Below, piece after piece: positions 1 to 57,429 of a stretch of DNA of 57,429 nucleotides. The notes beneath the pieces were generated by a model. The model did no database searches. It saw nothing but the letters and a program-made list of their open reading frames with translations, and had not been told where the DNA came from. Location of the stretch: the NCBI GenBank assembly GCA_964522525.1, contig CAZFWG010000014.1, positions 2,492 to 59,920 on the forward strand, read 5' to 3'. The position numbers and the translations under genes are program-made. The number at the start of each line of letters is the position of its first letter. Position 1 is the first letter of the stretch. Source of the stretch: an uncultured Alphaproteobacteria bacterium (lineage in GTDB: Bacteria > Pseudomonadota > Alphaproteobacteria > JAJFIK01).

Positions 1-621
1 GAGGAGATCGCGACCCTGGAGGATCCGGGGCTCTATCAATTGGAGCCCGAGGACGCCTGGCGGCGGCTCAAGACACGCAACACCTCCCGGAAATTCCTGG
101 CCATCGTCAAAGTGTTGGCGGCCTGGCGGGAACGGGAAGCCCAGACCCGGGACGTGCCCCGGGCACGGATCATCAAGGATGATGCGTTGTTGGAACTGGC
201 GGCCTCGGCGCCCAAGACCAAGGCGGATATGGATCGTCTGCGGGGCGTGCCCAAAGGGTTTGCCAATTCCGCGCAAGGGGCCGCCGCGCTTGCGGCCGTG
301 GCCGAAGGGCTGGCCCTGCCCCGCGAGGAAATCCCGGTGATCCAGAAACCGGCGCCCACGCCGCCGGGCACGGGTCCTCTGATGGATTTGTTACGGGTGC
401 TTTTGAAGAAAGTCTGCGAAGATCATGGCGTGGCGGCCAAACTGATCGCCACGAGCGCGGATCTGGAGCGGATTGCCTCGGACGACGCGGCGGATGTGCC
501 CGCCCTTTCGGGTTGGCGGCGCGAGATTTTCGGGGACGCCGCTTTGCGCCTCAAACAGGGCCGGCTCGCCCTCGGCGCCCGGGGCCGTTCGGTCGTCCTT
601 GTGGAGACGGATCAAGAATAA
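1..621 (+). CDS. rnd: Ribonuclease D, C-terminal part including HRDC domain (5' truncated by window)
   Basis: Open from base 1. PEDAWRRLK...LAAWREREAQTRDVPR.R..KDD.L.ELA and LIAT..DLERIA...L.GWRREIFG..ALRLK.G are typical alphaproteobacterial RNase D; rnd usually lies near ppx/ppk. Confidence 0.92.
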   Translation, partial: EEIATLEDPGLYQLEPEDAWRRLKTRNTSRKFLAIVKVLAAWREREAQTRDVPRARIIKDDALLELAASAPKTKADMDRLRGVPKGFANSAQGAAALAAVAEGLALPREEIPVIQKPAPTPPGTGPLMDLLRVLLKKVCEDHGVAAKLIATSADLERIASDDAADVPALSGWRREIFGDAALRLKQGRLALGARGRSVVLVETDQE

Positions 622-633
622 CAGGGGACCACA

Positions 634-855
634 ATGCCTTTGAACAGGGTGCCGCTCAAACAGGTGACGTTCCGTTCCCTTTTTGAGATCCTGTTCATGG
701 CCAACGCGCTGTTGTGGTTCCTCGCCATTCTTTCCTCGGTTTTCGGTCTCTTTTATTCCCTTACTGCTGCTGCATTCGGGGCGCTCCTGCTTCGGACATT
801 TGCCGCCATCGCACCGGTGTCAGACCTCCATTGTGAAGAGACGTTTGCTGACTAG
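634..855 (+). CDS. Small hydrophobic hypothetical membrane protein (possibly a remnant)
   Basis: ATG after AGGGGA-like RBS; two hydrophobic stretches; co-oriented between rnd and the GST-like gene. Confidence 0.5.
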   Translation: MPLNRVPLKQVTFRSLFEILFMANALLWFLAILSSVFGLFYSLTAAAFGALLLRTFAAIAPVSDLHCEETFAD

Positions 856-869
856 TCTGGAAGACAATC

Positions 870-1550
870 ATGGCAAAGACGCTTTCCCTGATTCTCGAAC
901 CGCTCCTCCTTACCCTCTCCACGGCCACCACGGTGAGCCGGTTCTGGGCCGGATGGCCGGGCCGGGCGCCCGCACGTCTGCCCGATCAGCCGGTCATTCT
1001 CTATGAATTCGAGGGCTGTCCCTTCTGCCGTATTGCCCGGGAAGCGGTCACGGAACTGCGCCTGCCGGCGGAAATCAGACCCTGCCCCAAAAACGGGGAG
1101 CACTTCCGCCCCCAGGTCCAGGAAATGGGCGGCAAAAGCCAGTTTCCCTATCTGATTGATCCGAATACGGACACCCGCATGTATGAGAGCGCCGATGTCG
1201 TGCGCTATCTCTACCGGACCTATGGCGGGCGCATGGCGCCCGTGTCCCTGTTTCTGGGGCCCTTGAACGCGCTTCTCTCCTCCCTCGGCCTCACCTTCCG
1301 GCTGGGCAGCGGGATGAGCCGTCGGGGCCGGACCGGGACAATCTCGGAACCCCTCGACATGTGGGGGGCGGAGGGCGACCCGCGGGCGAGGCTCCTGCGC
1401 GAACTCCTCTGTGAACTGGAACTGCCCCATATCCGCCGGCCCGGTCCCGGCCCTAATGGCAATCTCGTGGCCCTGTACGATCCCAATACGGACCATGCCG
1501 TGGGTGGCTCGCTTGCGGCCCGCGCCTATCTCCTTGAGCGCTATGGGTAG
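870..1550 (+). CDS. Glutaredoxin/GST N-terminal domain protein (two thioredoxin-fold repeats, second degenerate)
   Basis: LYEFEGCPFCR..RE..TEL, GGKSQFPYLIDPNT...MYESAD; second copy LRELLCELELP...LYDPNT. Confidence 0.85.
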   Translation: MAKTLSLILEPLLLTLSTATTVSRFWAGWPGRAPARLPDQPVILYEFEGCPFCRIAREAVTELRLPAEIRPCPKNGEHFRPQVQEMGGKSQFPYLIDPNTDTRMYESADVVRYLYRTYGGRMAPVSLFLGPLNALLSSLGLTFRLGSGMSRRGRTGTISEPLDMWGAEGDPRARLLRELLCELELPHIRRPGPGPNGNLVALYDPNTDHAVGGSLAARAYLLERYG

Positions 1551-1554
1551 ATCC

Positions 1555-2124
1555 ATGATCCGGTATCGCATCTTGGCGGCCGTCCTCCTCTCTCTCGGTC
1601 TCGGGGCGGCCGAGGCCCGGGCCATCGACCCACAGGAATGCGTGGCGTTCGCCGCCACGACCGACGGCCTTCGCGAGATCCGCAAGGGCGTCTTGGCCGA
1701 GATCAACGAGGTCCGCCGGGCCAACAGGCGCAACTGGCTGACCGTCAGTGTGCGCCTTGATCGCGCGGCCCAAGACCACGCCGAGGACATGGCCAGCCGC
1801 AGAGTCATGAGCCATTTCAGCGCGGATGAATCGACGGCCGGCGACCGCGCCCGGAGAGCGGCCTATATCTTCAAACGCGTCCAGGAAAACGTGGCCGTCG
1901 GAGACTTTACCGTAGACGGTGTCGTCCAAGCCTGGCTCGACAGTCCCTCCCACCGGGAGGCCATGCTTTGGAAGGAAGCCGAGGAAGTGGGGATCGGTTT
2001 CGCGATCGGCGAGCGGCCCCTGGTGGATGAAAAACAAGAAATCCGAGGCTGCTACTGGGTGCTGGTCCTTGGCGATCCGCTCTTCGATGTCAACTACGGC
2101 AGTCGGTTCCTGGATGGACGGTGA
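1555..2124 (+). CDS. Secreted CAP/SCP domain protein
   Basis: Signal peptide; INEVRR, AAQDHAEDMA, ENVAVG, W.DSP.HREAML, EVGIG, YWVLV motifs. Confidence 0.88.
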   Translation: MIRYRILAAVLLSLGLGAAEARAIDPQECVAFAATTDGLREIRKGVLAEINEVRRANRRNWLTVSVRLDRAAQDHAEDMASRRVMSHFSADESTAGDRARRAAYIFKRVQENVAVGDFTVDGVVQAWLDSPSHREAMLWKEAEEVGIGFAIGERPLVDEKQEIRGCYWVLVLGDPLFDVNYGSRFLDGR

Positions 2125-2134
2125 CGATGAAAGC

Positions 2135-2162
2135 TTGACAGCCTGAGGCTGGCGCGTAGGTT
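2135..2162 (+). promoter_or_regulatory. Putative sigma70 promoter of the uORF-yjhX transcript
   Basis: TTGACA (2135-2140), 16-nt spacer, TAGGTT (2157-2162). Confidence 0.55.
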
Positions 2163-2179
2163 CACGTCTTCCTTTCGCA

Positions 2180-2306
2180 GGAGTGTTGATGTCTTTCTGT
2201 TCTGAGGCCCGGTAAGGCCTGTCCCCCGTCGGACAGGCAGTTTTGAGAACACCTCGCGGAACCACCGCGACGGTCCGGGTTCCTTATTGTCAGAGCAGAA
2301 ATCTCC
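2180..2306 (+). promoter_or_regulatory. Structured 5' leader (candidate translational attenuator) of the yjhX-family gene
   Basis: TTTCTGTTCTGA 2194-2205 pairs with TCAGAGCAGAAA 2290-2301; GGCCCGG 2206-2212 with CCGGGTT 2275-2281; inner hairpins 2217-2238 and 2254-2270. Confidence 0.7.
2189..2215 (+). CDS. Putative leader peptide/uORF MSFCSEAR
   Basis: AGGAG RBS at 2179-2183, ATG 2189, TAA 2213-2215; it covers the 5' strand of the leader's outer stem. Confidence 0.6.
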   Translation: MSFCSEAR

Positions 2307-2564
2307 ATGAATGTCTCCAAACGGGAGCAACGCGTGCTGCACGCGCTTGCCCAGGGCGGTGCCGTGATTCTGGAGCGGGACGAAAGGCGCAAGATCATCG
2401 CCGCGTCCTGCGTCACACGGGAGGGGTGGACCCTCGCCGATACCGACCTTTCCTTGTTCAGACGCTTGAAGCGGCGGGGGCTGATCGCCTCGCGCGGGGG
2501 CGGCCCCTATCGGATCACCGAACGGGGTCTTGTCGCGGTCCGTCCCCAGATGAACAACCGCTGA
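2307..2564 (+). CDS. YjhX/TopAI family (UPF0386) protein
   Basis: MN.SK.EQRVLHALAQGG, C.TREGW.L, F.RLKRR.LI.SRGG.PYRIT..GL.AVR.Q..NR; 85 aa, matching the family pattern. Confidence 0.9.
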   Translation: MNVSKREQRVLHALAQGGAVILERDERRKIIAASCVTREGWTLADTDLSLFRRLKRRGLIASRGGGPYRITERGLVAVRPQMNNR

Positions 2565-2594
2565 CAACACAGCCCCACCCCAAACAAAAGAGGC

Positions 2595-2632
2595 CGACGC
2601 GGCCGGAGGCACGTCCTGCTTCGGCCGCGTCG
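2595..2632. terminator. Long GC-rich hairpin downstream of the yjhX-like gene
   Basis: CGACGCGGCCGGAGGCA-cgtcc-TGCTTCGGCCGCGTCG. Confidence 0.5.
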
Positions 2633-2709
2633 ATCACAGGTCTGGCCGCTGACGCGGGACTTTGCTAAAGCCTTGTGTCGGGGGACAGGTTCGGCGCGGG
2701 GAGGCCGTC

Positions 2710-3438
2710 ATGCTTCACTTTCTGAGACTGCCGCTTTTTTTCACGACGCTCTTCGCCATCCTGCTCAAACCCCTGACCTTTTTCCGGGACTTCCATGCCC
2801 TTGTCACAAACCGTGAGGGGCGTTTCTTCGATATCAACGCGGAGAAAGAGGGCGATCCCTATCTGGGCCCCGTCAAGTTCGCGGCGCTTGCCATCGTGCT
2901 TTCCAATCTGCTCTTCCCCTTCACCCTGTCGCTGGGCGTCCAGGTCGGCGCGGTCAGCCAGGAATTCGTCGCCTTTGCCGACTGGGCGAAGGAGACCGGC
3001 TATCTGGATCCCATCCGTTTCACCGGCATCGGCTTCATCGACAAGTTCCTTCGCGACATCCTGGCCCTGATCGTTTTCTATGGCCTCGGTGTGCTGATCA
3101 GCCTCTATTCGGGCGGGATCATCCCGTTCCGTTTTGCGGCCGGCTATTTCTACTATTGGAATGCCTGGAGCGTGCTGAGCGCCTTTGTGGGCATCGCAAT
3201 GATCCTCGTGTCCTTCTTCATTCCCCTGTATCAGACCGGCTTTCCCATGATTGTCGATCTCGGGATCAATCTCATCAGCATGTTCATGTTCATCGGCTTT
3301 CCGATCCTGTTCTGGCCTCGTTTCATCGACATTTCCATGGGCCGCGCCGCGATCGCCGTCATCGGCGGTCTGGCGACCTGGATTGCAGCCATTGCGATCA
3401 TCGTGCCCTTGTTCGTCACGATGCCGGAGTTCGGATAG
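2710..3438 (+). CDS. Hypothetical polytopic membrane protein
   Basis: GGGGAGG RBS before ATG 2710; about six hydrophobic segments; host-like codon use. Confidence 0.75.
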   Translation: MLHFLRLPLFFTTLFAILLKPLTFFRDFHALVTNREGRFFDINAEKEGDPYLGPVKFAALAIVLSNLLFPFTLSLGVQVGAVSQEFVAFADWAKETGYLDPIRFTGIGFIDKFLRDILALIVFYGLGVLISLYSGGIIPFRFAAGYFYYWNAWSVLSAFVGIAMILVSFFIPLYQTGFPMIVDLGINLISMFMFIGFPILFWPRFIDISMGRAAIAVIGGLATWIAAIAIIVPLFVTMPEFG

Positions 3439-3456
3439 GTTAGGAGCGATGCGTCG

Positions 3457-4314
3457 TTACTTGCGCGTGAGGCCCAGCCTTCCGCAGATCAGTCGGTCGA
3501 CCATCCGCCGGGGAAGGAGATTGGGCAAAAGCCAATTCGTGACATAGCCGGGCACGACGGCATAGCGCCATTTGGGCTTGCGCGCGGTCAATGCGTTCAA
3601 CACGGCCCGGCCCAGTTTTTCCGGAGGAAACCCGCTGCGGCCCTGCTCCAGGAAATAGTCGGCAAACTTCTGCAAGGCGGGCTCATAGTCGGTCCCCTCA
3701 TAGGGGCCGAGGCCCACATCTTCCGCCTTGCCCCAGATCGGTGTCGCCACGGCACCGGGTCCGATGATGATCACATCGATCCCATAGAGATCAAGCTCCC
3801 GGCGCAGGCTGTCCGATACCCCTTCCAGCGCGAATTTGGACGCGGCATAGGCGCCAAGAAACGGCGCTCCCATCTTTCCGCCAATGGAACTCATATTGAT
3901 GATCCGGCCCGGATCGCCGGTGCGCGTGGCGTCCATGCCCAGGAGAGGCAGAAAAGCCTGGGTGACAATGATCTGCCCGACGACATTGACCTCAAGTTGC
4001 TGGCGGAAATCATCGACGGGCTGATGGGCCAGCGGTCCGAAAACGGCGATGCCCGCATTGTTGACGAGGCCCGCCAGCCGGGTCGAGCCCAGGGCTTCTC
4101 CGACCTGGGCGGCCCCGCGCGCGACGGCTTGGGCGTCCGTCACGTCGAACAGCAATGGCGTAAAGTGCTTGCCGAATTCTTCCCGAAGCCGGGCGCCGTC
4201 CTCTTCCTTCCGGACACTGCCGAAAACATGATAGCCCGCCCCCGTGAGGACTTTCACGCAACCCCACCCGATCCCCGTCGAGGACCCCGTGACAACAACG
4301 CTCTTCATGGGCAT
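3457..4314 (-). CDS. SDR family oxidoreductase
   Basis: VTGSSTGIG, NNAG and YAASK motifs; start could also be 4308. Confidence 0.92.
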   Translation of the reverse strand: MPMKSVVVTGSSTGIGWGCVKVLTGAGYHVFGSVRKEEDGARLREEFGKHFTPLLFDVTDAQAVARGAAQVGEALGSTRLAGLVNNAGIAVFGPLAHQPVDDFRQQLEVNVVGQIIVTQAFLPLLGMDATRTGDPGRIINMSSIGGKMGAPFLGAYAASKFALEGVSDSLRRELDLYGIDVIIIGPGAVATPIWGKAEDVGLGPYEGTDYEPALQKFADYFLEQGRSGFPPEKLGRAVLNALTARKPKWRYAVVPGYVTNWLLPNLLPRRMVDRLICGRLGLTRK

Positions 4315-4331
4315 CACCCCTGCACCAACCC

Positions 4332-5936
4332 TCAGGCCACGGCCAGTTCATGGCCGCCAAGGCCCACGATCTGGGCCAGTTGCTTGAGCCGTTTGTCCAC
4401 GTCATAGCTCTTGAGCGCGGCCGTGGGCCCCATCAGGGTCAGGACCAGCCGTCGGCCTTTGACACTCAGATTGGCATGCTGCAACAGATCGGAGGCGCCA
4501 CCCGTCAACTCAAAGGCCAGATGGAGGGCATGGCCCAATGTGCGCGCATGGGCCACGAGATCCCGGGAAATGGCCGGGCTGCCCGCATGCATGACCGAGC
4601 CCAATAGACCTTCATAGGTCTGGATCTGTGTGTAGCGATACCAGAGGGTCAGCGCGAGAAAGACCCGGCCCGGATGATCAATCCCGATCAGGGGCGCCGA
4701 CAGGACCAATTCGGCGGTGCGGTTCGCACGGTTGTCGGTATGGAAGCCCCATCCCACATCGGCCAGGATGCTGGCCGCCCGGCGCAAGCGGATACGGTCG
4801 GCCCGTTCCTCCGCTGTCAGACGGGTCACAGGAACCGGCGCATCCGGTTCATCGAACAGGGGCGCCATCCATTCGTTGACATGACCATCGTCGATCACGG
4901 TGCGGGCCATGCGCCCGGCCATGGCATAGGCGCCTTCGATCAATGGATCGCGGGCCCGCATATCCAGGTCGAGATTCTGGAAAACCAGTCCTTCCCGGAC
5001 ACCATGGCCGGAAATAACCACATGCCGCGCACCGATCGTCTTGACCAGCGTCTCGAGCGCCACGCTTGCCGGACGAATATACATTTGCCGGCGTATTTTC
5101 AGAGTGCGAACGGCCGCCATAGCAGCGGGATCACGTTTGCGGATGGCGCGGACCAGAATCTCAACTTCGCCCGTGTGCATGCAGTAGCCGTCGAGAATAT
5201 TGAGCGGATAGCCCCGATAGGCCATATGGGCGCGGGCGAAATTGCGCCAATTGCCTCCGACAGCATAGAAGTCATACCCGGCCGCGGCCCTCAACCAGGG
5301 AAGGCGGGCCAATTCACTGACAACATGTTCCGCCACATGACGGTCATTGGCGGCGTCGCCGGGTTGAAGGCGCAGGACACCCAGCGGCAGGGACGCAGTT
5401 TCGTGGATCTGGCCATCCTCGATGCGCGCCAGCTCCAGGCTTCCGCCGCCGAGGTCCCCGACAATTCCCCGGGCCCAGGGCAGGCCTGAAAGCACGCCGG
5501 CCGCCGCGAAACAGGCTTCTTCGGCTTCCGACAGCACACGGATGGACACACCGAGCGCCTTCTCGGCGCCTGCCAGGAACGCCTGCCGGCTTTCAGGCTC
5601 CGCATCCCGCACGGCCGCCGTCGCCACGGCCAACATGTCGGATACCCCATAATATCGGGAGATCACGGCGAAGCGGGACAAGACGTCGAGGGCGTCGGCG
5701 ACCCGCTCCTTGTTGAGCGGCAGCCCCAGGGCCACCTCCCGACCAAGCTCACACCCCACTTTTTCATTGAAAATGACACTCGGCGCCCGGTTCCGACCCT
5801 CGAAAATCACGAGGCGGACGGAATTGGAGCCGATATCGATGACGCCCACGGGACGTTCGGTCAGGGTTTCGACCAGGGTTTTGGGATACCCGGTTGGTTT
5901 GGTCATGGTCTTCGCCGACTGCTTGAGGGGTTTCAT
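4332..5936 (-). CDS. ppx: Exopolyphosphatase (Ppx/GppA family)
   Basis: IDIGSNSVRL, ATAAVRDA, DLGGGSLEL and GVREG motifs; downstream of ppk1. Confidence 0.92.
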   Translation of the reverse strand: MKPLKQSAKTMTKPTGYPKTLVETLTERPVGVIDIGSNSVRLVIFEGRNRAPSVIFNEKVGCELGREVALGLPLNKERVADALDVLSRFAVISRYYGVSDMLAVATAAVRDAEPESRQAFLAGAEKALGVSIRVLSEAEEACFAAAGVLSGLPWARGIVGDLGGGSLELARIEDGQIHETASLPLGVLRLQPGDAANDRHVAEHVVSELARLPWLRAAAGYDFYAVGGNWRNFARAHMAYRGYPLNILDGYCMHTGEVEILVRAIRKRDPAAMAAVRTLKIRRQMYIRPASVALETLVKTIGARHVVISGHGVREGLVFQNLDLDMRARDPLIEGAYAMAGRMARTVIDDGHVNEWMAPLFDEPDAPVPVTRLTAEERADRIRLRRAASILADVGWGFHTDNRANRTAELVLSAPLIGIDHPGRVFLALTLWYRYTQIQTYEGLLGSVMHAGSPAISRDLVAHARTLGHALHLAFELTGGASDLLQHANLSVKGRRLVLTLMGPTAALKSYDVDKRLKQLAQIVGLGGHELAVA

Positions 5937-6029
5937 GGGCAGATCCTAACCCGCTTGTTCCGAGAGGGATGATCCGTCGGCGGGATCGTCAGATGGCCCA
6001 AAGGCCCCCTTCCTGTCGCGCCGTTACAT

Positions 6030-8342
6030 TCAGTCTCCAATTTCAACTTCCGGCGGGCGATCATATTCGATCGCCCGGCCCCGGCCGGAAAGGCTGGGAT
6101 TGTTCATAAAATAGCGATGGGCGCTGAAACCGTCTTCCTTGCGGCGCGGATAGATGCGTCGGTAGGAGCCGTCGGAACCCAGTACCCAGCTTTGCTCATT
6201 GTCCTTGAGATTGGCCACCATGATCTGGAACAGCACCTGTTGATGGACCGTTTCGTTTTCGACGGGCACCAAGGTTTCGACACGACGGTCGAGGTTTCGT
6301 GGCATCCAGTCGGCAGAAGAAATGTAGACCTTCGCCTCCGTCGAGGGCAATTCACGACCATTGCCGAAACAGACAATGCGCGAATGCTCCAGGAACCGGC
6401 CGATGATGCTCTTGACGTGGATGTTCTCCGAAAGTCCGGGGACACCGGGACGCAGGCAACAGATGCCGCGCACGATCAGGTGAACCTGGACCCCGCATTG
6501 GCTGGCGCGATAGAGCGTATCGATGACCGTGGGATCCACGAGACTGTTCATTTTCGCCCAGATCGTCGCCGGCCGCCCAGCACGGGCATGGGCCATCTCC
6601 GCCTCGATATGTTCAAGCAGCTTGGCGCGGATGCCGCCCGGCGAGAGCGAGATCTTCCGCAACCCCCGCGGCACCGTGAACCCCGTGACATAGTTGAAGG
6701 CGCGCACGGCGTCCGCGCCCAGTTCGGGGTTGGCGCTGAACACGGAGAGGTCCGTATAGACCTTGGCCGTACCCGGATGATAATTGCCCGTCCCGAAATG
6801 GACATAGGAGACGAGCCGGCCGCCCTCCCGGCGCACCCCGAGGCTCTACTTGGCGTGGGTCTTGAGCTCCATCAACCCGTAGACGACCTGGACCCCTGCA
6901 TATTCCATTTCCCGGGCCCAGCCGATATTGGCCTCCTCGTCGAACCGCGCCTTCAACTCGACAAGGGCGGTCACGGACTTGCCCGCCTCGGCCGCCTGGA
7001 TTAGGGCCTCGACGATCGGGGAATCATCCGAGGTGCGATACAGCGTCTGTTTGACGGCCACCACATCAGGATCCCGCGCGGCCTGACGCAAGAACTGGAC
7101 GACCACGTCGAAGGATTCATAGGGGTGGTGAACAATAATGTCTTTCTGCTGAATGGCAGCGAAGCAGTCGCCCCCCAGTTCGCGAATGCGCTCCGGAAAG
7201 CGGGCATTGAAGGGCGTGAATTTCAGATCCGGCCGGTCATCGACAATGAGCTGGGCGGTCTCCGCGAGGCCGACCTCCCCTTCGACGAGTGCCACCTGGA
7301 CGGACGGCGCCTCAAGCTCGGTTATGATGAAGGAGCGCAACTCCTCCGGCATATTCATATTGATCTTCATATGGATGACCTGGCCCTTGCGGCGCTGACG
7401 CAAGAGATGCTCAAAGAGGCGCATCAGGTCTTCCGCCTCTTCCTCGACCTCGATGTCGCTGTCCCGCAGGATACGGAACGCCCCGTGATCGACGACGGAA
7501 TAGCCCGCAAAGAGCATGGGCAGGAATTCCGCGATCACATGTTCGAGCGACAGGAAGCGGATCTCGCCCCAGCCATTGCCTTGGGTATTGACCGTTGGCA
7601 GGCGGATGAAGCGTTCGAGCTGGGCCGGAACCGGCAGGATGGCATTCATCGGATGGCCGTCACTGTCCCGGCGAAGTTTCAGGACAAGGGCAAAGCCCCG
7701 ATTGGCGATGAAGGGAAAGGGATGGGTCGGTCCGGTGGCCAGGGGGGTCAGCACCGGAAAGACATGGGCCTCGAAATAGTCCCGCAGCCAGGCCCGTTCC
7801 TCCGCCGTCAGCTCCTGTGGTTTGAGGACGCTGATCCCGTTCGCGCGCAGGGCCGTGCGCAGGGTCTGCCAGATTTCCTGCTGTTCGAGGATCAGATCAT
7901 TGGCCCGGCGGTTGACCTTCTCCAATTGTTGGGCGGGCGTGAGGCCGTCCTGGCTGACGGGCGCGATCCCCGCCTGGATCTGGTCCACGAGGCCCGCGAC
8001 CCGGACCATGTAGAACTCGTCCAGGTTCGACGCGGAAATCGAGAGAAAGCGCACCCGCTCCAGCAGGGGATGCTTGGTGTTGGCGGCTTCCTCAAGGACG
8101 CGTTTGTTGAACGCGAGCCAGGACAATTCCCGATTAATGAAACGCCGGGGCGAGGCCATGGTGAAGGCCGCGTCGGGACCGACAGGCACCGCCAGGGGCG
8201 GCTGTTCCACCCCGTGTGCCTCAAGCTCCATCCCGTTGCGCACGCCCGGTGCCGCGATGAAACCGTGATCCTCTCCATTGGCCGCCGGGACGTCGGGAAG
8301 ACCCGTCTCTGACCTGCGGGGATCGGATTGATCGACGCTCAT
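6030..8342 (-). pseudogene. ppk1: Polyphosphate kinase 1 interrupted by a single in-frame TAG at 6846-6848 (real or sequencing error)
   Basis: [79 protein letters not shown]; both ORF halves are in the same frame. Confidence 0.88.
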
Positions 8343-8459
8343 GGCTCCGCCCTCCATAACCATTGATCTGGTCATCCCGCCCAGAGAATACGGCGTGCGG
8401 CCCCTCGCCCCAGGAACCATCGCCAGCCCTTCCACCATAGTGGATCGGGTTATCCACTG

Positions 8460-9233
8460 TCATGTCCCCGGCTTGGATACCTGTTCGTGCGTTTCCTCGA
8501 AACGCGTCAGGATTTCCATGGCCAAACGGGTGGTGATGGGCTTCTTGCGCACGAGCGCCGTGCGGTCGAGCCATGCAACCAGGGCCTGGGCGGTGAGGAA
8601 CGAACGTTCCATGCGCACCGTTAAATAATCGATGACACCGGGCGCGACGGTGATTTGGCGGTCCCGAAACAGCTTGGCGAGCAGCTCCGCCAGGACCGCG
8701 TCATCGGGCGCGGCCAGTTCCGTCGACGGCATGGCCCGCAACCGGCTTTTGAGGTCCGCGCGCTCGAAGGACCAGGCGGCCGGATGGCTCCGCGCCGTCA
8801 GAAGCAGGGCCGCGCCCTGTTCCCGCGCCAGGTTGATGAGATGAAAAAGGGCGGCCTCTTCGCTGACCGGGCCGTCCCCCAGCTCCAGGGCCAGGGCCCC
8901 CGGTTTCAGGAGGTCCGGCACCGCCTCGACCGTCAGGCCCTCCTGCGCCATCACGGCCGCTCCGGTTCGTTGCGCCCAGATATGGGCAAGGTGGGTCTTG
9001 CCGGATCCGGCTGGTCCGACCAGGAGGCACCAGGGCGCGCTCCAGCCGGGCCAGGCCTCGATCAAGGTCATGGCGGCCCGATTGCATTCGGACACGCAAA
9101 AGGCCGCGCGATCGAAGGCGGTTCGGACCGGCAGCTCAAGGAGCAATTGGCCGTCGCGGGGGTGGTTTTGGCGCGGCGGATCGTCGGGCGCGCAAGCCGC
9201 GCCCGGATCGGTGTCGGGGGGTCGACTTGTCAT
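8460..9233 (-). CDS. hdaA: DnaA regulatory inactivator HdaA (Hda-like AAA+)
   Basis: QLLLEL clamp-binding-like motif, GPAGSGKTHL, LFHLIN, DLKSRL, RMERS. Confidence 0.85.
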   Translation of the reverse strand: MTSRPPDTDPGAACAPDDPPRQNHPRDGQLLLELPVRTAFDRAAFCVSECNRAAMTLIEAWPGWSAPWCLLVGPAGSGKTHLAHIWAQRTGAAVMAQEGLTVEAVPDLLKPGALALELGDGPVSEEAALFHLINLAREQGAALLLTARSHPAAWSFERADLKSRLRAMPSTELAAPDDAVLAELLAKLFRDRQITVAPGVIDYLTVRMERSFLTAQALVAWLDRTALVRKKPITTRLAMEILTRFEETHEQVSKPGT

Positions 9234-9258
9234 GGTTTCTGGCGCAGGGGAAACGGCA

Positions 9259-10788
9259 TCACCGGTTCTGGTAGGCCCCATCATCGCCACGTGGATTGTA
9301 GGCGGGCTGACCACCCTGATTGCCGTTGGGATAGGCGGGCTGAGGCTCGGCCGGATAGGACGCATTGTCCTGATAGGTCTGGCCGGGGACCCCTTGCTCC
9401 GGTGCGCCGGGACCGTTGAACCCGGCCGGCGTGCCTTGCGGCGGATAGGGCTGGCCCAATCCGCCATCGGCGGTCGGCACGCCCTGATTAAGAGGATAGA
9501 CGGGCGGACGATTGCCATAGGTATCTTCAAGGGCGGCCGGCACGATGCCCCGCCGCGTGATTTCCCAATAGCCGTTCTCCCCCGACAGCATCAGCCCGCG
9601 CTGGTTCAAGTTGAGCGCAAGCTGCTCGATCGCACCGGCAAAGACGATGCGCAGCTCCGCACCCCGCGCCGACAGGGCCAGGGTCTCGGTGGTCACGATG
9701 GTGGGAATGTCGGCCAGGCGCCCGCGAATGTCGGTCCAATCCTGCACCGAGGCCAAGCGCACCGTGGCTTCCATCAGATAGCGCGTGCCGTAATCGACGA
9801 GGGTCTGGGATTTCCAGTCATCCGAGATGACCGAGAGGGCTTCCCGGACGGCGAGGTCATAGACCGTCTCCGTCGTGGCGGATTGGGGCCGGACGAGCGG
9901 GCCTTGCACCACCGTGCTGAAAGGCCGGCGATCGGCCCTCTCAATGCGGACCAGGGACAGTTGAAGACGGACATCCCCGCTTTCGGCCGGCACAGCGCCC
10001 GTGGGGGGCACCCCCACATCGGCGGGTCGCGAAGCGGTACCGGCGCCATAGCTGCTGCCCGGCGTGCCGCCTTGACCCAACGGGTCGTTTGAAAAGCTCA
10101 CATCCGAGGCGCCTTGGACCGCATGGGCCAGGAGCACGGCACTCGCCCCGTAGCGCTGGACCATGGTCTCCATGTAAAGCCAGTCGCCCCGCAGCGCGGT
10201 ATCGGCATCGATCGCGGAGATATCGGTCAGATCGCCCAGGGGCGCGATTACCGGCACCAGTTCGTTGCCCAGGGACTGGGCCGACCAGGCCTCAAACCAG
10301 GGGTTGGATTGTTCCCACAGCATCAGTTGGCCATCGGCCTCGAGAACCGGCAGGACCAGGATCGGCGGTGATTGGGTCTCGCTGAAGGGGATATTGGCGT
10401 CGAGCAGCACCTGGCGCACGCTCTCGGCGCGAAAATTATAGGTGATGCGGGCCAGATAACGATTCCGGCTGTTGCGTTCATCTTCAATGCGCAAGCCGGC
10501 GCCCATTTCGGTGATCGCCTGATCCCCCAGGATCGGCAGGCGCGGCCAGTCCTGGGGCCGGGTCAGGCGCCGCAGAACCGTGGTGAACGCCTCGCGGCGG
10601 CCTTGGGAGTGGGCGATTTCTCGGGCGTCGGCCGCATTGTCGGCCGTGGCGTCGACTTGCACGCCTTCCACCGCGAAAACATTCGCCTGGGCTTGGGTAA
10701 CGCCTGAAAACGCGCATAACGCGACCAGCAGGGCCCATTTCCAGACCCGCGGCGCCCCATCACGCCGGCCAGATGCCATCAGCCGCAT
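9259..10788 (-). CDS. DUF2066-like exported protein with low-complexity C-terminal tail
   Basis: Signal peptide; F.V.GV.VDATA.NA..AR..A, P.ILVLPV, LW...NPW..AW, P.GDL.DI; usual neighbour of hdaA and purM. Confidence 0.78.
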   Translation of the reverse strand: MRLMASGRRDGAPRVWKWALLVALCAFSGVTQAQANVFAVEGVQVDATADNAADAREIAHSQGRREAFTTVLRRLTRPQDWPRLPILGDQAITEMGAGLRIEDERNSRNRYLARITYNFRAESVRQVLLDANIPFSETQSPPILVLPVLEADGQLMLWEQSNPWFEAWSAQSLGNELVPVIAPLGDLTDISAIDADTALRGDWLYMETMVQRYGASAVLLAHAVQGASDVSFSNDPLGQGGTPGSSYGAGTASRPADVGVPPTGAVPAESGDVRLQLSLVRIERADRRPFSTVVQGPLVRPQSATTETVYDLAVREALSVISDDWKSQTLVDYGTRYLMEATVRLASVQDWTDIRGRLADIPTIVTTETLALSARGAELRIVFAGAIEQLALNLNQRGLMLSGENGYWEITRRGIVPAALEDTYGNRPPVYPLNQGVPTADGGLGQPYPPQGTPAGFNGPGAPEQGVPGQTYQDNASYPAEPQPAYPNGNQGGQPAYNPRGDDGAYQNR

Positions 10789-10938
10789 TCGTTTCTCTCC
10801 TTCTTGGCCATCTTCTTGGCCATCGGCCAGAACCCTAGCCCACAATACGAGCCCTTTGAATACGTCGCGGGCCCAGGCTATGCCTAGCCTCGATATGCCT
10901 CTCCAGGGTCAATGGACCCGCCGTCAAGGACTATTCCC

Positions 10939-12000
10939 ATGGCCGACCCCGATAAACCTGACCATCCTGGCGAAAAGGGGGACGTGCCCGAGGGTCTGAC
11001 CTATGCCCGGGCCGGCGTCAATATTGATGCCGGCAACGCGCTTGTCGACCGGATCGCGCCCGTCGCCCGCGCCACCGCGCGGCCGGGGGCGGATGCGGCC
11101 CTCGGCGGTTTCGGGGCCCTGTTCGATCTCAAGGCCGCCGGCTTCAACGATCCGCTTCTGGTTTCCGCCACCGACGGGGTCGGCACCAAATTGATGATCG
11201 CTTTCGAGACCGGGCGCCACGAGACGGTGGGCATCGACCTTGTCGCCATGTGCGTCAATGATCTGATCGTCCAGGGCGCCGAGCCCCTGTTCTTCCTCGA
11301 TTATTTCGCCACCGGTCAACTGGAGCCCAAAATCGCGGCCCGTGTCGTCACGGGCATTGCCGAAGGGTGCCGGCGCGCGGGCTGCGCGCTGATCGGCGGG
11401 GAGACGGCCGAGATGCCCGCCATGTACCGGCCCGGCCATTACGATCTTGCGGGTTTTGCCGTCGGCGCGGTGGAGCGCTCGGCTCTTCTGCCGCGCGGCG
11501 ATGTCCGCGCGGGCGATGTCCTGGTGGCGCTTGCCTCCAATGGTCTGCACTCCAACGGTTTTTCCCTGGTCCGCAAAGTCCTTGAACGCGCTGGCCTTTC
11601 CTATGACGACGCGGCGCCCTTCGACCCGGAGCGGTCCCTGGGCGAGGCACTGCTCGAGCCCACCCATATCTATGTGAGCGCGCTTCTGCCTGTGATCCGG
11701 GAGGGCCGCGTGAAGGCGCTTGCCCATATCACCGGCGGCGGCGTGCCTGAAAACCTGCCCCGGGTTCTGCCCCGAGGCCTAGGTACCAAGATCGAGCCCA
11801 CAAACGTCCCGCGCCCGGCGGTCTTTGACTGGCTCCAGGAGGCCGGCGGTATTCCGGACACGGAGATGGCCCGCACCTTCAATTGCGGCACCGGCATGAT
11901 CCTGGTGGTCGCGGAAGCGGATTTAAGCGCTATAATGGCAGCACCAACGCTTGCGCCCTACACGCCCCGTGTTCTCGGGCGCTTGAGCGAGAAAGGCTGA
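10939..12000 (+). CDS. purM: Phosphoribosylformylglycinamidine cyclo-ligase
   Basis: [55 protein letters not shown]. Confidence 0.96.
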
Positions 12001-12061
12001 AGCTTCAGGACCCTCCGCGTCACCGCCCGTCATCGACGGCTCCGAATGAGGACATGGCCCC

Positions 12062-12697
12062 ATGCACACCCTGGCGATCCTGATCTCCGGCCGCGGATCA
12101 AACATGAAGGCCCTGATCGATGCCTGCAAGGACGATGATTTTCCGGCAAAGGTGGGGCTCGTCATCTCCAATGTCGCCGATGCGGCCGGACTGAAGATCG
12201 CCGAAGAGGCCGGGATCGATACCCGCGTCATCGAGCACAAAAACTCCCCCAGCCGGGAAGCCTTTGACGCCGTCATCGAGGACGCCCTGTTGGCGGCCAA
12301 TGTCGATACGGTCTGCTCCGCCGGGTTCAAACGTATCTTCAGCACCCAGTTCGCCGCCCGCTGGCAGGGCCGGATCCTGAACATCCACCCTTCCCTGCTG
12401 CCGGCCTTTCCCGGCCTCAATGTGCAGGCGGCGGCCTTGAATACGGGGGTCCGCATCGCGGGGTGCACGGTCCATTATGTGACGCCGCAGCTCGACGCGG
12501 GGCCCATCATCGGTCAGGCGGCGGTGCCCGTCTATTTGGACGATACGGTGGAGGGTCTGTCCGCGCGGATCCTGGCCGAGGAACACAAGCTTTATCCCGC
12601 ATGCGTCCGGCTGGTGGCGGAAGGAAAAGTACGGTTCGAGAAGGGCCGGGCCGCGTTCACGGACGCCAAGCCGCCCATGTGGCTCATCTCGTCTTGA
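12062..12697 (+). CDS. purN: Phosphoribosylglycinamide formyltransferase
   Basis: ISGRGSNM, LNIHPSLLPAF.G, GCTVH.V...LD.GPII.Q, EH.LYP. Confidence 0.96.
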   Translation: MHTLAILISGRGSNMKALIDACKDDDFPAKVGLVISNVADAAGLKIAEEAGIDTRVIEHKNSPSREAFDAVIEDALLAANVDTVCSAGFKRIFSTQFAARWQGRILNIHPSLLPAFPGLNVQAAALNTGVRIAGCTVHYVTPQLDAGPIIGQAAVPVYLDDTVEGLSARILAEEHKLYPACVRLVAEGKVRFEKGRAAFTDAKPPMWLISS

Positions 12698-12712
12698 GCC
12701 ACGCGGCAAGGC

Positions 12713-12738
12713 GGGCGGAATGATAAACCATTCCGCCC
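12713..12738. terminator. Hairpin between convergent purN and ndk
   Basis: Perfect 10-bp stem GGGCGGAATG-ataaac-CATTCCGCCC. Confidence 0.7.
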
Positions 12739-12747
12739 ACAGAAAGA

Positions 12748-13170
12748 TTAGCCGACGATTTCTTCGTCCTTGAAGAAGAACGTGATTTCCTGGGCGGCCG
12801 TTTCCGGGGAGTCAGAACCGTGCACGGAATTGCGCTCGATATTCTCGGCAAACTCCTTGCGGATCGTGCCCTCGGCTGCTTCGGCCGGATTGGTCGCGCC
12901 CATCACTTCGCGGTTCTTGGCGATGGCGCCTTCCCCTTGGAGCACCTGAACCACGACCGGACCGGACGTCATGAAGGTCACCAGGTCGTTATAGAAGGGA
13001 CGCTCCTTGTGGACCTCGTAGAATTTCTCGGCCTGTTCCTGGGACAGGCGAATGCGCTTTTGAGCCACCACCCGAAGGTCCGCATTCTCGAATTTCTTGA
13101 TGATAGCGCCGGTGATGTTCCGCTCGGTCGCGTCCGGCTTGATGATCGAAAGGGTGCGCTCAATGGCCAT
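12748..13170 (-). CDS. ndk: Nucleoside-diphosphate kinase
   Basis: [31 protein letters not shown]; 140 aa. Confidence 0.97.
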
Positions 13171-13376
13171 CGGTCTTGTCCCACTGTTACATGAAGCCCT
13201 TGCCGACACGGCACGGACCTTGATTGGTTGGAATGCCGTGGCCTTATAGCGGGGGCCGGGCCCCTTGCCAAGCGAGGCGTCCCCAAGCGTTCGCCATGTT
13301 GCGGTCTTGACCAAGGATCAAGGGCTTGGCTGCATGGTGGGGCTGGTCTGATCCCGATCAATTGGAGAAGTGCGTT

Positions 13377-14135
13377 ATGTTGGGCGGTCTTGGGGATTTT
13401 GCGATCTCGATCCTTTCGGGCGTCGTGGTCGCGATCTTTGTCGACATGTTCTATCGCTTCTACAGGCGGACCGTTTCGGATCTGGGGCGCAACCAGGCCG
13501 AGACGACAGGCGAAACGCCGCCCACCCAAGCGCCTCCTCTCCCCGAGACGCCCCCGTCCCGCCCGGCCCTGCGTCTGCATGGACAACAACCCTGGTACCG
13601 GTTGGGCATGAATCTCTGGCGGGACCGGGATGTGGCCATCCGCCTACGGCGCAATGACATATCGGAAATCGAGAAGCTCAAATATCTGTCGGCCACGCTC
13701 CTGTTCTATACGTCCATGACAACCATCACGGCGCGGCGTCTCATCGGAGACGAGACGGGAACATTCGGCGCGTTGGCCTACGCCTATGACTCGTTCATGC
13801 TCATCCTGGCGGTGGTGTTAATCATCTATGCCTTCGTCCAAAATCGCAAAGGCGATGGCCTGAACTTCATAGAACGGTATATCTGCGTATCCTTTCCTTT
13901 GACCATCAAGCTGACGGTTTACATTATTATCGGCGTGACATTGGCCACGACCATCAGCTTCATGATCATCGATATGGATCCGGACGGTGTCGAAGGTCAC
14001 TGGAGCACGCATGTGATCCTCGTTTTGGCGCTCGTTGCGACCTATACCTATATGGCGCTGCGATACCGTTATCTGATGGCCATCGCGTCGGGCCGCCGCC
14101 CGGATCTGACGGACGACGCCCCGGACAGCGCATAG
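13377..14135 (+). CDS. Hypothetical membrane protein (N-terminal TM, Pro-rich linker, 4-TM C-terminal domain)
   Basis: GGAGAA RBS; hydrophobic segments; no family recognised. Confidence 0.7.
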   Translation: MLGGLGDFAISILSGVVVAIFVDMFYRFYRRTVSDLGRNQAETTGETPPTQAPPLPETPPSRPALRLHGQQPWYRLGMNLWRDRDVAIRLRRNDISEIEKLKYLSATLLFYTSMTTITARRLIGDETGTFGALAYAYDSFMLILAVVLIIYAFVQNRKGDGLNFIERYICVSFPLTIKLTVYIIIGVTLATTISFMIIDMDPDGVEGHWSTHVILVLALVATYTYMALRYRYLMAIASGRRPDLTDDAPDSA

Positions 14136-14141
14136 CGTTTC

Positions 14142-15929
14142 TCAGGCGGGACAGGCCCCGTCCAGGAAATACGCCCGGTAACCGGCGAGCTGGGGATACC
14201 AGGCGATCACCGCGTCCAGCACCTGGCACCGCTGGGCCTCGGTGGAGAGACGGTCATCCGCCGCAAGACGATCAAGGGCGTCTTCGACGGTCTCCAGGCT
14301 GTCGATCACCCGGGTGCCGCCATCGGCCGGCGTATCGAAAACCATCAAACGCCCCTCGCCGAACGGGGACCATTCCGGCAGGACGCCGTCCGTCCCCTGC
14401 CCCGGCACGCCGGTATGGGCAAAGCGGCCCCAATAGTCCCTCATCGCCTTGGACACGGTTTCCCGGCCGGCCGCGTTGCTTTCGGTGAAGAAGAACCGGT
14501 CGCCCTGACCGAAGAACCGGTAGCGGTTGAAGACAAAGGGGATCTCCAGGCCGTGGGCGGCGCCGAACAGCTTGGAGAAATCCGTGGTCAGAAACCGGCC
14601 CTGTTCGTCCCAATCAAAGCGATATCCGTAGACGGCTTCATGGCCCGCCGCGCGCATGCGGGACAAGGCATTGTCGACGGACTGAACCCGCCACATGAGG
14701 CTCTGATAGTCGGCAATCACGTCATAGAGAACCGGATCCTTGGCCCAGAAGAACACGAAGAACAGATTGTTCACATAGTCCGGGTTCAGAAAGTTGAAAA
14801 GCCGGGTCTCGTCGCGAGTGGTTCCGCTGATCACCGGTACCGCGTTGAACCCGCCCGGCGTGCCGGTGGCCTCGATCACGCCGTCCGCCGGCACCACCAC
14901 CGCATCATCGATGATCGTGGGCGCATAGAGAAGCCCCGCCTGGCCCTCCTGGTAAGGCGCAAAGACGGCGGCCACATCCTGATCCCGCAACAGGCCGGCA
15001 AGGTCCTCTTCCGAGAGATCATCCGGATCGGCGTCGGCGCCCTGGGCCTTTTGAACCATGGCCCGCACCATGGAGCGGGCGGCATTGGGATGATCCCCGG
15101 ACAGACCTTCTGCCTCGCTCAAGGGCACGGAAGCGAAGCTGCCGCTTTGCAGGATCGCCCGGTGAAAGAGACCGGCGGCCTGGGGCGAAGCCATGAGGGA
15201 GGCCACATTGCGCCCTCCGGCACTCTCCCCGAACACCGTGACCCGGCGCGGGTCACCGCCAAACGCCTCGATATTGTCGCGCACCCATTCGAGGGCCGCG
15301 ATCATGTCCAGGGTGCCGAAATTGGCGCTGCGGTCCTCGCGGGTCTCAGCCGTGGCGCGCAGGGCTTCATGGGCGAACCATCCAAGCGGCCCGAGGCGAT
15401 ACTGGATGGTCACCACCAGGACATTCTGATCGACGGCCAGGTTCCCGCCGTCATATTGGCCGGCGCGGCCCCAGACATTGCCCCCGCCATGGATCCAGAC
15501 CATGACCGGAAGAGGCGCCGCGGCCGCCGCGCCCTTCGGCGCGTAGATGTCCAGGGTGAGACAATCCTCCGAGCCCATGAGCGTACCCGGCGCCAGGCCC
15601 TCTCCCTGGTCGAGGGCATTGGTGATCTGGGGACAGCGGGGCCCGAACTGGAGCGCCTCGCGGGTGCCTTCCCACGCCACCGCCGGCCGGGGCGCGCGCC
15701 AGCGCAAATCACCCACCGGGGCTTCGGCAAAGGGGATGCCCTTCCAGACTTGGGCGCCGGAGCGAGAGGTGTAGCCCACCACGTCGCCGCTCTCGGTCGT
15801 TCTGAGGGTTCCGGGATCGGCGCTGGCGACTTCGTCCGGCTCCGGCTGCCCGGAAGGTCCGCCAAGCAGATAGGCGCCGCCCACGAGAAGGACACCCACA
15901 ACAATAAGGACAAGGATTATTCTCAACAT
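14142..15929 (-). CDS. Type-B carboxylesterase/lipase, membrane-anchored or exported
   Basis: GIPFA..PVG.LRWRAP, SEDCL.L, WIHGGG, FGESAG nucleophile elbow, GAAH..E. Confidence 0.93.
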   Translation of the reverse strand: MLRIILVLIVVGVLLVGGAYLLGGPSGQPEPDEVASADPGTLRTTESGDVVGYTSRSGAQVWKGIPFAEAPVGDLRWRAPRPAVAWEGTREALQFGPRCPQITNALDQGEGLAPGTLMGSEDCLTLDIYAPKGAAAAAPLPVMVWIHGGGNVWGRAGQYDGGNLAVDQNVLVVTIQYRLGPLGWFAHEALRATAETREDRSANFGTLDMIAALEWVRDNIEAFGGDPRRVTVFGESAGGRNVASLMASPQAAGLFHRAILQSGSFASVPLSEAEGLSGDHPNAARSMVRAMVQKAQGADADPDDLSEEDLAGLLRDQDVAAVFAPYQEGQAGLLYAPTIIDDAVVVPADGVIEATGTPGGFNAVPVISGTTRDETRLFNFLNPDYVNNLFFVFFWAKDPVLYDVIADYQSLMWRVQSVDNALSRMRAAGHEAVYGYRFDWDEQGRFLTTDFSKLFGAAHGLEIPFVFNRYRFFGQGDRFFFTESNAAGRETVSKAMRDYWGRFAHTGVPGQGTDGVLPEWSPFGEGRLMVFDTPADGGTRVIDSLETVEDALDRLAADDRLSTEAQRCQVLDAVIAWYPQLAGYRAYFLDGACPA

Positions 15930-16157
15930 GCCTGTAACCTCTCCCTCCGGCGCATCGCGACTCCCGCCTCCCCTGCAAATTCAAGGCGGTTTGGAAGCAA
16001 GGCTTTATCCTTCAATCGCGCTTTGTCCCCTGCGTGGCGCGTGCTCCGGCCGTGTCGATTTCTTGCCATCGGACCCACGCTGCGTTTAGCTTCGGCCCGC
16101 ACTCTCACCCTACCATGAAAGCGCTTGGGCCCGCGGGCCGCAAGTATCGGTTTCCCC

Positions 16158-18053
16158 ATGCTACACATCAACGACCTCACCTATCGCATCGAAGGCCGGT
16201 TGATCCTGGAAGGCGCCACGGCGGCCATCCCGGCGGGTCACAAGGTGGGTCTCGTGGGCCGCAACGGGGCGGGGAAATCCACACTCCTGCGCCTGATCAT
16301 GGGTGAGGTCGGCCCCGAACAGGGGGGCATCAGCCTGCCGCGCAATGCGCGGATCGGCGCGGTTGCCCAGGAAGCGCCGGGAGGGTCCACAAGTCTGCTC
16401 GACACCGTGCTTGCCGCCGATACGGAACGCAGCCGCCTTCTTGCCACGGCCGAGACGGAAACCGATCCCCATCAGATCGCCGAGATCCAGACGCGCCTCG
16501 CCGACATCGACGCCCATAGCGCGCCGGCGCGGGCCGCCTCGATCCTGGCAGGGCTCGGTTTCGACGAGGAGGCACAAGCTAAGCCGTGTTCGGATTTTTC
16601 CGGCGGCTGGCGCATGCGGGTGGCGCTCGCCGCCGTCCTGTTCGCCGCGCCCGACCTGCTGCTCCTCGATGAGCCCACAAACTATCTGGATCTCGAAGGC
16701 GTCATCTGGCTCGAGACCTATTTGCGCACCTATCCCTACACGGTTTTGTTGGTCAGCCACGACCGGGATCTGCTCAATCGCGCCGTGGGCGGCATTCTTC
16801 ATCTGGAGCGCGGCCGCCTCACCCTTTATTCGGGGACCTATGACCAGTTCGAAGCCCAGCGCCGGGCCCGCTTCGAGCAGCAACTGGCCCTGAAGAAGAA
16901 GCAGGAAGCTCAGCGCCGGCATATCGAGGCCTTTGTCGAACGTTTCCGCTACAAGGATTCCAAGGCCCGCCAGGCCCAGAGCCGCCTGAAGATCCTGGCC
17001 AAGATGCAGCCCATTGCCGCCATGGTGGAAGACCGCCTGCCCCCCTTCACCTTTCCGGACCCGGAGCCCCTGAGCCCGCCGATCATCACCATGGAAGACG
17101 CCCAGGTCGGATACGAGGCGGAAAAGCCGATCCTCCGGCGGCTGACCTTGCGCATCGACAATGATGACCGCATTGCCCTTCTTGGCGCCAATGGCAACGG
17201 CAAATCCACGTTCGCCAAGCTGATTGCCGGGCGGCTCAAAATCATGGCCGGACGCCTGCGCCGCTCGCCGCCCCTGCAGGTCGGCTATTTTGCCCAGCAC
17301 CAGCTCGACGAGTTGAACCCGGCCGAAAGCTCCTATCAGCTCTATGAGCGCCTGCTGCCTGATGCGACGGAAGCCCAGCGCCGGGCCAAACTCGGCGCGC
17401 TCGGCTTCACGGGCGAGAAGGCCGACACCAAGATCGGGGACCTCTCGGGCGGGGAAAAGGCGCGCATCATGTTGGCGCTCGCCACCTGGAGCAAGCCCCA
17501 TCTGCTGATCCTCGATGAGCCCACGAACCATCTGGATGTGGACAGTCGCGAGGCCCTGATCCACGCCCTGAACAGCTATCAGGGAGCGGTCATTCTCATC
17601 AGCCACGACCGGCATCTGGTGGAGGCCTGTGTCGATCGACTATGGCTTGTGGCGGATGGCACGGTGACGCCGTATGAGGATGATCTCGATGCCTATCGCG
17701 CCTGGCTCCTGTCCCAGAAGAACGGCAAGGCTTCCGGGGAAAAGCAGAACGGGGCCCTTGACGATCCCAAGGCCACGCGGGTCACCGAACGCCGGGCGGC
17801 GGCGGAACGGCGGGCGGAAATCGCGCCTTTGAAGCGGGAGGCGGAAAAATGGGAAAAGGCCGTGTCGGACCTGACCGCCAAGCTCGAACGGGCCGAGGCC
17901 AAGCTTGGCGATCCCACGATCTACACGAACCACCCCGAGAAGGCCGCGGAACTGGGAAAACTCCGAGGGCAGATCGAAAAGAAAATCCGCGAGGCGGAGG
18001 AAAACTGGATGGCCGCGCTGGAAGCCTATGAGGCGGCGCGGGAAGAGGCTTGA
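16158..18053 (+). CDS. ABC-F family ATPase (YheS/Uup-like, ribosome-associated)
   Basis: Two ABC domains (GRNGAGKST, FSGGWRMR, LLDEPTN; GANGNGKST, LSGGEKAR), no TM segments, C-terminal coiled coil. Confidence 0.93.
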   Translation: MLHINDLTYRIEGRLILEGATAAIPAGHKVGLVGRNGAGKSTLLRLIMGEVGPEQGGISLPRNARIGAVAQEAPGGSTSLLDTVLAADTERSRLLATAETETDPHQIAEIQTRLADIDAHSAPARAASILAGLGFDEEAQAKPCSDFSGGWRMRVALAAVLFAAPDLLLLDEPTNYLDLEGVIWLETYLRTYPYTVLLVSHDRDLLNRAVGGILHLERGRLTLYSGTYDQFEAQRRARFEQQLALKKKQEAQRRHIEAFVERFRYKDSKARQAQSRLKILAKMQPIAAMVEDRLPPFTFPDPEPLSPPIITMEDAQVGYEAEKPILRRLTLRIDNDDRIALLGANGNGKSTFAKLIAGRLKIMAGRLRRSPPLQVGYFAQHQLDELNPAESSYQLYERLLPDATEAQRRAKLGALGFTGEKADTKIGDLSGGEKARIMLALATWSKPHLLILDEPTNHLDVDSREALIHALNSYQGAVILISHDRHLVEACVDRLWLVADGTVTPYEDDLDAYRAWLLSQKNGKASGEKQNGALDDPKATRVTERRAAAERRAEIAPLKREAEKWEKAVSDLTAKLERAEAKLGDPTIYTNHPEKAAELGKLRGQIEKKIREAEENWMAALEAYEAAREEA

Positions 18054-18186
18054 GGATTGGAGGACGCCAGAGCGTGGGGCGCGTTACGAAGGTTTAAGGG
18101 CTTTGCGACATGCGCGCCGACCCGTTTCAGAATTCAGATCGTATTCTTGTTCCCGGCGACATGAGAGCCCATGAGGAGGAAGTGGA

Positions 18187-18585
18187 ATGACTGAACGTGC
18201 CGGCATGGTGCCCTATTTCGGCTACGAAGACCCCAACGCCGCCCTCGATTTCCTGGAACGCGCTTTCGGCTTTGAGACCTCCGCGCGCTATGACGGCGAT
18301 GACGGCACGGTTATGCATGCGGAAATGCAATTTGGCGGTGGTGTCATCATGCTCGGTAAGGGCACGGATCAGCAGCGCACCACCACCAGGGACCTGCCGC
18401 CCGCGACCCGCGGTGTCTACTGTGTCGTCGATGACGTGGACAGCCATTTTGCCAAGGCGAAAGAAGCCGGAGCGACGGTCGTTTACGGACCCGAAGATAC
18501 GGAATTCGGGACGCGCCGATACCGGGTGATGGACCCGGAGGGCTATGAATGGTCCTTCGGCACCTACAAGCCGCAAGTGAAGTGA
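18187..18585 (+). CDS. VOC/glyoxalase-bleomycin resistance family protein
   Basis: Y.D..AALDFL.RAFGF, HAEM.FG.G.IMLG, VDDVD.H..A..AGA, DPEG..W.FG; GAGGAGG RBS. Confidence 0.9.
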   Translation: MTERAGMVPYFGYEDPNAALDFLERAFGFETSARYDGDDGTVMHAEMQFGGGVIMLGKGTDQQRTTTRDLPPATRGVYCVVDDVDSHFAKAKEAGATVVYGPEDTEFGTRRYRVMDPEGYEWSFGTYKPQVK

Positions 18586-18622
18586 CCATCCGTGTCGGGA
18601 TGGCCTGTACGGCGCAGAAAGG

Positions 18623-19102
18623 TCAGGCTTTCTTCTCCCATTTGCCCGATGGCGACTGCTTCCAATAGGCAAGGCCGGCCTCGGTCGCCTTGACGTTCTT
18701 CCAGAGCGTCCGGGCCTCCGAGACTGCCTCCCCGTCCCGGCCGTCAAAGAGCAGAATGATCCGCTCATAGGCGCCCTCTCCTTCAACGGCCAGATCGGAT
18801 CCACCCAGTTCCGGTGACGCGGCGCGATCCACCAGGAACAGGACTTCTGCCCTGTTCGGATTGCCCAATTGATCCGTCAGGAGAACGGGTTGCTCGGCCG
18901 CATCCGGACGACCGGCCGTGCCATGGGGCAGGAAACTGTCGTCCCGGAAGGTCCAGAGGTGACTGTCAAGGGCCTGGAGCCGCTCCTGGCTCCCGGTCCG
19001 CACCAAGGCCCGCCAGCCCCGGTCGAGGGTCTTGGTCAGGAGATCGGGCAGCACGGCATCAAGGGGCGAGCGTTCCAGATGGTAGAACCAGACCTCGGTC
19101 AT
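18623..19102 (-). CDS. holC: DNA polymerase III chi subunit
   Basis: V.FYHL, LD..LWTF..DSFLPHG, QPVLL, R..WK; follows pepA. Confidence 0.93.
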   Translation of the reverse strand: MTEVWFYHLERSPLDAVLPDLLTKTLDRGWRALVRTGSQERLQALDSHLWTFRDDSFLPHGTAGRPDAAEQPVLLTDQLGNPNRAEVLFLVDRAASPELGGSDLAVEGEGAYERIILLFDGRDGEAVSEARTLWKNVKATEAGLAYWKQSPSGKWEKKA

Positions 19103-19130
19103 GTCGTCGGGTCCCCCGTCCCTTCAGCCT

Positions 19131-20657
19131 TCACTCATAGTGACGCTTCACGAAAGCATCCAGGAGCCGCGCGCCAAAACCCGTCGCCCAGGCGGGCGCG
19201 GTGTCCTTGGGCTTCGGGATCCAGGCCGTGCCCGCAATGTCGAGATGGGCCCAGGGCGTACCGTTGGTGTGACGCCTGAGGAACTGGGCCGCAGTCACGG
19301 ATTGGGCCGCGCGCCCGGAACTGTTTTTCATATCCGCGAACTGACTGTCGATCATCCGGTCATAGGGCTCGCCCATGGGCAGACGCCACAGTGGCTCGCC
19401 GCTGGCGGCGCCCGCATCGAGCAGCTGATCGCCTAGGGCGTCATCATCCGTGAACAGACCGGCATAGTCATGGCCGAGCGCGGTGATGATGCCGCCGGTC
19501 AGGGTCGCCAGATCCACGATGACGCGCGGTTTGAAGCGGTCTTGGACGTACCAGAGCGCATCGGCGAGGACGATCCGTCCCTCCGCGTCCGTATTGACGA
19601 TCTCGACCGTCTGACCCGACAGGGAGGTCAGGATATCGGACGGCCGGATCGAATTGCCGTCCGGCATGTTCTCCACGAGCGCGACAACGCCGATCACATC
19701 GGCCTTGGCCTTCCGGCTCGCCAGGCTGTGCATGGCGCCGACAACGGCCGCCGCGCCGCCCATATCGCCCTTCATGTCTTCCATGCCCTGGGCCGGCTTG
19801 AGCGACAGTCCGCCGCTGTCGAAACAGACGCCCTTGCCCACAAAGGCCAGGGGATGGTTCTGCGCCTTTGCGCGCGAGCCCTTGCGGCCTTCGGGTTTGG
19901 GACCGGACGCGCCGAGCCAGCGCATGATCACGAGCTGGGATTCCTGGGCACTGCCCCGACCGACGCCCAGCAGGCCGTGCATGCCCAGTTTGGTCATTTC
20001 CTTTTCGCCGAGGACCTCGATATCGACACCGAGCGAGGACAGGGGCGCGCAGCGCTTGGCGAATTCCTTCGGCGTCAGGATGTTCGGCGGTTCGGAGACC
20101 AGATCCCGGGCCAGTTTGGTGCCTTCGGCCGCCGGCGCCATGACCTTGAAGAGATCCCGCGCCTTGGTGGCCACATCGCTCATCGCCGTGATCTTCGGTT
20201 CCGGGGCGCCGTTGTCCTTGTCACTCCGTGTCCGGTATTTATCGAAACGGTAGTTGCGCAAGGTCATGCCCATCACCAGATGGGCCACGAAGGCCGCCTC
20301 GTCGACGCGCGCGCCCTTGGGAAGGTCGGGCACCAGGGACACGGTCTTGGCATGGTGGGCGATCATATGGCCCATCAATTTGCCGCCCACGCTCTCCGCC
20401 GCCGGGGCATCCAGCGTCTCGGCCACGCCGAGCCCGATCAGAATGATGCGCGCCGGCGCCGGCGCCGGCGGCTCGATGAGTTCGAGGATCTGCCCCCGCG
20501 CGCCCTTGAACCTCTTCGTCGCCATCGCCCGCTTGAGGGCGCCGTCCATGGCCTTGTCCAGCTCCGCCGCCGGGCCGCGCAAGGGCGCGCCTTCGGCCAA
20601 CGCGAACACAAGGGCGCCGGATTTCGGCAGTGTGTATTTGGAAAAACGAACAGTCAT
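19131..20657 (-). CDS. pepA: Leucyl aminopeptidase
   Basis: VGKG.CFDSGG.SLKP, MKGDMGGAA, NTDAEGR, DLATLTG, WAHLDIAG. Confidence 0.96.
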   Translation of the reverse strand: MTVRFSKYTLPKSGALVFALAEGAPLRGPAAELDKAMDGALKRAMATKRFKGARGQILELIEPPAPAPARIILIGLGVAETLDAPAAESVGGKLMGHMIAHHAKTVSLVPDLPKGARVDEAAFVAHLVMGMTLRNYRFDKYRTRSDKDNGAPEPKITAMSDVATKARDLFKVMAPAAEGTKLARDLVSEPPNILTPKEFAKRCAPLSSLGVDIEVLGEKEMTKLGMHGLLGVGRGSAQESQLVIMRWLGASGPKPEGRKGSRAKAQNHPLAFVGKGVCFDSGGLSLKPAQGMEDMKGDMGGAAAVVGAMHSLASRKAKADVIGVVALVENMPDGNSIRPSDILTSLSGQTVEIVNTDAEGRIVLADALWYVQDRFKPRVIVDLATLTGGIITALGHDYAGLFTDDDALGDQLLDAGAASGEPLWRLPMGEPYDRMIDSQFADMKNSSGRAAQSVTAAQFLRRHTNGTPWAHLDIAGTAWIPKPKDTAPAWATGFGARLLDAFVKRHYE

Positions 20658-21013
20658 GGTAATGCCCCAGTGTCGTGGTGGACAGGCGAATGCAGCAGAC
20701 TCGTCTGCGCCAAGCGGTGAAAATCTCGGAAATCCTGGCCTGTCCGGTTATCGCGGGCGCCCTTGGCCGGAAATAGGGATCCGATACGGCTCTAACCTGC
20801 CGACAATTGCCGATTCGCATCGAAGGACGTGGACTTCAGGTGAGAAGCATCGAATTTATGCGCTTTCCGCGAGCCATGGCAAGCCATGGAGAAATCCCGC
20901 CAGCCGCGACAGCGCCATTGTTTTCCATCAAGGCTCATGGTTTGTGGAGAGTTCGAAAGAATTGGAGTCCGCGGCCGGGCAAAGCCTGGGCGGGTGGTGA
21001 TCGATAGAGCCGC

Positions 21014-22180
21014 ATGAGCATCATTTTCCAGTACATTTTTCGCCAGATGGCGCTGCCCTTTCTGTTCTTCACGGGGCTGCTGACGATGATGATCTGGCTG
21101 ACCCAGTCCCTGCGGACGCTCGATCTGATTCTCAATGGCGGCCAGTCGCTCGGGACATTCTTCTATCTCGTGATCCTGCTGCTGCCGAGCATGCTCACGG
21201 TCATCCTGCCGATCTCGCTGTTTTGCGGGGTCCTCTACGGTCTCCATCGCCTCTATACGGACAGCGAAACCGTTGTTCTGTGGTCGGCGGGGATGGGCCG
21301 GGCGACCATGCTCGCCCCCATTCTGGCCGTGGCGGTGCTCGTCACCCTGGCCAATTTCGCCATGTCCCTGTGGCTCATGCCGCTGGGCTACCGCAACATG
21401 AAGGAACGGATCTACGAGATCCGCAGCGACCTGGCCGCAAGTTTTGTCCGTGAGGGTCAATTCACCAGTAAAATTGCGGGCCTGACGGTCTATATCGCGT
21501 CGGCCCCGACGCGGGGAGACCTGAAGGGAATCATGGTCCATGACTCCCGGCGGCCGGGACGCCCACGGACCTATTTGGCCGAACGGGGCATCTTTCTCAA
21601 AACGCCGGAGGGTCCGCGCCTGGTGATGCACCGGGGCGAGGTCCAGGAAGTCGCTAACAACGAAGGTCAGCTCCAGATCCTCAAATTCGACCGCACGATC
21701 CTCGATCTGGGCCAGTTCGAAAGCGGTGCCACGACCCAGATCTCCCGCGATCTGAGCGAGCGTTATCTGGGAGAACTCTTCAATCCACCGGACAGGGACG
21801 CGATGTCGGACCTGCAGCGGCGCAGACTTCTGGCCGAAGGCCACAGCCGTCTCGCCACGCCGCTCTACAGCATCAGTTTTGCCATGATTGCGTTCATTGC
21901 GATCCTGTGCGGAACATTCACGCGGCGCGGCTATTTCGCCCGCATCGTCTTCGCCATGGTTGCGATCATCACGGTCCGCGTTCTGGGCTTTGCCTCCCAG
22001 AGTTTTGCCTCGCTCAATCCGGCGCTCAATGCCACGCAATACGCGGTGCCCCTTCTGGCGGCTTTGATCGCGGCCCTGATCATCGCGCGCGTGCCGCCCT
22101 TCCATCGCCCGCTCAACCTCGACCTTACGGGGGTGCTGCGCCATGTCCTGCCCGCCCGTCAGCAAGCCAGGGGAGCCTAG
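21014..22180 (+). CDS. lptF: LPS export permease LptF
   Basis: YjgP/Q pattern (IWLTQSL, DSE.V...AG); divergent from pepA, upstream of lptG. Confidence 0.88.
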   Translation: MSIIFQYIFRQMALPFLFFTGLLTMMIWLTQSLRTLDLILNGGQSLGTFFYLVILLLPSMLTVILPISLFCGVLYGLHRLYTDSETVVLWSAGMGRATMLAPILAVAVLVTLANFAMSLWLMPLGYRNMKERIYEIRSDLAASFVREGQFTSKIAGLTVYIASAPTRGDLKGIMVHDSRRPGRPRTYLAERGIFLKTPEGPRLVMHRGEVQEVANNEGQLQILKFDRTILDLGQFESGATTQISRDLSERYLGELFNPPDRDAMSDLQRRRLLAEGHSRLATPLYSISFAMIAFIAILCGTFTRRGYFARIVFAMVAIITVRVLGFASQSFASLNPALNATQYAVPLLAALIAALIIARVPPFHRPLNLDLTGVLRHVLPARQQARGA

Positions 22181-22186
22181 GACCCG

Positions 22187-23296
22187 GTGCCCGGTATCTC
22201 GTTCACATTGATGCGTTACTTCGGGTGGCAGTTCCTGCTCGGGATCGGACTGGTCGCGGCCGTCGTCACCGGGATCATCTTCATGATCGATTCCGTCGAG
22301 ATGCTGCGTCATCACGGCTCGAAAGAGAAAGTCGGGGCGATCACGTCCCTGGGCCTCAGTCTTCTCAAGCTTCCCAATCTGTTCGAGAAGGCCTTTCCCT
22401 TCACCTTTCTGTTCGGCGCCATATGGACCTTCTCGAAACTCACCCGCTCCAACGAGCTGGTGGTGGCGCGGGCCAGCGGGGTCTCCGTGTGGCAGTTTCT
22501 GGCGCCCGCCCTCGTGATATCGGGGGTGATCGGTCTTGTGGTCATTCTGGTCTTCAACACCGCGTCCGCCACCATGTATGCGCGCTTCAAGGTCATTGAA
22601 CGCACGCTCTTGCGAGGCGAACACAGCACCCTCAACATCAGCCGCAACGGCCTGTGGCTGAGGGAATCACGGCGGGGCAATCACCGGGTGGTCCACGCCG
22701 TGGATGTTCTGGACGCGGAACGGGAAGAAGACCTCAAGCTCGCCGGCATCATCATCCTGGAATTTGAAGGCAGCGAACGTTTCGCCCGGCGCATCGACGC
22801 CAAGGAGGCGGTTCTCCACGACGCGGCCTGGCAATTGGACGAGGCCTGGGTGATGGCGTCGGGGGGCAAGCCCGTGTTCCATGAGCATCTCGTGCTACCG
22901 ACGACCTTGAGCCCCAAACGCATCCAGGAGAGCTTCGCGTCACCGGAGACCCTGACGATTTGGGAGCTGAGCGATTTCATCGCGACCGCCCGCGCCGCCG
23001 GATTTTCCGTGAACCGACATCGTTTCCATTGGCACAGCCTCGTCTCGACACCCTTCTTCCTTGCCGCTATGGTCTTTGTCGCCGCGACCTTTTCCCTGCG
23101 CATGAGCCGAATGGGGGGCGTTGTTCAGATCATCGTTGCAGGGGTGCTGTCCGCATTTGTGTTGTTCTTCATTTCCGACGTGGCCGGTGCTTTGGGGCAA
23201 TCCGGCGTGCTGCCACCCGTCCTTGCGGCCTGGGCCCCCACCATCGTGAGCGCGCTTGCCGGAATCACACTCCTGTTCCATCTGGAGGACGGTTGA
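22187..23296 (+). CDS. lptG: LPS export permease LptG
   Basis: ELVVARASGVSVWQF, GLWLRE, LAAWAP, LFHLEDG C-terminus. Confidence 0.9.
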   Translation: MPGISFTLMRYFGWQFLLGIGLVAAVVTGIIFMIDSVEMLRHHGSKEKVGAITSLGLSLLKLPNLFEKAFPFTFLFGAIWTFSKLTRSNELVVARASGVSVWQFLAPALVISGVIGLVVILVFNTASATMYARFKVIERTLLRGEHSTLNISRNGLWLRESRRGNHRVVHAVDVLDAEREEDLKLAGIIILEFEGSERFARRIDAKEAVLHDAAWQLDEAWVMASGGKPVFHEHLVLPTTLSPKRIQESFASPETLTIWELSDFIATARAAGFSVNRHRFHWHSLVSTPFFLAAMVFVAATFSLRMSRMGGVVQIIVAGVLSAFVLFFISDVAGALGQSGVLPPVLAAWAPTIVSALAGITLLFHLEDG

Positions 23297-25602
23297 TGCC
23301 TCACGATGCGGGCGCTGCAACGCCGCCATGGCTGTGCCCATGGCGCCTCTTGGCCGTTCTGACGGCCCTGTTCGCGGCTTGCCTCCTCGCCCAACCCGCA
23401 TTCAGTCAGGACGACGATGAGGCCGCCGGCGCCGATGAGCAGGCCAATGTCTCCATGGAAGAGATCGTGGGCGAGCCGGACGATCCGATCCTTCTCCAGG
23501 CAGACACGCTCACCTATGATGGGGAGAGCCGGACCTGGTCCGCCGTCGGCTCCGTGGAGGCAAGCCGGAATGGCCGGGTGCTGACGGCCGATCGGGTCAC
23601 CTATGACGAAGCGACCGGCAAGGTCATCGCCTCGGGCAATGTGCAACTGACCGATCCCAGCGGACCCACCGCCTTCGCCGAGCGCATCGAGGTCGAGGGC
23701 GATTTCAAGGCCGGCATCATTACCGGGCTGCGCCTCGTTTTCTCCGAGGATGCGCGCCTCGCTTCCGCCCGCGCCGTGCGCGAGGAGGACGGCGTCACCA
23801 TTCTGGAAAAAGCGGTCTACAGCCCCTGCCGGGTGTGCCAGGACGGGGGCAAGCCGTTCTGGCAGTTCAAGGCCAGCCGGATCATTCATGACGAAAAACG
23901 CCGTACCGTGAGTTATCGCAACGCCCGCTTCGAGATCTATGGCGTGCCGATCGCGTTCATCCCCTATTTCCGGCACCCGGATCCCACGGTGAAGCGCAAA
24001 TCCGGTTTCCTTGTGCCGACAATCGGCAACTCCAACGAATTGGGCACCCAGGCTGAAATTCCTTATTTCGTCAATCTCCGCCCCAATATGGATCTGACGC
24101 TGTCGCCTCTGGTGACGTCGGTTGAAGGCCTTGTCGCCAAAGGGGAATTCCGCCATCGGACCCGGCGTGGCGCCTACACCGTGTCAGGCAGCATCGCCAA
24201 CGCCCAGGTTTTCGACGATGTGACCGGGGCGCCGGAGGGGCGCTCCATCCGGGGCCACCTTTTCGGCGACGGCAAGTTCCAGCTCAACAATACGGATCAA
24301 TGGGGCTACCGGCTCCAACTGACCTCCGATGACACCTATCTGCGCCGCTTCAACATCACAGAACAGGATCGTCTGACCACCAATCTCTTTTTCAACCGCT
24401 TCAAGGCCGATGGCGGGCGCACCACCTATGACGGCTTTTTCTTCGACGGCCTGCGCCTTGAGGACGACGACGCGACGACGCCGATCGTGCCGGCCCTGGT
24501 GGAGCACCGGTCGGTCTTCGAGGATCCGTTTCTGGGCGGCAAGGTCTTTGTGGATCTGAACGCCCTCTCGATCATCCGGACCGAAAATTTCGACGATGAT
24601 CTGGCTACGAATGGTGTCGACACCCAGCGCGGCTCCCTGACCGCCACCTGGGAACGCAGTACCGTGTCGCGGTTGGGGGATGTTTTGACCCTGACGGCCC
24701 AAGGCCGGGCAGATGTCTATCACACCACCGACAACGAGACCATTGTGGGGTCCGTCGACGTCCCCGATGACGAGGGCAATCTGGTGCCCACCCCTCTTCT
24801 GGAGGATGAGGCGATCACCGAGACCCGCCTTGTCGCCTTGGCGGCGGCGGATTGGCGCTGGCCCTTCGTCAAGGGCAGCGGCGACAAGCGCCATGTCATC
24901 GAACCCATCGTGCAACTGGTCTACAGTCCCTTGGGCGGCAATCCCGACGGCATCCCCAACGAGGACAGCGTCAGTTTCGAGTTCGACGAGACCAATCTTT
25001 TCGCTTTCAACAAATTCACTGGCCTCGATGTCTGGGAAAGCGGCCCCCGGGCCAATCTGGGCGTACGCTACGCAACCTATGGCCGAAACTTCTCCGCAAG
25101 CGTCCTTCTTGGTCAATCCTTGCGCCTGGACGCCCAGGAAGAGTTCGTTGAAGGCAGCGGCCTTGAGGACGAGATCTCCGACTATGTGGGCCGGGTCAAT
25201 TTTCAGGCCGGCAATTTCATCGATGTCACCCATCGCTTCCGGATCGACCGGGATGAGCTGACCTTCGAGCGCAACGAAGTCGACCTGTCCGTCCGCACCC
25301 GTCCGATCGATCTGCAAGTCAGTTATCTGACCATCGAGGAACAGCCGGAACTTCTGCTCGAGGAACGGGCGGAAATCCGGCTCGAGGGCGGTGCCCGTCT
25401 TGCCGAGAACTGGTTTGCCCGGGGCGGCGCCCGGCGCGACCTGGAGGGCGGCGAGATGATCAGCAATTTCGCAGGCCTGATCTATCGCAATGAATGCACC
25501 GAAATCGAGGGGATCTATCAACAGACCTTTACGGAAGACCGGGATGTGGAACCGGAAACGGCGATCCTGTTCCGCTTCAAGTTGCGCAGTGCGGGGTCCT
25601 AA
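23296..25602 (+). CDS. lptD: LPS-assembly protein LptD
   Basis: L.AD.L.YD, YSPC..C, HPDPTVKRKSGFL.P, SDDTYLRRF, PNEDS..FEFD.TNLF..N.F.G.D..E.G; TGATG overlap with lptG. Confidence 0.93.
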   Translation: MPHDAGAATPPWLCPWRLLAVLTALFAACLLAQPAFSQDDDEAAGADEQANVSMEEIVGEPDDPILLQADTLTYDGESRTWSAVGSVEASRNGRVLTADRVTYDEATGKVIASGNVQLTDPSGPTAFAERIEVEGDFKAGIITGLRLVFSEDARLASARAVREEDGVTILEKAVYSPCRVCQDGGKPFWQFKASRIIHDEKRRTVSYRNARFEIYGVPIAFIPYFRHPDPTVKRKSGFLVPTIGNSNELGTQAEIPYFVNLRPNMDLTLSPLVTSVEGLVAKGEFRHRTRRGAYTVSGSIANAQVFDDVTGAPEGRSIRGHLFGDGKFQLNNTDQWGYRLQLTSDDTYLRRFNITEQDRLTTNLFFNRFKADGGRTTYDGFFFDGLRLEDDDATTPIVPALVEHRSVFEDPFLGGKVFVDLNALSIIRTENFDDDLATNGVDTQRGSLTATWERSTVSRLGDVLTLTAQGRADVYHTTDNETIVGSVDVPDDEGNLVPTPLLEDEAITETRLVALAAADWRWPFVKGSGDKRHVIEPIVQLVYSPLGGNPDGIPNEDSVSFEFDETNLFAFNKFTGLDVWESGPRANLGVRYATYGRNFSASVLLGQSLRLDAQEEFVEGSGLEDEISDYVGRVNFQAGNFIDVTHRFRIDRDELTFERNEVDLSVRTRPIDLQVSYLTIEEQPELLLEERAEIRLEGGARLAENWFARGGARRDLEGGEMISNFAGLIYRNECTEIEGIYQQTFTEDRDVEPETAILFRFKLRSAGS

Positions 25603-25826
25603 TGGTGATTGAGTTGCGGCTGGAAGACGGGAAAGCGGGCGGGGTTCACCTTAAACGGGTTGACGGCCAGACCCTGTGGTTGATCGCCCTCCCGGTTCCG
25701 TTATCTTTCATCTTTGGAAAACGGTAATGTTTGGTGCCGAGGTTGGTCCGTGGGCTCGGTGACCCATTCACGGATCCAAGACTTGGTTTGCGGGAGCTTG
25801 GTTTGCGGGGGCGCGGAGTAGACGGC

Positions 25827-27116
25827 ATGGTCCGATTTCAACATTCCCATCATGTGCTTTTTGGGGTGCGGGCAGGCATCGTTTTACTGGCGTTTGTCAT
25901 GGCGTGGCTGCCGGCGCGTGCCCAGGATGTTCAGCGCATCGCGGCCCTGGTCAACGACCAAGTCATATCCGCCTATGATCTGGAACAGCGGGTGCGCCTC
26001 GTGGTGGCCACATCAGGCCTGAACCCCACGCCGGAAGCCCTGGAGCGGGTCCGCGAACAGGTCCTGCGCACCCTTGTCGACGAGGAATTACAGCTCCAGG
26101 AAGCGGCCGAAGCGGAGCTTGCCGTTTCGGATCAGGAAGTTAACCAGGCGATCACGCGCCTCGCCGCGCGCAACAATCTCAGCCGCGAGCAGATCATCGG
26201 GATCCTCAGCCAAAGCGGCGTCGACGAAAACACCCTCCGGCGCCAGATCAGCGCCAGCATCGCCTGGGACACCCTGACCCAGGGGCGCTTCGGCTCGCGG
26301 ATCAATGTGGGTGAGGATGAAGTCGACGAAATGCTTGAGCAATTGGCCGCCAGCTCGGACAAACCCCAATACCGCCTCCTCGAACTCTTCATGGGTGTGG
26401 GTTCACCGGAAGAAGACGAATCCGTGCGCCGCGCGGCCTTGCGCTTTGTCGATCAGCTGCGCCAGGGGGAGGCGAATTTCGCCGATCTCGCCCGACAGTT
26501 CAGCCAGTCCCCTTCGGCGGGCGCCGGCGGCGATGTGGGCTGGGTCACGGCCGAGGAATTGCCGACGGAACTTGCCGAAACCCTGGCCGATATGCGCCCG
26601 GGCACCCTGTCGCCACCCATCCGGACCATTGGCGGTTACTACATCATCGTTTTGCGGGACCGCCGGATCGGCCATGGCGCCCGGCCGGACCAGATCAAAA
26701 TGCGAGTCAAGCAGCTCGTGGTTCCGGCCTTCGAGAGTTTTCCGGGCCCCATCATTCAGCAGGCGGCCCAGGCCGCGACCGGCATTTCGACCCGCCGCAT
26801 CCCGTGCGAGGAACTCGACAAGATCGGCGCCGAAGCCAAGGATCTGCGGTATGCGGATCTTGGCAATCGATTGGCCAGCGATTTCACGCCGCAGTTCCAA
26901 CAGGCCTTGTCAGGCCTGACCGCCGGGGATTCCACACAGCCTGTGCGCAGTGAGGTCGGCTTTCACATTCTGTTCGTGTGCAGCCATGAGATCATGGGAT
27001 CCCTGCTGCCGCCCCGGGACGCCATCGAGGACCGGCTGTTCCAGCAGCAAATGTCCATGGTCCAGCGCCGCTTCCTCAGGGACCTGCGCCGGGACGCGAC
27101 CGTCGAAATCCGGTAG
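25827..27116 (+). CDS. surA: SurA-like peptidyl-prolyl isomerase/chaperone
   Basis: IAALVND.VIS.YDL.QR, F..LARQFS..PSA..GGD.GW, LRDLRRDA.VE.R. Confidence 0.88.
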   Translation: MVRFQHSHHVLFGVRAGIVLLAFVMAWLPARAQDVQRIAALVNDQVISAYDLEQRVRLVVATSGLNPTPEALERVREQVLRTLVDEELQLQEAAEAELAVSDQEVNQAITRLAARNNLSREQIIGILSQSGVDENTLRRQISASIAWDTLTQGRFGSRINVGEDEVDEMLEQLAASSDKPQYRLLELFMGVGSPEEDESVRRAALRFVDQLRQGEANFADLARQFSQSPSAGAGGDVGWVTAEELPTELAETLADMRPGTLSPPIRTIGGYYIIVLRDRRIGHGARPDQIKMRVKQLVVPAFESFPGPIIQQAAQAATGISTRRIPCEELDKIGAEAKDLRYADLGNRLASDFTPQFQQALSGLTAGDSTQPVRSEVGFHILFVCSHEIMGSLLPPRDAIEDRLFQQQMSMVQRRFLRDLRRDATVEIR

Positions 27117-27121
27117 AGGCC

Positions 27122-28198
27122 ATGGGCGCTCAAGCGCCGATCGTGGATCCCGCACCGGTCCTCCTGACCCAGGGGGATCCGGCGGGCATCGGCCCCGAAA
27201 TCACCTTGAAAGCGTGGCAGCGCCTCCATGCGGAAGGCCCCGCCTTTGCCGTCATCGGCAGCCCGCGGCTCTATGATTTCACGGCCCGTCACCTGGGCCT
27301 CGATGTTCCTGTTACGGAGATTCAGGCGCCCCACGAGGCCGTCGAGGTTTTCCCCCATGCCCTTCCGGTCCTGCCCCTTTCCGTCGATGTTCCAGAGCCC
27401 TTAGTGCCGGGCCGGGCCGAGAGAACCCATGCCCCGGGTGTCACGAGCGCCATTCGTCAAGGCGTCCGGCTGGTCATGGAAGACCCTCCTGCCGCCCTTG
27501 CCCTTGTGACGAACCCGATCAACAAGGCCGCTCTCTATGAAGCCGGTTTCGAGTTTCCGGGCCATACGGAGTTTCTGGCGGCCCTGGCCTCGGAAACAAG
27601 GGGCAAGGGTGGGAACCCTGTTCCCCATCCAGTGATGATGTTGGCCTCGCCTTTGCTCCGGGTTGTTCCCTTGACCATCCATGTGCCCGTGTCGAAAGTG
27701 CCGGGCCTGATCACGGAGGAGCTGATCGTCCGTACGGCGCGCATCGTGGCGCAAGCCCTACAGCGGGATTTCGGCCTCGCCGCGCCGCGGCTCGCGGTGA
27801 GCGGTCTCAACCCCCATGCCGGGGAACAGGGAACCCTGGGCCGAGAAGATCAGGACGTCATTGGCCCCGCCATTCAATCCCTGAAGCAGGAGGGCCTCCA
27901 GGTGACCGGCCCCCATTCGGCCGATACGCTGTTCCATGAGGCCGCCCGCCGACACTACGACGCGGCCTTGTGCATGTATCACGACCAGGCCCTGATCCCG
28001 ATCAAGACCCTGGATTTCGACCGGGGGGTTAATGTCACGCTGGGGCTGCCCTTTGTCCGGACTTCCCCCGATCATGGCACGGCCTATGACATTGCCGGAC
28101 AAGGTGTGGCGCGTCCGGATAATCTCATGGCGGCCCTGCGGCTGGCCCAGGAGATGGGCTGGCGCCGGGGCGCCGCAACGCCGGCAACGCGGCCATGA
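27122..28198 (+). CDS. pdxA: 4-hydroxythreonine-4-phosphate dehydrogenase
   Basis: GDPAGIGPEI, FPGHTEFL, GLNPHAGE, MYHDQALIP.K, RTSPDHGTA.DIAG. Confidence 0.96.
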   Translation: MGAQAPIVDPAPVLLTQGDPAGIGPEITLKAWQRLHAEGPAFAVIGSPRLYDFTARHLGLDVPVTEIQAPHEAVEVFPHALPVLPLSVDVPEPLVPGRAERTHAPGVTSAIRQGVRLVMEDPPAALALVTNPINKAALYEAGFEFPGHTEFLAALASETRGKGGNPVPHPVMMLASPLLRVVPLTIHVPVSKVPGLITEELIVRTARIVAQALQRDFGLAAPRLAVSGLNPHAGEQGTLGREDQDVIGPAIQSLKQEGLQVTGPHSADTLFHEAARRHYDAALCMYHDQALIPIKTLDFDRGVNVTLGLPFVRTSPDHGTAYDIAGQGVARPDNLMAALRLAQEMGWRRGAATPATRP

Positions 28199-29085
28199 GC
28201 GCCCTCGACGCCCTGCCCCCCTTGCGGGACGTGATGGCGAGGCATGGCCTCACCCCGCGCAAGAGTTTCGGTCAGCACTTCCTGTTCGATCTCAATCTCA
28301 CGCGCCGGATTGCCCGGGCGGCGGGCCCCCTGGAAGGCCGGATTGTTGTCGAAGTGGGTCCGGGGCCCGGCGGCCTGACCCGTGCCCTTCTGACGGAAGG
28401 CGCCTCCCATGTGCTGGCGATCGAACGGGACGCCCGGTGCCTGGAGATCCTGGGGGAAATCGGCCACGCCGTGCCGGACCGCTTGCGGGTGGTCGAAGCC
28501 GATGCCCTGAGCGTCCACGAGCCCGACCTGATCCCGCCCGCCTGGGCTGGAATGCCGGTCAAGGTCGTGGCCAATCTGCCCTATAATGTGGGAACGGCGC
28601 TGGTCGTCCGTTGGCTGACCGGTGCGGCCTGGCCGCCCTGGTATGAAAGCCTGACCTTGATGCTGCAAAAGGAAGTGGTGGACCGGCTCGTCGCCATGCC
28701 GGGCACCAAGGCCTATGGCCGCCTGTCGGTGCTCGCCCAATGGCGCAGCCGTGCGAGTTCCCTGTTCGAGGTCAGCGCCTCGGCCTTCGTCCCTCCGCCG
28801 AAAGTGGCCTCGGCCATCGTGTCGCTCACGCCGACGGATCCCGTCATGGATTGTCCGCCCCCGGCCCTTGAACGGGTGACGGCGGCCGCCTTCGGTCAAC
28901 GGCGCAAAATGCTCCGGGGCAGTCTGAAAAGCCTGGTGCCCGAGCCTGAACCCCTGATCGAGGCGGCCGGATTGCCGCCAACGGCGCGCGCGGAAGAAAT
29001 CGACGTGGCCGGCTTCTGCCGCCTGGCCCTGGCCTTGGCACGAATCATCCGGACTACGCCTGAAGCGCCCGCGAGCCACCTTTAG
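28195..29085 (+). CDS. rsmA: 16S rRNA adenine dimethyltransferase
   Basis: K.FGQ.FL.DLN, EVGPGPGGLT, ANLPYNV, QKEV, F.PPPKV.S, QRRKML. Confidence 0.96.
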   Translation: MSALDALPPLRDVMARHGLTPRKSFGQHFLFDLNLTRRIARAAGPLEGRIVVEVGPGPGGLTRALLTEGASHVLAIERDARCLEILGEIGHAVPDRLRVVEADALSVHEPDLIPPAWAGMPVKVVANLPYNVGTALVVRWLTGAAWPPWYESLTLMLQKEVVDRLVAMPGTKAYGRLSVLAQWRSRASSLFEVSASAFVPPPKVASAIVSLTPTDPVMDCPPPALERVTAAAFGQRRKMLRGSLKSLVPEPEPLIEAAGLPPTARAEEIDVAGFCRLALALARIIRTTPEAPASHL

Positions 29086-29473
29086 TTGTGAGCTAAGCCC
29101 TGCCTTGTGAAGCAGAACACGTTGAGCTTGTTTCCGTCCAGATCGCGGAAATAGCCGGCATAGAAATTCGGAAAATCCCGAGGTCCCGCCGGACCTTCAC
29201 AGGGGCGCCCAGCTCGATCGCTTTCTTGTAGACCCGGTCGACCTGCTCGGGGCCACTGGCGGCAAGGGCAACCATCACCCCATTGCCAATGGTGGCCTCC
29301 TGGCCGTTATAGGGCTTGGTAACGGACAGCATGGCGCCCCCTTCCTCGGTTCCCCAGACAATGAAATTGTCGTCGCCGAATGTCCGTTTGGCGCCGAATT
29401 CGCTCAGGAGGGCGTCGTAAAAGGCCGCGGATTTCGCGAGGTCGTTCGTGCCGAACATGACATAGCCGATCAT
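29082..29473 (-). pseudogene. VOC family protein with a frameshift near 29202-29205
   Basis: N-terminus MIGYV..GTNDL.K...FYDALL; the conserved tail CEGPAGPR...FYAGYFRDLDGNKLNVFC is in another frame after a C4 run. Confidence 0.8.
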
Positions 29474-29547
29474 GGCGTTTTCCTTTCCTGCAGGCTTCTG
29501 TCTGGCTTGACTTCAGGATGGGCATCCATTCAATGCGGGCGGGGCTG

Positions 29548-29578
29548 GTGATCAAGGCAAAAATTTGATCACGCTCAA
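29548..29578. promoter_or_regulatory. Inverted repeat GTGATCAA-N9-TTGATCAC overlapping an FNR/FixK-like box TTGAT-CACG-CTCAA
   Basis: Read directly; box at 29565-29578 has one mismatch to TTGAT-N4-ATCAA. Confidence 0.5.
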
Positions 29579-29660
29579 TGTTGAGTTCTTCTTTGTGCGC
29601 CAAAACCCGGACATGAAATCCTGTCCTTCGGGGACGGGACCAATGGTCATTCGGAAGGAT

Positions 29661-29674
29661 TTGATCATGATCAA
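29661..29674. promoter_or_regulatory. Perfect FNR/FixK-type box TTGAT-CATG-ATCAA overlapping a start codon
   Basis: Exact match to the TTGAT-N4-ATCAA consensus, centred on ATG 29667. Confidence 0.5.
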
Positions 29675-30620
29675 AAAGTACGTATTTGGAGTGAGTGCTG
29701 TGGCCATGGCCCTTGCGTTCACAGGGCCCGCCGTCGCGGATGACAATGAATTCGAGGTGTTCGGACGCAAGTTCAACATGAGCGGCTCGCTCAGGGACGG
29801 CGGATTTGACCGCTATGTCCCCTCCGTTCTGAACCCCCTCTTCAATGAGACGCCCTTCATCACGTCGGAAGTTCGGGCGCTTTACGCCTATCACGATGTG
29901 CCGGATGATTTTGTCACGGGTGGCGGCACGATCCAGGTCGCAGCCGCACAGATCCGTGTGGCGTTCAGCGAACGGCTCGGCCTGATCGCGACTCAGGACG
30001 GCTACACGGATGTCGATTTTGAAGGAACGTTGACTGACGACGACGGCCCCAATGATATCGCCGCGGGCCTCAAATACGCGTTCCATTATGATCCGGAAGA
30101 CGGGGAAATCATCACCGGCGGCATCCGCTATACGGCCCCGGCCGGGAACATCTCCACCTTTCTGGGCCCCAGAGAAATCGAACTCAACGGGGTGGGCGCG
30201 GGCTTCATCAATGTCTTCGGAACGGGCGCGAAGATCTGGAATGACTTCCAGGCGCAAGGCTCCGTCGGGGTTCAGTATGCCCTCAACAACTCGAATTCGT
30301 CGTTCTTCCACGGCTCCACCTCGCTCTCCTATGAGCTGTTGCCGGGCTTCTATCCCATGATCGAGAGCAGCGTGTTCGTGCCCGTCAACGGGGGAGATCG
30401 GGTGACGACTCCCGGACTGACCCAACTGACCGGTGCGGAGTTCCTGGATGTCGGCGCGGATGATCCCCAGCTGATCACGACCGTCGGGGGCGGCTTCCGT
30501 CTGCGCCCGTTCAATTCCGACCACGTCATTCTGGGCGCCGCGGCGGAAGTGAACGTGACGAACCGTGAGGACACGGCCTATGGCTACCGGGTCGTCACCG
30601 ACCTGGTGCTCCATTTCTGA
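29667..30620 (+). CDS. Uncharacterised exported protein, probable outer-membrane beta-barrel
   Basis: GGAAGGA RBS; signal peptide ending AVA; alternating hydrophobic strands; C-terminal ..VVTDLVLHF beta-signal-like end. Confidence 0.75.
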   Translation: MIKKYVFGVSAVAMALAFTGPAVADDNEFEVFGRKFNMSGSLRDGGFDRYVPSVLNPLFNETPFITSEVRALYAYHDVPDDFVTGGGTIQVAAAQIRVAFSERLGLIATQDGYTDVDFEGTLTDDDGPNDIAAGLKYAFHYDPEDGEIITGGIRYTAPAGNISTFLGPREIELNGVGAGFINVFGTGAKIWNDFQAQGSVGVQYALNNSNSSFFHGSTSLSYELLPGFYPMIESSVFVPVNGGDRVTTPGLTQLTGAEFLDVGADDPQLITTVGGGFRLRPFNSDHVILGAAAEVNVTNREDTAYGYRVVTDLVLHF

Positions 30621-30658
30621 CGCACACGACTTTTTTGATCGACCAAAGGTCATCTTTG

Positions 30659-30689
30659 AACGGAAGGGGGTCGCCCCTTCCGTTTTTTT
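30659..30689 (+). terminator. Rho-independent terminator
   Basis: AACGGAAGGGG-gtcg-CCCCTTCCGTT followed by a T run. Confidence 0.88.
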
Positions 30690-30971
30690 GTCGCCGCGTG
30701 TGACCCGTGCGGACGGAACCATCTCCCGATATTTGAGCGGCGGTTAGGGTCAGATTGTCGAGATCAGTCCTTATACAAATGATGACGTGATGCATTTTCC
30801 CTAGGGCTCCATGCACCCGGCACAGGACGATCGGCCCGATCGGTGCTCCCAACCCGAACGGGCGCCCAACCCGAAAGCACACGTCTGCGGCGTTGTCTCG
30901 CCCACAGTTGATTGTTCCCTCATCCATGTCGTGAGACAGTCGGGGAAACGGTTTGAAGCCCGGAGGACGCC

Positions 30972-32108
30972 ATGCCCACCCTGCCCTATCTGACCACCAC
31001 CATTTTCGATTTCGGGGCCATTCAGAAACTGCCCCGGGCCTTGAAGGACCTGCACATTCATCGCCCGCTCCTGGTCACGGACAAGGGTCTGATGGCCATC
31101 GGCGTCGCCTCTCAGGTCCGCTCGGCCATGGGTGAGGACAAACCCGTTTTCATTTTCGACGGCACGCCGGAAAACCCCACGGAAGAGGCCGTGATCGAGG
31201 CGCTGACCCTCTACCGCGCCAATCGCTGTGACGGCGTCGTGGGCCTGGGCGGCGGATCCTCCATGGATCTGGGCCGCGCGGTGGCTTTCATGGCCACCAA
31301 TGACGTGGATCTGAGCACCATTCCGGCGCTGGACCGGGGCGCCTATGCCCCGACGGCGCCCTATATCGCGGTGCCGACCACCTCGGGCACGGGCAGCGAG
31401 GTCTCGAACGGCTTCGTGGTCATCACCAAGGACGGTCGCAAGCGCACCCTGGTGTCGCCCCGGTTCCTCGCCGGCCGGGCGGTTTGCGACCCGGAACTGA
31501 CCCTGGGTCTGCCCAAACACCTCACCGCCGCCACGGGCATGGACGCGGTGACCCATGGCATCGAGGCGATCCTCTCCCCGGCCGTGAACCCGCCGGCGGA
31601 AGCCATCGCGCTTGACGCCATCGAACGGGCCATCGCCATGGGCTATCTGGAGCGTGCCGTCACCGACGGCTCCGACCGGGAGGCGCGCTGGCACATGATG
31701 ATGGCCTCTACGGAAGCGGCGCTCGCCTTTTCCAAGGGCCTGGGATCGATCCACGCCATGGCCCATTCCGCCGGGCGTCTGAAGGATCTGCGCCTCCACC
31801 ACGGCACGCTCAATGCGGTGATCATGCCCGTGGTGCTGCGCTTCAACGCGGATCATGCCAAGGACAAATATGAGCGGATCCGCCACGCCCTGAGGCTCGG
31901 CCCCAGCGTGGACCTCGCGGACATGGTCGAGGACTTGAACGCCAAGCTGGGCCTGCCGAAAAATCTGGGGGAAATGGGTCTGACCACGGATCGCCTCCCG
32001 GATCTGGTGCCGGAAGCGCTGGATGATCTGGCCACGGCGACCAACCCGGTCAAACCGACGGCGGATGATTACGCGCGGCTGTTCGAGGAAGCGATCACGA
32101 AGGTTTAG
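30972..32108 (+). CDS. Iron-containing alcohol dehydrogenase
   Basis: LLVTDKG, ENP, GLGGGSSMD, PTTSGTGSE, GMDA.TH.IE, HAMAH, HHG.LN. Confidence 0.93.
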   Translation: MPTLPYLTTTIFDFGAIQKLPRALKDLHIHRPLLVTDKGLMAIGVASQVRSAMGEDKPVFIFDGTPENPTEEAVIEALTLYRANRCDGVVGLGGGSSMDLGRAVAFMATNDVDLSTIPALDRGAYAPTAPYIAVPTTSGTGSEVSNGFVVITKDGRKRTLVSPRFLAGRAVCDPELTLGLPKHLTAATGMDAVTHGIEAILSPAVNPPAEAIALDAIERAIAMGYLERAVTDGSDREARWHMMMASTEAALAFSKGLGSIHAMAHSAGRLKDLRLHHGTLNAVIMPVVLRFNADHAKDKYERIRHALRLGPSVDLADMVEDLNAKLGLPKNLGEMGLTTDRLPDLVPEALDDLATATNPVKPTADDYARLFEEAITKV

Positions 32109-32751
32109 ACTGGGGATCCGCGGAGCGCCCGCCCCGAAGGCCCGCCACGAAATCCGTGAGACCGATCTGCCGGGTGCGGCGCAGGCGCTCGGCCGCCAGA
32201 ATGGCTTGCACCTCGCCCAGGGCCTGGGTGCGGTCGCGGTTGATGATCACATAGTCATATTCCGCCCAGTGACTCATCTCGTCGCCCGCCTTGGCCATGC
32301 GCCGGGCGACGACCTCATCGCTGTCCTGGGCCCGGGTCCGCAGACGGTTTTCCAGTTCCCCCGTCGACGGGGGCAGAATGAACACGCGAACCAGATCATT
32401 GAGGGCGTTTTTCTCAAGCTGCTGCGCGCCCTGCCAGTCGATGTCGAACAGGACGTCCCGGCCATGGGCAAGGGCCGCTTCCACGGGCGCACGCGGCGTA
32501 CCATAGCGGTTGCCGAACACTTCCGCATGCTCCAGCAGCGCGGACGCGGCAACCATGGCCTCGAACTCAGCCATCGTCTTGAAGTGATAATCCTGGCCGT
32601 CGATCTCGCCCGGCCGGGGCGGGCGCGTGGTCACACTTACGGACAGGTCGATGCGATCGTCCGCCTCCAGAAGGCCCCGCGCCAGGGTGGACTTTCCAGC
32701 GCCGGAGGGCGAAGACAAGACGAACATCATGCCGCGCCGCTCAATGGCCAT
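32095..32751 (-). CDS. gmk: Guanylate kinase
   Basis: SSPSGAGKST, S.TTR.PRPGE.DG.DYHF, DIDWQGA, EYDYVIIN. Confidence 0.97.
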   Translation of the reverse strand: MAIERRGMMFVLSSPSGAGKSTLARGLLEADDRIDLSVSVTTRPPRPGEIDGQDYHFKTMAEFEAMVAASALLEHAEVFGNRYGTPRAPVEAALAHGRDVLFDIDWQGAQQLEKNALNDLVRVFILPPSTGELENRLRTRAQDSDEVVARRMAKAGDEMSHWAEYDYVIINRDRTQALGEVQAILAAERLRRTRQIGLTDFVAGLRGGRSADPQSKPS

Positions 32752-32850
32752 GGATCGGTCTCCTGCTGAGGAACGGGGGTGATGGGGCGCCGCGTGCCCT
32801 TCCCGTCCCCGTCTTGCGGTTTCGACGCGACGAGCTTGGCCGATTCGAGG

Positions 32851-33741
32851 CTATTCGACGTTCTGGATCTGCTCGCGCATCTGATCGATGACCACTTTCA
32901 GCTCCAGACCGGTCCGCGTCAGGCCAATCTCATTGGATTTGGAACATAAAGTGTTGGCTTCCCGGTTAAATTCCTGGATCAGGAAGTCGAACCGGCGGCC
33001 CACCGCCTCGCCGGCGCCCAGAAGCTCCCGGGCGGCCTCCAAATGGGCGCGCAGGCGATCCAGCTCTTCGCGGATATCCGCCTTGGTCATCAGGATTGCC
33101 GCTTCCTGATAGAGGCGCTCCTCGGAAAGCGCCTGGTCCTGGCCCAGGGCCGCAAGTTGACCGCGCAACCGCTCACGCAAGCGTTCCGGCTGGCTCGCCG
33201 CGTGGCCGGCGGCCGCGTCAATGAGACCCGCGATCTGATCCAACTGGTCCGCGATCACGGCGCCGAGGGCTTCGCCCTCCCGCGCCCGTGCCGAGGCGAA
33301 GGCCTCGATCAGATCATCGAAACTGCCGAGAATGGCCGTGCGTCGGGCCTCGAGTTCCTCGTCGCTTTCCTTGGGGTCCTGAAGATCGAGGACGCCGCGA
33401 ATATTCAGAAGGCCGTCGAGCCGGGCGGGTTCGATCCCTTTGACACGACCCTCCAACATGGCCATGGCATCGAGCACCTGGGCCAGCGCCTGTTCATTGA
33501 TCTGAAGGGTCGCGGCGCCTTCCGTACGGGTCATTTGCAGATTGACCTGGACATTGCCGCGCTTGAACCGTTCATTGATCCGCTTACGCACGAGCGGTTC
33601 GAGGGAATCAAGGCCCGAGGGCAGGCGCAGCCGCATGTCGAGCCCGCGTCCGTTCACGCTCTTGGCTTCCCAGGCCCAGTGATAAGCGCCGAAACTGCCT
33701 TCGACCCGGGCAAATCCGGTCATGCTGTTGAGCGAGGACAC
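32851..33741 (-). CDS. YicC/YloC family endoribonuclease
   Basis: SMTGFAR, SVNGRGLD, KADIREELDRL..H, GRR.DFL.QEFNREANTLCSKS, DQMREQ.QNVE; GTG start inferred. Confidence 0.93.
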   Translation of the reverse strand: MSSLNSMTGFARVEGSFGAYHWAWEAKSVNGRGLDMRLRLPSGLDSLEPLVRKRINERFKRGNVQVNLQMTRTEGAATLQINEQALAQVLDAMAMLEGRVKGIEPARLDGLLNIRGVLDLQDPKESDEELEARRTAILGSFDDLIEAFASARAREGEALGAVIADQLDQIAGLIDAAAGHAASQPERLRERLRGQLAALGQDQALSEERLYQEAAILMTKADIREELDRLRAHLEAARELLGAGEAVGRRFDFLIQEFNREANTLCSKSNEIGLTRTGLELKVVIDQMREQIQNVE

Positions 33742-33803
33742 AGGCGTCTTGCCACTCCCCTGACGATCGGTTGCCAAACGGGCCTCAGGCATGTCCATGG
33801 TCA

Positions 33804-34808
33804 TCAGCGCAGGCCTCTTTCCCGTTGAACCCTTCGCCACTGGCGCACATTGCTCTCGTGCTCCCGTAGGCTCTTGGCGAAGGCATGACCGCCGCTGCCG
33901 TCGGCCACGAAATAAAGATAGTCCGTTTGCGGTGGATTGAGCACCGCGGCCAGCGCATCCCGCCCCGGATTGGCAATCGGCGTCGGCGGCAGGCCCGCAT
34001 GGACATAGGTGTTGTAGGGGTTGTCCGCGTCGAGTTCGCTGCGCCGGATGCGCCGCCCGAGCGGCCGGCCCTTTGTGATCGCATAGATCACGGTGGGGTC
34101 GGATTGGAGCCGCATGCCCCGGCGCAATCGGTTGACGAAGACGGACGCGACAAGCGGTCGTTCCTCCGCGACCCCCGTTTCCTTTTCGACAATGGAGGCG
34201 AGCGTCACCGCCTCATAGGCGCTCTCCAGGGGCAGATCCGGCGCCCGGTCCTCCCAAAGCTGGGCTAGAACCGCTTCCTTGTCCTCGCGCATGCGCTCAA
34301 GAAGCTCCGAACGCGTGGTCCCGCGCTGGAACAGGTAGGTTTCCGGCAGCAGGAACCCTTCTTCGGGCCAGGTCTCGATCTCGCCGACCAGGATCTCATC
34401 GGCCATCAACAAATCGACCACCTGGGCGACCGACAGGCCCTCGGCCACCGTCAGTTTGTGGAGGATGGATCGCCCGTCGACCAGAATATCGAGGATGTCG
34501 AGCATGCTCGCGCCGGAGGGAATGGCGTATTCACCGGCCTTCAGCTTACTGCCCCGGCCCATCAACCGCACACCGATGGCAAAGATCCGCGCATCCTCGA
34601 TCACGCCTGCCGTTTCGAGACGGCGGGCTATGGCCTGAAGGCCGAGCCCCCGATCGAGCAGGACCGTGGTCTCGGCCGCGCCATCGGCGGCCACCGGTCC
34701 CGTCTTTTCGAAATAGTGCTTGCCGACGAGATAAACGCCGGCAATGCCGGCGACGGCCAGAAAGGCGATCAGCGCCGATGAGACAAAAAGGATCCGCAGT
34801 AGACGCAT
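33804..34808 (-). CDS. mltG: Endolytic transglycosylase MltG
   Basis: LKAGEY, EG.LLPETY, LASIVEKET, NRL..GM.LQSDPT, YNTY...GLPP.PIANPG, YLYFVA. Confidence 0.95.
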   Translation of the reverse strand: MRLLRILFVSSALIAFLAVAGIAGVYLVGKHYFEKTGPVAADGAAETTVLLDRGLGLQAIARRLETAGVIEDARIFAIGVRLMGRGSKLKAGEYAIPSGASMLDILDILVDGRSILHKLTVAEGLSVAQVVDLLMADEILVGEIETWPEEGFLLPETYLFQRGTTRSELLERMREDKEAVLAQLWEDRAPDLPLESAYEAVTLASIVEKETGVAEERPLVASVFVNRLRRGMRLQSDPTVIYAITKGRPLGRRIRRSELDADNPYNTYVHAGLPPTPIANPGRDALAAVLNPPQTDYLYFVADGSGGHAFAKSLREHESNVRQWRRVQRERGLR

Positions 34809-34890
34809 GACGCTCCTCTCGCTATCCCCCGGAGGATATGAGATGGGGCGCAGTGAGCCCCCGGCTTGACCCACGGCGCACCGGGGTCCG

Positions 34891-36174
34891 TCACGCCTCC
34901 GGATGCACCATCACCAGTGTAGCGTTAGTCCCGCCGAAACCGAAGGAGTTGGAGAGAACCGCTCGGATCTCGCGTTTCTTGGGCGTCAGGGGCACCAGAT
35001 CAAGCGCCGTTTCCACGGAAGGGTTCTCGAGATTGAGCGTCGCGGGCACCGTCCCGTCCCGAAGGGCCAGGATGCAGAAGATCGCCTCCACGGCCCCGGC
35101 CGCGCCCAGCAGATGGCCGATCGAGGACTTGGTCGACGACATCGACATGTTGGCGGCGGCATTGCCGAACAGACGCTCCACCGCGCGGACTTCGATCTCA
35201 TCGCCCTTGGGCGTCGACGTACCGTGAGCATTGACATACTGAATGTCACCGGGCGTCAGATTGGCCCGCTGCAGCGCCATGCGCATGGACCGGTACCCGC
35301 CGTCGCCATCCTCCGCCGGCGCCGTAATGTGATAGGCATCGCCCGAAAGCCCATAGCCCACGACCTCGGCATAGATCTTGGCGCCCCGGGCCAGCGCGTG
35401 CTCCCGTTCCTCCAGGATGACCACGCCCGCGCCTTCACCCATCACGAACCCGTCGCGGTCCTTGTCATAGGGGCGCGAGGCGCGCTCGGGCGTGTCGTTG
35501 AAATTCGTCGAGAGCGCGCGCGATGCGGCAAAACCGGCAATCCCTAGGGGGCTGATGGCCGCTTCCGCGCCGCCGGCCACCATCACATCCGCATCATCCA
35601 GGGCGATCAGCCGGGCCGCGTCCCCGATGGCATGGGCGCCGGTGGAACAGGCGGTCACCACGGCATGATTGGGGCCCTTATAGCCGAAACGGATCGAGAC
35701 CTGTCCGGACAGGAGATTGATCAGGGCACTGGGAATGAAGAAGGGGCTGACCTTGCGTGGCCCCTTGTTGTGGAGCGTCAGGGTCGTGTCCTCGATGGTC
35801 GGCAGTCCGCCGATACCCGAACCGATCAACACACCCGTCCGGCAGGCCGCTTCCTCATCGGCCGGTTTCCAGCCGGAATCATCAACCGCCTGTTGGGCGG
35901 CGGCGAGGCCGTAAATGATGAAGTCGTCGAGACGCCGCTGATCCTTCGGATCGACCCATTGATCCGGATTGAACGTTTCTTCCGATCCGTCGCCCCGCTT
36001 CAGCTGGCACGCAACGCGGCAGGGCAGAAGGGCGGGATCGAAATCATCGAATTTTTGATATTTCTCGATGCGCCGGGCGCCGGATTTTCCGGCGAGCAAG
36101 CGCGCCCACGTCGTTTCGACACCGGTGCCAAGAGGCGTGACAAGACCCAGACCCGTTACAACGACACGACGCAT
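34891..36174 (-). CDS. fabF: 3-oxoacyl-ACP synthase II
   Basis: MRRVVVTGLG, GPNHAVVTACSTGAH, DGFVMGEGAG, NAHGTST, GHLLGAAG, SNSFGFGGTN. Confidence 0.97.
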   Translation of the reverse strand: MRRVVVTGLGLVTPLGTGVETTWARLLAGKSGARRIEKYQKFDDFDPALLPCRVACQLKRGDGSEETFNPDQWVDPKDQRRLDDFIIYGLAAAQQAVDDSGWKPADEEAACRTGVLIGSGIGGLPTIEDTTLTLHNKGPRKVSPFFIPSALINLLSGQVSIRFGYKGPNHAVVTACSTGAHAIGDAARLIALDDADVMVAGGAEAAISPLGIAGFAASRALSTNFNDTPERASRPYDKDRDGFVMGEGAGVVILEEREHALARGAKIYAEVVGYGLSGDAYHITAPAEDGDGGYRSMRMALQRANLTPGDIQYVNAHGTSTPKGDEIEVRAVERLFGNAAANMSMSSTKSSIGHLLGAAGAVEAIFCILALRDGTVPATLNLENPSVETALDLVPLTPKKREIRAVLSNSFGFGGTNATLVMVHPEA

Positions 36175-36322
36175 GGTGATTCCCTTTACTCGACGGTTCC
36201 TGAAATCGGCATGGAGCGCCGACAAATACCGTGTGCTCGCCGCATGATCGGGACCGCATGATCGGGCCGCTGGATCGCGGCCCCCTCGTTTCCGTGAAGA
36301 GCGGAACGACGATGGCGGTTTG

Positions 36323-36352
36323 TTTTGGTGCCGCAGGGAAACGACACCAAAA
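36323..36352 (-). terminator. Hairpin downstream of acpP (terminator or mRNA stabiliser)
   Basis: TTTTGGTGCCG...CGACACCAAAA inverted repeat. Confidence 0.5.
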
Positions 36353-36410
36353 TCCGGAGATCGGCATGACGTCGTTGAACGTCATCACCCTGATCAAACG
36401 GACCGGTAAA

Positions 36411-36659
36411 TCAGGACGCTTTGCTGTTTTCGCCTTTGAGGAACTTGATCGCGTCCCCGACGGTCTGAATGGTCTCGGCCGCATCATCGGGAATCTCGAC
36501 GCCGAATTCCTCTTCGAAGGCCATGACCAGTTCAACGGTATCCAGGCTGTCCGCGCCCAGATCGTCGATAAAGCTGGCCGTATCAACGACCTTTTCGCCC
36601 TCTACGCCCAAGTGCTCGACAACGATCTTTTTTACGCGTTCGGCAATATCAGTCGTCAT
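36411..36659 (-). CDS. acpP: Acyl carrier protein
   Basis: [20 protein letters not shown]. Confidence 0.98.
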
Positions 36660-36947
36660 TGTCTTGATTCCTCAGCTTGACCACACGAATGCCAGAGTGG
36701 CTTTCGCTCACTCGCTACCTTAACCAGCCCCGGCTCTTTGTTGCGAACCCATTGTGACGACGGGACCACCCGCCTCCGGCGGGCCGCCAAGTCCTTCCCC
36801 AATGTGTCCAAGGGCAACCGGGCTTTCTTTCGGGGAAATCCGCGCATCCTGGCGCTTTTCCCGCAAGTCCGGCCGCTACCTATCACACTCTCGACCCGCA
36901 AACCAGCGCGGTCCAGGTCGGGATGTAACCATGCCCCCCAATTTTGA

Positions 36948-37685
36948 TCAGATCATAGCCATCCCGCCATTCACATGGAGGGTCTGACCCGTCACATAGG
37001 CAGCTTCGTCACTCGCCACATAAACCACTGCGGCGGCAATGTCATCCGGCGAACCCATGCGGCCAGCGGGGATCATGGTGTTGATGCGCTCTTTCTGGCT
37101 GTCGTCGAGGGCGCCCGTCATGGCGGTCTCAATGAAACCCGGCGCCACGCAATTGACGGTCACGTTGCGGCTGGCCACTTCCTGGGCCAGCGCCTTCGAC
37201 ATGCCGATCAGGCCGGCCTTCGAGGCGGCATAGTTGCCCTGGCCGGGATTGCCGGTCACGCCAACCACCGAGGTGATGGAGATGATGCGGCCCCAACGGC
37301 GCTTCATCATGCCCCGCAGGCTGGCGCGCATGAGCTGAAAACTGGCGGAAAGATTGACGGCCAGGACCTCGTCCCACTCCTCATCCTTCATGCGCATGAA
37401 AAGATTGTCCCGGGTGATCCCGGCATTGGCGACCAGAATATCAAGGCCGCCGAGCGCCTCTTCCGCGCGGCCCGGCAAGGCCGCGACGGTGGTCCGATCC
37501 GCCAGATTGCAGGTCAGACAATGGCTGCGATCGCCCAGTTCCTGGCGCAGGGCCTCGAGGGCCTCGGCGCGGGTTCCCGAAAGGGCCACATCGGCTCCCT
37601 GGCGATGGAGCGCATGGGCGATCGCTCCCCCGATGCCGCCGGACGCGCCCGTCACCAGGGCTTTCTTGCCGGTCAGATCAAACAT
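36948..37685 (-). CDS. fabG: 3-oxoacyl-ACP reductase
   Basis: VTGASGGIG, NAGITRDNL..RM, GNPGQ.NYAASK, GQTLHVNGGM. Confidence 0.96.
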   Translation of the reverse strand: MFDLTGKKALVTGASGGIGGAIAHALHRQGADVALSGTRAEALEALRQELGDRSHCLTCNLADRTTVAALPGRAEEALGGLDILVANAGITRDNLFMRMKDEEWDEVLAVNLSASFQLMRASLRGMMKRRWGRIISITSVVGVTGNPGQGNYAASKAGLIGMSKALAQEVASRNVTVNCVAPGFIETAMTGALDDSQKERINTMIPAGRMGSPDDIAAAVVYVASDEAAYVTGQTLHVNGGMAMI

Positions 37686-37721
37686 GCGCTTCCCTCCTCC
37701 CCGTGGCCGTCCGCCCCCCAT

Positions 37722-38669
37722 TCACAGGGTTGCGGCAAAGGCCTCGATATCGGCCGGCGTTTCGACCACGGTTGTCTTCAAATCCCGATGAATGCGCTTG
37801 TGCATGCCGGTGAGGATTTTGCCCACACCGGCCTCGACGACCTCTTCGACGCCGTTTTCAACCATATAAGTGATCGATTCACGCCAACGCACGCGCGCCG
37901 TGATTTGGTCGACCAAAAGTGTCCGGATCGTGTCCGGATCGCCGACCGCCTCCGCCGTCACATTGGCCACGATGGGCACGATCGGCGCGCCGAAACGGAT
38001 GTCCGCAAGCGCCCCGGCCATGGCCTCGGCCGCCGGCCGCATCAAAACGCAGTGAAATGGCGCGCTGACCGGTAGCAGAACACCCTTCTTGGCCCCGGCC
38101 GCCTTGGCCCGATCCACGGCCGCCTCAATGGCGGCCTTGTGGCCGGAGATCACGACCTGGCCCGGCGCGTTGTCATTGGCGATGGCACATACGGCGTCCG
38201 GATCCTCGGTCTTGGGGATGACGGTCTCGGCGACGGTCTCGATATCGATGGCCAGAAGGGCGGCCATGGCCCCATCGCCGACGGGCACCGCGTCCTGCAT
38301 CGCCCGTCCGCGGGTGCGCAACAGCCGCGCGGTATCGGCTACGGACAGCGCCCCGGCGACCGCAAGCGCCGAATATTCGCCAAGCGAATGGCCCGCCAGA
38401 AATTTGCTTTGGCTAGCCAGATCCAAGCCGACTTCGCGCGCCAGGACACGCATCACCGCCACACTCGTGGCCATCAGGGCCGGCTGGGCATTTTCGGTCA
38501 GGGTGAGATCCGCTTCCGGTCCTTCCCACATCACGCGGCTCAGCCGGCTCTCGAGGGCGTCGTCGACTTCCTCGAAAACCTCGCGGGCGGCCGGAAAGGC
38601 CTCCGCCAAGGCCTGGCCCATGCCCACGCTCTGCGAACCCTGGCCGGGAAATGTGAAGGCACGTGCCAT
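37722..38669 (-). CDS. fabD: Malonyl-CoA:ACP transacylase
   Basis: FPGQGSQ, NAQPAL, GHSLGEY, VSAPFHC.LM. Confidence 0.97.
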
Positions 38670-38955
38670 GGACGCGATCCCTCCTGCCCTGAAGCGGCCC
38701 GGACCGTCCGGGCGGAAATGCGCGAGGGTGTCGCCGAAATCGTCAGGTCCTGTCAAGCCATCGGCCCGAAAGAAATCCGAATACCCTCGCGGCAGGTCTT
38801 GCGCAGGCGGACAAGCCCGCTATAGTTCCCGACTTCTTCTGGCACGCTGGAAGAACCGGAACCCAGGTGGTCCGGGCAACAATTCCGTCGATGACGCCTT
38901 GGTCTATCGGCCTTGGGCAGACGGCAATTGTCTTGAACGTTTTTTGCGACAAACC

Positions 38956-39045
38956 GTTCCTTGCCGCCCGCGATCCATCGGCCCGGCCCCAAAAGGGCTC
39001 GGTCCGCCACCTCGGTCGTCCACCCGTCAACGATCAACAAGGAAT
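38956..39045 (+). promoter_or_regulatory. Probable S6:S18 autoregulatory leader RNA
   Basis: GTTCCTTG (38956-38963) followed by CCG can pair with CAAGGAAT (39038-39045), which holds the rpsF SD; same layout as the known S6:S18 leader. Confidence 0.65.
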
Positions 39046-39054
39046 GCTGTCGCA

Positions 39055-39561
39055 ATGGCACTTTACGAACACGTCTATATCGCGAGGCAGGACGTCTCGC
39101 AGCAACAGGTCGATCAGATCACGGCGCAGATGCGCGGGGTGATCGAGGAACAGGGCGGCACCGTCGCCAAGACCGAATATTGGGGCCTTCGCAACCTCGC
39201 CTACAAGGTGCGGAAAAACCGCAAAGGTCACTATGTCCTCCTCAATCTCGATGCGCCCCATGGCGCCGTCGCCGAGATGGAACGCCAGATGCGTTTCCAT
39301 GAGGACGTCATCCGCTTCATGACCACCCGGGTCGACGAACACGAGACCGGTCCCTCGGCCGTACTCCAGAACCGGGGCGGCGGCCGGGACGATCGCCGTC
39401 GGGGCGACCGGGGAGATCGTGGCGGCCGCGGAGATCGCGGCGACAGAGGCGATCGCGGAGACCGTGGTGATCGCGGCGACAGAGGCGATCGGGGGGGTGA
39501 CCGGGGCGGAGACCGTCCGCCGCGCCCGCCCCGCGAAGAGGCCGGCGAAGCCCAGAGCTGA
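39055..39561 (+). CDS. rpsF: 30S ribosomal protein S6 with (GDR)n tail
   Basis: MALYEH..IARQD, EYWGLR.LAY...KNRKGHY, EDVIRF.T. Confidence 0.97.
39400..39515 (+). repeat. Imperfect 9-bp tandem repeat encoding Gly-Asp-Arg in rpsF
   Basis: GGCGACCGG/GGAGATCGT/GGCGACAGA-type units translating RGDRGDRG... Confidence 0.85.
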
Positions 39562-39674
39562 TCCCTTCTCGTTATTCGAGAGACACGGCATTCAAGACAC
39601 AAGGCGAAGCGTGGCACCTGGCCAGAACTGGCCTGCGGACCCGCTCAATGCCCGTTCAACAGGACTGAACAGAC

Positions 39675-39929
39675 ATGGCTGATGCAAAAATTCCCCAAGT
39701 GCCCGTCCGGCGCCCTTTCTTCCGCCGGCGCAAATCCTGCCCGTTTTCGGGCCCCGGCGCCCCGACCATCGATTGGAAGGACACACGGCTTCTGCAGCGT
39801 TTCCTGTCCGAGCGGGGCAAGATCGTGCCGAGCCGGATCACAGCCGTTTCAGCGAAAAAGCAGCGGGAGCTGGCGCGCGCCATAAAGCGGGCCCGGTTCA
39901 TGGCTCTTCTCCCTTATGTGGGTGATTGA
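39675..39929 (+). CDS. rpsR: 30S ribosomal protein S18
   Basis: [36 protein letters not shown]...LLPY. Confidence 0.98.
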
Positions 39930-40003
39930 CGACCCGGATGGGCAGTGTTCGCGGGGGCTGAAAAATGCCCCTTGCGCCTAGGGGTGAATGTGGAGCGCGA
40001 CAG

Positions 40004-41074
40004 ATGCAACGGGGCTGGCTGATCGCAATCATTGCGGGCTTGGTGAGCGCGCTTTTGTTTCTCTCCATGCTGGCCGGCAATGTGCTGTCCCTGCTCCTCG
40101 TCTATCTGCTGCCGCTGCCTTTGATCATCGCGGGTCTGGGATGGGGGTCCGCCGTAAGTGCCATGGCGGCCGTGACCGGCACCCTTTTCCTGTTCATCGT
40201 GATGAATGTGACGGTCGGCGTGATCTTTGCCCTGACCTGCGCCATGCCGCCCGTGTTGCTGTCGCGCTTTGCGCTGCGTCACCGGGACGGGCGCCCCGAG
40301 ATCGAGGGCGGGCCGGAACGGGAAAGCGACGAGGAAGAGGCCATGGATGCCGGGGAGCCGGCCGAGGAAGCGGATCCGGAGGATTGGTATCCGGTCGGCC
40401 GCCTCGTGACCTGGATCGCAGTCATGGCTCTGGGCCTCTTCGTGTTGGCCAATGTGGCGTTCACCAGTTCGGAAGGCGGGCTGGTGCCCACCCTCGAGGC
40501 GGCTCTCCACGCCAATATGGAGGAACCGAAGGAACTGCTCGACGATCTCAAAGAGGCCGGGCAGCCCATGACCAAGGACGAACTCTACGCCGTCGCGGCG
40601 CAGGTCTTCCCGAGCATCGCCGCCGTGTTGTGGTGCGTGATCATGGTGCTCAATCTGGCCTTGGGACAGGCGATCGTGAAGGTTTCGGGCCAGGCGCGGC
40701 GGGCGGATTTCGATTGGCTGCGGCTGGAACTGCCCTTCGGGTTGGCGATTGCCTTGTCCGTTACGCTCTTGATGGGATATCTGCCGTCCCAGACAGGCTT
40801 TATCGGCGCGACATCCGCGGTCATTTTGTCGGCGCCTTATTTTCTGGCCGGACTGATCACCGCCCACGGTGTCAGCGCGGCCTGGGTTTCCCAAAGCGGA
40901 ACCCCCGGGATGACGGGCGGACTTCGTTTCAGCGGTCTGGCCTTGATGTATTTGATGCTCATGGTGATGCAGGGCCTCGCGGCCCAGTTGATCACCCTTC
41001 TGGGCATCCTCGATCAGTGGTTCGAATTTCGCCGGCGGTTCATGGACCATCCGGCCCCAGAGGAGATTGCGTAA
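40004..41074 (+). CDS. DUF2232-like membrane protein
   Basis: Polytopic, with L.PLPL..AGLGWG and WYP.GRL motifs; canonical position between rpsR and rplI. Confidence 0.82.
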
Positions 41075-41700
41075 TGGATGTCGTGTTGCTGGAGCGGGTC
41101 GAAAAGCTCGGACAAATGGGTGACGTCGTTAAGGTGAAAAACGGCTTCGCCCGGAACTACCTTCTGCCGCGGGGCAAAGCGCTCCGGGCGACGGAAGAGA
41201 ACAAGGCCCGGTTCGAGGAAAGCCGGGCCCAACTCGAGGCTCAAAATCTGGAGCGCCGCCAGGAGGCCGAGGCCGTCTCGGAAAAACTCGACGGTCAGAC
41301 CTTCATCGCCATTCGCCAGTCGAGCGAAAGCGGTCAGCTCTACGGCTCGGTGGCCTCCCGGGACATCGCCATCCTGGTTACGGAAGGCGGATTCACCATC
41401 ACCCGGAGCCAAGTGCAGCTCGACAAACCCATCAAGGAATTGGGTCTTCACCCGGTGCGCGTCAGCCTGCACCCGGAAGTGGCGGTCACGGTCACCATGA
41501 ATGTGGCGCGTTCCGAGGAAGAAGCGGAACGTCAGGCCCGGGGCGAGGACGTCACGGCCCGCGTCGACGAGGATGAGGACGACGATCTCGACCTCAACGC
41601 CTTGCTCGAGGAAGGCGTGGACCTGCCCGACGAAGAGGCCGGCGCTGAAGACGGCGCCGCGCCGGAAGCGGAAACTGCCTCTGACGAACCGCGCGAGTAA
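41074..41700 (+). CDS. rplI: 50S ribosomal protein L9
   Basis: [44 protein letters not shown]. Confidence 0.98.
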
Positions 41701-41785
41701 AAACATCTTTAACGGGAACTTTCCCGCTTAAGATGAATTCACTCGCCGCCAAATGCCTCCGCCGTTGCCTCGTTGATCATTGATC

Positions 41786-41824
41786 TGGGGATAAGCCTGT
41801 GTGCAGGGCGCACACTTATCCCCA
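41786..41824. promoter_or_regulatory. Inverted pair of DnaA-box-like 9-mers upstream of dnaB
   Basis: TGGGGATAA 41786-41794 and TTATCCCCA 41816-41824, each one mismatch from TTATCCACA. Confidence 0.55.
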
Positions 41825-42004
41825 GACCTTAGGCAAACCGAATTTCTTGTGGAGGAATGGAAGCCCGCCCTTGCTGCACGCGCGGACGACCCGCATCAAT
41901 GGGTCGACCCGCATTCGCGTCCCTCCCCGTCGGTCCTCGCTGACCCCGCGCGAATCACTTCCGTAAAATCCCGGCTTCCCGAAGCTCGCCAATCACCGAG
42001 TGCC

Positions 42005-43597
42005 ATGTCGCAACATATTGCCTCAGCCGCGCTTGCATCCTCCGATCCGTCCCCCCATGAGGAAACGGAGCATGACGACCATGCGGATGCGTCCCTCCAA
42101 CCCAGCAGCATCGAGACCGAGCAGGCCCTGCTCGGGGTCATCCTGATCAACAACGAGGCCTATTTTCAGGCCAATGCCGTGATCAGCGCGGAGCATTTCT
42201 ACGAGCCGCTCCATGGCAAGATCTTCGATGTTGTCGGAAAGCTGATCGACAAGGGGCGGATCGCGACCCCGCTGACCGTCCATGCCCAACTCGAGACGGA
42301 TCCCGTCCTCAGGGAAATCGGCGGCGCCAGCTATCTGGCCAATCTGGCCGCCGCGTCGACGACGACGATCCACGTTGCCGACTACGCCCACACCCTGTTC
42401 GATCTCGCCGTGCGGCGGGGCCTGATGCGGGTCGGCGAGGACATGGTGCACCGGGCCCGGGATGCGGATATCGATGACGAACCCGCCCAGCAGATTGTCG
42501 ATGCGGAACAACAGCTCTACGAGCTGGCGGAGAAGGGCAAATACCGCGAGGGCAGCCTTGATTTCTCCCGTGCCTTGGAGACGGCCCTGACCCGCGCCGA
42601 TGCCGCCTTCAAGCGCGAGGGCAGTCTGGCGGGTATGCCCACGGGATTTGTCGATCTGGACCGGCGGCTCGGCGGGCTTCAGCGCTCGGATCTTATCATC
42701 CTTGCCGGACGGCCCGCCATGGGCAAGAGCGCGCTCGCCACCAATATGGCCTTCAACATCGCCAAGGAGTTCCGGGTGGGCCGGGACGCCTCGGGCAATG
42801 AAATGCATGAGGCGGGCGGGCGCGTCCTGTTCTTTTCCCTGGAAATGTCCGCCGATCAGCTCGCCACGCGGGTCCTCGCCGAACAGGCCATGGTGCCGTC
42901 CCATATGATCCGGGACGGGACGATCACGCGTCAGGATTTCGGGCGCCTCAGCGATGCAGTGTCCGAGATCCAGCACATTCCGCTGATGATCGACGACACC
43001 GGCGGCTTGAGCATTTCGGCCATTGCCTCGCGGGCCCGCCGGGTCGCGCGCAAGCCGGGCCTCGACCTCATCGTCATCGACTATGTCCAGCTGATTACGG
43101 GCTCGGGCCGCAAGCGCAGCGAAAACCGCGTTCAGGAACTGACCGAGATCACGACAAGCCTGAAGGCGCTGGCCAAGGAACTCAATGTGCCGATCATTGC
43201 CCTGTCCCAGCTCAGCCGGGCTGTGGAATCGCGCGACGACAAGCGGCCGCAATTGGCCGATCTGCGCGAGTCCGGCTCCATCGAGCAGGATGCGGACATT
43301 GTCATGTTCATCTTCCGTGAGGAATATTATCACGACCAGAAGCGGCCCACCGAACCGCCCGCTGACGCGGCAATCGGCGCCAGCGAGGAAATGCGCAAGG
43401 TCATTCAGGGTTACAACGAGAGCATGGCGGCCTGGGAAGAGAAGAAACACCTCATTCAGAACTTGGCCGAAGTCATCGTCGCTAAGCACCGGCACGGGGC
43501 CACGGGCGTGGTCAAGCTCCATTTCGATCCGGAGATTACCCGCTTCCACAGTTACGCCGCCCCCGAACGGGGCCCCGCCCCCGGCGGCTATCGCTGA
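42005..43597 (+). CDS. dnaB: Replicative DNA helicase
   Basis: EQALLG, AGRPAMGKS, FSLEMS, IDY.QL, LSQLSRAVE.R.DKRP.L.DLRESGSIEQDAD, K.RHG.TG. Confidence 0.97.
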   Translation: MSQHIASAALASSDPSPHEETEHDDHADASLQPSSIETEQALLGVILINNEAYFQANAVISAEHFYEPLHGKIFDVVGKLIDKGRIATPLTVHAQLETDPVLREIGGASYLANLAAASTTTIHVADYAHTLFDLAVRRGLMRVGEDMVHRARDADIDDEPAQQIVDAEQQLYELAEKGKYREGSLDFSRALETALTRADAAFKREGSLAGMPTGFVDLDRRLGGLQRSDLIILAGRPAMGKSALATNMAFNIAKEFRVGRDASGNEMHEAGGRVLFFSLEMSADQLATRVLAEQAMVPSHMIRDGTITRQDFGRLSDAVSEIQHIPLMIDDTGGLSISAIASRARRVARKPGLDLIVIDYVQLITGSGRKRSENRVQELTEITTSLKALAKELNVPIIALSQLSRAVESRDDKRPQLADLRESGSIEQDADIVMFIFREEYYHDQKRPTEPPADAAIGASEEMRKVIQGYNESMAAWEEKKHLIQNLAEVIVAKHRHGATGVVKLHFDPEITRFHSYAAPERGPAPGGYR

Positions 43598-43612
43598 CCG
43601 GCCCTAACGCCC

Positions 43613-44506
43613 ATGACGACGCGCCGGATCTTTTTTCTCAGTTGCGCCGAGCTTGACCCGGCCGAACGATCGGAGCGCGATCCCCTTCTGATCCGTGATG
43701 ACGAGCCCCTCGTTGAGGCCCTCTTGACACGGAACATCACGGTCTCACCGGTCGATTGGGAGGCCGTCCCGCCGAGCGATCTTGCCGGCGAAGGTGTGGT
43801 CGTCCGTTCCCCCTGGAACTACACCCAGAACGCCCATGCGTTTGCCGCGTGGATCCGGGAGGCGGAAACGGCCGGCGTGCGCCTCGTCAATCCGGCCAGC
43901 CTCATTCTGGGGACGCTGGAGAAAACCTACCTCATGGAGCTTGCCGACGCGGGGCTCGACGCCATCCCGACCCGCGCCATCGACCCCTTTGCGCCCCGGT
44001 CCCTCGGCCCCGCCTTCGATGTCTTCGGGACGGACGCGGTGATCCTCAAACCCGTGATCGGCGCGGGCGCCAGACACACCCACCGCATCGACGGTCTGTG
44101 TCATGACGTTCCCGATGGGATCCGTCAGACATTGCCGAGGGACCAGGCCTATCTGGTGCAACCCTTCGTGCCGGAAATCGCGACCCAGGGTGAGCTTTCG
44201 GTGATGTTCTTCGGGGGACGGTTCGGTCACATGGTGCGCAAGCGGCCTGCCCTTGGGGACTTCCGCGTCCAGGAGGACCATGGCGGGCGCACCGAGCTCA
44301 TGACCCCTGATGAGGGCATTGCCGACCAGGCGGCAAGGGCCTCCCGCCATTTCGGTGACCCGGCTTACATCCGGGTCGATGGCGTTCCCGTCGATGACCG
44401 GTTCCAGATCATGGAGCTTGAGATGATCGAACCGGAACTCTTTTTCCGGCTGGCCCCGGCCTCCGCAGCCCTTTTCGCCGAGCGCCTCCAAACCATTTTG
44501 TTCTGA
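43613..44506 (+). CDS. ATP-grasp ligase (RimK/GshB-like)
   Basis: RSPWNY, K.YL.EL, KPVIGAGA, LVQPF.PEI...GELS, GDFRVQ..HGG, RVDG, MELE.IEP.LF. Confidence 0.85.
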   Translation: MTTRRIFFLSCAELDPAERSERDPLLIRDDEPLVEALLTRNITVSPVDWEAVPPSDLAGEGVVVRSPWNYTQNAHAFAAWIREAETAGVRLVNPASLILGTLEKTYLMELADAGLDAIPTRAIDPFAPRSLGPAFDVFGTDAVILKPVIGAGARHTHRIDGLCHDVPDGIRQTLPRDQAYLVQPFVPEIATQGELSVMFFGGRFGHMVRKRPALGDFRVQEDHGGRTELMTPDEGIADQAARASRHFGDPAYIRVDGVPVDDRFQIMELEMIEPELFFRLAPASAALFAERLQTILF

Positions 44507-44627
44507 GGCCCGACTTTCGTCATGATCGGGTCATGCTGGTCGGCCTCCATGGATACCGCCCTGGAGGCATTGCGCCCCGGCGTGTTTCGTCCTTCGGCAG
44601 GCCGGGGCCGCCGTGCTAGGAAAGCCC

Positions 44628-45764
44628 ATGGAGAAGACGTCGACATTCGCTGCCCCGACACCGCCGGAACCCGCCGCCGCCGACAGCTGGCTGACCATCG
44701 ACCTCGATGCCCTTGCCGCGAATTATCGGACCCTGCGCCAGGTCGCGAAGGGCGCGCGCACGGCCGGTGTGATCAAGGCGGATGGCTATGGCCTGGGCGC
44801 GGTCCCCGTCGGCCGTCGGCTCGCCCGCGAGGGATGTGACCTCTTTTTCGTGGCCCATCTGGGCGAGGCCCTGCGCCTGCGGCGGGAGGGCGGCGGCGCG
44901 ATAGACCGGGCCGAGGTGGCCGTTCTGAACGGCATTCCACCGGGCCAGGAAGGCCTCGCGGTCGAGCATCGCATTCAGCCGGTCCTGAATACGCCGGAAG
45001 CGGTGGAGGCGTGGCTCGACGCCATCAAGGACCGGACCGACCCGCCCCGCGCTTTCCTCCAAGTGGAGACCGGCATGAATCGCCTGGGGCTCGACGCCGA
45101 GGGCCTCGCGCGCATCTCCAACCGCCTGCCCCAGCTGCCGCTCGCGGCGGTGATGAGCCATCTGGCCTGTGCGGACACGCCGGACGCCCCCATGAATGAC
45201 CGGCAGCGGGAGCGATTCGCGGCCCTGGCGGCCGACCTGCCCGAGGCGCCGCGCAGTCTCGCGAGTTCAGCGGCGATTTTGTCAAATCCGAAAACCCATT
45301 TCGATCTGGTGCGTCCGGGCATCGGCCTCTACGGGGCCAACCCCTTCGCCGATCGGCCCAATCCCATGGCGCCGGTGGTCACGCTCGAGGCGCGGATCCT
45401 CCAGACCCGGCGAATTGACAGGGGCGAGGCGGTCGGCTACGGAGCCACCTATGTCGCGGAAGGTCCACGCCGGGTGGCAACGCTTTCCGTGGGTTACGCC
45501 GATGGATATAAGCGGGCAGCCGGTGGACGGGCCACGGCCAGCATCGCCGGGATCGCCCTTCCGGTGATCGGGCGTGTCTCCATGGACCTGATCACCGTGG
45601 ATGTCACGCAAGCGCCGGAGGAGATGAGCCAGACGGGCGATCGGATAACCCTGCTCGGTGGCGAGCAGGACGCGGATGCGCTCGGCAAGGCGGCCGGTAC
45701 CTTGGGCTATGAAATCCTGACCAGCCTCGGGCAGCGTTATGCCCGCCAGTATAAAGGCGGTTGA
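44628..45764 (+). CDS. alr: Alanine racemase
   Basis: IDL.AL..N, KADGYGLG, TGMNRLG, SHLACAD, RPGIGLYG, GYADG, GRVSMD, YEILTSL. Confidence 0.96.
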   Translation: MEKTSTFAAPTPPEPAAADSWLTIDLDALAANYRTLRQVAKGARTAGVIKADGYGLGAVPVGRRLAREGCDLFFVAHLGEALRLRREGGGAIDRAEVAVLNGIPPGQEGLAVEHRIQPVLNTPEAVEAWLDAIKDRTDPPRAFLQVETGMNRLGLDAEGLARISNRLPQLPLAAVMSHLACADTPDAPMNDRQRERFAALAADLPEAPRSLASSAAILSNPKTHFDLVRPGIGLYGANPFADRPNPMAPVVTLEARILQTRRIDRGEAVGYGATYVAEGPRRVATLSVGYADGYKRAAGGRATASIAGIALPVIGRVSMDLITVDVTQAPEEMSQTGDRITLLGGEQDADALGKAAGTLGYEILTSLGQRYARQYKGG

Positions 45765-45775
45765 TGAGAGGGCTG

Positions 45776-46579
45776 ATGATTCAATCCAAATCCCAACTCG
45801 ACCAGCGATGGAACCCTTTCGCGGTCATCGGTCGCTTCACCTTGGGCTTTTTCGAGCAGGTGGGCCTGTTGGCGACCTTCACCGGCAATGCGGTGCTGGC
45901 CTGCGTGCGCCCGCCCATCTATGTGAGCCTCGTGGCCCAGCAGATGCTCCGCATCGGCTATTTCTCCCTGCCCGTGGTGGGCCTCACCGCCCTGTTCACA
46001 GGCGCGGTGTTGGCGCTCCAGATCTATATCGGCGGCTCCCGCTTCAATGCGGAGAGCATCGTGCCCAATATCGTGGTGCTCGGCATCACGCGGGAGTTGG
46101 GCCCGGTGCTGGCCGGCCTGATGGTCGCGGGCCGGGTCAGTTCGGCGATCGCGGCGGAAATCGGGACCATGCGGGTCACGGAACAGATTGATGCCCTGCG
46201 CACCCTGTCCACGAACCCGTTCCAATATCTGGTGGCGCCGCGCCTGATCGCCGCCGTGATTTCCCTGCCCATCCTGGTGTTGATCGCCGATATCATCGGT
46301 GTCATGGGCGGTTATCTGGTGGGCACCCAGTCGCTGGGCTTCTCCTCAGGCCCCTATCTCAAGAACACGATCGATTTTCTGGAGGCGGACGACGTGTCGT
46401 CGGGCCTGTGGAAAGCGGCGGCCTTCGGGTTCATCATTGCCCTGATGGGCTGCTACAACGGCTATTACAGCAAGGGAGGGGCGCAGGGCGTGGGCGCGGC
46501 GACCACCTTTGCCGTGGTCAACGCCTCGATCCTGATCCTGGCGGCGAATTATCTGCTCACGTCCCTGTTGTTCTCCTAA
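45776..46579 (+). CDS. mlaE: MlaE family ABC permease
   Basis: SLPVVGLTA.FTG.VLALQ, RELGPVL, AEIGTMRVTEQIDAL, GA.GVG.ATT; start may be 45764. Confidence 0.92.
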   Translation: MIQSKSQLDQRWNPFAVIGRFTLGFFEQVGLLATFTGNAVLACVRPPIYVSLVAQQMLRIGYFSLPVVGLTALFTGAVLALQIYIGGSRFNAESIVPNIVVLGITRELGPVLAGLMVAGRVSSAIAAEIGTMRVTEQIDALRTLSTNPFQYLVAPRLIAAVISLPILVLIADIIGVMGGYLVGTQSLGFSSGPYLKNTIDFLEADDVSSGLWKAAAFGFIIALMGCYNGYYSKGGAQGVGAATTFAVVNASILILAANYLLTSLLFS

Positions 46580-46593
46580 AGGCGTACCCGGTT

Positions 46594-47388
46594 ATGGCAT
46601 TCAGTGATCCGTCCATGGATGTTCCCAAGATCGAACTCAAATCGGTCTGCAAGAGTTTCGGACGCAAGCGGGTCTTGAACGGCCTCAATCTGACCGTTGA
46701 CGCCGGTCGTTCCCTCGTCGTGATCGGCGGATCGGGGACGGGCAAGTCGGTCATGCTCAAATGCATTCTGGGCCTGCTCAAACCCAATTCGGGGTCGATC
46801 CAGGTGGACGGCCAGGAAACCACGGAGATGACCGAGCGGGAACGCGACGCGCTCATGGGCAAGTTCGGCATGCTGTTCCAGGGCTCCGCCCTCTTTGACA
46901 GCCTGCCCGTCTGGCAGAACGTCGCCTTCGGTCTCATCCGCGGCAAGGGCGTCGGCCGCCGGGAGGCGAAGGAGGTGGCCATCGAAACCCTGGGCAAGGT
47001 CGGCCTGGGGCCCCAGGTGGGCGATCTCTATCCGGCGGAATTGTCCGGGGGCATGCAGAAGCGGGTGGGCCTTGCTCGCGCCATTGCCACCCATCCGGAG
47101 GTGATCTTTTTTGACGAACCGACCACGGGCCTCGACCCGATCATGGCCGATGTCATCAATGAGCTGATCGTCGAGCGGGTCAAGGATCTGGGCGCCACCA
47201 CCCTGTCCATCACCCACGACATGGCGAGCGCGCGCAAGATCGCCGACGATGTCGCCATGATCTACAAGGGGCGGATCATCTGGCGGGGACCGGCGGCCGA
47301 CATCGACAAGTCGGGCAACGAGTTCGTGGAGCAGTTCATCAACGGCCGCGCCGAAGGCCCGATCCAGATGGATGTGCTGAAGGCGTAA
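46594..47388 (+). CDS. mlaF: MlaF family ABC ATP-binding protein
   Basis: GGSGTGKS, LFQG.ALFDS, ELSGGMQKRV.LARA, DEPTTGLDP, V.QF..G..EGPI. Confidence 0.92.
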   Translation: MAFSDPSMDVPKIELKSVCKSFGRKRVLNGLNLTVDAGRSLVVIGGSGTGKSVMLKCILGLLKPNSGSIQVDGQETTEMTERERDALMGKFGMLFQGSALFDSLPVWQNVAFGLIRGKGVGRREAKEVAIETLGKVGLGPQVGDLYPAELSGGMQKRVGLARAIATHPEVIFFDEPTTGLDPIMADVINELIVERVKDLGATTLSITHDMASARKIADDVAMIYKGRIIWRGPAADIDKSGNEFVEQFINGRAEGPIQMDVLKA

Positions 47389-47395
47389 GTTCGCG

Positions 47396-47445
47396 GCCCC
47401 TTCCCTCAAAAGGCCGCTGGTTATGGGCCCTCCAACCCGGAGACC
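47396..47445 (+). repeat. Left copy of the imperfect direct repeat flanking the TA module
   Basis: 42/50 identical to 48192-48241 by manual ungapped alignment. Confidence 0.85.
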
Positions 47446-47464
47446 CAAACGCCTTGTTCAAAGT

Positions 47465-47509
47465 CCACTCTAATATTGACATCTCATAGGATGTCACTAT
47501 AATGAGTGG
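47465..47509 (+). promoter_or_regulatory. Consensus sigma70 promoter embedded in a ~45-bp palindrome (TA operator)
   Basis: TTGACA 47476-47481, 16 nt, TATAAT 47498-47503; arms CCACTC..TGACATC and GATGTCA..GAGTGG. Confidence 0.8.
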
Positions 47510-47929
47510 GTGAAAATCGTCATTGATACGAATGTCATTGTCGCTGCGTTTAGAAGTCGACAGGGAGCCAGCAACAGACTGCTCCGGCTTGTGGAGACGG
47601 GTGCCGTCCGCCCGCTTTGTTCTACGGCGTTGTTTCTTGAATACGAAGCCGTTCTTGGCCGCCCTGAAATTCGTGCCGTCACCGGACATTCGGTAGACGA
47701 CGTACGCGCGATCATGAATGCGCTGGCAGGTTTTGCGCAGCCGGTCGATGTGCCCTTCAAACTGCGCCCCTCCCTCAAGGACGCCGATGACGAGATGGTG
47801 TTCGAGGCCGCGGTCAACGGTCGGGCGGACGCGATCGTGACCCACAACATAAAGGACTTTGCGGGGATCAAGAGGTCGGGCCTTGAGGTTCTGAAGCCCA
47901 GGCAGATCATTGAGAGGCTGACATCATGA
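47510..47929 (+). CDS. PIN-domain (VapC-like) toxin
   Basis: VIDTNV, LEYEAVL.R, D.DDEMV.EAA..G.ADAIVT.N.KDF. Confidence 0.9.
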   Translation: MKIVIDTNVIVAAFRSRQGASNRLLRLVETGAVRPLCSTALFLEYEAVLGRPEIRAVTGHSVDDVRAIMNALAGFAQPVDVPFKLRPSLKDADDEMVFEAAVNGRADAIVTHNIKDFAGIKRSGLEVLKPRQIIERLTS

Positions 47930-48180
47930 ACAAACCTGTCCGACACAAATATCCGCTTCAATTGCCGGTATCCCTCAAGGAAATGGCTGCTCGACTTGCG
48001 GAAGAGGATGGCGTTTCCCTGAACCAGTGGATCGTTACCGCGGTTGCCCAGAAAATCGGCGCCGTGGAAACGGCCGAAAGCTTTCTGAAAGAACGGGCCG
48101 GCCAGGCGAAACCCGGAGATCTGGGACGGTTCTTGAACCGGGCACCGGATGTGCCGCCGGACGGCGAAGATTCTCTCTGA
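47926..48180 (+). CDS. Ribbon-helix-helix (HicB-like) putative antitoxin
   Basis: YPL.LP.SL...A..LA..DGVSLNQ.I..AVA.K; ATGA overlap with the toxin. Confidence 0.85.
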   Translation: MNKPVRHKYPLQLPVSLKEMAARLAEEDGVSLNQWIVTAVAQKIGAVETAESFLKERAGQAKPGDLGRFLNRAPDVPPDGEDSL

Positions 48181-48191
48181 GCCGGCGACAC

Positions 48192-48241
48192 GCCCCTCCC
48201 CTCACAAAGCCGTTGGTTATGGGCGTTCTAACCGGGAGACC
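48192..48241 (+). repeat. Right copy of the imperfect direct repeat flanking the TA module
   Basis: GCCCCTCCCCTCACAAAGCCGTTGGTTATGGGCGTTCTAACCGGGAGACC matches 47396-47445. Confidence 0.85.
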
Positions 48242-48321
48242 TATTGCCTCCAGGCCCCCGAAGGCCTGACATGGGACTGCTTTTTCCGGCACTCATCCGT
48301 GCCCATTGAGGGAGAGAACCC

Positions 48322-49524
48322 ATGAGAGAGGCCGTTATCGTCTCCACCGCGCGCACCGGCATCGGCAAGGCCAATCGGGGCAGTTTCAACCAGACCCACG
48401 GGGCGGTCATGGCGGGCCACGCCCTCGCCCATGCCATCGACCGGGCGGGCATCGACGCGGGCGATGTCGAGGATTTCGTCCTGGGCTGCGGCTATCCGGA
48501 AGGCGCCACGGGCCACAATCTGGGCCGCAACGCCGCCATCAAGGCGGGCTGCCCGGTCACCACCGGCGGGACCACCATGACCCGCTACTGCGCCTCCGGC
48601 CTCCAGGCCATCGCCTATGCCGCCCAGCAGGTGATCGCCAACGGCACGCCCGTCATCGCGGCGGGCGGTGTGGAGAGCATCTCGCTCGTGGAGCGCGGTA
48701 CGTTCAACACGGATCATTTCTTCGAGGAAACCCTCCTTGAAAGCCACCCGGCCCTGTGGATGACCATGATCGAGACGGCGGAGATCGTCGCCGAACGCTA
48801 TGGCATCTCGCGCGAGGTCCAGGACGAATACGGCTTCCAGAGCCAGCAGCGCACGGCCGCCGCGCAAGCGGCCGGCAAATTCGACGACGAAATCGTTCCG
48901 CTTACGGTCCAATGGCATAAATTCGACAAGGCCACCAATGAAACGACCGTGGTCGAGCACACGATCACCCAGGACGAATGCAACCGTCCCCAGACGACCC
49001 TGGAGGACCTTCAGAAGCTGGGTCCGGTCTTCGCCAACGGCCAACAGGTGAAGGAAGGCAAATTCATCACGGCGGGCAATGCGAGCCAGCTCTCCGATGG
49101 CGCCAGTGCCTGCATCATCATGGACGCCAAGGAAGCCGAACGCCGGGGCCTTCAGCCTTTGGGCATCTTCCGGGGCTTCGCCACCCATGGGGTGTCCCCG
49201 GAGGAAATGGGCATCGGCCCTGTCAAGGCGGTCCCGCGCCTGCTCGAGCGTCACGGGCTGAAAGTCGACGATATCGGCTTGTGGGAACTGAACGAGGCCT
49301 TTGCGAGCCAGTGTCTTTACTGTCGGGACACCCTCGGCATCGACAACGAGATCTACAACGTCAATGGCGGGGCCATTGCCATCGGCCACCCCTATGGCAT
49401 GACGGGCGCCCGTTGTGTCGGCCATCTCCTGATCGAAGGGCGCCGCCGGGGCGTGAAATATGGCGTTGTCACCATGTGCGTGGGCGGCGGCCAGGGCGCG
49501 GCCGGACTGTTCGAGATCCTGTAA
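48322..49524 (+). CDS. Acetyl-CoA C-acyltransferase (thiolase)
   Basis: [53 protein letters not shown]. Confidence 0.95.
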
Positions 49525-49595
49525 GCCGTCTTGGATCCTCATTTCTGATGGCGACAGCGTACCGATTGGTATGCTGTCGCCCTGCCGCGTGAGGA

Positions 49596-50516
49596 TCAAT
49601 CATTGTCCAGACAGTCGTGGCGGATGCCTTGATTGTCCATCACCATGGCATGGATCCCGGCTTCCTTGATCCAGGCCAGACCCTCAAGCCCCTTGAGCAT
49701 GGCGATCGTGGCGCAACTGCCCGCCACCACACAATGGGGGGCCACTACCGACACCGCGGCGAGCCCATGGACGGGCCATCCCGTGCGGGGATTGAGGATA
49801 TGGGCATAGCGCACCCCGTCGATGACGAGACAACGCTCATAGTCCCCGCTGCTGGCCACGGCACCCTTGGCAAGATCGATGGCCCCCATAATATCGTCCG
49901 AATTGCGCCCATGACGCAGGGCGACCGACCAGGGCTGGCCGTCCGCATGGGGACCGATCACCCGGATATCCCCGCCCAGATCCACCAGACCATGGTGCAC
50001 CCGCCGCTGTTCCAGCAGGCCGGCGACGGTATCGGCGGCGTATTCTTTCACGATCCCGCCGAAATCGATTTCCATGCCCGGACGCCCGAAACGGATCTCG
50101 GAGCGGGTCCAGGACACGTGCTGCCATCCGATCCGCGGCAGCAGGTCATCAATCGCCTCCTGGCTCGGCAGCTGGCCTGACTTGAAATCCCAGGCGGCGC
50201 GCAACACCCCGGACGTGATGTCGAAAAGACCCTCGCTCGTCTCGTGGCAGGTTTGCGCGTAGTCGAGAAGGGCCGCGCATTCCTCGTCAATCGACACGCT
50301 TGTCCCGGCCTTCGCGGCCCTGTTGATCGATGCGAAAAAATTGTCCGGCAGGAAGCGGGAATATTTCTGCTCAAGCGCCGCGACCGCCGCCTCCGCCGCC
50401 TTGAGCGTGCGTTGGGCGGCCCAACGATCCGCTTGGTAGATCTTGATCGTGCACGGAGAGCCCATGGCCCGGAATTGCCGGACATGGAGTTTGGGGTTTC
50501 GGTTCTTAGAAGACAC
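49596..50516 (-). CDS. apbE: FAD:protein FMN transferase (ApbE family)
   Basis: F.AMG, SRF, G.FDIT.G, DFGGI.KEYA.D, D.GGD, A.SGDYER, HI.NPRTG.P; start inferred at GTG overlapping the upstream stop. Confidence 0.92.
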   Translation of the reverse strand: MSSKNRNPKLHVRQFRAMGSPCTIKIYQADRWAAQRTLKAAEAAVAALEQKYSRFLPDNFFASINRAAKAGTSVSIDEECAALLDYAQTCHETSEGLFDITSGVLRAAWDFKSGQLPSQEAIDDLLPRIGWQHVSWTRSEIRFGRPGMEIDFGGIVKEYAADTVAGLLEQRRVHHGLVDLGGDIRVIGPHADGQPWSVALRHGRNSDDIMGAIDLAKGAVASSGDYERCLVIDGVRYAHILNPRTGWPVHGLAAVSVVAPHCVVAGSCATIAMLKGLEGLAWIKEAGIHAMVMDNQGIRHDCLDND

Positions 50517-51810
50517 TTTCAAGACTGACGCCGAAACTGTTTGCGTCAAAATCATCAACCTCGGTATTCAGACCGTCGCTGATGGCCAAGTCACCCCGCC
50601 TGATATAGCGCTGATAATAGGCACGCACTTTGAGTGTCTTGAGGGGCGAGTCCTCGAGATTGATGGCTTTTGTCAGTTCGATGGACGGACTGAGGGCACC
50701 GAAGGCTGCCAGGCGATAGTCGCTCGAGAATGCGGCCCCCGGCCCGGTTTGTGCCGACGTGAAGAACGGCCGATAGAAGGTCGCATCGCTTTGACTGTAA
50801 TAACGAATGCCCGGCACGATCTCCCAGGTGTCGCCGATTTCCTTGCGAAGCTGGGCGTTGATGGCGTGGGAATCCGTATCCCATGTATCTGCCGTATACC
50901 GATAATTGACATGTAAAGCCGATCTGGAGCCCGCCAGGTAGGTGCTATATTGCGTGAACAGCGTGAAAATATCCCGGTCGTCCGGGCGTTCTTCCGGCAG
51001 CGTTGTTTCGGTATCCGTCAGAAAAACGCCCTTGTACTGATCACTGAGGAACCCGGTTGCACGAATATAGCTTAGACTGAGTTCCACGACACTGTTCCGG
51101 TTCAAGATGTAACTGACACCGCCCAGGAGTTCGAGCCGGTCTTTATCCTCTTCTATGTTATCACGGAAGATGAACTCCGACACCGTATCATCGGAGTAGC
51201 CGACCTGTCCGAACAGGGTCGTCCGCCCGCCTTTCAAGCGATAGTTGAAGTTCAGGCTGAAAAAGCGGGATTCATAGTCGAATTCCTGGGAGAAAGCGAC
51301 AACCCCACCGATGCTGTAGCGGTCACCGAAATAGCGCAGCTCCCCCTCGATGGAGGTACGGGTGTCGTCGATTTGGCCGCGGATGAGCGCCGGATCCTGG
51401 CCCGGCGCCGCATTGGCCGCGCCGCTGGCCGAGCCAACCGCATCGGCGGAATCAGCGCTGATGGGTGAGAAGATCAGTTCTTCCCCGGTTCCGGATGCGT
51501 TCGGACGCACCGCGAAGGGGGAAGCCCCGCTGACTTCCGTCAAATGCACAAGCAGGCCAACGCGCCAGCGCTCCGAAACCGGAGCGGAGAGCACAAGGCG
51601 ATCCTCCGTGATCTCGACCCGGTCGTCCGTCTCGAAATAATAGGCGCGGTTGTAGGAAAGCTCCGCATTGGGACTGTTGAAGCCCCGGTTCTGCGCCGAG
51701 GCATCATTGATGCCCGGGAGAACCAGCGCCGCCGCAGTCAGAGCAAGGAGTCCCCTCGCCCGATCAGTTGCAGCCACAGCCACCCCCGGCAACCTGACCG
51801 CCGCCCGCAT
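50506..51810 (-). CDS. DUF3570-like probable outer-membrane beta-barrel with SGAS motif
   Basis: Signal-like segment; Y.E..DRV, VSGASP, S.E.DY.S, GFLSD.Y, E.RPD.R, YRY..D.W....H, RYY.Q..A.FY, SSDYRL; ends in F. True start may be GTG 51783 or 51777. Confidence 0.85.
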   Translation of the reverse strand: MRAAVRLPGVAVAATDRARGLLALTAAALVLPGINDASAQNRGFNSPNAELSYNRAYYFETDDRVEITEDRLVLSAPVSERWRVGLLVHLTEVSGASPFAVRPNASGTGEELIFSPISADSADAVGSASGAANAAPGQDPALIRGQIDDTRTSIEGELRYFGDRYSIGGVVAFSQEFDYESRFFSLNFNYRLKGGRTTLFGQVGYSDDTVSEFIFRDNIEEDKDRLELLGGVSYILNRNSVVELSLSYIRATGFLSDQYKGVFLTDTETTLPEERPDDRDIFTLFTQYSTYLAGSRSALHVNYRYTADTWDTDSHAINAQLRKEIGDTWEIVPGIRYYSQSDATFYRPFFTSAQTGPGAAFSSDYRLAAFGALSPSIELTKAINLEDSPLKTLKVRAYYQRYIRRGDLAISDGLNTEVDDFDANSFGVSLESVF

Positions 51811-51991
51811 TGGCTTCCTTTGAGAAGAACAAGTGATTCTCGAAGGAAGACCGCAGATTCTGGGTGTCAGTCATCGCCTCTTTGGCTAGGATTTCCCGTT
51901 CCCAGGGCTGCACCGAGCTGGCGCATCCACCGAGAACCGTCGAGCAGAGGAAAGCGCAGGCAATCAGGCGGAAAGAATTACGCGACATCAT
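51764..51991 (-). CDS. DUF4266-like small lipoprotein ending GGGCGCN
   Basis: Lipobox LGGC; V.PWER..LA...M; SKEA..GG...GGGCGCN. Confidence 0.88.
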   Translation of the reverse strand: MMSRNSFRLIACAFLCSTVLGGCASSVQPWEREILAKEAMTDTQNLRSSFENHLFFSKEANAGGGQVAGGGCGCN

Positions 51992-52488
51992 TGTCTCCCC
52001 CGATTGTTCCGAACCGCTTCGGCGATCTGCTGTCGGATCTCTTTCCCGTCGGACGGATTGAAGCCCGAATGTTCATATAGAAATTCCCCGCCCGGACCAA
52101 ATACATAGGACGACGGCATGGCATCGACGTCGAAGCGCGTGGGACACTGACCAGTCGTATCCAGCGCCAGGGTGAAACTCGATGGATTGCGGCGGGCGAA
52201 GCGCAGGGCCTTGTCCCGCTCCGTGTCGACACTGATCGCAATCACCTCAAGCTCGTCCGGGTGAAACTCTTCCCGCAGCTCATTCATGAAGGGAAAGGAG
52301 AGCTGGCAGGGGCCGCACCAGGAGGCCCAGAAATCCAGATAAACGATTTTGCCGAGATGATCGCCCAGATCCACGGGCGTGCCATCGGCAAGGGAAACGG
52401 GCTGGCACTCCGGCAGATTGTCCGCTGCCCGAACGCCTGCCGGGCCGACGGCAAGGACCATGGTCACGGCAATGGCAAGGGCACGCAC
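51988..52488 (-). CDS. TlpA-family thiol:disulfide oxidoreductase
   Basis: GK.VYLDFWASWCGPC..SFP.M, F.V.AMP.S; signal-like N-terminus; start could be 52554. Confidence 0.92.
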   Translation of the reverse strand: MRALAIAVTMVLAVGPAGVRAADNLPECQPVSLADGTPVDLGDHLGKIVYLDFWASWCGPCQLSFPFMNELREEFHPDELEVIAISVDTERDKALRFARRNPSSFTLALDTTGQCPTRFDVDAMPSSYVFGPGGEFLYEHSGFNPSDGKEIRQQIAEAVRNNRGRQ

Positions 52489-52942
52489 TGCCCCCTGTTT
52501 GCCGGAAGCAACCAAGCGGTGAAAGCAACGTAGCGGAGGCACTGTAAAGCTCATGGATCCACACATTTTGATCGGATGACGTTCCCTGTTGTCATCTAAA
52601 ACTCCCGCGCGGAATACAAATGAAAACATTTCAATTTAAACTTTGAGTTGTTCCCGCGGGCCGCGTTCCCGGATACCCCAATCCCCGTCTCCGTTCGTTA
52701 TTTCCGCTCATCAATATGATTACTGAACATTTTGAAACCTTCGGCATCACGGAAAAAACCGAGTGATGCCAAGGCTGAACCAAGAAACGGGCAGATCCGT
52801 GGCCCCGCCCCGCGGGGCACGCAGCGTTCGGGATAGCCCCGTCAAAACAATGACTTCACGAGCTTATCACGTCGACGAGAGAACCCCATTCCGATTTGAC
52901 ATTAAATCAGAGTAAGGTGGATCCACCGCCACAGGAGGGTTA

Positions 52943-53062
52943 ATGGGCGAGGACAGAGCCCGTCGATTCCCTTGCCACGGGGGCCGCCCAACCTGGCACA
53001 CGGAACATATGAACAAAATGACACATGAGGCAGAATGGCACATTTGTCTGCCTACACCGTAA
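52943..53062 (+). CDS. Putative 39-aa His/Cys/Trp/Met-rich peptide (not in the ORF track)
   Basis: AGGAGG RBS at 52933-52938; MGEDRARRFPCHGGRPTWHTEHMNKMTHEAEWHICLPTP*; stops 22 nt before the CMD start. Confidence 0.45.
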   Translation: MGEDRARRFPCHGGRPTWHTEHMNKMTHEAEWHICLPTP

Positions 53063-53084
53063 AGGAGCAAACAGGAGAAAAGCC

Positions 53085-53684
53085 ATGCCCCATATCAACG
53101 CCAAATCACGTCGTGAACTGATCGCCTATGAGCCCATGTTCCAGGCCGTGGAACTGGCCATGGGTTTTGTCCCCAATTCCATGCTGACCATGGCACGGGT
53201 GCCGGGACTGCTTGAGGGGTTTGCCGGGCTCGGTATGGCGGTCCTCGGGCCCGGGCGTCTTGATCCCGGCCTCAAACAGATGATCGCCCACGTGGCGAGC
53301 CGGACGGCGGGGTGTCAGTATTGCATGGCCCATACGGCCCACTCCGCCCATCGCGTTGGTGTGGATACAGACAAACTCGAAGCGATCTGGTCCTATGAGA
53401 CCGATGGCCGCTTCACGGAAGGCGAGCGGGCCGCTTTGCGTCTTGCTCAGCTGGCGGCTCAAGTCCCCAATGCAACGACTCCGGCGGATTTCGAGGCTCT
53501 GAAAGCCCATTTCGACGCCGAAACCTGCCTTGAGATCGTGGCGGTGATCAGCCTGTTCGGCTTCTTGAATCGCTGGAACGACACGCTCGCCACGCACCTC
53601 GAAGACAGCGCCCGGATGTTTGGCGAAGCCCATCTCGCGCAACAAGGGTGGCAGGCCGGCAAGCACGGGGACAGCTCTTCCTGA
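53085..53684 (+). CDS. Carboxymuconolactone decarboxylase/AhpD-like protein
   Basis: MGFVPNS, S..AGCQYC.AH (CxxC), F...ERAAL, GFLNRWND.LAT; AGGAGA RBS. Confidence 0.88.
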   Translation: MPHINAKSRRELIAYEPMFQAVELAMGFVPNSMLTMARVPGLLEGFAGLGMAVLGPGRLDPGLKQMIAHVASRTAGCQYCMAHTAHSAHRVGVDTDKLEAIWSYETDGRFTEGERAALRLAQLAAQVPNATTPADFEALKAHFDAETCLEIVAVISLFGFLNRWNDTLATHLEDSARMFGEAHLAQQGWQAGKHGDSSS

Positions 53685-54165
53685 CCCGGATCAGGTCATC
53701 CGCGAGGCCACCTCTTTCGATTTGGTGTTTGTCCGCGCCCACACAACGCCAGGGGAGCGGGCGTCGCGCGAACAGCCATCCCCATGCCTTAAGCGTTGAT
53801 TTTCAATGGATTTCAGTCACGCCGCCCCCTCTTTTAGGACGAGACAAGCAAGGAGAAGCTCACAACGGGCTTGCACTTCCAAGTGGCTGGTGCATTCTTT
53901 ACGCGTCGATAAAAGGTCCTAGTGCCTTGAAATGATTAGTTCTTGCCACTCAATTGATGTAAAAACAAAAGATACAAGCCACGAGAAGCAGTGACACCTA
54001 CAGATATCCGGATCTGTATATCTTTATCGAACAAAAACGTATGCCATAGTCGCCCTGCTTTTCAATCTCTTCTCTTTTTTGTCTGTCCGTCACGACTTCA
54101 AATTGCGGATCCAGAAGGATCTCGATAACGTGAGCATTAGTTCACTGTTGTTGAGGGCGTAATCC

Positions 54166-55239
54166 ATGACGGACTTTCAGGTGCGTCGAACCAGTCTCCG
54201 AGATGCTCGATTTGTCACCCTCGATCGCCCCCCTCTCGCCTTCGGTGCCGTCAGACTGCGGATTGATCTGTTTGCCCTCACCGCCAACAATGTCATTTAC
54301 TCCGCCATGGGCGGCGGCCTGAACTACTGGGATTTTTTTCCTGCGCCCAAGGATTGGGGACGGCCGCCGGTTTGGGGTTTCGCCACGGTAGAGACATCCC
54401 GGCTGCCCGACATCGAACCGGGCGAGCGCGTCTACGGCCTTTTTCCCGTCAGTGAGACGCTCGATGTCCTGCCCTCCCGTCGGTCGGCGGCCGGGTTTGC
54501 GGACGGGATCCGGGAACAACGGAGCAAGGCAACCCTCTATAACCGCTATCTGTTTACGGATCAGGACCCGGCCTATGACGAGGAGTTCGAGGCCGAGCAG
54601 GCCCTGTTCCGCCCCCTGTTCTCCACCGGATGGTGGATCGCCGACACGATCTGCCACAGCATCCTGACACCTTCCACCGTGGTGATGTCGAGCGCGTCAT
54701 CGAAAGCCGCCCTGACAACGGCGTTCCAGCTCCAGCGCCTCGAGGACACACAGCTTATCGGTCTGACCTCTGATGATCATCTGGACTATGTAAAAGAGAT
54801 CGGACTCTATCACGACGTTTTTGCCTATGATGATCTTGAAGCCCTGATGACCGAAGGACCCACGGTCTTCGTCGATTTTCTGGGTCGGGATCATGTGACC
54901 TCGACGGTGCATCATGCTTTGAGCGATCGGCTGACCCGAAGCCTGGCCATCGGTGTCTTGAATTGGAAGGCGGCGTCGGCCGGGGCGGCCGTGGTCGGCC
55001 TTCCAGGGCCCGTGCGGGAGTTCTTCTCGGTGCCCGACTACGCGGCCCGGCGGATCGGTCAGGCCGGGAATTGCCTCAATGAGGCCATGACCGAGGATCT
55101 GGGGCGGTTCTACGAAGAGGCCGCGAATTTCATTTCGCCCACTCACCTCTCCGGGAGCCAGGCCATCGCGCAGGCCTGGGCCCGTCTTGTCGACGACGAT
55201 GTGCCGCCCGACGAAGGTCTCGTCCTGTCTTTTCGCTGA
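54166..55239 (+). CDS. DUF2855-like protein
   Basis: FALTANN..Y, YWDFFP, P.WGFA.V..S, GER.YG.FP, YNRY, L.RPLF.T, SSASSK.A, IGLTS, P..GL. Confidence 0.82.
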   Translation: MTDFQVRRTSLRDARFVTLDRPPLAFGAVRLRIDLFALTANNVIYSAMGGGLNYWDFFPAPKDWGRPPVWGFATVETSRLPDIEPGERVYGLFPVSETLDVLPSRRSAAGFADGIREQRSKATLYNRYLFTDQDPAYDEEFEAEQALFRPLFSTGWWIADTICHSILTPSTVVMSSASSKAALTTAFQLQRLEDTQLIGLTSDDHLDYVKEIGLYHDVFAYDDLEALMTEGPTVFVDFLGRDHVTSTVHHALSDRLTRSLAIGVLNWKAASAGAAVVGLPGPVREFFSVPDYAARRIGQAGNCLNEAMTEDLGRFYEEAANFISPTHLSGSQAIAQAWARLVDDDVPPDEGLVLSFR

Positions 55240-55408
55240 AGCCCCAAAAACGTCTTGCGATTACCAAGCCTTAAGGGCTCGGGGTGTAGATCGTGAGGGC
55301 CCAAGCCGGGATCGCGGATCCGCCATCCGTGCCCCGCGTTTGGCTTCTTTCCGGCCTCTCCACGGGCCGGCCTTCCGTCCCCTCCCTTTGAGTAACCAGG
55401 AAATCGCC

Positions 55409-56305
55409 ATGACCGTCTTGACCCCCTTTCCCGGCCGTGCGGCCAACACCGACACCCTCGATCGCGGCAATGTTTCCGTGCTTCGTACGGAAATCAACCG
55501 TATCATGAACAACGCGCTTGGATCGGCCGGTGACCTGCCAAGCCAGGTTCCAACAGCGCGCAACCCCATCCTGACCCTGCAGGCCGAGATCAACCGGATC
55601 GTCAGCCTGCTGCTCCAGACCCTGCCCGCCAGTGGACCTGTGGCGCCCGGCACCGGTTTCACGCCGGTCCCGCAGACCCTGCCCAGCTATCCGCCCGTGG
55701 CGGGCGCCATCCCGTTCGGCGCGACGGTTTCGGGTGCCGGCATCAACAATTTCGGCGCCACGCTGCTCGCGGAAATCAACCGCGTGTTCAGCAGCGTCCT
55801 TCAAGACACGGATATGGGCGTCCCCAGCACGGGCTTCGCACCGATTCCGGGTCTCCATGGAGGCAGCGGGCTCCCGCAGAGCACGGTGCAGTTTCTGCAG
55901 AACGAGATCAATCGGGTCTTCAGCACCGTGCTTCAGGATCCTGCAGGTGCCGGTGACCCAAGCCTCGCCTTCACACCGCGGGTCAATCTGGTCGAAACGA
56001 CGGATACGATCGAAATCGAGGCGGAACTGCCGGGTTTCACGGAATCCGACATCGACCTCGCGGTCATGGGCAATGTGGTGACCATCAAGGGCTGGCGCCG
56101 CCGCAATGCGTCGGAAGACCTGCGGGAGTTCCACATCCTGGAACGCGGCTACGGCACGTTCTCCCGCTCCCTCACCCTGCCCTTTGAAGCGGATCCAAGC
56201 CTGATCCGGGCGAGTTTCGGGGCCGGTGTGCTGATGATCGAGATCACGAAGCCCGACATGGTGCGCGAAAACACAAGCCGGATCGAGATCGCCAAGGCCG
56301 GGTAG
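55409..56305 (+). CDS. Hsp20/alpha-crystallin family protein with extended, fourfold repeated N-terminus
   Basis: P.VN..ET, AELPG....DI, ER.YG.FSR...LP, A.F..GVL.I...K, terminal IEI motif; four LxxEINR repeats. Confidence 0.9.
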   Translation: MTVLTPFPGRAANTDTLDRGNVSVLRTEINRIMNNALGSAGDLPSQVPTARNPILTLQAEINRIVSLLLQTLPASGPVAPGTGFTPVPQTLPSYPPVAGAIPFGATVSGAGINNFGATLLAEINRVFSSVLQDTDMGVPSTGFAPIPGLHGGSGLPQSTVQFLQNEINRVFSTVLQDPAGAGDPSLAFTPRVNLVETTDTIEIEAELPGFTESDIDLAVMGNVVTIKGWRRRNASEDLREFHILERGYGTFSRSLTLPFEADPSLIRASFGAGVLMIEITKPDMVRENTSRIEIAKAG

Positions 56306-56332
56306 GCCCCCCAACCCGGTTCACCGTCTTGA

Positions 56333-56363
56333 GGGCCGTCCCCGGGACCGGGGCGGCCCCTTT
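56333..56363. terminator. Hairpin between convergent hsp20 and DUF1348 genes
   Basis: GGGCCG-T-CCCCGG-ga-CCGGGG-CGGCCC followed by CTTT. Confidence 0.65.
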
Positions 56364-56364
56364 G

Positions 56365-56829
56365 TCAAAAGCCCAAATCGCTCAAGCCCGGATGATCATC
56401 GGGCCGCCGGCCGAGCGGCCAATGATATTTCCGCTCACCTTCCGTAATTGGATGATCGTTGATGCTGGCGATCCGCCGGCGCATCAATCCGGCTTCGTTG
56501 AATTCCCAGTTTTCATTGCCGTAAGCCCGGAACCAGGTGCCGCTGTCATCGTGGAATTCATAGGCGAAGCGTACCGCGATCCGGTTTTCCCGGAAGGCCC
56601 AAAGCTCCTTGATGAGACGATAGTCAAGCTCCCGGCACCATTTGCGGGTGAGAAAGGCAACGATCTCGTCGCGGCCCGTGATGAACTCCGCCCGGTTGCG
56701 CCATTGGCTGTCGGGCGTATAGGCCAGGGACACTTTTTCCGGATCCCGACTGTTCCAGCCGTCCTCGGCAAGACGGACCTTTTCGATCGCGGTTTGTTCC
56801 GTAAACGGTGGCAATGGCGGACGGGACAT
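56365..56829 (-). CDS. DUF1348 / SnoaL-like (NTF2-fold) protein
   Basis: MSRPPLPPF...[50 protein letters not shown]. Confidence 0.92.
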
Positions 56830-56958
56830 GGCGTCTTTTCCTCCGGTCTTGCGTTTATAATGGGACGCAGGGCAATCGAACGGATTTGCCGGCTGTCGCA
56901 AGGGACCCAGCCGATCCAATCCACGCCATCCGCCTCTTGTCTGCGAAAGGCAGGCGTC

Positions 56959-57429
56959 TCAGTCCTCGAAGCCCACAAACACCGCCGCTTCGTCAACGGA
57001 TTTGCGCCGGGAGATGACGGCATTCGCCGGGAAGCTGTCGTCCGGGAAGCCCATGGCGATGCAGATCATGATCACCTGATCGTCCGGAATGCGCGCATGT
57101 TCGCGCACCACGGGGGACTGCATGATGCCCTGACTGTTGATGACGCAGCCAAGCCCCCGGGACCAGGCTGCATTGACAAGGGCATTGGCGACCCCGCCAC
57201 AATCGAAGGGCGCAATGTCACCGCCATGGATCGAGCGATCATAAGTCACGACGACGGAGACCGGCGCGTCGAATTGGCGAAAGCCCCGCAAGACCCAACC
57301 CTGGCGGGCCTCCTTGTCATGGCGGGCGATACCCATGGCGGCGAAAAGCTGTTTGGCGATCTCGATCTGACGTTCCCGGTGCACGCCCTCATAGGCGCCG
57401 TGGCTGCGGAACTCCCGGGAGTCCGGCAC
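56959..57429 (-). CDS. Nitroreductase family protein (5' part outside window)
   Basis: GFRQFDAPV, FD.G.....LV.AAWSRGLG.VINSQG, IAMG.PD. Confidence 0.88.
   Translation of the reverse strand: MPDSREFRSHGAYEGVHRERQIEIAKQLFAAMGIARHDKEARQGWVLRGFRQFDAPVSVVVTYDRSIHGGDIAPFDCGGVANALVNAAWSRGLGCVINSQGIMQSPVVREHARIPDDQVIMICIAMGFPDDSFPANAVISRRKSVDEAAVFVGFED

Follow-up and report, generated by a model that had tools for sequence, protein, structure and literature searches.

The 57,429-nt stretch of uncultured alphaproteobacterial DNA analysed here (the window) carries a yjhX gene whose 5′ leader is probably a diverged toiL-type ribosome-occupancy switch, one that acts on yjhX without an adjacent antitoxin gene. 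In this leader an eight-codon upstream open reading frame (uORF) pairs along its length with the start region of the toxin gene, and the argument for a switch draws on the anatomy of the leader, its conservation in relatives, the co-variation of each uORF with its cognate partner and the opening of the structure in silico.

The gene downstream of the leader, which an earlier note on this DNA had assigned to the YjhX/TopAI family, does belong there: its product matches YjhX_toxin (Pfam PF09857) over its full length (residues 1-85; E 6.9e-38, 128.9 bits) and shares 42% identity with E. coli TopAI. It is present as a single copy in the genome (one match). The ORF that follows matched no Pfam family, and no GNAT or methyltransferase gene comes after yjhX in the window; among the 88 loci scanned, a GNAT (yjhQ-like) or methyltransferase (yjhP-like) gene lies 3′ of yjhX in 10, E. 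coli among them. The best YjhQ-like match elsewhere in the genome, a generic GNAT on another contig with 36% identity over 102 residues, was set aside as uninformative, being of generic GNAT level.

The promoter-like hexamers, the AGGAG, the uORF and all of the stems described in the earlier note were recovered at the positions collected in Table 1, both in the sequence and in the minimum free energy (MFE) fold of RNA 2165-2325, which holds every one of those stems. This fold reaches -64.5 kcal/mol, against a mean of -49.0 kcal/mol for dinucleotide shuffles (z -4.5), and none of 200 shuffles folded as well. One further pairing proposed in that note, between GGAG 2180-2183 and CTCC 2303-2306, proved suboptimal: a fold in which it is forced reaches -58.4 kcal/mol, 6.1 kcal/mol worse than the MFE, where the same GGAG is paired with CTCC 2315-2318 in codons 3-4 of yjhX.

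Table 1 Features of the yjhX leader and its surroundings (positions in the window).
Feature	Position	Strand	Basis or remark
Promoter-like site	TTGACA 2135-2140, 16 nt, TAGGTT 2157-2162	+	sequence
uORF Shine-Dalgarno (SD), AGGAG	2179-2183	+	5 nt 5′ of uORF ATG
uORF MSFCSEAR*, toiL-like, class A, 8 codons	2189-2215 (ATG 2189, TAA)	+	sequence
P0, 5′ strand: uORF SD, spacer, AUG	2180-2191	+	pairs with 2306-2318
P0, 3′ strand: C-1, yjhX AUG, codons 2-4 (CATGAATGTCTCC)	2306-2318	+	MFE
P1a, 12 bp, 1 G-U	2194-2205 with 2290-2301	+	MFE
P1b, 7 bp, 2 G-U	2206-2212 with 2275-2281	+	MFE
P2 hairpin, 8 perfect bp	2217-2224/2231-2238	+	begins 1 nt past uORF stop; AGTTTT next
Inner hairpin, 4 bp	2240-2243/2247-2250	+	MFE
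Inner hairpin, 9 bp, 1-nt bulge	2251-2259/2265-2274	+	MFE
yjhX/topAI homologue, 85 aa	2307-2564 (ATG 2307)	+	Pfam PF09857
Strong hairpin, 11+5 bp	2595-2632	+	31 nt past yjhX stop; without a U-run on + strand

Within the MFE structure, P0 is made up of GGAG:CTCC (2315-2318), TGTT:AATG (2310-2313) and ATG:CAT (2306-2308), the last of which joins the uORF AUG to C-1, A+1 and U+2 of the yjhX start. Codons 2-8 of the uORF (2194-2212) supply the 5′ strand of P1a and P1b, and the 3′ strand of P1a spans the purine-rich AGAGCAGAAA, 6-17 nt 5′ of the yjhX ATG, a stretch in which the yjhX ribosome-binding site should lie. The larger of the two inner hairpins beyond P2 has a core of six perfect base pairs (2254-2259/2265-2270) that is lengthened by 2251-2253/2272-2274. 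A search of Rfam 15 placed no family on the leader and returned only sub-threshold chance matches in 1500-3200, in keeping with the suggestion of the earlier note that this might be an undescribed RNA motif; at the Rfam gathering score, the leaders of the window, of E. coli and of six other loci likewise gave no match.

For comparison we assembled yjhX loci from two sources. A set of 64 was fetched from species-representative genomes with the window YjhX, from which one weak locus (L064, 36% identity) was removed, and 30 more were drawn from 401 sampled genomes of the phylum, 36 of which have the family, giving a total of 94 loci that includes E. coli K-12 and the window's own (the rows L030 and L074 are identical). 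Under a strict rule (ATG start, 5-11 codons, GGAG, GAGG or AGGA 4-9 nt upstream, and a distance of 60-260 nt from yjhX), a uORF is found in 58 of the 94 loci, as against 66 of 2820 shuffled upstream regions, an enrichment of about 26-fold, and 1 of 94 reverse complements. The uORF is not a chance feature. Looser rules that admit weaker SDs and TTG or GTG starts raise this figure to 85 of 94 loci; these 85 uORFs were picked by hand from ranked candidates and used for the counts of pairing, masking and accessibility given below, which therefore favour the model. No clear uORF was picked in the other nine loci (L026, L030, L037, L038, L040, L043, L044, L074 and L075). By eye, ToiL-like frames can be seen in L037 and L038, and an ATA-start version in L026.

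A simple sigma-70 scan did not call the promoter-like site of the window, because TAGGTT matches TATAAT poorly. Across the family, the 80 nt 5′ of the uORF hold a TTGACA-like hexamer (at most one mismatch) in 46 of 85 loci, compared with 284 of 1700 shuffles, and this hexamer lies mostly 46-58 nt before the uORF ATG (54 nt in the window). This recurrence supports a promoter that starts the RNA just 5′ of the uORF SD, and from the sequence of the site transcription would be expected to begin near 2169, about 20 nt 5′ of the uORF ATG.

We then asked how well each uORF pairs with its own yjhX start region (-25 to +6). The cognate duplexes have a mean energy of -15.99 kcal/mol, against -11.89 kcal/mol for non-cognate combinations, and none of 5000 permutations was as good, in a test that ignores relatedness between loci and is inflated by it; the window duplex comes to -17.9 kcal/mol. 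The pairing around the two start codons, moreover, keeps to one register, in which uORF positions -9 to +3 lie against yjhX +11 to -1. Out of these 12 possible pairs a mean of 8.45 is formed, with at least nine in 42 of 85 loci, whereas registers shifted by 1-6 nt give means of 2.7-6.4 pairs and reach nine or more in only 0-7 loci. The window forms 10 of the 12 pairs and E. coli 8; given this shared register, the start regions of uORF and toxin gene block each other in an arrangement common to E. coli and the window organism.

The same arrangement was seen when the window leader was folded jointly with those of two relatives, L003 and L005. RNAalifold of these three sequences returned 46 pairs, five of them with compensatory changes, in a structure where the uORF spacer and AUG pair with yjhX CATGAATG and P0 is kept in both relatives. 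A covariance model built from these three close sequences (R1) matched distant leaders end-to-end and at the right coordinates, if weakly (E 0.001-5) and amid noise. The number and length of the inner hairpins differ between relatives. A post-stop hairpin begins at points ranging from within the uORF stop codon to 5 nt past it, and 1 nt past it in most class A loci (defined below); a hairpin with dG of -14 or lower is present in 70 of 85 loci and in 117 of 255 shuffles, while a threshold of -8 does not discriminate (81 of 85 loci, 201 of 255 shuffles). Conservation in homologues was one of the checks that the earlier note had proposed for its reading, and among the relatives the uORF is indeed kept, as is the common register in which it pairs with the start of yjhX.

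To represent an occupied uORF in silico, a ribosome-sized stretch on it was forced to be unpaired, and the mean unpaired probability of yjhX -18 to +4 was taken as the readout. In the window this value rises from 0.29 in the free RNA to 0.59 when the mask sits on the uORF start and to 0.55 when it sits on the uORF end. The corresponding family means over 85 loci are 0.35, 0.49 and 0.44, while a control mask placed in mid-leader (74 loci) leaves the value at 0.36, as in the free RNA. The opening of the yjhX start in silico supports the part of the earlier proposal that invoked a toiL-like mechanism. Access to the uORF itself depends on how much of the RNA is present: the SD-AUG region of the window uORF is unpaired at 0.69 in an RNA that ends just 5′ of the yjhX start, as against 0.24 when yjhX is included to +30, and once the yjhX start is present the accessibility of the uORF start site drops by at least 0.15 in 46 of 85 loci and goes up in one. 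These thermodynamic models suggest that ribosomes would read the uORF chiefly during transcription of the leader, and that both start sites would be locked once it is complete. If both are locked in the finished RNA, steady-state translation of the uORF may be low, in contrast to the published assumption for E. coli that toiL is translated efficiently.

Taken as a switch, the region would be the 5′ leader of a monocistronic yjhX mRNA and a diverged homologue of the E. coli toiL-topAI leader. A promoter near 2135-2162 would start the RNA some 20 nt ahead of the eight-codon uORF, whose start site would be free during synthesis of the leader, so that a ribosome could translate it. As the distal strand emerges, codons 2-8 of the uORF would pair just upstream of the yjhX AUG, while this AUG and codons 2-4 of yjhX would be taken up by the uORF SD and AUG; with both starts shut, no toxin would be made. 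Were ribosome-targeting antibiotics or some other translation stress to hold a ribosome at the start of the uORF, inside it or at its stop, the uORF strand would be unavailable, leaving the yjhX start region single-stranded and YjhX free to be translated. By homology with E. coli, we infer that stalling would be the trigger.

The uORF peptides sort into two main classes. Class B, the ToiL-like peptides, accounts for 46 of 85 loci (for example MLEIVAIR, MLELVAGR, MLELVTIR, MKEIVAR, MSEIVIR and MSGIVIR; E. coli MG1655 toiL encodes MLENVIIR*). Class A peptides, which end in [E/Q]-[A/S/T/P]-R-stop, are found in 27 of 85, the window included (MSIISEAR, MSLKLSESR, MSNLFESR, MSTYAQSR and MLNLSETR are others). 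The two are linked by hybrids from seven Caulobacteraceae loci that bear class A and ToiL-like motifs together (MSENVSEARA, MSEIAFEARA), and the remaining five loci carry other peptides. The 27 class A loci are confined to one half of the YjhX tree (30 rows, with a weak deep branch, 34/85), and the class A label requires 4 changes, against a mean of 23.1 when labels are shuffled (0 of 500 shuffles as low).

Class A uORFs are eight codons long in 23 of 27 cases, start with ATG, TTG or GTG, and are highly variable at positions 2-5. Their 3′ end, by contrast, follows [G/C]AG-N-CCCG-N-T[AG][AG]: across 21 distinct contexts AG and CCCG are invariant, each of the four bases is seen as the N of the penultimate codon (which thus encodes A, S, T or P), and the stop is TAA, TAG or TGA, never TGG. 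In the window the last three codons and stop read GAG GCC CGG TAA, and an 18-nt stretch of it, GAGGCCCGGTAAGGCCTG, recurs unchanged in a Roseibium locus with a YjhX only 57.6% identical. Since stop and start codons change from locus to locus, the class A frame is likely to be translated, whereas the invariance of the block at the nucleotide level argues for a constraint that acts, at least in part, on the RNA. At the other end of the uORF, a MAFFT alignment of 10 class A leaders (A1), trusted in its 5′ 45 columns and last 15 only, with the middle unused, has GGAG, TT and TG as invariant columns, and the window spacer between SD and AUG, GTGTTG, is similar to those of its relatives and of E. 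coli.

This 3′ block, AG-N-CCCG-N-TRR, and the hairpin 1 nt past the stop both persist despite a differing pairing partner of the block, which suggests that ribosomes are caused to linger on the stop codon. It is accordingly conceivable, if on balance unlikely, that class A leaders are a distinct sensor of termination pausing and not a drifted toiL. Were this so, the leader would be a one-shot co-transcriptional switch, after which both starts lock each other; it would also be the sole brake on a TopA inhibitor that has no antitoxin, and the cues it answers to might differ from those of E. coli ToiL.

The same architecture might serve a trigger other than antibiotics, with the uORF sensing amino-acid or tRNA supply (for example through its terminal Arg) or general translation capacity, or ordinary uORF translation might simply allow yjhX a low constitutive output through transient opening. 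An Arg codon precedes the stop in 27 of 27 class A uORFs, in many ToiL-like ones and in E. coli; the mask on the uORF end suffices to open the window yjhX start to 0.55; and in the E. coli study slowed ribosomes (23S mutants) also induce the system, with the whiB7 uORF likewise described as responding to starvation (PMC12121999). Against this, the uORF lacks the run of regulatory codons typical of classical attenuators, and the class A Arg is always CGN within the invariant CCCG, so that the constraint may be on the RNA. We regard a trigger of this kind as improbable.

A reading on RNA alone, as a structured repressor (a thermometer, or a protein- or ligand-binding RNA) in which the short ORF just happens to overlie a conserved helix, seems more doubtful again. 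The class A 3′ end is indeed invariant in nucleotides, with N free to be any base, most uORF positions are base-paired, and the fold is strong by itself. Nevertheless, a well-spaced SD with an in-frame stop is about 26-fold enriched over shuffles, stop codons switch between TAA, TAG and TGA but never give TGG, the eight-codon length is kept in most class A uORFs, and ToiL-like peptides persist across classes of Proteobacteria; in addition, the leader matched no Rfam family and, in the genetics reported for E. coli, translation of toiL is required (PMC12121999).

The earlier note had also raised the idea that the first inner hairpin (P2) and the AGTTTT behind it add transcription attenuation, as an intrinsic terminator set by the position of a ribosome at the uORF stop. 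The hairpin does begin 1 nt past the stop and four T follow it, but no + strand terminator was called in 1900-2800, and among 83 relatives the 8 nt after the hairpin hold at least four T in 8 and at least five in 1, with an A-rich tail in 23. P2 was therefore rejected as an intrinsic terminator for want of a conserved U-run, and attenuation is very unlikely. As for the strong hairpin beyond yjhX, it is a possible transcript end; the z score of its segment is only -2.1, and terminator-like sites were called there on the minus strand only. Equally improbable is an octapeptide that acts in trans, such as a small antitoxin-like or signalling peptide: yjhX lacks an adjacent yjhQ-like gene in the window and at most alphaproteobacterial loci, and the C-terminal motif is conserved, but the peptide has only eight residues, of which positions 2-5 are highly variable, its motif is conserved in nucleotides rather than in amino acids, and our literature searches found no precedent.

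Returning to the leader as a toiL-type occupancy switch, the comparison suggests that a gate made of a uORF and a hairpin is ancestral to the YjhX/TopAI family of Alpha- and Gammaproteobacteria and accompanies it almost universally, that this gate has been kept even where no antitoxin gene adjoins the toxin, and that its peptides form at least two classes whose distribution follows the YjhX tree. The toiL switch has so far been described in E. coli, and conservation of the peptide has been published for Enterobacteriaceae only, to judge from the title of the relevant figure, 'ToiL conservation across Enterobacteriaceae species' (10.1101/682021); full-text literature searches returned no account of a yjhX leader from Alphaproteobacteria. 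Should the mechanism hold, YjhX would be a widespread effector that ties translation stress to DNA topology, beyond its role as half of a toxin-antitoxin pair, and the two natural classes of peptide would allow the contributions of peptide sequence and mere ribosome occupancy to multi-antibiotic sensing to be compared.

Among known systems, the ornithine-sensing SpeFL of the speF leader offers a lead for the end of the uORF. As described in that work (10.1101/604074), SpeFL undergoes termination arrest with Ala33 or Arg34 in the P site and uses all three stop codons across species; the window uORF likewise ends in A-R-stop, with a stop that varies in relatives, a likeness confined to the last two residues. 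SpeFL is, however, described there as a peptide of 34 residues that fills the exit tunnel to bind ornithine, which an octapeptide cannot do. Leaders of the erm, cat and msrD type, in which a ribosome stalled on a short ORF refolds a hairpin and frees the ribosome-binding site of the main gene (as summarised in PMC12121999), share with the proposed behaviour of the window leader a downstream hairpin remodelled by a stall. They differ in that they control resistance genes, through defined arrest peptides and in answer to single drug classes, whereas the window leader precedes a toxin gene and has no established arrest motif.

The closest counterpart is the E. coli toiL-topAI leader, for which a hairpin between the uORF and the ribosome-binding site, stalling by five classes of antibiotic and premature Rho-dependent termination within the untranslated toxin ORF have been reported (Baniulyte and Wade, eLife 2025, PMC12121999). 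In each case an eight-codon uORF with its SD lies upstream of yjhX/topAI (118 nt upstream in the window, 139 nt in E. coli), pairs lengthwise with the toxin ribosome-binding region (in the window, in silico), joins its AUG to that of the toxin gene in one register, ends in an Arg codon and has a hairpin abutting its stop. The stretch from SD to start codon is also alike, GGAG..TTGATG in the window and GAGGCTTTGATG in E. coli, where GAGGCTTTG precedes the toiL ATG. The differences lie in the peptide (MSFCSEAR against MLENVIIR, with only M1 in common among the seven conserved residues MLENVII at the start of ToiL), in the setting of the gene, which in the window is a solo yjhX without the yjhQ and yjhP of the E. 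coli operon, and in the multibranch junction of the window leader, with its other inner hairpins. The earlier note's description of an apparently different peptide and fold is thus right for the peptide and not really so for the fold, whose pairing, register and stop hairpin are common to both. Because only M1 and R8 are shared with ToiL, sequence-specific stalling cannot be carried over from E. coli; the shared pairing, register and stop hairpin, together with the ToiL-like peptides of other alphaproteobacterial loci, nevertheless argue that the window leader is a diverged homologue of the E. coli element and not an independent invention.

The uORF-bearing leader takes a short form, 87-89 nt long, at the yjhX loci L004, L006, L012, L013, L018, L022, L023, L027 and L063, which belong to Parvularculaceae and Caulobacterales MAGs. 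In this compact version, the start of the uORF (ATGTCCGGG) pairs with CCCGGACAT directly 5' of yjhX, while the uORF stop codon and its flanking nucleotides (TGAACG) pair with CGTTCA, so that together the two pairings place the whole uORF inside a single irregular hairpin. In the leaders of two Marinicaulis loci (L030 and L074), the corresponding segment and the yjhX start remain linked through an extended helix formed by TAAGAGCCTGAACG and CGTTCAGGCTCTTA. A search of these two leaders for a uORF beginning with ATG, GTG or TTG and preceded by a Shine-Dalgarno (SD) sequence found none; the Marinicaulis uORF may have been lost or may start from a non-canonical codon.

The window (2204-2221) and a Roseibium sp. 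locus (L050) share an identical block of 18 nt, GAGGCCCGGTAAGGCCTG, which spans the end of the uORF and the base of the hairpin that follows it. Identity between the YjhX proteins encoded at these two loci is just 57.6%, and the block is not paired with the yjhX start region in the single-sequence minimum free energy fold of the Roseibium leader. In the YjhX tree, the protein from L055, a locus recorded as Oceanobacillus sp. (Bacillota), nests among Paracoccaceae sequences. The matched leader stretch of this locus has a G+C content of 61%, and the contig may represent contamination or a mis-binned alphaproteobacterial sequence.

The listed frames of the two genes upstream of yjhX in the window share approximately 140 nt, from which it follows that the CAP/SCP-domain gene probably has its real start downstream of the listed one. 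On the other side of yjhX, the hydrophobic ORF matched no Pfam family, and L003 and L005, the closest relatives, do not keep it beside yjhX. The Rfam match to the Caulobacter sRNA CC1840 was sub-threshold (E 1.7; 23.7 bits, where the gathering score is 50) and is probably due to chance.

Genes and elements flanking yjhX in the window
Feature	Position	Strand	Remark
GST-N/glutaredoxin-like protein	870-1550	+	upstream neighbour of yjhX
CAP/SCP-domain protein	1411-2124	+	upstream neighbour of yjhX
Sub-threshold CC1840 match	2589-2679	+	overlaps hairpin located 3' of yjhX
Hydrophobic ORF, 242-258 aa	2710-3438	+	downstream of yjhX

By hand count across loci L001-L063, 24 of the 63 alphaproteobacterial yjhX genes begin with a codon other than ATG (GTG in 14, TTG in 10), and the SD-like element of these genes is mostly just GGA(C), lying 11-16 nt 5' of the start. 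A yjhX start site that combines GTG or TTG with a poor SD looks deliberately weak, as would suit a toxin.

Follow-up and report, generated by a model that had tools for sequence, protein, structure and literature searches.

How is a flavin placed on a predicted outer-membrane protein, and with which partners would it then exchange electrons? These questions are raised by four linked genes on the minus strand of the window (the whole stretch of 57,429 nucleotides analysed here), which encode a TlpA-like redoxin with a WCGPC motif, a DUF4266 lipoprotein, a DUF3570 protein with an SGAS motif, and an ApbE. Gene families were assigned by Pfam, and the redoxin was additionally compared with NCBIfam and the PDB. 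All four genes named in a first-pass annotation of the sequence are borne out by the open reading frame (ORF) map and Pfam, and its coordinates for SGAS are exact. The features are as follows.

49596..50516, minus strand: ApbE-family FAD:protein FMN transferase without a signal peptide (PF02424, 8.7e-75)
50506..51810, minus strand: DUF3570 protein, 434 aa (PF12094, 1.7e-68)
51415..51444, minus strand: D123-A132 (DAVGSASGAA), non-canonical segment at the place of flavinylation site 2 (alignment, model)
51520..51531, minus strand: flavinylation motif site 1, S94-G-A-S97 (alignment and model secondary structure)
51764..51991, minus strand: DUF4266 lipoprotein, 75 aa (PF14086, 4.8e-18)
51770-51778, minus strand: C72 and C74 of the DUF4266 lipoprotein (sequence)
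51988..52554, minus strand: predicted TlpA/ResA-like periplasmic thiol:disulfide oxidoreductase (Pfam, PDB match)
52630..53024, no strand: intergenic, presumed promoter region between the cassette and the divergent gene (ORF map)
53025-53684, plus strand: CMD/AhpD-like gene, divergent from the cassette (ORF map)

The cluster type is already published, as the first-pass annotation had indicated; the architectural features seen here are undescribed. The passages of Meheust et al. 2021 (eLife 10:e66878, PMC8238504) that deal with it report clusters of genes for ApbE, DUF3570, a thioredoxin-like protein and DUF4266, 227 with DsbD and 316 without. Our locus has the same four families, the [S/T]GA[S/T] motif and the C-terminal CXC, and fits the 316 clusters without a neighbouring DsbD, though its redoxin matches AhpC-TSA, Redoxin and Thioredoxin_8 and not PF13899 as in those clusters. 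In the paper's text the word 'barrel' is absent and the outer membrane is mentioned in another context only; nor does it discuss the missing signal peptide of DUF3570-linked ApbEs, per-gene signal-peptide predictions being placed in supplementary file 1.

The cassette is a compact, translationally coupled copy of this module. Overlap of all four genes had been claimed, and it holds for TlpA/DUF4266 (4 nt) and DUF4266/DUF3570 (14-47 nt, depending on the start), but that of DUF3570 and ApbE requires an ApbE start at or upstream of GTG 50516 and vanishes with the start picked by gene callers, ATG 50465. Two alternative DUF3570 starts, GTG 51783 and GTG 51777, lie within the CGCN codons of DUF4266, and with a start codon inside the GCGCN codons the translation of both genes is coupled. 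The operon, searched for FMN_bind, a cytochrome and a membrane partner, yielded none, as first reported; elsewhere, however, the genome encodes both a CcdA-like protein and a DsbD with three domains. ApbE, DUF3570 and DUF4266 each occur once in the genome, and a search of it for FMN_bind and NqrB/RnfD returned nothing, which leaves DUF3570 as the only recognisable ApbE substrate. Beyond the cassette the gene neighbourhood is not conserved across loci and suggests no substrate. Rfam gave no match within 49300-53300 at E<=1, and a consensus promoter scan of 52630..53024 found nothing.

We consider it fairly probable, from sequence and structure models together, that the locus encodes a flavinylation module of the published type in which FMN is attached to Ser97 before export, DUF4266 plugs the barrel, the CGC and FMN exchange electrons, and TlpA is reduced by DsbD. 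ApbE would transfer FMN from FAD through a phosphoester to Ser97 of SGAS, a reaction demonstrated in print for a homologue: according to the relevant passages of PMC8238504, the Chlorobium (C. luteolum) DUF3570 with its cognate ApbE is flavinylated at two [S/T]GA[S/T] sites, and flavinylation is lost only when both motif serines are mutated (Ser-to-Ala). Ser97, the predicted acceptor, lies where strand 3 ends and a long loop, L2 (residues 96-148), begins. An exact [ST]GA[ST] occupies the aligned place in 109 of 128 DUF3570 homologues, and conservation of G95, A96 and P98 is 90% or higher; to judge from this alignment SGAS is more than chance, and the conservation on which the first-pass annotation had staked its proposal is present. 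Its second candidate, a DAVGSASGA-like segment, is non-canonical, though Ser129 of its GSAS might still be modified. We found no exact [ST]GA[ST] in D123-A132, residues 124-134 form a low-confidence insertion in the model (pLDDT <50), and the same place reads TGNL in same-genus homologues and ATAA or STAA in two others. As aligned, this unconserved segment is a degenerate remnant or insertion at site 2, and the protein here has an intact motif at site 1 only, compared with two in the C. luteolum protein as described in PMC8238504. The 128 homologues themselves vary, with two motifs in 70, one in 48, none in 7 and three in 3.

DUF3570 is predicted to be a 16-strand outer-membrane beta-barrel (AF2 model, pLDDT 86.6, pTM 0.83). 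It has a signal peptide of approximately residues 1-39, no cysteine, and a C-terminal Phe, an aromatic residue also ending 116 of the 128 homologues. While a profile search found no solved relative by sequence, VIA-align matched the model to PgaA (4y25, Z 20.8), PelBC (9h80, Z 20.4), CdiB (6wil, Z 20.2) and BcsC (6tzk, Z 19.2). Barrel size and shape agree with PgaA, PelB, BcsC and CdiB/FhaC, all 16-strand outer-membrane barrels (Z 19-21; 256-294 residues aligned at an rmsd of 3.5-4.1 A), but sequence identity is just 10-12% and, unlike theirs, the locus contains no polysaccharide or two-partner-secretion genes. In the folded barrel the conserved long loops, among them flavin loop L2, would stand at the outer end, an orientation based on the model and the topology rule for outer-membrane proteins.

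The small lipoprotein adjoins DUF3570 in 28 of 28 loci. It has the lipobox LGGC with Cys23, the motifs PWER..LA...M and H.(F/Y)FSKE, and a Gly-rich tail, ANAGGGQVAGGGCGCN, ending in GGGCGCN; the C-terminus is GCGCN in 27 of the 28 loci and GCGCY in the other, and C23, M40, E59, G70, G71, C72, G73 and C74 are invariant among 24 sequences. A model of it by itself yields no confident fold (pLDDT 65, disordered tail). Modelled with DUF3570 it gave ipSAE values of 0.84, 0.82 and 0.83 (median 0.83), against 0.01 for the best of three controls; among solved complexes 58 of 80 reach the mark applied, among mismatched pairs 2 of 110. Neither protein has a solved relative by sequence, so this pass is not the memory of a like complex. 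Between runs at least 60% of contacts were shared, with a partner pLDDT of 61-65. In the complex model residues 31-65 run through the barrel lumen from the periplasmic to the loop end, the barrel contacts being lumen-facing alternate residues of strands 1, 2 and 8-16, and invariant E59 touches the barrel's invariant R336, Q340 and R366. This suggests that DUF4266 lies inside the DUF3570 lumen, anchored by its lipid at the periplasmic rim and with the CGC tail extending as far as the loop end, beside the flavin loop and its motif. The earlier suggestion that the Gly-rich tail threads the barrel and brings CxC near the SGAS serine gains support at the level of the model, with residues 31-65 in the lumen and the CGC at the loop end, but neither the tail (residues 66-75) nor loop L2 is confidently placed. 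From the model we infer that the CGC may come close to the FMN.

Outer-membrane lipoproteins lodged in barrel lumens are known from LptD-LptE and RcsF-OmpA/C/F, and the arrangement, here predicted only, is common to all of these. The families are nonetheless unrelated, with no link to LPS or stress signalling, and the plug here, unlike theirs, carries a redox motif and is translationally coupled to its barrel. The likeness to MtrCAB (e.g. 6r2q) consists in a redox protein within an outer-membrane barrel lumen as a route for electrons across that membrane. MtrB, however, gives only a generic barrel alignment with the DUF3570 model (Z 14.6), and our module lacks hemes and CXXCH motifs and has a barrel of 16 strands instead of 26; a 53-residue lipoprotein bearing a single CGC forms the insert, the barrel would carry one covalent FMN, and there is no membrane-spanning cofactor chain. 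A single FMN is insufficient to bridge a barrel of ~3 nm, and the heme-free path across the outer membrane by covalent FMN envisaged in the first-pass annotation is not supported on this point.

The redoxin would be the electron source. Its ORF extends over 51988..52629, with a likely start at Met26 (52554), an N-terminal signal or anchor segment and WCGPC at 52306-52320, and in 26 of 28 loci the next gene upstream of DUF4266 is a homologue. Matches include Pfam AhpC-TSA (9.4e-17), Redoxin (4e-16) and Thioredoxin_8 (6e-12), and, in the PDB, 3gl3 ('putative DsbE', 5.5e-34, the best), ResA (2e-16) and TlpA 1jfu (5.5e-11). With the TlpA/ResA/CcmG reductases (1jfu, 1st9; closest solved, 3gl3) it has in common the WCxxC thioredoxin fold, the N-terminal signal or anchor and DsbD/CcdA as the expected reductant; it differs in that every NCBIfam score (ResA 1e-19, TlpA 3e-15) is under the equivalog cut-off, and its presumed target is a CGC lipoprotein instead of apocytochrome c or a copper protein. 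A relay from TlpA through CxC to covalent FMN, as first proposed for this locus, is essentially the hypothesis of PMC8238504, whose passages on these clusters name the DUF4266 CXC as possibly redox-cycling and propose a hybrid thioredoxin-like/flavinylation system fed by DsbD. The complex model restricts that relay: it puts the CGC at the outer barrel end, which in the assembled complex would be out of reach for a periplasmic or inner-membrane-anchored TlpA, and DUF3570 offers no Cys that could pass electrons on. The redoxin, held reduced by the DsbD encoded elsewhere, might instead supply or reset the CGC thiols while the lipoprotein is in transit, or by way of its mobile tail, and the CGC dithiol/disulfide would then exchange electrons with FMN.

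The site of flavinylation is a separate concern. The maximal ApbE ORF is 49596..50558, with candidate starts at GTG 50516 and ATG 50465 and the domain running from FRAMGSPC; matches to PDB ApbE structures range from 9e-38 to 5e-24. Even this ORF places 30 residues ahead of AMGS, with no hydrophobic stretch (maxKD12 1.47). The absence of a signal peptide was not remarked upon in the first-pass annotation. Among 24 DUF3570-linked ApbEs a signal peptide is absent in 22, ambiguous in 1 and present in 1 (L058), while other ApbE paralogues of the same genomes, taken as a control, have a clear signal peptide or lipobox in 17 of 19 cases. The Vibrio, Salmonella and Treponema enzymes (4xdr, 3pnd and 4ifu, among others) share its fold family (E 1e-24 to 1e-38) and, presumably, FAD-dependent FMN transfer, but they act in an extracytoplasmic location and carry the signal peptide of a lipoprotein, whereas at most ~30 non-hydrophobic residues precede the domain here. 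The missing signal peptide suggests that DUF3570 is flavinylated in the cytoplasm before export, most likely as an unfolded precursor that would then follow the Sec route. We know of no exported protein that is flavinylated before Sec transport. ApbE is able to modify a 7-residue tag, and the cytoplasmic ApbE of Klebsiella pneumoniae, which likewise has no signal peptide, flavinylates a soluble fumarate reductase (review PMC12052999); that substrate is cytoplasmic, whereas the only recognisable one here combines a signal peptide with a barrel fold. Recombinant C. luteolum DUF3570 was flavinylated though in the cell pellet, hence while not folded as a barrel, according to the same passages of PMC8238504.

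Alternatively, ApbEs of the leaderless clade might be exported by an unrecognised route and act on DUF3570 in the periplasm, the missing signal peptide being mechanistically meaningless. Well-studied ApbEs with exported targets are indeed all periplasmic lipoproteins (PMC12052999), and periplasmic flavinylation clearly exists too, given the signal peptides of L058 and of ApbEs near subclass-B DUF3570 clusters. We nevertheless regard this as unlikely here: fewer than 18 residues precede the domain in 100 of 119 close homologues, leaderless ApbEs fall on one side of a 100/97 branch and the state marks a whole clade, and a search of 128 DUF3570 N-termini for Tat-like motifs found none. Five members of the clade occur without DUF3570, and two of these adjoin small EF-hand proteins with an [ST]GAS motif which are themselves leaderless, indicating cytosolic action.

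What the module does is a further point on which readings diverge. TlpA is known to keep copper-chaperone cysteines reduced and has a role in copper-protein maturation. By analogy, the module may act on a metal at the outer membrane, either as a chaperone or by reducing it (Cu(II) to Cu(I), say, or Fe(III) to Fe(II)), CGC with the conserved His53 and Met40 binding the ion, FMN giving electrons, the barrel serving as passage and TlpA keeping the metal-binding cysteines reduced. C72, C74, M40 and H53, invariant or nearly so, are typical soft-metal ligands, yet the invariance of CGC is equally consistent with a redox pair. Of 28 loci, 2 have Cupredoxin_1 genes in the neighbourhood of the cassette and 7 have histidine-kinase/response-regulator pairs there, but these are a minority in a scan covering part of the neighbours, and no metal transporter, chaperone or regulator adjoins the cassette within the window; with 25 DUF3570 clusters that contain a VIT1 iron transporter, as counted in the cited passages of PMC8238504, we hold metal handling to be a modest possibility. 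Electrons might also run in reverse, from TlpA or substrate thiols through the CGC tail and FMN to an acceptor, either oxygen or an external one. In yeast, the sulfhydryl oxidase Erv2p uses a C-terminal Cys-Gly-Cys shuttle, and a CGC on a disordered Gly-rich tail beside a flavin, both modelled at the outer, oxygen-exposed barrel end, would follow the same logic. Such a thiol oxidase is nonetheless quite improbable: the flavin fold has no relation to that of Erv, the thioredoxin-like partner belongs to the reducing TlpA/ResA/CcmG type, and DsbD, a supplier of reductant, occurs in at least 4 of 28 loci and in the 227 clusters noted in PMC8238504. Least of all do we expect an ordinary solute channel with the flavin or lipoprotein as a redox-sensitive gate or plug and no electron throughput. 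The closest folds are export and solute barrels (PgaA, PelB, BcsC, CymA, porins) and a lipoprotein filling the lumen would shut the pore, but cargo-synthesis genes are not linked, and for a gate it would be costly to maintain its own flavin transferase, its own redoxin and an invariant CGC. For the flavinylated, DUF4266-plugged barrel that we favour, the end donor or acceptor would lie at the cell surface, a metal ion or oxidant being the leading guess.

The locus examined here, a cassette of four consecutive genes on the minus strand, is a member of a published type of ApbE-DUF3570-thioredoxin-DUF4266 gene cluster. The cluster type being known, what the models add is an architecture: a predicted outer-membrane barrel plugged by a lipoprotein and carrying its flavin at the outer end. 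The four genes reported by the first-pass annotation are present in the ORF map and in Pfam searches, as follows.

51988-52629, minus strand: TlpA/ResA-like redoxin, with WCGPC at 52306-52320
51764-51991, minus strand: DUF4266 lipoprotein of 75 residues (PF14086, 4.8e-18), with lipobox LGGC and C-terminus GGGCGCN
50506-51810, minus strand: DUF3570 protein of 434 residues (PF12094, 1.7e-68)
49596-50558 (maximal ORF), minus strand: ApbE flavin transferase (PF02424, 8.7e-75), directly downstream of the DUF3570 gene

The genes are closely packed. The redoxin start previously placed at 52554 is Met26 of the ORF 51988-52629, whose stop overlaps the DUF4266 start as ATGA. The DUF3570 start falls inside or just before the last DUF4266 codons, preceded by a Shine-Dalgarno-like AAGGAAG, and the ApbE start candidates are GTG 50516 (an 11-nt overlap with the DUF3570 stop) and ATG 50465. 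Scanning upstream of the cassette for promoters and terminators gave nothing above shuffled expectation. No Rfam model matched window positions 49300-53300 at E<=1, and there is thus no sign of a riboswitch there. The stretch is contained in four DNA sequencing runs, all of one study, of which three may be its source, and no RNA run is listed.

Much of the functional background comes from Meheust et al. (eLife 2021, PMC8238504), whose text presents DUF3570 as an ApbE substrate with two conserved [S/T]GA[S/T] motifs. The C. luteolum protein, co-expressed with its own ApbE in E. coli, was flavinylated, and the modification was abolished only when both serines were changed; it is the one homologue for which that text shows covalent FMN on DUF3570. 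The same source counts ApbE, DUF3570, a thioredoxin-like protein and DUF4266 together in 227 DsbD clusters, and the same four genes without DsbD in another 316, and proposes that the CXC of DUF4266 'may undergo redox cycling'. A preprint (10.1101/2023.06.07.544157) mentions the same gene neighbourhood in passing only.

The motif was followed in a 128-row alignment of the window DUF3570, two homologues from the same genus and 125 representatives (the hits of 360-480 residues among the best 150 of 1361 hits at E<=0.001). SGAS occupies 51520-51531, exactly where it had been noted from the sequence, and corresponds to S94-S97 (site 1, with Ser97 as the predicted FMN acceptor). An exact [ST]GA[ST] stands there in 109 of these 128 sequences, and G95, A96 and P98 are conserved in at least 90% of the rows. 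Over the whole proteins in this sample of best hits, two motifs occur in 70 sequences, one in 48, none in seven and three in three; the window protein has only one that is exact. A second, DAVGSASGA-like segment had also been noted: the region, D123-A132 (DAVGSASGAA), reads GSASGAA, contains no exact [ST]GA[ST], lies in an insertion of low model confidence, and is matched by TGNL in the same-genus proteins. Since TSAT, GGAS and AGAT occur as natural variants of site 1, Ser129 stays conceivable as a weak acceptor, unsupported as that role is.

Set against the published cluster, the window shares the PF02424 ApbE gene, SGAS at the place where those 109 homologues carry the motif, a C-terminal CXC (CGCN) in DUF4266, and a secreted thioredoxin-like protein. 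It differs in that its redoxin matches other Pfam models than the PF13899 of the paper: several thioredoxin-fold models match at 1e-9 to 1e-17, and the protein combines Redoxin, AhpC-TSA and Thioredoxin_8 matches with WCGPC and an N-terminal hydrophobic segment. It also has one exact motif where the C. luteolum protein has two, which does not exclude membership because 48 of the 128 homologues are likewise single-motif proteins. The observation of the locus is confirmed, and its interpretation is largely the published hypothesis; in particular, the proposed path from TlpA through CXC to FMN is already printed in PMC8238504, and the accompanying idea of threading, discussed below, gains support from modelling. 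Three features were not found in the literature searched and are testable: the predicted plugging of the barrel, the placing of the flavin site at its outer end, and the clade of leaderless ApbEs (leaderless meaning without a signal peptide). The word 'barrel' is absent from the main text of PMC8238504, and the literature search found no paper treating ApbE, flavinylation, outer membrane and barrel together.

The AlphaFold2 model of DUF3570, built from the 128-row alignment, is all-beta (pLDDT 86.6, pTM 0.83) and has 16 main strands, with very short turns (78-81, 162-164, 193-196, 238-239, 293-296, 326-328, 385-391) and long loops, L2 (96-148), L5 (254-277), L7 (341-375) and L8 (406-420). Foldseek against the PDB returned outer-membrane barrels only, as generic matches with TM 0.35-0.48. 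A structure search independent of Foldseek ranked 16-strand barrels first, with PgaA best (Z 20.8, rmsd 3.5 Å over 256 residues), followed by PelBC (20.4), CdiB (20.2) and BcsC (19.2); a profile search of PDB sequences found no solved relative of DUF3570. The N-terminal hydrophobic segment ends in ASA, and the last residue is Phe, an aromatic at this place in 116 of the 128 homologues. The protein combines a signal peptide, an even strand number and a C-terminal aromatic, the usual attributes of an outer-membrane beta-barrel, and such a location is predicted. In outer-membrane proteins, both termini and the short turns usually lie on the periplasmic side. This rule would put Ser97 on the outer side, where strand 3 ends and loop L2 starts. 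Most of the invariant residues are found in the long loops or at outer strand ends (E176, D178, G253, D257, R275, P276, R336, Q340, F345, D364, R366), and the window protein has no cysteine.

Tat export of DUF3570 was considered and rejected, a Tat-like motif being found in none of the 128 N-termini. The barrel also occurs embedded in longer proteins: one of 912 aa in L047, a locus from another genome (7890-10628, plus strand), whose extra parts have no Pfam match, and the database hits P0224, P0273 and P0285, of 1088, 1113 and 2614 aa.

DUF4266 adjoins DUF3570 in all 28 loci compared (the window and 27 from other genomes), ending in GCGCN in 27 and in GCGCY in one. Among 24 aligned sequences C23 (of the lipobox), M40, E59, G70, G71, C72, G73 and C74 do not vary, and H53 and N75 hardly do. 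DUF3570 N-termini that recur as MRMQL... or VAVAAT... are an alternative frame of the DUF4266 GGCGCN codons; they were rejected as a special N-terminal signal on this ground, and they show that throughout the family the barrel gene starts within the last part of the lipoprotein gene. Because the two genes are nested in this way, the arrangement argues for coupled, stoichiometric synthesis of the two proteins. No natural DUF4266-DUF3570 fusion was found among the DUF3570 hits.

Modelled alone, DUF4266 takes no confident fold (pLDDT 65; a helix at 43-62 and a disordered tail), and sequence searches gave no solved relative for it or for DUF3570. The mature lipoprotein (23-75, our alignment A3) was then modelled with the barrel (42-434, our alignment A2). 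The ipSAE values were 0.84, 0.82 and 0.83 (median 0.83), against 0.01 for the best of three controls; in calibration, 58 of 80 solved complexes and 2 of 110 mismatched pairs attain the ipSAE mark used, a yardstick that is only rough for alignments of our own. Partner pLDDT ranged over 61-65, and the runs shared at least 60% of their contacts. The confident barrel contacts are alternate residues of strands 1, 2 and 8-16, together with loop L7. These form the lumen face, so that DUF4266 is modelled inside the barrel. The models thus support a DUF4266 lodged in the lumen, and lend model-level support to the earlier idea that its Gly-rich tail threads into the barrel. The predicted architecture, with its ipSAE of 0.83 vs 0.01, would resemble that of LptDE in having a lipoprotein in the barrel lumen.

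In the model, residues 31-45 of DUF4266 touch the short-turn end of the barrel (235-241, 289-298, 322-324, 330, 382, 431), residues 47-51 touch it at mid-height, and residues 55-59 touch the loop end (314, 316, 336-340, 366, 372, 402-404), where the invariant E59 contacts the invariant R336, Q340 and R366. Since the contact register rises along the chain, the lipid anchor is predicted at the periplasmic rim, with the tail bearing CGC (C72-G73-C74) emerging at the loop end, the same end as Ser97. Strands 3-7 are absent from the confident contacts, which would leave room for loop L2. As neither the tail (66-75) nor L2 is confidently placed, we can only infer that CGC would come close to the FMN.

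The flavin transferase differs from extracytosolic lipoprotein ApbEs in having neither signal peptide nor lipobox. Even in the maximal ORF, where the Pfam domain begins at residue 32, the 30 residues before AMGS include no hydrophobic stretch (1.47 by maxKD12, the hydrophobicity measure used) and no lipobox. Among its best 120 homologues, 119 could be anchored: the domain is preceded by fewer than 18 residues in 100 of them and by a longer, non-hydrophobic extension in 18, and one is borderline. An ApbE lies within the fetched flanks in 24 of the 28 DUF3570 loci, and 22 of these 24 enzymes lack a signal peptide even if the longest possible ORF is taken. That of L061 is ambiguous only through a start overlapping DUF3570 by 218 nt (the database call has no signal peptide), and that of L058 is the only one of the 24 with a clear signal peptide. 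As a control, the same measure gave an obvious signal peptide or lipobox in 17 of 19 other ApbE paralogues of the same genomes. A maximum-likelihood tree was built for 47 ApbE domains, omitting the duplicate row L083, and it falls into two groups at a branch supported at 100/97. On one side stand 27 leaderless enzymes, 22 cassette-linked (beside DUF3570) and five without DUF3570. The 20 on the other side are L058, the 17 paralogues that carry signal peptides, and L064 and L077, which are leaderless. In a phylum sample, 19 of the 24 genomes with an ApbE at least 36% identical to that of the window also have DUF3570. The window assembly (4.38 Mb in 159 contigs, with a marker completeness of 100%) holds one ApbE, one DUF3570 and one DUF4266, and no FMN_bind or NqrB/RnfD was found in it, which leaves the barrel as the only recognisable ApbE target.

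Our reading of these sequences is that in this subclass FMN would be attached in the cytoplasm to the unfolded DUF3570 precursor, which would then be exported. The Sec channel is said, by Bonardi et al. in 2011, to tolerate side-chain adducts larger than FMN. C. luteolum DUF3570 was flavinylated even though the bulk of it lay in the cell pellet (PMC8238504), so that a folded barrel is apparently not needed by ApbE. A 2025 ApbE review (PMC12052999) states that a 7-residue tag is enough for flavinylation; cytosolic ApbEs are recorded, in the portion of that review drawn on here, only with cytosolic targets. The leaderless ApbE bears on how FAD and flavin transferase meet their targets outside the cytoplasm, a matter for all extracytosolic flavoproteins, and the cell may sidestep this meeting problem by modifying the precursor before export. 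The clade is new to the literature searched, though the supplementary signal-peptide predictions of PMC8238504 may already show it.

Other members of the clade have other neighbours. In L068 (5606-5941, plus strand) and L067 (4140-4541, plus strand), leaderless EF-hand proteins of 111 and 133 aa, with a [ST]GAS motif near the N-terminus, stand beside leaderless ApbEs of the same clade; no DUF3570 was found in either genome, and these proteins may be an undescribed cytosolic ApbE substrate. On the 4.3-kb contig of L069 (176-3206, plus strand), an OmpR-type response regulator and a histidine kinase are followed by an overlapping leaderless ApbE of the clade, and no DUF3570 is present on that contig.

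A second type of DUF3570 cluster was seen in six loci (L057, L058, L062-L065). Its DUF4266 carries PWVKPYER, and its neighbours include a large HZS_alpha-domain protein (about 900-1000 residues, with a paired CXXCH motif in one case) and, further, SH3 and small-barrel (OMP_b-brl) proteins and TPR proteins. ApbE is either absent within 8 kb or lies a few kb off and has a signal peptide (L058, L072, L079, L081), L064 being the exception to this pattern. Since the second-type enzymes mostly carry signal peptides, flavinylation on either side of the inner membrane seems, judging from these leaders, to occur in nature.

Context counts for the compact type are lower bounds, as 174 of 221 neighbouring ORFs were scanned. 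Among the 28 loci, DsbD is adjacent in at least four, histidine-kinase or response-regulator genes occur in at least seven and Cupredoxin_1 in at least two. In at least one, L043 (9607-10146, minus strand), a cytochrome b561 (Ni_hydr_CYTB) replaces the redoxin upstream of DUF4266, which may point to another way of feeding in electrons. In L053 (9321-12095, minus strand) and L054 (4410-6722, plus strand), the cassette adjoins large proteins with HYDIN/ASH-type Ig-like domains, one fused to a redoxin domain and the other with a weak cytochrome c (cbb3-type) match. No DsbD was found within the window; other contigs of the assembly encode a three-domain DsbD next to a redoxin, and a CcdA-like protein together with a thioredoxin.

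In the best-supported mechanism, FMN and CGC would share one end of a barrel-and-plug complex that is made by a cytoplasmic ApbE and serviced by a DsbD-fed redoxin. Transfer from TlpA to CGC is its weak step, because the barrel has no cysteine and the only thiols, C72 and C74, are modelled at the outer end, beyond a periplasmic redoxin. TlpA might serve as a maturation factor, acting on DUF4266 before barrel entry; alternatively, the Gly-rich tail of 13 residues or the flavin loop of 53 might swing through the free half of the lumen. A single flavin makes no static chain of cofactors from one side of the membrane to the other. In competing readings, such a complex would reduce or handle a metal, oxidise thiols, or serve as a redox gate.

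The module may be analogous in its working to a porin-cytochrome (MtrAB-type) conduit. That system, however, pairs a 26-strand barrel with a multihaem cytochrome, whereas the window barrel has 16 strands and its cassette contains neither a cytochrome family nor a protein with CXXCH. Should the models be right, the DUF3570-DUF4266 barrel-and-plug would present a covalent flavin together with a CGC dithiol on the cell surface, a new haem-free way of bringing redox chemistry across or onto the outer membrane. Joining every step gives a picture that we regard as possible but rather doubtful: an ApbE clade without export would flavinylate the unfolded precursor in the cytoplasm, which would pass through Sec and be folded by BAM with its flavin, while DUF4266 would be threaded in the lumen such that CGC meets the flavin at the outer mouth, forming a haem-free thiol-flavin site at the surface, wired to the periplasm via the plug. 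Were this so, it would be the first time that a cofactor is attached ahead of Sec export, and porin-cytochrome conduits would have their first flavin-based counterpart.

DUF3570 occurs sporadically: 4 of 41 relatives carry it, among them the window genome and two of the four other genomes of the genus, and so do 28 of 401 genomes of the phylum sample. The three genomes of the genus with the cassette have different neighbours in each, and their DUF3570 proteins are only 49-50% identical. G+C is 0.56-0.59 around the cassette (50000-55000) against 0.62-0.69 upstream. Owing to this scattered occurrence, the differing neighbours, the low identity and the G+C drop, the cassette is consistent with a mobile, horizontally acquired module.

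The genes around the cassette are unrelated to it, with a CMD/AhpD-like protein, DUF2855, Hsp20, DUF1348 and a nitroreductase on one side, and DnaB, alanine racemase, MlaE/F, a PIN toxin pair and a thiolase on the other. The CMD/AhpD-like 'peroxidase-related' gene (53025-53684, plus strand; PF02627 6.8e-12, TIGR01926 2.8e-15 and below cut-off) is divergent from the cassette; the run that it opens may be a stress or redox neighbourhood, and is not conserved in related loci. At 47510-48180 (plus strand), 1.4 kb from the cassette, a PIN-domain protein of 139 aa (PF13470, 2.4e-25) and the overlapping 84-aa ORF that follows it are likely a toxin-antitoxin pair.
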